From Chthonomonadales bacterium (GTDB lineage: Bacteria; Armatimonadota; Chthonomonadetes; Chthonomonadales; CAJBBX01): a stretch of DNA of 30,599 bases. This document shows positions 1-30,599 of the stretch, in pieces. Within the stretch, counting starts at the first letter, position 1; each line of letters begins with the position of its first letter. A model generated the notes under the pieces. That model was not told the DNA's origin and made no database searches. It was given only the letters and a program-made list of their open reading frames with translations. The stretch lies in the NCBI GenBank assembly GCA_040004655.1, contig JBDUAM010000021.1, positions 1-30,599 on the forward strand, given 5' to 3'. Position numbers and translations under genes: made by a program.

Positions 1-43
1 GGATGGTTGTTTATTTGCGTCGTGGCATCTTGATAGCCCAACG

Positions 44-529
44 TCATTCATGAAGTCCGCTCGAAACAGAATTAATATTCTCAAGCGCTTGTATGGCAAA
101 GTATATTTTCTGCAAATCGTCACCTTGAGAGCGGTAAAATTCCAGAACTCGGTTCCAATGGATGATTGCCGTTTCAATTTCTCCACTGAGCTTCTTCACG
201 TCACCATAATACAAATTGGAGACAGGGTCGAATGATTGGATCGTTAGCGCCTGACTCAAGAAGCGCTCGCTGCCTTCAATATCACCGAATTCTAGTAGTA
301 TCCTCCCAATAGTCCTCAACGATATCAAGTTCCTATGGGAAATGTTTGGCCCCAATGCAATCGATGCCGCATGGTGAGTGACTGTCAGGTGTTTCTTCCC
401 TAGATTCTCCATCAATATGGCAACCTTAAATTGCAATGATGAATCGCCCGGATTCTTCTTTAATTGATTGAGCGCCTGCCTCAACACTTTTGGATCATTG
501 CTCAGGTGAAAATCACCATCTTCTTCCAT
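44..529 (-). CDS. Small TPR-like helical repeat protein
   Basis: 161-aa ORF with GGAGG RBS before the ATG. Helical segments with TPR-like spacing (IGRILLEFGDIEGSERFLSQAL; YYGDVKKLSGEIETAIIHWNRVL). Confidence 0.7.
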   Translation of the reverse strand: MEEDGDFHLSNDPKVLRQALNQLKKNPGDSSLQFKVAILMENLGKKHLTVTHHAASIALGPNISHRNLISLRTIGRILLEFGDIEGSERFLSQALTIQSFDPVSNLYYGDVKKLSGEIETAIIHWNRVLEFYRSQGDDLQKIYFAIQALENINSVSSGLHE

Positions 530-625
530 GGTCGACCTCCATATGTTTTTTCCAGGATCGTCACGACATTGACGGCTCCCTAGAGTTACCGGTGGGTCTG
601 GTTTCTCACCTCGATCAACACTCCA

Positions 626-1666
626 TCACTTAAGCAAACTCGTCGGAAGCTGCAAAACGAAACCCACTTGCACGTATTTCTTACCTGGAATATTTTTCCG
701 TTTGTATGCTATCCCAGCTATTTGGCCTTTGTCGTTTATCCCTGTGGCATCTGTCAAATGGATGTCCATCGCCGCTGGAACGAGTTTGTTCAGGTCGTAT
801 GCCACTCCCTTGCGCCACAGGCAGGCTCTATATTTCCCATATTGCACTTCGGACTGCCCGACAATTAATCCGTGATTATTAATACAAGTTGCCGATGCAT
901 TGCCACCCAATGTGGGGAGCACGGTGAACTTTCCGTTTTTCCAATAGAATGCTTTGTGATAGCCGCCGTCCATCAAATGTCCAACTACCTCCTGCCGGTC
1001 ATTGATGTGCGATGCACCTCCGTGGGACCACTTTGAATTGGTAAACATGTCCCACATCTTTCCTGCTTTATAGACAAACGGATGAAAGTCATCATCATTC
1101 AACAAAGCCGTGCCTACAATGATGCCGTTATTTGTGATGCAAGAAGCGAAGCTTTCGTTTCCACGAAGGGTGCCGAGATCAGTCAGCTTGCCCTTGCTCC
1201 AGAATGCGGCGTGTTGATGCTGGTTGGCATCTGTCGCGGTGCCGACAATATCGCCATGGTCGTTGATCCAATCCGCAGAGCTGTCTCCACCGTTAGCAAA
1301 TGTCCCTAAATTCCGAACCGATCCATTCCTCCAAATACAAGCTCTGGTTCCGCGATATCCTTCAAAAAATGTATAGCCCACTGTTTCGGACCGCTTGTTC
1401 ATAGTGCTTGCCTGACTGGGTTTTTGCGGATCCGCCGCAGGAAAAGCTATTTTCCCGTTTGACCAAATTAAGGCCCGATATTCGCTTGTTTTTGAACGAT
1501 AATCCGGATCGTGTGCTGAACATACAACGTCACCGGAGGAGCTGATGTACAGCGCGCCGACTTCCATTTCACGAAATGTGATCACTCGCAAATTGACCGT
1601 TTGAGCCGGCGTTAACGCAGGCTTTTGTGTGTTCAGGAGTGAGATCAGAGCAAATAAGGTGAACAT
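626..1666 (-). CDS. Secreted HAF-family extracellular repeat protein (paralogue A)
   Basis: Short hydrophobic N-terminus; several HAF-type repeats (DLGTLRGNESFASCITNNGIIVG, LPTLGGNASATCINNHGLIVG, ATGINDKGQIAG); AAGAGGA RBS. Confidence 0.9.
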   Translation of the reverse strand: MFTLFALISLLNTQKPALTPAQTVNLRVITFREMEVGALYISSSGDVVCSAHDPDYRSKTSEYRALIWSNGKIAFPAADPQKPSQASTMNKRSETVGYTFFEGYRGTRACIWRNGSVRNLGTFANGGDSSADWINDHGDIVGTATDANQHQHAAFWSKGKLTDLGTLRGNESFASCITNNGIIVGTALLNDDDFHPFVYKAGKMWDMFTNSKWSHGGASHINDRQEVVGHLMDGGYHKAFYWKNGKFTVLPTLGGNASATCINNHGLIVGQSEVQYGKYRACLWRKGVAYDLNKLVPAAMDIHLTDATGINDKGQIAGIAYKRKNIPGKKYVQVGFVLQLPTSLLK

Positions 1667-1699
1667 AACAACATCCTCTTGGGTCGCGGAGACGGCAAT
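1664..1699 (-). repeat. Conserved 36-bp leader/start block of HAF paralogue A (copy 1 of 2)
   Basis: cataacaacatcctctt-gggtc-gcggagacggcaat matches 3239-3274 at 33 of 36 positions. Confidence 0.85.
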
Positions 1700-1778
1700 G
1701 GAGCGGTCTCATTTCATTATTTGTTAACTCGACCATCACACTGGAGCCCAAGAACCACGCATAGCAAGTCGTCCAATA

Positions 1779-2099
1779 TCATCGATCACCAATGTCTCTT
1801 TGAACACCAGTAATTGTTCGATTTACCTCCCAACATCCAGCGCAAAGGACGAGCAAGAGAAATGCAAGCAATACAATTCTTGAGCGGCTCGGTAAATCTC
1901 GTTCCCATTTCACGTTCATCCAAACCGCGATGAGGCAACCCACTTCCATAATTGCATACAAACCGCTAACGAACATATTGATTGAGTATGCGCCTGAGAT
2001 AGCGCCGTAAACCGCGACTTGCTTCAGGAATAATACAAGGCCAAAATAGCATATGCTTGTAAGCGCCAGCTTCATTATCGGCTTAGACAGTTCGCCCAC
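1779..2099 (-). CDS. Small hypothetical membrane protein (about 3 TM helices)
   Basis: 106-aa ORF with three hydrophobic stretches; GTG start with AAGGA upstream; alternative ATG at 2075. Confidence 0.55.
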   Translation of the reverse strand: MGELSKPIMKLALTSICYFGLVLFLKQVAVYGAISGAYSINMFVSGLYAIMEVGCLIAVWMNVKWERDLPSRSRIVLLAFLLLVLCAGCWEVNRTITGVQRDIGDR

Positions 2100-2200
2100 A
2101 ACAAGAAATTCCTTTCACTTTTTGTCAACGAATTCAACAACGTTTCGGGCAAGATGACGGGGGCAACCTTTGTAAAGTGCGGACGTATTCCGTTCGTCCG

Positions 2201-3241
2201 TCACTTAAGCAAACTCGACGGTAACTGCAAAATGAACCCGACTGAATGCTTCTTCTGGCCCGGAATGTTCTTCCCTTTGTATGCCAGCCCGGTTACCTGG
2301 CCTTTGTCATTTATCCCTCTGGCTTCTATTAACTCTAGTTCCATTCCCTTCGGCACAAACTTGTTTAGATCGTATGGAACCCCTTTGCGCCACAGGCAGG
2401 CTCCCCCGTTAATCGTTGTGCCTTCAGCCCATCCCACAATCAACCCGCGATTGTTAATACACATTGCCTGTGCGGTGTCACCGCCCAGGGTCGGGAGGTA
2501 AGTGATCTTTCCGTTCTTCCAGTAGAACGCTCTGTTTTTGCGGTCAAGATGTGCAAATCCAACCACTTCCTCTTTGTCGTTGACAAAGGATGCGCTCCCA
2601 GACCCATCAGAATAGCCAAGCAGGTCCGTCATTGTTCCGCCGTTAAAGACAAATGGGTGGTTGATATTGTGGGTTGTCGTGGCAATTCCAACGATAGTCC
2701 CATGAATTGAAATGCAGTGGGCCTCACTGGTTTTCCCTCCAAGAGTGCCGATATCGCGGACCGTGCCTTTACTCCACAAGGTCGCGTGGGAATATGAGCT
2801 CGTTGTGTCCGACCAACCAACAATGTCTCCCCCATCGTTGATCCAAACAGCCCTAGCGTCATTCCCGTTTATAAGAGCAGGCAAACTCGAAACTAATCCG
2901 TTCTTCCAACGACAAGCCCGCCACGATTCATGTTCTCTGAAAAATGCAAAGCCTACCATTTCTGAACGAGTGTTCGACGCAAACGCGCAATCTGCGTGTT
3001 GTGGATGCGGCGAACGGTACTTGAGGTTGCCTTTCGACCAGCGAAATGCCTGGAAAAAATTTGGCTTGTTAGAGATGTCAGGGTCATTTACGTATCCAAC
3101 GACATCTCCACCTGAAGTTATGCTCTGGGGATTCACGTCCAATCCAACCACTGTAATTTCTTGCAATAAGGACTGCGGTTTGAGCCTAACGGTTTGCTGG
3201 TGCGCAGTTAAGAGTGTGATTATAACAAGTAAGATATGCAT
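2201..3241 (-). CDS. Secreted HAF-family extracellular repeat protein (paralogue B)
   Basis: Same length (346 aa) and repeat pattern as 626-1666 (DIGTLGGKTSEAHCISIHGTIVG, ARGINDKGQVTG); about 47% identical by manual alignment. Confidence 0.9.
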   Translation of the reverse strand: MHILLVIITLLTAHQQTVRLKPQSLLQEITVVGLDVNPQSITSGGDVVGYVNDPDISNKPNFFQAFRWSKGNLKYRSPHPQHADCAFASNTRSEMVGFAFFREHESWRACRWKNGLVSSLPALINGNDARAVWINDGGDIVGWSDTTSSYSHATLWSKGTVRDIGTLGGKTSEAHCISIHGTIVGIATTTHNINHPFVFNGGTMTDLLGYSDGSGSASFVNDKEEVVGFAHLDRKNRAFYWKNGKITYLPTLGGDTAQAMCINNRGLIVGWAEGTTINGGACLWRKGVPYDLNKFVPKGMELELIEARGINDKGQVTGLAYKGKNIPGQKKHSVGFILQLPSSLLK

Positions 3242-3274
3242 AACAACATCCTCTTAGATTGCGGAGACGGCAAT
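3239..3274 (-). repeat. Conserved 36-bp leader/start block of HAF paralogue B (copy 2 of 2)
   Basis: cataacaacatcctctt-agatt-gcggagacggcaat, matching 1664-1699. Confidence 0.85.
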
Positions 3275-3314
3275 TCCTGCATTGCCATCCGAAGGACAGC
3301 TATTGCGAGGCGTA

Positions 3315-3674
3315 TCAAAGATTTGTATTCTGGGTGCTCCGCCGAGCCTTTGACCGCTTGATAATCCTGATCCACAAAATGATGAATACCGTCCACAAGA
3401 ATGTCGTCGCGACCATCTCCAACATGAACGCCGCATTCGAATTGCCGGTTTCCGGCGGATGGCTCAAGGAGAGGATGGTCCATAGTATCAATCCGAGATA
3501 AATGTAATTCAGGCACAACATGATAAGCACTGCCAGAATTGTACCGGATATCAAAAATGGAACCGGATAACTTGTGATAGAGGTAATTGCAGGCACAATA
3601 CAGTAAGCGGCGAGTGCGCCCAGCGCTCCGCAGGTCCACCAGTCTTTTTCGGCGATGGCGTTGTTTTTATTCAT
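3315..3674 (-). CDS. Small hypothetical membrane protein (3-4 TM helices, basic C-terminal tail)
   Basis: 119-aa hydrophobic ORF; ATG with GAGG 8 nt upstream; positive-inside tail KRSKARR. Confidence 0.62.
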   Translation of the reverse strand: MNKNNAIAEKDWWTCGALGALAAYCIVPAITSITSYPVPFLISGTILAVLIMLCLNYIYLGLILWTILSLSHPPETGNSNAAFMLEMVATTFLWTVFIILWIRIIKRSKARRSTQNTNL

Positions 3675-3994
3675 GGTGCGCGCCTCATAGGTATGTTATG
3701 CGAGCAGGAGCCCACCCCGTCTGATTATCTACGTTCTACCCCGACTTCCAGGCATCAATCGCGGGTGTCCAAATCGACTCTCGACCCTGCACGCCGTGGT
3801 CATCTGTGCCGTCGTCCTGCCAAAGCCAGAAGGTACCGCCATTCAATGCGGAGATAAGTTGCTAGCTGGGGCTGAGCTGCGCAAGCGGCAGTCAGTATCA
3901 CTGCCGAGACATTCTCGCGCGGACCTCAAGGCGAATATGAAATCCGCGATCCTCTTAAACTAATCGATCTATAAATCCCATCGACTGTCGGAAA

Positions 3995-5317
3995 TCACTG
4001 CATCGACGCCCGTCTCATTGCCCGTACTGCTTTCAAGTAAGCCATTGGGTCTTCTTCTTCGTCTTCCGACACGTCTTGCTCGCCGATTGCGGCCGCGCTC
4101 GACATCTGCTCCCTCAACAGTCCGCACTGTTCCCGCATGACCATGGCCATGTCTTCGCCGCGGGTTCGGTTGATCCAGCGCATGATGCTGGAGACAAACA
4201 GCTCCTTCAGGTAGGCAAACGAGAAGCCGTCCGTCAGGGTGATGATCTCGGCAATGCCCTCATCGGCCACGCGCAGTTCCGCCTCCATCTGAGCGTTCCA
4301 CATTTCCAAATATGCGGCTCGCTCCTCGGGCGCGGGCAATTCAAACTGGTATTTGCGATCAAATCGACTGGGTCGATCCAGAATAGACGAATCGATTCGC
4401 TCCGGGTGATTGGTGGTCGCCAGCGCGACGATTCCGGCGTTCGAGGCGAATCCGTCGAGCTCATTCAAGAAGAACGATCGATTGCTATCGGTGATCAGCG
4501 AATCGAGGTCCTCCAGCACCAGAATGCAGGGAGTTGTCTGGCGAGCGCGACGGAACACCTCGGTAATGCTCGACTGGTCGGTTCTGTAATGCTGTTTGAA
4601 ACTCTTCACATAGAGGCAGGGCACCTGCAGCGAGTTGAGCAGCGCCTTGACCGTGTGCGTCTTGCCATTGCCGGGCGGCCCGATCAGAATGACGCCGCGC
4701 TTCCATGGAATCTTGTATCGCTCATAGGTCTCGCGCGATTGAAAGAACTGCGTCAGGTCATCCCGAATCTCTTGCTTCAACTTTGGCGGCAGAATCAAGT
4801 TGTCAAAATTTGCGGCTTGAATCGCCTGAAAGAGCGTCTCATCCTTCTGCCAGTAGCCATTGTTGAAGACCAGAACCTCGCCGCGAACTTCTGAACACCA
4901 GGCGTTGACCTGGTAGAAGAAGTCTCTTGCAATCTCGAATGTGTCAGCAATGATCCAGTAATTGGTGATCTCACAATGGGTACCCTGCCACTTCACCTGG
5001 ATGAACTCAAACCTGTGGCCCTGCCATTCTATGTTTAGCCAGCCGTTGCCCATGCCCGTGTGAATGCCCTCTGCAATGCCCTGAAACGAGGAGATGAATT
5101 GGCTCAACGCGCTCTCGCTAACATTGTATGTGCAGTGACCGGCGTAAGTAAACCGGTCCAGATCGAAGACATCTGACTCGCCGAGAAAGATCGCCTTGTC
5201 CGGAAATTGTGCTTCGAGTTGGGCTTGCATCTGGTAAGTAATGGCATTGGCGGGCTGGTGTAGGGTCTCTGAAATCAGGGTATCAGCAGACATTTTGGTT
5301 CTCAAATTATTTTCCAT
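3995..5317 (-). CDS. AAA+ ATPase (classical AAA clade) with uncharacterised N-terminal domain
   Basis: Walker A GPPGNGKT, Walker B ILVLEDLD, second region of homology TTNHPERIDSSILDRPSRFD. Start at 5317 or 5293. Confidence 0.92.
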   Translation of the reverse strand: MENNLRTKMSADTLISETLHQPANAITYQMQAQLEAQFPDKAIFLGESDVFDLDRFTYAGHCTYNVSESALSQFISSFQGIAEGIHTGMGNGWLNIEWQGHRFEFIQVKWQGTHCEITNYWIIADTFEIARDFFYQVNAWCSEVRGEVLVFNNGYWQKDETLFQAIQAANFDNLILPPKLKQEIRDDLTQFFQSRETYERYKIPWKRGVILIGPPGNGKTHTVKALLNSLQVPCLYVKSFKQHYRTDQSSITEVFRRARQTTPCILVLEDLDSLITDSNRSFFLNELDGFASNAGIVALATTNHPERIDSSILDRPSRFDRKYQFELPAPEERAAYLEMWNAQMEAELRVADEGIAEIITLTDGFSFAYLKELFVSSIMRWINRTRGEDMAMVMREQCGLLREQMSSAAAIGEQDVSEDEEEDPMAYLKAVRAMRRASMQ

Positions 5318-5324
5318 AGTCGTT

Positions 5325-5333
5325 AATATATCA
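5325..5333 (-). promoter_or_regulatory. Candidate extended -10 (TGaTATATT) for the AAA ATPase, leaderless geometry
   Basis: On the minus strand TG-A-TATATT ends 7 nt before the ATG at 5317; no Shine-Dalgarno before that ATG. Confidence 0.4.
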
Positions 5334-5485
5334 CGTTAAGCGCAAGATTGCACGGGATGATGGCCAGCGTGCCCACTACTCCTTCAAAATTAACCGTGGC
5401 GGTAAAGGAGTCGACGCAGAAAATGTGGAAGTCACCAAATATGGCACCGTAATTGGATTGGCAATGACGTGCAGGGGAGCATGAG

Positions 5486-7957
5486 TTGCGACAGGTGAAT
5501 TGGCGAAAGCAGGTCAGATTATTGGGATCAGGATTGGCGGCGCTTCTGCTGTCGACTCTGGTATTGCCAACCCCCGTCGCACATTCCCAGCAGCCGAAAT
5601 CCGGGCTGGATTGGTGGGCATTTCAATCTCCCGTTAAGGCCCCACCACCAAATGTCCTCGGCGCGACCAATCCTATCGATACATTCCTGCGGGCCAAATT
5701 GGCGACAAAGGGGCTGAAATTCGCACCACCTGCGGATCGGGTTACGATCATCCGCCGGGCCACGTTCGACCTGACTGGACTCCCGCCGACTCCCGAGCAG
5801 TTGAATTCCACGTACGAGAAAACCCTCACCGACCTGCTGGCATCTCCACACTATGGTGAACGCTGGGGCAGGTATTGGCTCGACGTGGTCCGCTATGGCG
5901 AGACCGATGGCGGCGAGCACAACTATGAGCGTCCCAACGCTTGGCCTTATCGAGATTACGTGATCGATGCGCTCAATCGCGACCTCCCGTACAACCAGTT
6001 CGTCCGAGAACAGATCGCTGGGGATATTCTCTTTCCAAAAGACTACAGCAAAGTTGCCGCGACCGGATTTCTTGTTTCGGGTCCGTGGGATCAGGTGAGC
6101 GCCGTGCTGAACAAAGACCCCATCATGCGGATGACATCGCGCATGGATGAGCTGGATGACATGGTCACCACGACGTCCGCGACGTTTCTTGGGCTGACCG
6201 TCAACTGCGCGCGATGCCACGATCACAAGTTCGACCCGATCCCCGCCAAAGACTATTACCGAATGGCGGCCGCATTCAGCGGAGCCGGGTTCGGCGAGAA
6301 GAGCATCGCCACCGCCGAAGAGCGCGCACGGTATGACAAAGAGACTTCGCCCATTCGGTCCGAGATATCTAAAGAAACCTCAGCATTGGCAGTTATTGAG
6401 GACAAAGTAGCAACGGGACTGCTTGTCACCAAATATGAGAAGTTCGACGCCAGTCGACGAAACAGTCCGCAGCGAATTCCCGTGAACCAGCTTTACAATC
6501 GAGAATCCTTTGCCCGAACCGAAGCTCGCTACTGGCGAATGTTGATCACGGACCAGCACAAAATCGATCCGCGCATTGATTACTTGAAGTTGAATCCCGT
6601 GGGTTATGTTCATCCACAGTGGAAGTCCGCGAAGTCTGGTTCAACCGACAAGCCTGCCATTCTTGAGATAGACCTCGGCGCGGCCAAACCGGTGAGCGAG
6701 ATCATCTGGTCATCCGACCGATCGACCGGCAAGAAGGAAGGCACCCCATCACTCTATCGCTTTGAGGCGTCAGTGGACGGCGTCAAATGGAGAACGGTCG
6801 CCTCAAACCTCGATCACGTCAGCCGAATTGAATTGGACTTGCCCGAATTATCAGACGAAGATTTCAACGCCGTCCTTACGGAAAAGGACCGACTGGGCAG
6901 GCTACTCCCAAAACTGAGAGTAATCGAATTACAAAAGAAACTTGACGCCATCCCAACTCCGCGCAAGATGTATGCGGTAAATCCGCACAATCCTGAGCAG
7001 GTATCTCTCTTGAAACGAGGGAGTGTGGCAACTCCGATCGAGCTCGTTACACCCGGCGGATTAACGTGTGTGAGACAGATGTCTCCTGATATTTCCGAGA
7101 ATGCAACCCCGACGGAAGGCGAACGGAGACTCGCTCTGGCAGATTGGATTGTAAACCCGAAAAATCCGCTCACAGCGCGCGTGATCGTGAATCGGGTCTG
7201 GTACTACCACTTTGGCGCGGGAATCGTGAATACTCCCAGCGACTTCGGGGTCAACGGAGACAGACCGTCGCACCCGGAGTTGCTCGATTGGTTGGCGGTC
7301 GCGTTCATTGAGCATGGGTGGAGCCTGAAATGGCTGCATCGGCAGATCATGACATCGCAGGCATACCAGCAATCTTCCCTGATGAACCCGGAAGCCGCAA
7401 AAGTCGACGCAGGAAACCGACTGCTCTGGCGAATGCCACTCAAACGGATGGACGCCGAAACCCTGCGCGACTCCATTCTGATGGTCACCGGCAATCTCGA
7501 TTTTAAGGCTGGCGGACCCGGTTTTGCGCTGCACCAGAATAGTGGCAGAGGCTCGTTCATCTATCACGTGCTGGAGAACGATGGTCCCGCCGTCTGGCGA
7601 CGCTCGGTCTATCGGTTCGTGGTTCGCGGCGGCGACAAAGTGCTGCTGGACAGCTTCGATTGTCCCGATCCATCCGTAGCGACCCCTCAGCGAAGCAACT
7701 CCAACACGCCCGTTCAGGCGCTGGCGCTTATGAACAATCAGTTCGTCATTCGGCAGGCCGACCTTTTTGCCAAACGATTGCAGCGGGAAGCTCCGAACTC
7801 GATTCCGGATCAGATCTCCCGGGCTTATCTGCTCGCTTTTGGTCGATTGCCAAAGCCAGATGAGCTGCAATCTGCCCTCAAATTTGTGAAGAGTCAGTCG
7901 CTCAGCCTTTACTGCCGGGCGTTGCTCAATGCCAACGAGTTTATCTACACTCCGTAA
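5486..7957 (+). CDS. DUF1549/DUF1553 (PSCyt2-PSD1) protein with CxxCH motif and a discoidin/F5-8-like insert
   Basis: Signal peptide; IRRATFDLTGLPPT, YGERWGRYWLDVVRYGET, CARCHDHKFDP, NPLTARVIVNRVW, PSHPELLDWLA; insert LEIDLGAAKPVSEI...YRFEASVDGVKW. Confidence 0.92.
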   Translation: MRQVNWRKQVRLLGSGLAALLLSTLVLPTPVAHSQQPKSGLDWWAFQSPVKAPPPNVLGATNPIDTFLRAKLATKGLKFAPPADRVTIIRRATFDLTGLPPTPEQLNSTYEKTLTDLLASPHYGERWGRYWLDVVRYGETDGGEHNYERPNAWPYRDYVIDALNRDLPYNQFVREQIAGDILFPKDYSKVAATGFLVSGPWDQVSAVLNKDPIMRMTSRMDELDDMVTTTSATFLGLTVNCARCHDHKFDPIPAKDYYRMAAAFSGAGFGEKSIATAEERARYDKETSPIRSEISKETSALAVIEDKVATGLLVTKYEKFDASRRNSPQRIPVNQLYNRESFARTEARYWRMLITDQHKIDPRIDYLKLNPVGYVHPQWKSAKSGSTDKPAILEIDLGAAKPVSEIIWSSDRSTGKKEGTPSLYRFEASVDGVKWRTVASNLDHVSRIELDLPELSDEDFNAVLTEKDRLGRLLPKLRVIELQKKLDAIPTPRKMYAVNPHNPEQVSLLKRGSVATPIELVTPGGLTCVRQMSPDISENATPTEGERRLALADWIVNPKNPLTARVIVNRVWYYHFGAGIVNTPSDFGVNGDRPSHPELLDWLAVAFIEHGWSLKWLHRQIMTSQAYQQSSLMNPEAAKVDAGNRLLWRMPLKRMDAETLRDSILMVTGNLDFKAGGPGFALHQNSGRGSFIYHVLENDGPAVWRRSVYRFVVRGGDKVLLDSFDCPDPSVATPQRSNSNTPVQALALMNNQFVIRQADLFAKRLQREAPNSIPDQISRAYLLAFGRLPKPDELQSALKFVKSQSLSLYCRALLNANEFIYTP

Positions 7958-7970
7958 AGGGATCATATCC

Positions 7971-9410
7971 ATGCCGCACGAAAATTGTGAACGCAAAACT
8001 CAAATCCCCACTCGCAGGGAGTTTCTCTGGGAGATCGGCGGCGGTCTGGCAGGGATCGCACTGGCGAGCATGGCTTCGCAAGAGTCAAGTGCCGGCACCA
8101 GAATTGCAGGTTCGAACGGCCTCTCGCACTATGCTGGAAAAGCCAAGCAAGTCATCTTTATCTCCCTTCCGGGCGGGCTGAGCCACGTCGACTCCTTCGA
8201 CTACAAACCCGAACTCTGGAAGCATCACGGGCAAGAGATCGCGGGCGCAAATACCATCGTGCCATTCAACGGTAAGCGGGGGACCGTGTTAAAGAGTCCG
8301 TGGGAGTTTCGACCCTACGGCAAGTCCGGCAAATTCCTGAGTGATCTGCTGCCAAACATCGCAGCTTGTTCCGACGATCTCACGTTCATCCACTCCATGG
8401 TCTCGCGCAGCAACGCACATGGCCCGGCGTTATTCCAGATGTCGACCGGTTTCATTCTCCAGGGGTTTCCGGCGGCGGGATCGTGGATCAGCTACGGACT
8501 CGGTTCGCTCAACAACAATCTGCCCTCGTTCGTCGTTTTGCCGGACACGCGTGGACTTCCGCCATGTGGGTCGGCGCTCTGGGGGAATGGATTTCTTCCG
8601 GCGTCGCATCAGGGAGTCATATTCGGAGAAGAGCGACAACCTATCGCCGATCTGCGTCCGCCCGCGTCCATCACCGGCAGCAACCAGGCGGCGACCTACG
8701 ATCTGCTCGGCCAGATGAATGAGTGGCATCTCAAAGAACATCCGGGCGATGACGCGCTCGCCAGTCGAATCCGAGCTTACGAACTCGCCGCCAAGATGCA
8801 GATCAGCGCGCCGGAAGTGACCAGCATCGCCGGGGAATCGGAGCGAACGAAGGAGATGTACGGCCTCAACAACCCCGTCACTCGATCTTACGGGTACAAC
8901 TGTTTGCTAACGCGAAGGCTGATCGAGCGCGGCGTGAGGTGCGTGCAGCTTTACAACGGCGGACACTTCGGGGAGCCGCGAGTCAACTGGGACGCGCATG
9001 AAGACCTGGTGACCAATCACAATAAGAATGCCGCCATCCTGGATAAGCCGACAGCCGCACTACTCCGAGACCTGAAACAGCGAGGAATGCTCGATGAGAC
9101 TCTGGTCGTCTTCACCACCGAATTCGGCCGATTGCCAATCACCGAAGGCATCGGTGAAGCGGGTCGAGACCACAACCCGGAAGGATTCACCATATTTCTG
9201 GCAGGTGCCGGCATCAGACGAGGCTTCTCCTTCGGCCAGACGGACGAGATGGGCTACCGCGCCGACAAACCAACCTCCATCTACGACCTCCACGCAACTG
9301 TGCTCCACTTGATGGGCCTCGATCACACCAAACTCACCTACTACCACAACGGCTCCAATCGTCGACTGACAGATGTCCATGGTCAGGTGATCCGGGAGAT
9401 TCTGGGTTAA
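7971..9410 (+). CDS. DUF1501 domain protein (Tat-exported, sulfatase/alkaline-phosphatase-like fold)
   Basis: Tat motif TRREFL; GGLSHVDSFDYKP, WDAHE, TTEFGR, GRDHNP. Start moved to ATG 7971, which has an AAAGGGA RBS and lies after the upstream stop. Confidence 0.93.
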   Translation: MPHENCERKTQIPTRREFLWEIGGGLAGIALASMASQESSAGTRIAGSNGLSHYAGKAKQVIFISLPGGLSHVDSFDYKPELWKHHGQEIAGANTIVPFNGKRGTVLKSPWEFRPYGKSGKFLSDLLPNIAACSDDLTFIHSMVSRSNAHGPALFQMSTGFILQGFPAAGSWISYGLGSLNNNLPSFVVLPDTRGLPPCGSALWGNGFLPASHQGVIFGEERQPIADLRPPASITGSNQAATYDLLGQMNEWHLKEHPGDDALASRIRAYELAAKMQISAPEVTSIAGESERTKEMYGLNNPVTRSYGYNCLLTRRLIERGVRCVQLYNGGHFGEPRVNWDAHEDLVTNHNKNAAILDKPTAALLRDLKQRGMLDETLVVFTTEFGRLPITEGIGEAGRDHNPEGFTIFLAGAGIRRGFSFGQTDEMGYRADKPTSIYDLHATVLHLMGLDHTKLTYYHNGSNRRLTDVHGQVIREILG

Positions 9411-9411
9411 G

Positions 9412-9432
9412 CTCTATAGCTTGCCTATAGAG
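9412..9432. other. Perfect 8-bp hairpin right after the DUF1501 stop (possible terminator or binding site)
   Basis: ctctatag-cttgc-ctatagag; no U-tract. Confidence 0.45.
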
Positions 9433-9493
9433 AAGTGCCCCGTGGACTCTACCGAATTGAATGTATTCGAGACAAAACACTTCCATGATGATA

Positions 9494-9521
9494 TGATATA
9501 CTGGAACATAAGCAACTTATG
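9494..9521 (+). promoter_or_regulatory. Extended -10 promoter with inverted repeat for TA copy 1
   Basis: TG-A-TATACT (9494-9502) followed by cataag-caa-cttatg (9507-9521). The -10 end is 45 nt from the TTG start, the same as in copy 2. Confidence 0.5.
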
Positions 9522-9546
9522 CCAGCTTGACCAAGAGGGCATCAAC

Positions 9547-9780
9547 TTGAGCAATTCAGCTTCGAGAATAACAATTAATCCTGATATCTGCTACGGCAAA
9601 CCGACTGTTCGAGGCTTGCGCTACCCGGTCGAGATGCTACCCGAGTTAGTGAGCTCAGGTATGAGCACGGAGGATATCCTCGCAGTTTATGAAGATCTGG
9701 AACGTGAAGATATTCTGGCAGTATTGGCATTTGCAGCCCGGCTGTCGCATGTTAAGCGCCTGGAACCTCTGGCTGCATGA
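9547..9780 (+). CDS. DUF433 antitoxin (VapB45-like), copy 1
   Basis: 77 aa, RITINPDICYGKPTVRGLRYPV; TTG start aligned to copy 2 (13543); GAGGG RBS; 66/77 aa identical to copy 2. Confidence 0.85.
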   Translation: MSNSASRITINPDICYGKPTVRGLRYPVEMLPELVSSGMSTEDILAVYEDLEREDILAVLAFAARLSHVKRLEPLAA

Positions 9781-9917
9781 AATTATTGGTCGACGCACAG
9801 CTTCCTCAGCGTGTTGCGAACCTGTTTCGTATTGCCGGTTACGACGTTGTCCAAACCCTCGATTTGCGGGATGCCAACCGAACTACAAAAAACTGTAGGA
9901 ATAAAATATGCGGATAA
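9777..9917 (+). pseudogene. Truncated DUF5615 PIN-like toxin (VapC45-like), copy 1
   Basis: ATGA overlap with DUF433. MKLLVDAQLPQRVANLFRIAGYDVVQTLDLRDANRTT matches the first 37 aa of 13773-14126 (30/37), then an unrelated 9-aa tail and a stop at 9917. Confidence 0.9.
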
Positions 9918-11479
9918 AATTAATCAATGCACCTCTGGTTTCCACCGTATGTGATCGAACAACTGGTCATCAAATTCCTCTTGGCTTAATGATGCTTGGC
10001 GGGCCGCTTATCGACGCGGGTTACGATGTAGAGCTAATTGACGGCGCCGTTCACCACATGGGTGTTGAAGAGATTGTTAATGGTTGTCGCGGAGCGGACG
10101 TTGTTTTGATTTCGCATGTCGGGTCTACACAGGCTCATCCTTCCTGCATGAGTGTTCTTCGCGCAATTAAGAAGCAAATGCCCAGAGTTTTGACTGTTTA
10201 CGGCGGAGTACATCCCACATATCATTTTAAAGAAATCATGGCTCAGTCTTGCGAGGTCGACATCATCGTCCGCGGCGAAGGCGAAACTACTATTATTGAG
10301 CTGGCGGCTGCAATACGCCAGGGATTGCAAGCTGCAACGAGTGAAATTCCGATGCTCGATCTTGATTTATCAGCCGTTAAGGGAGTTGTCTGGCGCCGTT
10401 CGACAACGAACGATTCTTCCGACCGTAGCAAAATTGTTGTGAATCCAAACCGAGAATTGATCCCTGACATTGGCGTTAATCGAGTCGGGTGGGAATTGGT
10501 ATCCGATTGGAATGCCTATCAGGCTTTTGGCTGGGGTAAAGCGGCCGTCGTTCAGTTTTCACGCGGGTGCCCTCATACGTGTTCTTATTGCGGCCAGTGG
10601 ATGTTCTGGAAAAAGTGGAGATATCGAGACCCTGTAGCCTTTGTAGATGAGATAGAGTGGCTGCACCGCACTCACGGGATACGATTTTTCTGGATTGCGG
10701 ACGAAAACCCTACGACGGACAAAGCGCTCTGGAAACAGGCGCTTGAGGAGATAGGCAGAAGAAATCTGGATATTGGACTTTCTGCGTCTATTCGTACCCA
10801 GGACATTGTGCGCGATGCAGACATCCTGCCAATTTATAAGAGGGCTGGATTTGTATACATTCTCCTCGGCGTTGAAACGGTTACCGATGAGGTGATGGTA
10901 AGGATCCGAAAGAATTCCTCGGTGGATGATGCGTTTGAGGCGATAAGATTGTTGCGAGAAAATGATATTGTTTCCGTCGTGGATTACATGGTTGGTTTGG
11001 AAGATGAAACGTTGAGATCACTGTGGCGAAGCTGCAAGGGCTTGTTAAAATATGATGGGGACCTTCTCAATATACTTTACTTAACTCCCCACGCCTGGAC
11101 ACCCTTAGGAAATGCCACGAAAAGCGCTCCTGTTATGGAGCCGGACATGTGGAAGTGGGATTATCGGCATCAGGTTCTGTCAACGAAGACGCTATCGCCG
11201 ACAACCTTATTCTTGTGTGTGAAGGTGTTGGAGGCATTCTATCACGTCCATCCTCGTCGCTTGTCGAGAATACTATTTGCCCGAGATCGTGTGTTGCGCA
11301 CGCAGCTCCGGTGGACGCTGCTACACACTGTCGGTTGGTTCTGGTTTGAAATCTGGGAACTTTTCGTGGATCGGTTTGTAAAACAGAAATATCGCAATAT
11401 TCGGAGAGAATCCGGCGAAATTATGACGCGAGGCAGAGTACAGACTGCTGCCGCCGGGTCACAACCTCCGCCGGGTTAA
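9908..11479 (+). CDS. Cobalamin-binding radical SAM enzyme, BchE-like family (substrate unknown)
   Basis: N-terminal B12-binding-type domain (IPLGLMMLGG, GGVHPT, IIVRGEGE); CxxxCxxC motif RGCPHTCSYC; ADEN motif. Confidence 0.9.
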   Translation: MRIKLINAPLVSTVCDRTTGHQIPLGLMMLGGPLIDAGYDVELIDGAVHHMGVEEIVNGCRGADVVLISHVGSTQAHPSCMSVLRAIKKQMPRVLTVYGGVHPTYHFKEIMAQSCEVDIIVRGEGETTIIELAAAIRQGLQAATSEIPMLDLDLSAVKGVVWRRSTTNDSSDRSKIVVNPNRELIPDIGVNRVGWELVSDWNAYQAFGWGKAAVVQFSRGCPHTCSYCGQWMFWKKWRYRDPVAFVDEIEWLHRTHGIRFFWIADENPTTDKALWKQALEEIGRRNLDIGLSASIRTQDIVRDADILPIYKRAGFVYILLGVETVTDEVMVRIRKNSSVDDAFEAIRLLRENDIVSVVDYMVGLEDETLRSLWRSCKGLLKYDGDLLNILYLTPHAWTPLGNATKSAPVMEPDMWKWDYRHQVLSTKTLSPTTLFLCVKVLEAFYHVHPRRLSRILFARDRVLRTQLRWTLLHTVGWFWFEIWELFVDRFVKQKYRNIRRESGEIMTRGRVQTAAAGSQPPPG

Positions 11480-11686
11480 TACTATCCATTCTGGGGCAGC
11501 GCGACTCTGTGGTACAGGAGGGTTCGAGAATCAGAAGGTTAATTGCGAAAACAAAATTACGTTTGGGAAGTTCAGTAACGGCGGTCTAGCTGGCGCCCGC
11601 CTAAAGGACCGTCAATATGAGGCACAGCGTAACCGGCTAATTGATTGAAGCAACAAATGGCTAAAAGGTTTATTAGTCCAATTGTT

Positions 11687-12035
11687 TCAATTGTACGGTT
11701 TTCTGTATCCAAGCCATTTATACAAAAATCCGCGATGTCCGGGAATACGTCCGTCAAGATTTCGAGCTAGTTCCTTAACTCTTTGAGACAACGGACCAGT
11801 AGGATCGCCCATATCGTCTAAGGCAAAAAACAATATTCGCAAAATTAAAATTGGGATTGTTTGGTTTTGATTTGCCTGTCAACGTTCCCTTGAGATCCTG
11901 CAATACATGGACCATAACTTCCCGATTAGTCTCATCCCATCCATTCTCCACTTCACGAATGTCAAATTCTGAACTGAAATCCATTATCAAGCGGTCTATT
12001 TCTTTTAGTTCGGATGCAAATTCATGTCTTTTCAT
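11687..12035 (-). pseudogene. Frameshifted small acidic hypothetical protein (115 aa if restored)
   Basis: The ORF stops at 11775 as read. Removing one base from the A6 run at 11825-11830 gives ...NFANIVF-ALDDMGDPTGPLSQRVKELARNLDGRIPGHRGFLYKWLGYRKPYN*, with the stop at 11687-11689. Confidence 0.6.
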
Positions 12036-12096
12036 GTGTACCGTTTATCTTCCTCCACTGGATGGTGTTTCAACCCCAATACGCAATTTCCGACAA

Positions 12097-12528
12097 TTAG
12101 TCATAGTGTGTAACACATTCACGACTGTAACTGATCGGCAGTTTCTCATCCTCCACGAACTCTTCGTTCGGTTGAATTCCAGGTTGACAATCCGGAAATA
12201 GTGTTTCAAATAGTAGCAAGAAAAACGATCTATAATCCTGATCTAACTCGACCACCCTTTCACTACACTCCCACGCATTTTCCCAGAATTTATCGTTCCG
12301 TTCTTGATACTTATTCAAGAAGTAACGAAGAGTATTCTTCAATAGCGTTCTGGCACTGTCCGACCAACTCTCAACGACTGGAACAATTGCGTCTACGATG
12401 AGAAATTTCTGATCGGATATAATCTCCATGTCCAAATTGTAATACGGACTTGTTGTTGGATCATAATCCCAGTCGACAATTGCATATAAAGCCGGTTCAA
12501 TAATCCTCCTGTGTACACGGAGTTTCAT
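12097..12528 (-). CDS. Hypothetical acidic, aromatic-rich protein (143 aa)
   Basis: Strong AAGGAGG RBS; AT-rich ORF; no recognised domain. Confidence 0.75.
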   Translation of the reverse strand: MKLRVHRRIIEPALYAIVDWDYDPTTSPYYNLDMEIISDQKFLIVDAIVPVVESWSDSARTLLKNTLRYFLNKYQERNDKFWENAWECSERVVELDQDYRSFFLLLFETLFPDCQPGIQPNEEFVEDEKLPISYSRECVTHYD

Positions 12529-12593
12529 TGACTAAACCCTCCTTCCATCTGACTGCATAGGCTTTACGTTTTAGGGCATTTGGTTGAACCCGC

Positions 12594-13154
12594 TTAGTTC
12601 CCGAACACGTAGGATTCTGCCGCGGCAAACAACTCATTTGGTCCATACAATCCATAAGGCAAATGGCTGATATTTCCAAGTTCTCCGAACGCATAGCCAT
12701 TCCCTAGCTTAGCCAGAGCAGCTAAAAAATAGAGGAATGTGTTCCATGTCCAGTTGGCGGAACCCCGTTCATGCTCAACACTGAATTCGATTCCCCCACA
12801 GTTCTCCCAATTCGAAATGAGGGAATTGAATTCATTGTTCGCAAAATTGCCTTCAAATTGTTCTAGCAGGGATCGCAGAGGTTCTTCAACTTCCCCATAT
12901 ATCTCGGGGTTATCCACCTCAAACAGCATAAAGTTCACTAGACCCATGCCGTCGTAATTAATAACATATGTATTGTACAATTTTAAATCTGCGTTTGGCG
13001 AAACCTCTACCCCCCATGCCACCGATGATTCCATTGTCAAAAGTGATCGGTCACGCGCCATGTCCACAGGTAACGCACTTATGAACGCCTTGATTATTTC
13101 ACCTGGCCTGGGCAATTCGGTTTTAAGCCACATTACATCAATTGTGATAGGCAT
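12594..13154 (-). CDS. Hypothetical acidic protein (186 aa)
   Basis: Start reassigned to ATG 13154 (GGAGG RBS, MPITIDVMWLK...); AT-rich; no recognised domain. Confidence 0.72.
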   Translation of the reverse strand: MPITIDVMWLKTELPRPGEIIKAFISALPVDMARDRSLLTMESSVAWGVEVSPNADLKLYNTYVINYDGMGLVNFMLFEVDNPEIYGEVEEPLRSLLEQFEGNFANNEFNSLISNWENCGGIEFSVEHERGSANWTWNTFLYFLAALAKLGNGYAFGELGNISHLPYGLYGPNELFAAAESYVFGN

Positions 13155-13250
13155 ATGTTCCTCCGGTCTTTTCTCAACTGTTTTACCATCTTGAGTATTA
13201 TATGCTATGCGGCTCGGGCACCTTATTACCATTGCCGTGGGTGACAATCT

Positions 13251-13291
13251 GAAATAGAAAACCCCGTCGACTCTCTCGAATCGACGGGGTT
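13251..13291 (-). terminator. Intrinsic terminator after the duplicated ahcY tail
   Basis: Stem aaccccgtcgactc / gaatcgacggggtt with a 4-nt loop, followed on the minus strand by ttttctattt. Confidence 0.85.
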
Positions 13292-13311
13292 AATTTACGG
13301 CAGACTAACTC

Positions 13312-13405
13312 TTAATAACGATACGAATCAGGCTTGTACGGACCCTCAACCGGGACCAAGAGGTAGTCGGCCTGCATCGCGGTGAGCGTGGTCAGCTTGG
13401 CGCCG
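13312..13405 (-). pseudogene. ahcY: Duplicated 3' fragment of ahcY (last 30 codons plus stop)
   Basis: Encodes [30 protein letters not shown] versus [30 protein letters not shown] in the intact gene; 81/93 nt identical to 14189-14281. Confidence 0.95.
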
Positions 13406-13467
13406 GCGCTGGCACGAAGCGCCCGGCGCAGACAGCGAAACTCGAGTTGCGCGATGCATCGGTTCAT

Positions 13468-13498
13468 TTGCCAGGCAAATCTTACAATATGTTATAAT
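13468..13498 (+). promoter_or_regulatory. Sigma70-type promoter for TA copy 2
   Basis: Consensus extended -10 TG-T-TATAAT (13490-13498); TTGCCA at 13468-13473 (19-nt spacer, so the -35 role is doubtful). Confidence 0.6.
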
Positions 13499-13542
13499 CA
13501 ACCATACGTACTCGTACTTAGTTCTACTTAAGGAGTCTCCGC

Positions 13543-13776
13543 TTGAGCGGTTCAGCATCGAGAATTACGATCAACCCAGACATCTGCCACGGAAAACCGA
13601 CGGTGCGTGGTTTACGCTACCCGGTCGAGATGGTTCTCGGTCTGCTAAGCTCAGGCATGAGCACGGAGGATATCCTCGCAGATTATGAAGATCTTGAACG
13701 TGAAGATATTATGGCAGTACTGGCATTTGCTACGAGGCTGTCGCAGGTCAAACGGCTGGATCCTCTGGCTGCGTGA
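13543..13776 (+). CDS. DUF433 antitoxin (VapB45-like), copy 2
   Basis: 77 aa, RITINPDICHGKPTVRGLRYPVEMVLGLLSSGMSTEDILADYEDL; AAGGAG RBS; TTG start. Confidence 0.92.
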   Translation: MSGSASRITINPDICHGKPTVRGLRYPVEMVLGLLSSGMSTEDILADYEDLEREDIMAVLAFATRLSQVKRLDPLAA

Positions 13777-14126
13777 AATTCCTGGTTGACGCACAACTTC
13801 CTCGGCGCGTTGCCAACATATTTCGCATTGCCGGTCACGACGTCGTGCACACACTTGATTTGCCTGACCGTAACCGAACTACCGACGCCCAGATATTGGT
13901 AATTGCAGGTCGCGAAGATCGAATTGTTGTCACTAAGGATGCTGACTTTGTTAACTCTTACCTCCTGAACCGGCAACCTCGAAAATTACTGCTTATATCG
14001 ACAGGCAACATAAGCAACTCAGATTTGGAATCATTGTTAAAGCCTAACACATCCGCGATTGCCGAGGCATTCGACTCCGCAGGGATGATCGAGCTGACAC
14101 GAACCGCACTAATCATTCATTCCTAA
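13773..14126 (+). CDS. DUF5615 PIN-like toxin (VapC45-like), intact
   Basis: GTGA overlap with DUF433; MKFLVDAQLP and IVVTKDADF PIN-like acidic motifs. Confidence 0.92.
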   Translation: MKFLVDAQLPRRVANIFRIAGHDVVHTLDLPDRNRTTDAQILVIAGREDRIVVTKDADFVNSYLLNRQPRKLLLISTGNISNSDLESLLKPNTSAIAEAFDSAGMIELTRTALIIHS

Positions 14127-14129
14127 TAC

Positions 14130-14168
14130 AAAAAAATGCCCCGCGATTCCTCATAGGATTCGCGGGGC
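14130..14168 (-). terminator. Intrinsic terminator of ahcY (lies between convergent genes)
   Basis: Stem gccccgcgattcct / aggattcgcggggc (one mismatch) with an A7 tract at 14130-14136, read as a U-tract on the minus strand. Confidence 0.85.
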
Positions 14169-14188
14169 TGATTCTTCCTACTTAACCT

Positions 14189-15622
14189 CTAGTATCGATA
14201 CGAATCTGGCTTGTAAGGACCCTCTACCGGAACCCCGATGTAGTCGGCCTGCTTGGCGGTGAGCGTGGTCAGCTTGGCGCCGATCTTCTCGAGGTGCAGT
14301 CGCGCGACTTCCTCGTCCAGCTTCTTCGGGAGAACGTAGACGCCGACTTCGTAGCGGTCTCGGTTCTTCCAGAGGTCCAGTTGTGCCAGCGTCTGGTTGC
14401 TGAAGCTGTTTGACATCACGAAGCTCGGGTGGCCCGTTGCGCAACCGAGGTTGACCAGTCGACCTTCAGCCAGCATGAAGATGCAGTTGCCATTCGGGAA
14501 GGTGTACATATCGACCTGCGGCTTGATGTTGGTCCGCACGACGCCCGGGGCAGTGTTCAACTTGTCGACCTGGATCTCGTTATCAAAGTGACCAATGTTG
14601 CAGACAATCGCCTGATCCTTCATTTTGGACATGTGCTCGAAGGTGATGATGTCCACGTTTCCGGTGGTCGTTACGTAGAGGTCGGCGGTGCCGAGGGTCT
14701 CTTCGATGGTCGTCACCTGGTAGCCGGCCATGGCCGCCTGCAGGGCGTTGATCGGGTCGACTTCCGTCACGATGACGCGGGCGCCGTTGTTGCTGAGCGA
14801 CTGGGCGGAGCCCTTGCCGACGTCGCCATAACCGCAGACGACTGCAACTTTTCCACTTAGCATCACGTCGGTGGCGCGCTTGATACCGTCGACCAGCGAC
14901 TCGCGGCAGCCGTAAAGGTTGTCGAACTTGGACTTGGTCACCGAGTCATTCACGTTGATAGCGGGAACAAGTAGCTTGCCCTGCTCCTGCATCTTGTACA
15001 GTCGATGCACGCCCGTCGTGGTCTCCTCGGAGACGCCACGCCAATTGGCGACAACGTTGTTCCATCGTCGAGGATTGCTGGAGTAGACGCTCTTAAGCAG
15101 GTCCTTGATGACGGATTCTTCATGGCTTTCGCTTGCGCTGTTTACCCAGCTTGCGTCGCCATTCTCAAGGTCGTAACCCTTGTGGATGAGCAGGGTAGCG
15201 TCGCCACCGTCGTCCACGATCAATTCGGGTCCCTTGCCGCCTTCAAACGTGAGCGCCTGGTCAGTACACCACCAGTACTCTTCCAACGATTCGCCCTTCC
15301 ATGCAAAGACCGGAACGCCCGTTGCAGCGATGGCCGCGGCGGCATGGTCTTGCGTGGAGAAGATGTTGCAGCTGCACCATCGAACGTTAGCGCCGAGGTC
15401 GACGAGTGTTTCGATGAGTACGGCCGTCTGGATGGTCATGTGGAGCGACCCCATGATGCGAACTCCCAGCAGCGGCTTGGACTCAGCATATTTGCGGCGA
15501 ATAGACATGAGGCCCGGCATCTCAAATTCGGCGATTGAGATCTCTTTGCGGCCCCATTCGGCGAGGCTAATATCGGCGACCTTGTAAGGCAGGGTCGTGA
15601 TTTGTTCCAAAGTAGTTGACAT
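14189..15622 (-). CDS. ahcY: Adenosylhomocysteinase (SAH hydrolase)
   Basis: [54 protein letters not shown]-binding [26 protein letters not shown]; AGGAGG RBS. Confidence 0.99.
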
Positions 15623-15644
15623 TTAATTTGTCCTCCTGTTTGTC

Positions 15645-15706
15645 ATTTTACCATATTCAACAAAATATCAAGATATTTTGATAATTACTCTCAATTGGGC
15701 TATAAT
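15645..15706. promoter_or_regulatory. Overlapping divergent promoters with a palindromic operator between ahcY and sahR
   Basis: Plus strand: TTGATA(15678-15683)-N17-TATAAT(15701-15706). Minus strand: extended -10 TG-G-TAAAAT (15653-15645). Palindromes: caaaatatc-aa-gatattttg (15661-15680) and ATATCAA-N6-TTGATAA (15665-15684). Confidence 0.8.
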
Positions 15707-15712
15707 CGACTC

Positions 15713-16639
15713 ATGGAACTCCTCAAAACATTACGCGTCCTCGGCGACCCCGCGCGCGTGCGAATCCTTAGATTGCTCTCGCAAGAGGAGCTGAACGTCG
15801 CCGAGCTTCAGGAGATTCTGGGAGTTGGTCAGAGCACGCTCTCCATGCAGCTCAGTCAGTTGAAGCAGGCTGGATTGGTCGACCTTCGACGCTCCGGGCA
15901 GAAGAGTCTTTATCGGGCGCTCGCAGTGCCGACCCAGCAGACCATTCTCGACGAAGTGCTCGCCGCCGCCGAACTGGAGATTCCCGAAACAGCAGCCGAT
16001 GATGCCGCGCTCACTCTGGTGCTGAACCGACGCAAAGACCATCTTCGCGACTATTTTGATGAACTGGCTGGCCGATTCGGGCGCAACTATGTGCCAGGTC
16101 GAAGCTGGAAGGCGCTCTCCGAGATGCTGATGCGCCTGCTCCCGCCCCTTGACATTGCCGACCTCGGCGCCGGCGAAGGCACCCTCGCGCTTATGCTTTC
16201 CCAGACGGCTCGGCGAGTGATCGCAGTGGACAGTTCGGAGAAGATGGTCGAGTATGGCGGCAGCGTCGCAAAGCGCAACGCAATCGAGAACATCGAGTAT
16301 CGGCTTGGGGATATGGAGACCCTGCCAATGGCAAATGGCGAAGTCGACATGGCACTCTTCCATCAATCTCTGCACCACGCTCTCCACCCCCAAAAGGCGC
16401 TGGATGAGGCATTCCGCGTGTTGAAACCGGGGGGTAGAGTGCTGATTCTCGACCTTCTGAAACATGATGTCGAGGCAGCCCGCGAGCTTTACGCTGACGT
16501 CTGGCTCGGGTTCTCCCGCGTGGAGCTGCAAGATATGCTGGCGCAGGCTGGGTTTATTAATATTGATATTTCAGTAGTTGATCGAGCCGCGGAGTCGCCA
16601 CATTTTGAGTCGCTGATGGGGGTTGCTGGAAAGCCATGA
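15713..16639 (+). CDS. sahR: ArsR-family HTH plus SAM-methyltransferase-fold regulator (SahR/SamR type)
   Basis: N-terminal ArsR wHTH (LGDPARVRILRLL...ELNVAEL...LSMQLSQLKQAGLV); C-terminal class I MTase fold (IADLGAGEG, LKPGGRVLILD); divergent from ahcY. Start moved to ATG 15713. Confidence 0.88.
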   Translation: MELLKTLRVLGDPARVRILRLLSQEELNVAELQEILGVGQSTLSMQLSQLKQAGLVDLRRSGQKSLYRALAVPTQQTILDEVLAAAELEIPETAADDAALTLVLNRRKDHLRDYFDELAGRFGRNYVPGRSWKALSEMLMRLLPPLDIADLGAGEGTLALMLSQTARRVIAVDSSEKMVEYGGSVAKRNAIENIEYRLGDMETLPMANGEVDMALFHQSLHHALHPQKALDEAFRVLKPGGRVLILDLLKHDVEAARELYADVWLGFSRVELQDMLAQAGFINIDISVVDRAAESPHFESLMGVAGKP

Positions 16640-16895
16640 TATCATTCGAAGCAATTATCATTTTTTAAGCCGTATCTAACGCGAACCTATTTTCAAGATA
16701 TGCCATTTTGCGGATGCTATTGCCAACGAGTGCGACGTATTAAGACATACGCCTTCGGAATCTTCGTACGCAAACAGCCGGCGGTTTGGAATTAGTGGCG
16801 ATCAGGTCAATGGGAATCGTGACGGAGCCTTACGAAGGGCCTAATTCACATCAAGTATTAATAGTCGCATTGCGACAAAAGCACGAGGAGCTGTA

Positions 16896-17357
16896 ATGAG
16901 AACCAGTCACTGTTACATGTTCGTAGTCGCCAGCATGATCGCTGGAATGACGTTGATAAAACCAACAACCGCCTTTGCCCAACATCATCCAAAAATGAGT
17001 GAAAAGGCTACCGCAAAGGGTGAAATGGCGTCTGGCAACATGATGGCCGATTGCATGAAGATGATGGAAAAACATAAACAGATGCAAACCATGATGGCGG
17101 GTATGGACAAGAAGCTTGCAGATATGAATGCCACCGTCAAGGCAAGAACAGGCTCCGAAAAAATGGATGCCATGGCAGCCCTAGTCTCTGAAATGGTAAT
17201 GCAGCGTAAACAGATGAACGAAAAGATGGCCACAATGCAATCAGAAATGATGCAGCACATGATGAAGCATATGTCGATGGGTTCCAATTCAATGATGACG
17301 TGCCCGATGATGAAGGGTATGGACATGAAGGCCATGAAAGGCATGAAAGGGATGTAA
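16896..17357 (+). CDS. Secreted methionine-rich helical protein
   Basis: GAGGAG RBS; signal peptide ending AFA-QHH; 38 of 153 residues are Met; CPMM motif and MKG repeats at the C-terminus. Confidence 0.85.
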   Translation: MRTSHCYMFVVASMIAGMTLIKPTTAFAQHHPKMSEKATAKGEMASGNMMADCMKMMEKHKQMQTMMAGMDKKLADMNATVKARTGSEKMDAMAALVSEMVMQRKQMNEKMATMQSEMMQHMMKHMSMGSNSMMTCPMMKGMDMKAMKGMKGM

Positions 17358-17381
17358 CTGCAGGTTGCCGTGCAACGCCTG

Positions 17382-18035
17382 TCACGGTTTCGTGGCAGGC
17401 ATTTTGTTTGAGTGGGTCTGGTTGCGAATGATTTTAGACGGACCTGGAATAACAGGCACAAACGCTTTCCCATTCCATCTCAAATATCTTTCAACGACAT
17501 TTGATCCAACGTATCGTCCTGTGCCAAGAAGGGCTTCGTCGTCCCATTGACGGATGGGCCAAACCTCCCGGATCTGCCACGATTCCCCAACTTTCTCCAT
17601 GCTGGTCCATACTCGACCGGTGTTCTGTTCATATAACGTCTTCAGACGATGACCATCAAAATCATAGATAGCAGAGTACACCCTGCCTAGTATGAGGCTG
17701 ATGAACACTTGTTTGTGGTCTTTACGCACAAAATTGCCCGCCTGAAACTTGGCGTCATTGAGAAAGCTTTCGCCAATCGCTTTCTCACCCAGAGTTTTGT
17801 GACCTTTGTTCTCTGCGGCAATAATTTTGAGTTTGAATGATCCTGCAACGCCACTGTCCTCTGGTGTGAAGAGCCATTCGGCGGTGACTGTTTGTTTATT
17901 TATTATTCCCAGATTTGCGCGCTTAACGACTCGCTCTGACGGCAATTTGCATGGCGCAGGCGACTGGGGTCTGGTGAGAGTGGACATTAACCAGAAACAG
18001 AGAACCGGCAATATTGTTGCCATTTTTGAATTCAA
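17382..18035 (-). CDS. Hypothetical secreted protein
   Basis: 217-aa ORF with an N-terminal hydrophobic segment (start may be ATG 18023); no recognised domain. Confidence 0.65.
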   Translation of the reverse strand: MNSKMATILPVLCFWLMSTLTRPQSPAPCKLPSERVVKRANLGIINKQTVTAEWLFTPEDSGVAGSFKLKIIAAENKGHKTLGEKAIGESFLNDAKFQAGNFVRKDHKQVFISLILGRVYSAIYDFDGHRLKTLYEQNTGRVWTSMEKVGESWQIREVWPIRQWDDEALLGTGRYVGSNVVERYLRWNGKAFVPVIPGPSKIIRNQTHSNKMPATKP

Positions 18036-18047
18036 ATTGAATCCCTC

Positions 18048-19058
18048 CTAACCAATTGCCAATGAGAGAACGTGACCGCAGCAAATGAAGCTCAGCCCAC
18101 TCTCGTCTGGAAGCCATTCGATGTCGTAACAATTGGCGTCGCGTTTTTCCGTTTTGCCCTCAAGATTTTGGATGAAATCGTAATCGATAGGAAAGATCGG
18201 GCCGATTTGCTTTCCAAAGATGTCGGTCATCAGAACTGTTTGGTCTCGCTTTTGACCATCCCATCGGCCCAGCAACCACCCCAGCCGCTCACTTGCAGGT
18301 GCGAGACAGGTTTCTGACACCGTGTAGCCCGGCGGCATAACCATTTTCTTTCGGCGTGCGGAGGGAGCCTCATCATCCAGGTTCATTCGGGATACGTATT
18401 GAACCTCTGTTTCGTCGGGTTCCAGTTGCAGTTTTCGACCCGTAGAACTGACGACGACGCTCGTTCCGCTCAATGTTGTTCCCACACACGTTCCGTGATG
18501 AAGATTGAATACCTCCTTCGTGGAAAATGCTGCGCCGCCGTGCTCACAGACTTCCACTTCAATGAACGAATTGCACGTTTCCGAACAAAACGGTTCTGCC
18601 CATCTGCGGCTATCTGAAAACCAGAGCACACTTTCATCTGAAAACCAGAGTTTGTCGAAGTCGTTTTCAAGATCATTTAGTCGGGAATGATGGGTTAACT
18701 CAGAGAGGTCAGTTTTAGCTGATACCCAATCTCGATCTACCCCATACCAGCAGATGCGCTGCCTGTCCGGCGAAGTTTCAGCAATAACAGGCAGAATGGC
18801 GACCTCTTTGCGAATAAGCTTCTTGTCCATTCCAAAATACTGAACTGGCATGGTGCAAACTAAGGGTCGATGCTCCTCTGGAATTTCGCAATCCAATAAC
18901 TGTCCGTCGTTACAATCGTAATGGAATACTCGAAATGATCGGCTGGAATCGTCCGGCACAAACAGGAGGGAAACCGAATCGGTAATCCAGCGCTTGTAGA
19001 GATTTTGGCGAAAAGTTGTCGTGAACGCGATTCGCATCTTATCAAAAGTTGTTGTCAA
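18048..19058 (-). CDS. Hypothetical protein, possibly beta-propeller/TolB-like
   Basis: 336-aa ORF with beta-rich segments such as YDIEWLPDESGLSF; start uncertain (TTG 19058 or ATG 19037). Confidence 0.6.
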   Translation of the reverse strand: MTTTFDKMRIAFTTTFRQNLYKRWITDSVSLLFVPDDSSRSFRVFHYDCNDGQLLDCEIPEEHRPLVCTMPVQYFGMDKKLIRKEVAILPVIAETSPDRQRICWYGVDRDWVSAKTDLSELTHHSRLNDLENDFDKLWFSDESVLWFSDSRRWAEPFCSETCNSFIEVEVCEHGGAAFSTKEVFNLHHGTCVGTTLSGTSVVVSSTGRKLQLEPDETEVQYVSRMNLDDEAPSARRKKMVMPPGYTVSETCLAPASERLGWLLGRWDGQKRDQTVLMTDIFGKQIGPIFPIDYDFIQNLEGKTEKRDANCYDIEWLPDESGLSFICCGHVLSLAIG

Positions 19059-19311
19059 TTCATAATTCCGATTACCTGAAATTGGGTCGACATTTGACCA
19101 TGAAAACTCATTCTATCGTACCATTCTTTCGGGGAAGCGATCGACCAAGAATGTTGCTCCAATTTCACAAAAAATTTTTCATAAAAACTATAGACTCCAA
19201 TACATGCAATTTGAGTATAATGGAAATTGGTAACGGCAATTACCCTTTGCTGTGCGTGCACATAGCTCCTTCACTGGCATAAGCCAGCCCCTTGCTCGAA
19301 AGGAGTTTGTC

Positions 19312-19965
19312 ATGGTTAGACGTTATATGCATAAGTCACTACTTGCCATTGCAATTGCTGTGTTGTGTTCACTCACCGTTATACATGCTTCAGCCCAGGT
19401 AGCAGGTAACAACCCGCTCATCACAGTAGATGAGAACGGAAATGGCTCCATCCAATTCTCGGGATCTCCGCCAACAAACATGCCCGGCGTGTTGTTAGCT
19501 GATCCGGGTCCTGGTGGTCTTGGAAGTGCACTGACCTACAATCTACTTGGTCCACCATCCCTTGTCGCCGGTGACCTCGTAATGACTGAGCCATCGGATG
19601 GTTCCATCACTGACCTGATTAGATTTAATCCCTCAGGGACAGGAGGGCAAAACTTCTCATCCCTTGTATTCTATTCAGACAATGCTGACGGTGTGGATTC
19701 ATTGGCTGACAAGGGATTCCCTCAAAGTCGATATACCAATGTGGTATTCGTAACCGAGACTGGTCCAGAAGCAGGACCCAACGGATTCGTTTACACACCA
19801 ACCGCCAACCAACCGGGATTTGTCGCTGGATTTAATGTAACCTATAACATCATCAGTGATCCAGGCGTCAGTGTACCGGAGCCGGGTAGTGTAACGTTGT
19901 TACTAGGCCTCGCTGTACCTGGAACCGCATTGGCATTTCGACGACTACGCCGTCGAACCAAATAG
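19312..19965 (+). CDS. PEP-CTERM sorting-signal surface protein
   Basis: Signal peptide; C-terminal VPEPGS, TM helix, RRLRRRTK; start at ATG 19312 with AAGGAG RBS. Confidence 0.92.
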   Translation: MVRRYMHKSLLAIAIAVLCSLTVIHASAQVAGNNPLITVDENGNGSIQFSGSPPTNMPGVLLADPGPGGLGSALTYNLLGPPSLVAGDLVMTEPSDGSITDLIRFNPSGTGGQNFSSLVFYSDNADGVDSLADKGFPQSRYTNVVFVTETGPEAGPNGFVYTPTANQPGFVAGFNVTYNIISDPGVSVPEPGSVTLLLGLAVPGTALAFRRLRRRTK

Positions 19966-19997
19966 AAAATTCGTATCGACGGTGTTGTAAAGATGTG

Positions 19998-20028
19998 AAC
20001 CCGACCTGCTGCCGCAGGTCGGGTTTTT
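19998..20028 (+). terminator. Intrinsic terminator after the PEP-CTERM gene
   Basis: aacccgacctgc-tgcc-gcaggtcgggtt followed by a T-run. Confidence 0.88.
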
Positions 20029-20171
20029 GCGTTTTAGATAGGTCTCAATTTCATTTCAAAATCCCGCGGCGGGAGAGAATGGGTGCAATTTCAGCCAATC
20101 CCGGATAAAATATGAAAGTCTTTGATATTCACTCAAGTCTTGCGCCTACAGTAAAGTGAACTGAGGGAAAC

Positions 20172-20444
20172 ATGTCAGAACTAATGGTGAAAATTGAAAT
20201 TGAACCGCTTGATGAAGGTGGATATTTGGCAACGAGCGATGTTCTCGAAGGACTGATTGCTCAGGGTAGAACGGTTGCCGAAACGCTTGAAATTGCGCAA
20301 GATGTAGCTCGAAAGATCGTGGAGTCGTACTTGGAACACGGTGATCCATTGCCAGACGCTTTAAAGGGCATCGCGTTTTCAAAGAACTCAGAAAGAGGTT
20401 TTCGAATACCGATAGGAATGGATGGCGATAGGACCCCGGTTTGA
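20172..20444 (+). CDS. hicB: HicB-family antitoxin (short, no C-terminal DNA-binding domain)
   Basis: IEPLDEGGYLATSDVLEGLIAQGRTVAETLEIAQDVARKIVE, partial RNase H-like HicB pattern. Confidence 0.88.
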   Translation: MSELMVKIEIEPLDEGGYLATSDVLEGLIAQGRTVAETLEIAQDVARKIVESYLEHGDPLPDALKGIAFSKNSERGFRIPIGMDGDRTPV

Positions 20445-20662
20445 GTAAAATACCACCGTTGACATATTCAGACCTGGCAAAGCTACTCCGTAAACACGGT
20501 TTCCACTTTGATCGCATGGCCAAGAGCAGTCACGAGATCTGGTGGAGCCCAGATACTAAAAAACGACTTACTGTGCCGCATCACTCCGGTTCCATTCCCA
20601 TTGGCACTATTCGAGCTATCATCAAAGCAACTGGAATGGACGCCGACGAATTTCTAAAATAG
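20441..20662 (+). CDS. hicA: HicA-family toxin (dsRBD-like mRNA interferase)
   Basis: TTGA overlap with hicB; LRKHGF...SSHEIW...TVPHH...IPIGTIRAIIK. Confidence 0.9.
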   Translation: MSKIPPLTYSDLAKLLRKHGFHFDRMAKSSHEIWWSPDTKKRLTVPHHSGSIPIGTIRAIIKATGMDADEFLK

Positions 20663-20698
20663 ATTATTGTTGAAATACACTTTTTTGTCGTCAAACAA

Positions 20699-21832
20699 TC
20701 AGTTAGTCGCCAATTCAATTACAGAGTCTATGTTCATCTCCCTTCCCACCGACCACAGTCGATCAAACTCGTCGGAATTCCCAATCTTCGATCTTACCAA
20801 AGTTACCACATCTGTATACTCCGTTACATCAGACGTTGGCAGCGGTGAACCCAGCGATTCCCGCATCGCCTCCGCTTTACCGAGTAATGTTGCTGCCAAA
20901 TTTGCATCACCTAATCGCGCCGAAAGATAACCAAGGTTCTCCAGCGAAAGCAAAATTCCGTGCATGTCATTGGCTGCGACTCTAAGATTCAGGCTCTCGA
21001 TCTGGTACTGCTGGGCAGCCTTGAAGTCACCAAGGCATTCGGCGGCAATCCCCATATTTCCAAGCGACCCGGAAATTGAATCGCCGATCTCCCGCTTTAT
21101 GGCGAGACTCACGCGGTGGTAGTCCAGCGCGCGCTGGAAATCTCCACTCTGGTACGCGACGTTCCCAAGATTGTTGTATGCAGATGCAGTCAGTCGAGGA
21201 TCGGCGAGCTTTTGGGAAATCGCAAGGCACTCCTCAAGCAGCGTACGTGCTGAGTTGAGGTCACCAAGCTCTTTGGCGATGACGCCAGCGCCATTCAGCG
21301 TGCGAACCCGCTCAACAGATGGCTTGTCTGCACCGGGTCGATTCAACGCGAGATTGCAACAAGTCTTACCCTCTTCCAGATGCCCCCGCTTCCACCAGAA
21401 GCGCTGCAGCGCTCCACAGAATCGAAGGAGGCGCGAAGGATCATCATCCTCCAGGCAGTGGTGCATTGCAGCGAGGATGTTGGCATGATCTGCAGTTAAC
21501 CGGTCGAGCCACGCTGTCTGGTCCGGACCATTGAGCAGCGGATGCGACGTTTCTGCCAACGAGAGAAAATAATCCGCATGTCGGCGGCGAGGAGCATCTC
21601 GTGTATCTGCAGGAAAGTTAGCCATGGACAGGTCCTGGGACAAAGTGTATCGAGGTTCAGTAATCGAATCCAATGGTAATATCAGGCCGATGTCTACCAG
21701 ACCCGAATGCAGCTCTGCAACTTCTTCGCCCTTTACAACGCAGACGTGCAGCATTGCCTCGAGGGTCCAGCTGATTGCAAAGATTTGGAGCTGGGATACG
21801 AGAAGACCTTCGGGTAAAGTTGGCTGTCGCAT
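20699..21832 (-). CDS. TPR-repeat protein resembling the C-terminal half of a STAND-type ATPase-TPR protein
   Basis: LQIFAISWTLEAMLHVC, HADYFLSLAE, WLDRLTADHANILAA, FWWKRGHLEEG, then TPRs (AYNNLGNVAYQSGDFQRA). No P-loop. Confidence 0.78.
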   Translation of the reverse strand: MRQPTLPEGLLVSQLQIFAISWTLEAMLHVCVVKGEEVAELHSGLVDIGLILPLDSITEPRYTLSQDLSMANFPADTRDAPRRRHADYFLSLAETSHPLLNGPDQTAWLDRLTADHANILAAMHHCLEDDDPSRLLRFCGALQRFWWKRGHLEEGKTCCNLALNRPGADKPSVERVRTLNGAGVIAKELGDLNSARTLLEECLAISQKLADPRLTASAYNNLGNVAYQSGDFQRALDYHRVSLAIKREIGDSISGSLGNMGIAAECLGDFKAAQQYQIESLNLRVAANDMHGILLSLENLGYLSARLGDANLAATLLGKAEAMRESLGSPLPTSDVTEYTDVVTLVRSKIGNSDEFDRLWSVGREMNIDSVIELATN

Positions 21833-21880
21833 TGGTGAAATCTGCCTATCCCGTAATGATTTGGCAGTCGGCCAGTTAAC

Positions 21881-22735
21881 CTACGTGCAATATCTTTGTT
21901 TGTGCTCCGCTTGCGTAGATTCCTGCGGTGAAGCCTTCACGCCCGTCACCTCTTTGAAGAATTTGACGGTGAGCGCCGGAGCTTCTTTCGGGTAGGTGTG
22001 GTTGCCAGGAAATATCGCTGTGACAAACGGAGTTCCAGTGGACGATGGGTACATCGTGCAGACCAGATCGCCCGATTTTGCCCACTCTTTGCCGGTTGTG
22101 GAGCAGCCGTCGACTTTCATCACAGCGTCCATGCAGCGTTTTTGCCAGGCGAATTTGACCAGTGGATCAGACTCGCCCCCGATGTGGATGGCCGGTTTGG
22201 GTTTGAGTGAGTTGGCACGCAGGGTAAATGCGGCTGCCGGAGCGAATGCCGCGAAGACATCGGGTCGTTCGGACCAGAGCAGATAGGTAAATCCACCGCC
22301 ATTAGAGTGGCCTGCCGCGAAAATTCGCTTCTCGTCGATCAGGTAATCCTTTTTCATGGAGGTCAGTACCGTGTCAAAGAACTTGAGGTCGCGATCGCCT
22401 TGCAATCCAACTCGACCCTGCCATCCGTTTTTGAGTCCCTGCGGATCTGTCAATCCACCGGGAGTCGGCAAACCCTGCATGTAAACCACAATCGCTTCGG
22501 GCCACTCTCGGTGGTAGTGATACGCATTCATAGAGTATCGCATGTTGCCACCGTGCCCGTGAAAGGCAAAGATGAGCGGGGATTTCGATTTGGTCGCCGC
22601 CGCCGGAGCATAGACCAGCGCCTGACGTTCTACACCGCCGATCTTCCAACTGCGCTCGGTCGGCGTGGGGATTTGGGCGCGGCTAATCAGCGAGAAAGAT
22701 AGCAGAAGTGCAAGTGAGAGGATCAGGTTGCGCAA
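21881..22735 (-). CDS. Secreted alpha/beta-hydrolase esterase (PHB depolymerase/LpqC-like)
   Basis: Signal peptide; IFAFHGHGG oxyanion region; nucleophile motif GHSNGG; D in DPLV; H in GNHTYP; AAGGAG RBS with TTG start. Confidence 0.88.
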   Translation of the reverse strand: MRNLILSLALLLSFSLISRAQIPTPTERSWKIGGVERQALVYAPAAATKSKSPLIFAFHGHGGNMRYSMNAYHYHREWPEAIVVYMQGLPTPGGLTDPQGLKNGWQGRVGLQGDRDLKFFDTVLTSMKKDYLIDEKRIFAAGHSNGGGFTYLLWSERPDVFAAFAPAAAFTLRANSLKPKPAIHIGGESDPLVKFAWQKRCMDAVMKVDGCSTTGKEWAKSGDLVCTMYPSSTGTPFVTAIFPGNHTYPKEAPALTVKFFKEVTGVKASPQESTQAEHKQRYCT

Positions 22736-22876
22736 GGGAATTCTCCTTACCGGAAGCGAACATGAATGGATTAGTAGCGAGTATTGGTTGTTTGGACGGT
22801 TAGAAGTACAAATTGTTCACACAATCAGGTCGATAGCAACAGATGGGTCGTGGTTAAAAAAAGCCAACTCTTGCTA

Positions 22877-24229
22877 TTACTTCATCAACTGGCCAACTAA
22901 CAATATCGATCCCGGATAGAACGCAGTATCGTTATAACGCTCCGGTCGATCCATCTTCTCGTTTCGTTGCTTCAGGATGGCGACCTTGTCTGGCTGGTCA
23001 GGATGAATGGTGATCCGAACGGTGTGCTCTTTGTCCGGCAGGTCCGATCCGATCATGAGGGTTGCCAGTCGATGGTAAGTGCAGAAGGCATCAAAGCGCG
23101 GTACGGTACGCGCAGGCAAATCATCCAGCTTGATCACCACCTGCCCGCAATCGGGGCCGATGATATCGTAGATGGCTGCGTAGGTGCCTTTGAACTTGAA
23201 CGCAATCGTCTCCCCGGCCTTTGCGCTGCGATAGAGTCCACCTGTCTGCGCGGCGAAATTCCGCGCAACGGGATTGGCTGTGGGATCGAGTTTCGCAAAT
23301 CCGGCGGAGAGCTGTTCTGGACCAAGTGGAATCAGCTTCGCCTGTTCATAATTGGCGGCGTCCATCGGTTTTGGCAGATTATGTTTGCGTGGTTTGCCAC
23401 TCGCCGATTTGATGGGTATCATCGACCGGATAATGGCTTGCAAATAGAGTTCGTGTCCGGTTTCAGGATAAGGGTGGACCCCGTCAGCGGCAAACACGAC
23501 CTTGTCTCCGAGCGCCAGTTTCTCGGCATCGGTTTTTGGCAATGGCGCCTGCCAGAGTAGTCTTCCTGCCTTCGCGAGGGAGGCGACCTCCATGGCCATA
23601 TGGATGCTCGGGATTCCGTAGTGATCTGCGACTTGCTCCATGGCGCTCGCGGCCCGTGGAAACTTGCCGTCAAACATCGGTGGGGCAAGGCTCTCCGTCA
23701 CCGTGTAGACAAAGCAGATATCGCAGTTGGGCAGAAATCGCCACGTCTGCCGGACGATTCCCTCCACGCATCGGTATATCTGCTCCGGTGGGACTCCACC
23801 GTCGTTGACCGCGAATTCTACAAAGAGCAGGTCCGGATTTTTGTCCAGCACATCCTGCTTCAGGCGAAACACCCCCAGGTCGGATCCCGTGCCGCCAATG
23901 GCCGCGTTGACCTCTGAGAATTTAGCCTCCGGGTATGTCTTCTGGAAATAGGCGAGAGTCTTTGGTCGCCAACCAGCCTGCGCGGTGATGGACCCACCCA
24001 AATAGGCGATCTTGATCTCCGAACCCGTCTTGTTGGCTTTAGCCAGGAAATTTGAGAGTCCCGTTCGAGGTCGACACTCTTGCGCGGAGGCAAGTGGGAA
24101 ATTCTGGGTCTCATGCGGATAGTCAAGAGTAATGGCCGGTGTTAGAAGTGCGGTTTTCAGGAAGTCGCGGCGAGTTGGGTTAGTCACGGTTTTGTTCCTC
24201 AACACACTATTGTCAAATAACGATTTCAT
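22877..24229 (-). CDS. Tat-exported SGNH/GDSL-family hydrolase
   Basis: Tat motif TRRDFLK; block I YLGGSIT, block III VEFAVND, block V DGVHP. Confidence 0.9.
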   Translation of the reverse strand: MKSLFDNSVLRNKTVTNPTRRDFLKTALLTPAITLDYPHETQNFPLASAQECRPRTGLSNFLAKANKTGSEIKIAYLGGSITAQAGWRPKTLAYFQKTYPEAKFSEVNAAIGGTGSDLGVFRLKQDVLDKNPDLLFVEFAVNDGGVPPEQIYRCVEGIVRQTWRFLPNCDICFVYTVTESLAPPMFDGKFPRAASAMEQVADHYGIPSIHMAMEVASLAKAGRLLWQAPLPKTDAEKLALGDKVVFAADGVHPYPETGHELYLQAIIRSMIPIKSASGKPRKHNLPKPMDAANYEQAKLIPLGPEQLSAGFAKLDPTANPVARNFAAQTGGLYRSAKAGETIAFKFKGTYAAIYDIIGPDCGQVVIKLDDLPARTVPRFDAFCTYHRLATLMIGSDLPDKEHTVRITIHPDQPDKVAILKQRNEKMDRPERYNDTAFYPGSILLVGQLMK

Positions 24230-24286
24230 TTCCTTCTATCAAGTGTATAAAGGTTGTCCGATACTTGTCTAGACTATCGGAGCGAC

Positions 24287-24315
24287 TTGCAGAAATGTGA
24301 CTTTGGTGATAAAAT
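24287..24315 (+). promoter_or_regulatory. Sigma70 promoter of vapBC, leaderless geometry
   Basis: TTGCAG-N17-TAAAAT with a TG extension; ATG at 24322 is 6 nt after the -10; no SD. Confidence 0.65.
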
Positions 24316-24321
24316 GTTTTT

Positions 24322-24585
24322 ATGCGAACAACTATTGATATTCCCGAGCCTCTTCTGCGTCGCGCCAAGGCGACGGCCGCCATGCGGGGGATGAAACTTA
24401 AGGATCTGATCACATCTTTTGTCGAGAGTGGCCTGGAAAACAATGTGCCTGTTCAGGAGGCCCGTGGGAACCACGGCCCATTGCCGGTATTCCTAAGGAC
24501 TAATTCTGTTGTTCCTTCGCTTTCCAACGCCGAGATCGAAGCCATTCTCATCAAGGAAGAGTTAGAGTCTCTTGCCAGATATTGA
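24322..24585 (+). CDS. vapB: VapB-like ribbon-helix-helix antitoxin
   Basis: MRTTIDIPEPLLRRAKATAAMRGMKLKDLI, RHH pattern; overlaps the PIN gene. Confidence 0.85.
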   Translation: MRTTIDIPEPLLRRAKATAAMRGMKLKDLITSFVESGLENNVPVQEARGNHGPLPVFLRTNSVVPSLSNAEIEAILIKEELESLARY

Positions 24586-25006
24586 TTTGCTGGATATCAA
24601 CGTTTGGATCGCATTGACTTGTCCGGATCATGATCATTACGCTCGCGCAGAGCGATATTGGAAGGAGGAAGCGGCGAATCAATTTGCTTTCTGTTCATTA
24701 ACTATGTTGGGGTTGGTGCGTACGTGCAGTAACGCTCCAATTTTCAACGGCGCACCAATTTCAGTACAAGAGGCATGGGCAATTTATCAACGTTGGTCAA
24801 GCAGGAGCGACGTGACTTGTATAATCGAGTCACACAACTGCAGAGCCATGCTAAACGAATTTGTACTTAATGGGGCTAACACGCGCCGAACCTGGACGGA
24901 TTGCTATTTAGCAGCTTTAGCCAAATCAACAGGCTCCCGTCTGGTCTCATTTGACTCAGATTTCAACAGATTTGATGGGCTGAATTTCCTGCATTTGAAG
25001 GTATAA
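24572..25006 (+). CDS. vapC: VapC PIN-domain ribonuclease toxin
   Basis: PIN acidic residues LLDINVWIAL, WTDCYLAALA, VSFDSDF. Confidence 0.9.
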   Translation: MPDIDLLDINVWIALTCPDHDHYARAERYWKEEAANQFAFCSLTMLGLVRTCSNAPIFNGAPISVQEAWAIYQRWSSRSDVTCIIESHNCRAMLNEFVLNGANTRRTWTDCYLAALAKSTGSRLVSFDSDFNRFDGLNFLHLKV

Positions 25007-25013
25007 ATTGAAT

Positions 25014-25036
25014 AGCCCATTCCGGTCAAATGGGTT
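25014..25036. terminator. Weak hairpin between convergent vapC and protease genes
   Basis: agcccatt-ccggtca-aatgggtt; no clear U-tract. Confidence 0.35.
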
Positions 25037-25059
25037 GAATCTTGATCTAAACAATCACG

Positions 25060-25431
25060 TTAAGTTCGCGCGGAAATCCGTACGTCTCCACCGTCTATCG
25101 CATCAATAAAAAGTGTATCGCCTTGTAGTAGCGACATTCCGAGAAGAAATCCGCCATCAGTGACAAGCGCCGTCACCTGACGTAAAGAGCCATCCCAACT
25201 GACATTGATGTCGTAGATTGCAAAGTCGACTGATTGACCATTAGCAAGTTCGAATGACCGAATCTCGCGAAATGGCAGGTCCAAAATAAGAACAATTTCC
25301 GGAGTTATTGTCAGAAACCCATCGAAGCCCGTGTCAACTGCAGTATCAACTATCGTCGAAGTGCCTTGTTCAGACTTCAATTCCAATCTTACGATTGCTT
25401 GTTTAGACGCGTCAACCTTACCAGAAATCAT
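25060..25431 (-). CDS. Clan AA (retropepsin-like) aspartic protease, AF_0612-type
   Basis: Single-domain 123 aa with the catalytic motif AVDTGFDGFL and C-terminal FLLGMSLL. Confidence 0.88.
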   Translation of the reverse strand: MISGKVDASKQAIVRLELKSEQGTSTIVDTAVDTGFDGFLTITPEIVLILDLPFREIRSFELANGQSVDFAIYDINVSWDGSLRQVTALVTDGGFLLGMSLLQGDTLFIDAIDGGDVRISART

Positions 25432-25697
25432 TTGGCGTGTCGGTTGGAATTGCCCCCGACCTTACCCCATGCAGCATGGCCAATCCGCATACCATATCGA
25501 ATTCCATTCGGTCGTTTCTCGCGAGCACGAGCTGAAGCAACTTCTCCATCTACATCCATCTCGTATTCGCCCGTCTCTATGTCTATGACTATGTACTTGC
25601 CGGAATTCAATGGTTCCAACAGGGAGCGCAGTTTTGACTCGTAAAGTTCGCGGCCCCGGTCAGCAATCTCAGATGGGTTTGTATGCAATTGGCTCAT
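25428..25697 (-). CDS. Small hypothetical protein coupled to the aspartic protease (DUF5678-like)
   Basis: GAGGTG RBS; ATGA overlap with the protease start; GKYIVIDIETGEY pattern. Family name is from memory and needs an HMM check. Confidence 0.75.
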   Translation of the reverse strand: MSQLHTNPSEIADRGRELYESKLRSLLEPLNSGKYIVIDIETGEYEMDVDGEVASARAREKRPNGIRYGMRIGHAAWGKVGGNSNRHAK

Positions 25698-25792
25698 GAT
25701 GACACCTCAAATGGTTCTCAGATATGGAATTATATCCTAATTGTTGCATTATGCTTCGTAGGAACTTTCAATTTGACCAACTCAGCCGTGAA

Positions 25793-26746
25793 TCAGCGGC
25801 TCAATTTATTCGCCAACGACTTCAACCCGACCTCCGCAACAGCCGAATCTTTGGCCCCAAAGATCACGCCCAATTGACTACCTGAAACTACCGCGCCGGT
25901 CCCATGTTGCTTCTCCGACGTTGCGACGAATCGACTTGCCGACCCACCCGGTGCAATCGCCGACTTAACCGTTTGCAGATACGCTCGATAGTCATTCAGG
26001 GCCTTGCTCGCCCGAACTGGAGTTGCATATTTTGCAACAAACATAGTCACCGATTTGCCGGGCAGACTATAATCCGCCCCGACGATCTGTGGATGATCGC
26101 CTAGCCCGAAGATGTCTTTCGGAAGGAACATGACGGTTGCATCAAAGGTGGCTTTGCCGCTTACGAGTCGAGGGGTGCCAACAATCTGTTTCTCTTTTGG
26201 AAGTCGGTCAAGCAGGGTAGGGGGAATACCTTTTGCTTTAATCTTCGCCGATACAGCCTTTGCGAATTGAATGAGTGTTGCATCGTCTGGTCGACCAATT
26301 TCCGGCTGGATGATCACCGTGTAGTGGTCCTTCCAGAACGTTAACGCACCGACCGACGAGTAGAGGTGCGCCGGATGGTCGAGGGGAATCTCGCGGTCTT
26401 TTGAACGGGGGCTTCGTTCCAGGAAGACGCGTGCGCTGAAGTAGCCGAAGGCATCGGCAGATTTGGACATATCAAACACCGCGACTTCCAGCGTAAGAGC
26501 GGTCGATTTCTGGTACTTTGCCGACCCGAGCTGCTTGAATGCGTAACTCTTCGGAATTTCTGCTGCGCCGTCCATGTAGTCAAAGAGCTGGTCGTTGTTG
26601 AAGAACTTTGGTCCTTCTTTCAACGTCCAGCCAGCTACTTCGTTTGTCTTTGGGAAGAGTCCGGCGGAATTGCCCTGACCACGAACAGCTTCACAAATAA
26701 TGCCTAGTCCAAGCAAAATCAGGCCAACCTGCGAGCAGCGCCTCAA
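25793..26746 (-). CDS. Secreted DUF6599-family protein
   Basis: Signal peptide; GWTLKEGPKFFNNDQLFDYMDGAAE and FDMSKSADAFGYFS patterns; TTGA overlap with the upstream gene. Confidence 0.75.
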   Translation of the reverse strand: MRRCSQVGLILLGLGIICEAVRGQGNSAGLFPKTNEVAGWTLKEGPKFFNNDQLFDYMDGAAEIPKSYAFKQLGSAKYQKSTALTLEVAVFDMSKSADAFGYFSARVFLERSPRSKDREIPLDHPAHLYSSVGALTFWKDHYTVIIQPEIGRPDDATLIQFAKAVSAKIKAKGIPPTLLDRLPKEKQIVGTPRLVSGKATFDATVMFLPKDIFGLGDHPQIVGADYSLPGKSVTMFVAKYATPVRASKALNDYRAYLQTVKSAIAPGGSASRFVATSEKQHGTGAVVSGSQLGVIFGAKDSAVAEVGLKSLANKLSR

Positions 26747-27702
26747 ATGGTAATTCTCCGCACATCAATCTTCGCGAGGTCGGAGACGCCTGCTTTGTAC
26801 TCCTTGTCGGCGCGCTCGATGTGATAGAGCGGATCCAGTCGACCAGACGGTTGCGCAACCTTCAAATAAATATCCAATGCCACACGATCTGCCGCGACCG
26901 GGTCGGTAGAGAAGACCAGAGAATTCGTATAGACCCATCCGTCCGGGTAGGCTGTAAACCCGCGCGACGAGCCCCCAACTCGAATCATGTCCACGATGTG
27001 CAGCTTGCGAGTCGATTTATATTCATTCGCTGCGACCCATCCGCATGCGCCCATGCTTCCGCCGGATTTGCCGTCCCACCGAGGGTCTTCTTTCGGCGTT
27101 TCGCCGTGGTAATTCCATGGTCCCTTTTTCGAGAAGCAGGCGTAGAGTTTCAAGCCGGCGCTGACCCCCGCGACATCGTGATGCTTCACGGTTGGGAGTA
27201 CGACAATCGAGTCATTCGTGAGGTCCGCAAAGCCGAATAGTTTGCCCGTGATGAGCTGCGGCATCTTGTCGCCCATGAGATCAGTGAGGGACTTTTTCCA
27301 TGCTGAGGACATTCGGTGGGTGCCGATATTCATCTTGTTCACACCGAGTTTCATCAGCGCCAGATAGACGGCGACATTGACTTCCGGAATGTTCTCCATC
27401 TGCCCGCCTGCAGTTGGCAGGGCCACGGTATCGGTCGCGCGAACGTAGGTCGCCCAGGCCTGCATCGGATCGGATTTGCCCGCGAGCGTGGTGACGCCTT
27501 TTTCCACCATCTGCTGGATCAGCGCCATCGGCACCGGCTTGCCCGGGCCGAGATCGGCCTTCGTGGTGACCACGATCACCTTTGACTTTGGAGCCTGTGC
27601 TTCCGCGGTTCCCGGCAGAATGATCGCTCCCGCTGCGGCCGCAGATCGTATGACGAAATCTCTTCGTGAAAGGTTGGCGTAGCGGTTCTGTTCGAAATCC
27701 AT
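26743..27702 (-). CDS. Tat-exported DUF362-family protein
   Basis: Tat motif SRRDFV; LPTVKHHDVAGVSAGLKLY and STDPVAADRVA resemble DUF362 blocks; GGGAGG RBS. Confidence 0.78.
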   Translation of the reverse strand: MDFEQNRYANLSRRDFVIRSAAAAGAIILPGTAEAQAPKSKVIVVTTKADLGPGKPVPMALIQQMVEKGVTTLAGKSDPMQAWATYVRATDTVALPTAGGQMENIPEVNVAVYLALMKLGVNKMNIGTHRMSSAWKKSLTDLMGDKMPQLITGKLFGFADLTNDSIVVLPTVKHHDVAGVSAGLKLYACFSKKGPWNYHGETPKEDPRWDGKSGGSMGACGWVAANEYKSTRKLHIVDMIRVGGSSRGFTAYPDGWVYTNSLVFSTDPVAADRVALDIYLKVAQPSGRLDPLYHIERADKEYKAGVSDLAKIDVRRITI

Positions 27703-27761
27703 TTGTTCGGTCCTCCCGGGCTGGGCGAATAGGCAGTTATTGGCAGAAGAGTTGTTTAGAG

Positions 27762-27790
27762 AGTGTACAGAAATTTTGAAGGGATTGCAA
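27762..27790 (-). promoter_or_regulatory. Sigma70 promoter of the DUF362-DUF6599 operon
   Basis: On the minus strand TTGCAA(27790-27785)-N17-TACACT(27767-27762). Confidence 0.6.
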
Positions 27791-27858
27791 GTGGCGTTTC
27801 AAACAAAGTCAGCTAGCTGACCAGAGAATTATGGTCAACCACCTAACTTACGAAAGGT

Positions 27859-30597
27859 CTATTTTGCGTCGACTGGAATTGGCTTGAGGTTGTTTTTCAC
27901 AAGCAGCTTGTTGAAATCTGCCAGGTCTGCAGCTTTCAATTTCTCCCAGTTTTTGAGTGCAGTCTTCATGTCTGTACCAACAGCCATACACGCCTTGCGC
28001 ATCGATTCCGTGGGGCCGATATCACCAGAATCGAGCATGTTGTTGCATCTAACGGCGGACCCATTAATTCCGCTGAAAGTTGGCGCGGCGGCGCCACCGC
28101 CACCGCCAAATCCGCCACCACCGCCGAACCTTCTGCCGCCTCCGCCTGTTCCGGTCATTGCAACCAGTTTTTCGGCAAGTGCGGTTCCGGACGTTTCGAC
28201 TTCAGACGGCACGGTTGTTTTGAGCAGTTCATCTACAGCCGTACGAATGGCGGAGACTTTCTTGAACATACTCATCGCCTCATTGGCAGCTGTGAGGACC
28301 GTCATTTGCAGCTCATTTTGATCTCGAAGGTCCTTTGCGGTAGCCGGTGAACGAGGATCATTGCGAACAGAAACAGTCTGCTTGTACTCCTTGCCGTCGA
28401 CCGTCATGGTCACCGTATAGACCCCGGGAATGGCAATCGGACCCTCTGGTGTTGCAGGCGTCTCGCCCGGATTGGCATTGATCTCGTAGCTGTGGCTGAA
28501 CGCCGCCGGATCGTCATATCGCAGATCCCAGTTTGTTCGGTTTAGCCCGATTTCCGTTGTCAACCGGAACAGGGGCGCGATCCAGAAATCCGGAACCGAA
28601 GGCGGCGGTTCCGCCAGCGGCGTTGGAGTTGCACTGGACATATGTCGAACGACTTTGCCTTTTGCGTCCTGTATTACGATGGATATATCCGCGCTCGGTT
28701 TGGTCGCGAGGTTGTAGTAGAGGATCGCGCCGACCGGTGGGTTGATTGCATGTGGGACTTCTGGTGGAAACGGTGTGGCATCATTCACGTTGCGTCGAAC
28801 CCGAGTGGCATCGCCGGGTTTAAATAGGAACGCCTGTTTTGATGCTGATTCGCTGGTCAACTGTCGCAGCGGCGAGATGCTGTCCAGAATCCAGAAGCCT
28901 CGTCCAAACGTCCCCGCCACCAGATCGTCGTCCTTAACAATCAGGTCTCGGTACGAGGTGTTCGGGAGATTGAGCGCGAGTGACTGCCAGTGCTCTCCAT
29001 CATCCAACGAGGCGTAGACAAAGGATTCTGTGCCTGCAAACAACAGTCCGGCTTTAACGGTGTCCGCCCGTACCACTCGTGCAAAGCTTCCGTTGACTTC
29101 ATTCGCAGGCAGCCCGGTCACGATTAACGACCAGGTCTTTCCAAAGTCCTTGGTCTTGTACAGATAAGGTTTATAATCCCCAAGGTTATGGCAATCAACT
29201 GCTACGTATGCCGAACTGATCTCGGTATGAGAAGCATCAATAGAGGCGATATTGCTTCGTAAACCATTGGGTAGATCAGCAATCGTGACGTCATCCCAGT
29301 TTTTTCCGTGATCTTGCGTCACGCGGATCTGCCCATTGCTCGTGCCGACCCACAGGACATCTCCATTGATAGTGGAGACAGAAATCGACTCGATGGCGCC
29401 TCCGCCGCCACCGCGCTGTTCTTCCGGAATTTCTTCCTCGTCACCGTCATCCGGGTCGGATCCATTTGCTCCGGCGTCAGTCACTACCTGATTGGTTGGT
29501 TTAGGTGGTGTCGCCGGAGTCGTCGGACGGGTTGCGGGTCGCCGCTCAGGAGTGGTTGCCGGTGGAGTGACAGGTGCTGCACCCTTTACGACCGTTAGGT
29601 CAGGGCTGATCTTGCGCCAACTCTTGGCGCCATCGGTGGATGCCAATAAAAATTGAAAGCCTGCCAGAAGTTCTTTCGGGTTCTTTGGGGAGAACATCAG
29701 GGGCTGGTTCAGCACCTTACGCAGACCAGAACGCGGGTCCAGGGTCGGTCCCACATCGATCCATTGTCCACTTGGATAGGTCGTTTTGATGACGCCGCCG
29801 GACGGACCCTGCGCATAACTGATTTTCGGATTAATCGGGTCAACTGCAATGGTCCCGAACTCGTACCCGGGATGGGGCAGCCAATCGAAGGGCGTGATCG
29901 CGCCATAGTTGCCTCGGCTTGCGCTGGCAACCGACCCGCTATCTTGCTGCGCGCCATACACCCAGTAAGGAAATTGATTATCGACGGAGATGTGATAGAC
30001 CTGAGCGGTCGACTGGTTGTACCACGAGCTCCAACTTAGTCCGCCGTCGAGGGAAATGGTTGCACCCTGATCCACGCCCATGAACATGCGTTTGCCGTTC
30101 ATCGGATCGATCCAGAGCTCCTGCGGGTCGTCGCCGCCCGGGGCGCCCTTAAATCCCGTGAAGGTAACGCCGCCGTCGGTCGACTTGTAACTACAGGTAC
30201 TGAGGACATAGACTACATCTGGATTGTGCGGGTCAACGTAGACTCCGCAGTTGTATCCGCCCTGACCATTGGCGATTCGTCGATCGTTGGTGGCCATCTT
30301 GCGCCAGTTATTGCCACCATCGTCTGATCGATAAAGTCCCAGGTTACTCACAAAGAACATCCGCTGTGAATTTGTGTACATGGCGATTGCCACGCTGGTT
30401 CGAGCGGTGATGGATGGGAGTCCTGTACCCGGCAACACGGTCCAGGTGACACCCTCATCGGAGGATTTGTAGACCTTCGCGCCTGTGGGTACCTGGTTGC
30501 CAGCGCCAAATGCACGCCCCTGCCCGGTTCGAACGGTAGATGCAATGATGACCTTGGGATTGTCGTACGCCCACGCGATCTTTTGTACGCCAGTGGA
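27859..30597 (-). CDS. BNR/Asp-box repeat beta-propeller (VPS10/sortilin-like glycosyl hydrolase family), 5' end outside window
   Basis: The frame stays open from 30438 to the window edge (adds ...YKSSDEGVTW). Eight Asp-boxes, e.g. YRSDDGGNNW, YKSTDGGVTF, YKTKDFGKTW, ASLDDGEHW; GTFGRGFWILD. Confidence 0.92.
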   Translation of the reverse strand, partial: STGVQKIAWAYDNPKVIIASTVRTGQGRAFGAGNQVPTGAKVYKSSDEGVTWTVLPGTGLPSITARTSVAIAMYTNSQRMFFVSNLGLYRSDDGGNNWRKMATNDRRIANGQGGYNCGVYVDPHNPDVVYVLSTCSYKSTDGGVTFTGFKGAPGGDDPQELWIDPMNGKRMFMGVDQGATISLDGGLSWSSWYNQSTAQVYHISVDNQFPYWVYGAQQDSGSVASASRGNYGAITPFDWLPHPGYEFGTIAVDPINPKISYAQGPSGGVIKTTYPSGQWIDVGPTLDPRSGLRKVLNQPLMFSPKNPKELLAGFQFLLASTDGAKSWRKISPDLTVVKGAAPVTPPATTPERRPATRPTTPATPPKPTNQVVTDAGANGSDPDDGDEEEIPEEQRGGGGGAIESISVSTINGDVLWVGTSNGQIRVTQDHGKNWDDVTIADLPNGLRSNIASIDASHTEISSAYVAVDCHNLGDYKPYLYKTKDFGKTWSLIVTGLPANEVNGSFARVVRADTVKAGLLFAGTESFVYASLDDGEHWQSLALNLPNTSYRDLIVKDDDLVAGTFGRGFWILDSISPLRQLTSESASKQAFLFKPGDATRVRRNVNDATPFPPEVPHAINPPVGAILYYNLATKPSADISIVIQDAKGKVVRHMSSATPTPLAEPPPSVPDFWIAPLFRLTTEIGLNRTNWDLRYDDPAAFSHSYEINANPGETPATPEGPIAIPGVYTVTMTVDGKEYKQTVSVRNDPRSPATAKDLRDQNELQMTVLTAANEAMSMFKKVSAIRTAVDELLKTTVPSEVETSGTALAEKLVAMTGTGGGGRRFGGGGGFGGGGGAAAPTFSGINGSAVRCNNMLDSGDIGPTESMRKACMAVGTDMKTALKNWEKLKAADLADFNKLLVKNNLKPIPVDAK

Positions 30598-30599
30598 AT

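Follow-up and report, generated by a model that had tools for sequence, protein, structure and literature searches.

The stretch between a DUF1501 gene and ahcY in a Chthonomonadales bacterium is best read as layers of successive insertions at the ahcY 3′ end, made without a recombinase. It lies in a window of 30,599 nucleotides, one entire contig of a MAG. An intact 0.78-kb DUF433/DUF5615 toxin–antitoxin (TA) operon with its own promoter and terminator separates the live ahcY from a displaced copy of its last 30 codons. Past the displaced tail come, in order, an older terminator, a 3.4-kb cargo, and the remnant of a sister TA operon, its toxin gene severed by that cargo. The ahcY end in Chthonomonadales is a recurrent landing site for self-stabilising TA, restriction-modification, and immunity modules. 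This style of insertion is already known, and the present locus is an unusually layered case. The pattern corresponds to ‘insertion with long target duplication’, and by comparison with known systems it appears to work like C-terminal displacement by homology-facilitated illegitimate recombination. We give about an even chance to the reading that recombination with its anchor in ahcY brought in the TA–terminator–ahcY end of a related lineage, which pushed the resident tail aside.

Organization of the DUF1501–ahcY interval

The DUF1501 gene (7929–9410, plus strand, Pfam 459 bits) formed the left flank, and the essential gene ahcY (S-adenosyl-L-homocysteine hydrolase; 14189–15622, minus strand, Pfam 508 bits) the right. 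ahcY was the only full copy in the genome, and a search of the same genome added just the tail fragment. The DUF1549/DUF1553 and DUF1501 pair was kept in relatives, there on contigs without ahcY. Comparison of the window with itself confirmed both repeats of the initial annotation, the TA repeat and the ahcY tail repeat, and its gene calls were upheld.

The TA repeat joined 9546–9845 with 13542–13841 at 83% identity, and BLAST extended it to 9546–9886 and 13542–13882 (341 nt, 81.8%). In unit 2, DUF433b (13543–13776) and DUF5615b (13773–14126) overlapped by 4 nt and made up an intact operon (13543–14126, plus strand, convergent with ahcY) with Pfam scores of 85.9 and 86.0 bits. In unit 1, the antitoxin-type DUF433a (9547–9780, plus strand, 73.9 bits) was intact, and the DUF5615 (PIN-like) toxin gene was a stump of 46 aa (9777–9917, plus strand) that covered Pfam positions 1–31 only and scored 22.5 bits, slightly below the Pfam cut-off. 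Homology of the stump to DUF5615b stopped at 9886, the end of the BLAST repeat. DUF433a and DUF433b shared 86% protein identity, and dN/dS was ~0.1 for DUF433a/b as well as for TA-a/TA-b. TA-a and TA-b were mutual closest relatives; the closest homologue of the DUF5615b toxin among 5.8 billion database proteins was 73% identical. In line with the similar divergence first reported for the two repeats, synonymous divergence did not differ clearly between the TA and tail repeats (Fisher p 0.16). Low dN/dS together with tail-like synonymous divergence would look as expected of orthologues from two lineages.

The promoter-proximal 56 nt were alike between the units (z 3.9), the unit 1 promoter region (9491–9546, plus strand) having a TG-extended −10 and that of unit 2 (13487–13542, plus strand) a TGnTATAAT read from the sequence. 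The promoter scan gave a promoter-like site at 9469–9497. Left of about 9491/13487 similarity had been described as absent, and the leftmost 80 nt agreed with this: the spacer at 9411–9490 had no unit 2 counterpart and aligned globally with the 81-nt junction segment (13406–13486) as shuffled sequences do (z 0.6). Neither blastn nor tblastx found a source for the junction segment in the rest of the genome.

Terminator 1, the former ahcY terminator (13260–13291, minus strand), had a 14-bp stem followed by a U run, and terminator 2, common to ahcY and the TA operon (14138–14170, minus strand), was a hairpin with U7 on the ahcY strand (z −5.45). Both were strong hairpins with the U run on the ahcY strand (z ~ −5.5). 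They were only weakly similar to each other (z 3.75), yet each was a perfect hairpin. The stem-loop of terminator 1 had a 14-nt identical stretch in common with the ahcY terminator of a relative (G002).

The displaced ahcY tail

The displaced tail (13306–13405, minus strand) comprised the 30 terminal codons, the stop codon, and 6 further nt, and matched its live copy (14183–14282, minus strand) over 100 nt at 86% identity with a spacing of 877; identity over the 93 coding nt was 88%. The longest exact run common to the copies (27 nt, 14256–14282 and 13379–13405) adjoined the junction. Our recount of 8 synonymous and 3 non-synonymous codons, plus the boundary codon, was the same as the initial one, which had called the differences mostly synonymous. 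The few non-synonymous changes (four over 67 sites) fell on the displaced copy, with K>M, I>L, and G>L at residues invariant in 15 orthologues. Within the window the synonymous bias was not significant (p 0.09–0.27). In the pooled data, displaced tails differed from their live genes by 30 synonymous and 11 non-synonymous changes, whereas decay in place would be expected to give ~55–60% non-synonymous ones (p 1e-5 to 2e-3). Because the differences are mostly synonymous, the displaced tails look like former working alleles rather than copies decaying in place.

Cargo

The cargo (G+C 0.39–0.52, against 0.55–0.62 in the flanks) held a BchE-like radical SAM gene and immunity-like small genes. The B12-binding radical SAM gene (9908–11479, plus strand, Pfam B12-binding and Radical_SAM) started 21 nt past the toxin-gene break. 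It scored 385 bits against TIGR02026 BchE, under the cut-off of 481, and had a 38%-identical paralogue on contig C403. The product of an 86-aa gene (11775–12035, minus strand) was 49% identical to the ORF directly after a 990-aa RHS-repeat protein on contig C514, so this gene is probably an orphan immunity gene. A 186-aa gene (12594–13154, minus strand; likely start ATG at 13154 with GGAGG upstream) had no family match in Pfam, NCBIfam, or PADLOC, and Atlas gave leads only. The product of a 143-aa gene (12097–12528, minus strand), without family assignment, likewise had no match in Pfam, NCBIfam, or PADLOC; it had a confident predicted fold in the Atlas, where its nearest clusters were unnamed with faint CdiI-type hints.

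The same gene end in relatives and other phyla

At least five other lineages had leftover ahcY 3′ fragments of 29 to ~170 codons downstream of the gene. The readable inserts between ahcY and the fragment held HicAB, a HigBA-like pair, a probable type II restriction-modification system, or Imm30 genes, and none of them held a recombinase. Genome G007 carried HicA with a partner gene, HNH, and DUF695 with a 117-nt repeat (89%), and a second fragment of 97.5% identity. G005 carried HTH_37 and Gp49 with a 148-nt repeat. Locus L110, the same sequence as G048, carried a type II m5C methylase and a 498-aa partner; its 165-nt repeat had 4 mismatches clustered in the 5′ third, which could alternatively stem from subsequent allelic exchange at the live ahcY. 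A contig common to G066 and G056 also bore an extra ahcY 3′ fragment. Uma2 stood directly after ahcY in G015 and after the displaced tail in G007 and G005. In Tannerella (L103) the insert carried Imm30 genes, and T. forsythia ATCC 43037 provided a clean empty site with the 147-nt target present once; both repeat copies of the filled site differed from the empty-site strain at the same five positions. Elsewhere such fragments were rare (1 of ~80 genome loci in other phyla, 1 of 54 informative metagenome loci).

The features to be looked for in relatives at the ahcY end were all seen, with variable arrangements, differing cargos, and sites that appear empty, in support of a site that accumulates cargo without a local integrase. 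The proposal that TA modules mark the site proved too narrow, since a probable restriction-modification system and immunity genes also occurred there.

Each leftover tail was closest to the ahcY of its own genome (85–100%, against 62–82% between genomes), and any donor would therefore be a close relative, not a distant lineage. The suggestion of a tail from another lineage stood in so far as the synonymous bias fits it.

Proposed mechanism and alternatives

In the proposed sequence of events, DNA from a close relative with the order promoter–TA–terminator–ahcY would have been taken up, probably by transformation. One end would have been resolved by homologous recombination within the conserved ahcY, whereas at the other end illegitimate joining would have taken place within the resident tail, at 13405/13406. 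From then on, the ahcY end that came in would have served as the working copy together with terminator 2 and TA-b, and the resident tail, terminator 1, and everything beyond would have been shifted downstream. An earlier event of like kind, ending in the resident toxin gene at ~9886, may have delivered the cargo. The resistance of TA, restriction-modification, and immunity modules to loss would explain why this content was retained. The genome has ComEC and a weak match to DprA, both of them common, and natural competence is a candidate only. No donor-like genome was found, the nearest ahcY being 89% identical in protein; the searches also gave no close TA homologue, and no mosaic breakpoint was detected in ahcY among relatives too distant to give power. 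The near-equal distance from unit boundary to TTG start (136 and 137 nt) counts against displacement. The near-identical repeats of recent cases weigh against a foreign tail, and the Tannerella copies would be explained equally well or better if the recipient's own target had been duplicated or if the donor had belonged to the same population.

The initial annotation had left the choice between an old tandem duplication and entry of a homologous locus. Entry fits better, and we consider a head-to-tail duplication in situ rather unlikely. In that case the ancestral unit of 0.88 kb would have consisted of promoter, TA, terminator, and ahcY tail, its two copies would have diverged in place, and most of the distal toxin gene would later have been replaced by the cargo. 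Such a duplication agrees with the homology of the units over promoter, DUF433, the 5′ part of DUF5615, terminator, and tail, with the comparable synonymous divergence of the two repeats, with the boundary-to-start spacing, and with the synonymous to non-synonymous ratio of the window taken alone. However, the 81 nt right of the junction are unlike 9411–9490, where neutral divergence should remain detectable, and the displaced tail kept its low count of non-synonymous changes though the adjacent terminator is far more diverged. At other loci with this tail signature, the inserts are unrelated and the far side lacks a paralogous module. A perfect 0.88-kb repeat would also be expected to collapse well before reaching 13–18% divergence.

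Somewhat less probable again is a true long target duplication, in which a free TA cassette (13406–14182) entered a staggered break spanning the ahcY stop and ~100–150 nt of recipient sequence was copied. The mechanism would be a host- or module-driven one, and the differences would have arisen later, in part through allelic exchange at the live ahcY. In Tannerella, the filled site compared with the empty one amounts to a 147-nt duplication of the recipient's own variant, the L110 repeat and the second G007 fragment are at least 97.5% identical, and Nobusato 2000 and Furuta 2010 read such repeats in this way. Yet the closest kinship of the incoming cassette to the adjacent resident TA is left unaccounted for, and additional allelic exchange through tail and terminator is needed for the synonymous bias as well as for terminators that are strongly diverged yet intact.

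Site-specific integration by a recombinase in trans, with the ahcY tail as attB and small integrase-less elements carrying attP, is very improbable. The repeats do span the gene 3′ end, like those of many integrase-borne islands, and the upstream boundaries of the window, G007, and G005 repeats lie no more than ~9 codons apart. A profile search detected six Phage_integrase matches in the genome, all on other contigs and none on the window contig, in accord with the earlier remark that no integrase is nearby; these tyrosine recombinase genes would be the possible source. Against this, fragments of such different lengths leave no common core, the downstream boundaries vary from the stop codon to beyond the terminator, the inserts examined held no recombinase, and the window has no attC-like sites. 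Mobilisation in trans, as suggested at first, found no sign in its favour.

Fusion of two co-occurring strains with different ahcY-downstream regions in one contig is slightly less probable still: the MAG is fragmented (628 contigs, 2.3% contamination) and relatives' assemblies often end at the ahcY locus, but the 27-nt exact run is too short to fool the usual final k-mers, a de Bruijn mis-join would run on into the ahcY body and not into an 81-nt segment, the damaging changes at invariant residues mark tail 1 as a real pseudo-fragment, and like structures occur in independent assemblies, some within long contigs.

Comparison with known systems

Insertion with long target duplication has been described for restriction-modification gene complexes (Nobusato et al. 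2000, Gene 259:99; Furuta, Abe & Kobayashi 2010, PMC2853133). Here as there, a selfish module of <20 kb without a mobility gene is flanked by direct repeats of >30 bp and variable length, which span the stop codon and keep the target gene intact. The probable type II system of L110 is of the same kind of cargo, and the Tannerella pair gives the same comparison of filled and empty sites as in those two studies. Unlike in those complexes, the cargos here are mostly TA or immunity genes, the same gene end was struck in several genera, and the older repeats differ chiefly at synonymous sites. This last difference suggests that the ‘duplicate’ often did not originate with the insertion but is an allele that was displaced.

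C-terminal displacement at rhs loci was reportedly described by Jackson et al. 2009. Sequential displacement by homology-facilitated illegitimate recombination is known from Vibrio T6SS effector-immunity arrays (Kirchberger et al. 2017, PMC5361080). In these systems and in the present locus, a conserved upstream gene serves as homologous anchor, incoming DNA supplies a new gene end and module, and the previous 3′ end is shifted downstream along with the previous immunity genes, where they pile up as orphans, all without a recombinase. The anchor here is a housekeeping enzyme with a conserved C-terminus, not a polymorphic toxin with a variable tip, so what is displaced here nearly duplicates the live sequence instead of encoding another toxin domain.

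Integrase-borne islands at the 3′ ends of tRNA, tmRNA, and protein-coding genes resemble the locus in the direct 3′-end repeats that flank the insert and leave the gene intact; they differ in that here no integrase was present in or near any insert, repeat lengths vary, and there is no core. Integron cassettes with TA genes are likewise sub-kilobase, self-contained units in tandem that stabilise arrays, whereas the window lacks attC-like sites, its contig has no integron integrase, and its repeats are ahcY coding sequence. In another genome (L197), a 67%-identical DUF5615 toxin gene and its DUF433 partner were located between attC-like sites.

Repeat structure and gene content

Both repeats claimed by the initial annotation were returned by the repeat finder at the expected places. 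The toxin–antitoxin (TA) repeat matched 9546-9845 to 13542-13841 with 83% identity, and by BLAST it covered 341 nt at 81.8% identity, ending at 9886/13882. The ahcY tail repeat matched 13306-13405 (the displaced copy, tail 1) to 14183-14282 (the end of the live gene, tail 2) over 100 nt, with 86% identity and a spacing of 877 nt. A 777-nt TA segment is flanked by the 100-nt tail repeat. The gene calls were confirmed by Pfam on the window: DUF1501 (7929-9410), DUF433a (9547-9780), a 46-aa DUF5615 stump (9777-9917), a B12-binding radical SAM gene (9908-11479), the intact DUF433b/DUF5615b pair (13543-14126), and ahcY on the minus strand (14189-15622). Strong hairpins, each with a U run on the ahcY strand, were found as terminators in both units, and their mutual similarity was weak. 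The 56 nt before the start codon were alike in the two units and the leftmost 80 nt showed no similarity, as had been described.

In unit 2, DUF433 and DUF5615 scored 85.9 and 86.0 bits, both above the cut-offs, with a 4-nt gene overlap; by its domains the pair qualifies as a type II TA module, with a predicted DUF433 antitoxin and DUF5615 PIN-like toxin. Unit 1 retained only the antitoxin gene by Pfam.

The cargo of unit 1 had a G+C content below that of its flanks. Its radical SAM protein is BchE-like with a score under the family cut-off, and a paralogue elsewhere in the genome is 38% identical. An 86-aa minus-strand gene was 49% identical to the ORF directly 3′ of an RHS-repeat protein on contig C514 of the same genome, and because of this likeness it is probably an orphan immunity gene. 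The C514 locus (L196:1720-5043) encodes a 990-aa RHS-repeat protein followed by the matching ORF of 114 aa. A 65-nt stretch of C514 was also 82% identical to window positions 11684-11748. The 143-aa and 186-aa minus-strand genes gave confident predicted folds with no named family, and their Atlas matches serve as leads only. The cargo genes of unknown function had no match in Pfam, NCBIfam, or PADLOC.

ahcY 3′ fragments and empty sites in related genomes

Two kinds of ahcY occur in the family. The 477-aa type of the window was present in 5 of 24 genomes; the others carried a form of ~420-440 aa, only 43-46% identical to it. These sequences suggest that ahcY was swapped for a distant homologue at some point in the history of the family. 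Among the four other genomes with the 477-aa type, G007 and G005 had additional 3′ pieces of ahcY beyond the gene's end, as in the window, and in G002 and G015 the assembly ended at or just past ahcY. Between the live ahcY of G007 and its 38-codon tail copy stood HicA and a partner gene, an HNH protein, and DUF695; past the tail copy came Uma2 and then another ahcY fragment, with 97.5% identity to the live gene. In G005 ahcY and a 28-codon tail copy were separated by a HigBA-like pair (HTH_37 and Gp49), and the repeat took in the terminator too. The contigs of the other two genomes (G015:C274/C378 and G002:C730) broke either inside ahcY, with ends falling at residues 426 and 410, or else 415 nt past the gene. 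Such breaks agree with repeats or strain variation at the locus.

Across the order, more ahcY fragments were found in G048 and in a contig common to G066 and G056. G048 had the layout and gene lengths of L110, a metagenome contig whose insert holds a type II m5C methylase and a convergent 498-aa gene, a probable endonuclease partner, between 165-nt repeats with four mismatches. Repeats at the related loci measured 117-165 nt. With the window counted, a live ahcY with one to two downstream 3′ fragments was observed in six lineages, so the comparison of relatives proposed in the initial annotation yielded variable states and different inserts. Outside the order, only a Tannerella MAG showed the arrangement among ~80 genome loci from other phyla. 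In metagenomes only L110 did, among 54 loci with enough downstream sequence; the ahcY scan gave few close relatives, the best being 86% identical.

An empty site was present in T. forsythia ATCC 43037 (L101). A 147-nt stretch over the stop codon and terminator occurred once in this strain and twice in the Tannerella MAG (L103), where the two copies flanked a 3.57-kb insert. This insert encodes Imm30 and three unnamed genes, and the immunity-type cargo of the window fits with it. In G015, Uma2 came directly after ahcY, and in G007 and G005 it followed the displaced tail. G015 is likely a second empty state, which suggests an empty site for G005 and G007. The empty-site comparisons come from Tannerella and G015, both outside the window's own genus.

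Two ORFs in the Tannerella insert (L103:11579-11932 and 12977-13330) were ~90% identical in their N-terminal part and then different. Loci for polymorphic toxins or immunity typically show such a shared N-terminal part followed by divergence. The alignment of L103:1-9942 with L101:1-9942 began 58 nt upstream of the ahcY start and not before, so the upstream side of ahcY is also variable between the two. In G047, a fragment from within ahcY occurred three times (C63:84434-84721, C14:5167-5454, and C13:5045-5332), corresponding to residues 190-285 and 81-82% identical to the window's protein. One copy lay 5 kb downstream of the full ahcY, and a repeated element may have taken up the fragment.

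Origin of the displaced tails

The leftover tails were 85-100% identical to the ahcY of their own genome and 62-82% identical between genomes. Since each tail is closest to its own genome's gene, a distant lineage is excluded as their source. The reading favoured by the initial annotation, in which the ahcY 3′ end accumulates cargo without a local integrase, is largely borne out.

Synonymous and non-synonymous differences between the displaced and live copies were 7 and 4 for the window tail, 8 and 3 for the G007 tail copy, 8 and 2 plus a stop for G005, 3 and 0 for L110, and 4 and 1 for the second G007 fragment. The pooled tails showed a strong synonymous bias (30 vs 11). For a copy made at insertion and then drifting, more than half of the differences are expected to be non-synonymous, and the pooled bias departed from this expectation with p of 1e-5 to 2e-3; for the window alone the bias was not significant. 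It is the displaced copies that carry the few non-synonymous changes, at positions where all orthologues share one residue, and one of these changes in G005 makes a stop. Because of the bias and of these changes at invariant residues, the displaced pieces resemble alleles that were functional in some genome during most of their divergence, with only a short period of decay.

The best reading of these sequences is that a donor fragment with TA-b entered from a relative that still had the promoter-TA-terminator-ahcY arrangement. The incoming DNA would have undergone homologous recombination within ahcY and illegitimate joining in the resident tail at the 13405/13406 junction. The 81 nt at 13406-13486, for which no source was found elsewhere in the genome, would then represent the terminal part of the donated DNA. 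By the same route, the cargo may have entered before this event, with its far end in the resident toxin gene at ~9886. In a large protein collection the nearest toxin was 73% identical and no DUF5615 homologue exceeded this value, so the collections contain no donor or sister locus, and no donor genome with the incoming arrangement was found in them. Exact-protein look-ups of ahcY and DUF5615b returned no further contig. A comparison of ahcY with nine relatives in sliding windows had no power and gave no usable mosaic signal, as all nine are about equally distant. ComEC was present and the DprA match was weak, which is not diagnostic of DNA uptake.

A true staggered-break insertion, with the target copied at the time of insertion, may also have produced such repeats. 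The two youngest cases, L110 and Tannerella, would also fit a genuine duplication of sequence belonging to the recipient, and in the recent cases the repeats are identical to the recipient; the drift expectation of a copied target is what the pooled tails depart from. Tandem duplication in situ may likewise account for the two TA copies. TA-a and TA-b are mutual closest relatives, and no other DNA-level match to either was found in the genome. Their dS of ~0.75 and dN/dS of ~0.1 fit the donor reading above, as orthologues from two related lineages would show such values. The synonymous divergence of the TA genes was not clearly different from that of the tails (Fisher p 0.16), in agreement with the similar divergence first reported for both repeats. 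The window is the entire contig of a fragmented MAG, and an assembly chimera may be considered, but it is weakened by the damaging substitutions in tail 1 and by the shortness of the longest exact match between the tail copies, 27 nt.

This 27-nt exact run (13379-13405 and 14256-14282) stops exactly at the junction end of the tail repeat, which is otherwise 82% identical. The chance of such a run is ~0.02 at a fixed end and ~0.23 anywhere in the repeat, and it may mark a crossover patch.

Comparison with known systems

The term 'insertion with long target duplication' was introduced by Kobayashi's group for restriction-modification (R-M) units that lack a mobility gene and are flanked by long, variable direct repeats, often over a start or stop codon, so that the target gene stays intact (PMC2853133). 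Because the pattern at ahcY is the same, the kind is not new; the phenomenon is a known one that is mechanistically unexplained. Of the features set by Furuta et al. 2010, the window has direct repeats of >30 bp flanking the module and an insert of <20 kb without transposase, integrase, or phage gene; none of these genes was detected by Pfam on all insert ORFs of the window and related loci, and no recombinase was found in any insert examined. The once-only repeat at the empty site was seen in the Tannerella pair (L103 vs L101). The window differs in the inserted system, which is a DUF433/DUF5615 TA pair rather than R-M; only L110 has a methylase and probable endonuclease. The locus also resembles C-terminal displacement by homology-facilitated illegitimate recombination, in that displaced 3′ fragments pile up downstream of ahcY, a conserved anchor gene. 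The same logic has been put forward to explain C-terminal displacement at rhs and the immunity arrays of the Vibrio T6SS (PMC5361080).

The additions made here are the repeated occurrence at a single housekeeping gene in different genera, the stacking of layers within one contig, and the synonymous-bias test. The spread of TA or addiction modules between chromosomes without mobility genes of their own is still poorly explained, and this locus combines several layers in one contig with repeated use of a single gene end, by at least six lineages, and an empty site in a cultured strain. Synonymous-biased repeats offer a clue for telling a target copied at insertion from an older allele that incoming DNA has displaced. 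Were the displaced-allele reading true more widely, the long 'target duplications' of R-M units would be scars of one-sided homologous recombination, and conserved essential genes would be entry ports for accessory DNA. A further idea, which we consider rather unlikely, is that recombinase-free cassettes (TA, R-M, immunity) form a mobile class carrying the 3′ end of a highly conserved essential gene and its terminator as a short 'handle'. Host homologous recombination would insert them downstream of that gene in related species, giving layered arrays with exchange and loss via the repeats, and core-gene homology would serve as the attachment site.

An integrase-mediated island at a gene 3′ end was rejected, as there was no recombinase and the boundaries varied from 29 to about 170 codons with no shared att core. 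The contig had no PF00589 match, as the annotated lack of a nearby integrase implied, and the genome's tyrosine recombinase genes lie on other contigs. An integron cassette array was rejected as well. A search for RYYYAAC / GTTRRRY core pairs forming an imperfect hairpin, as expected of attC sites at the unit boundaries, gave no candidates in 9300-14400 on either strand, and the control locus L197 showed them. At L197:745-1650 (GCA_030446525.1, contig JAUJNC010000207.1), a DUF433/DUF5615 pair with a toxin 67% identical to that of the window lies inside a repeated unit of ~798 bp. The unit is bounded by imperfect hairpins of ~90 nt with GCCCAAC ... GTTGGGC ends, which are integron attC-like, and the adjacent ankyrin gene lies in a similar unit.
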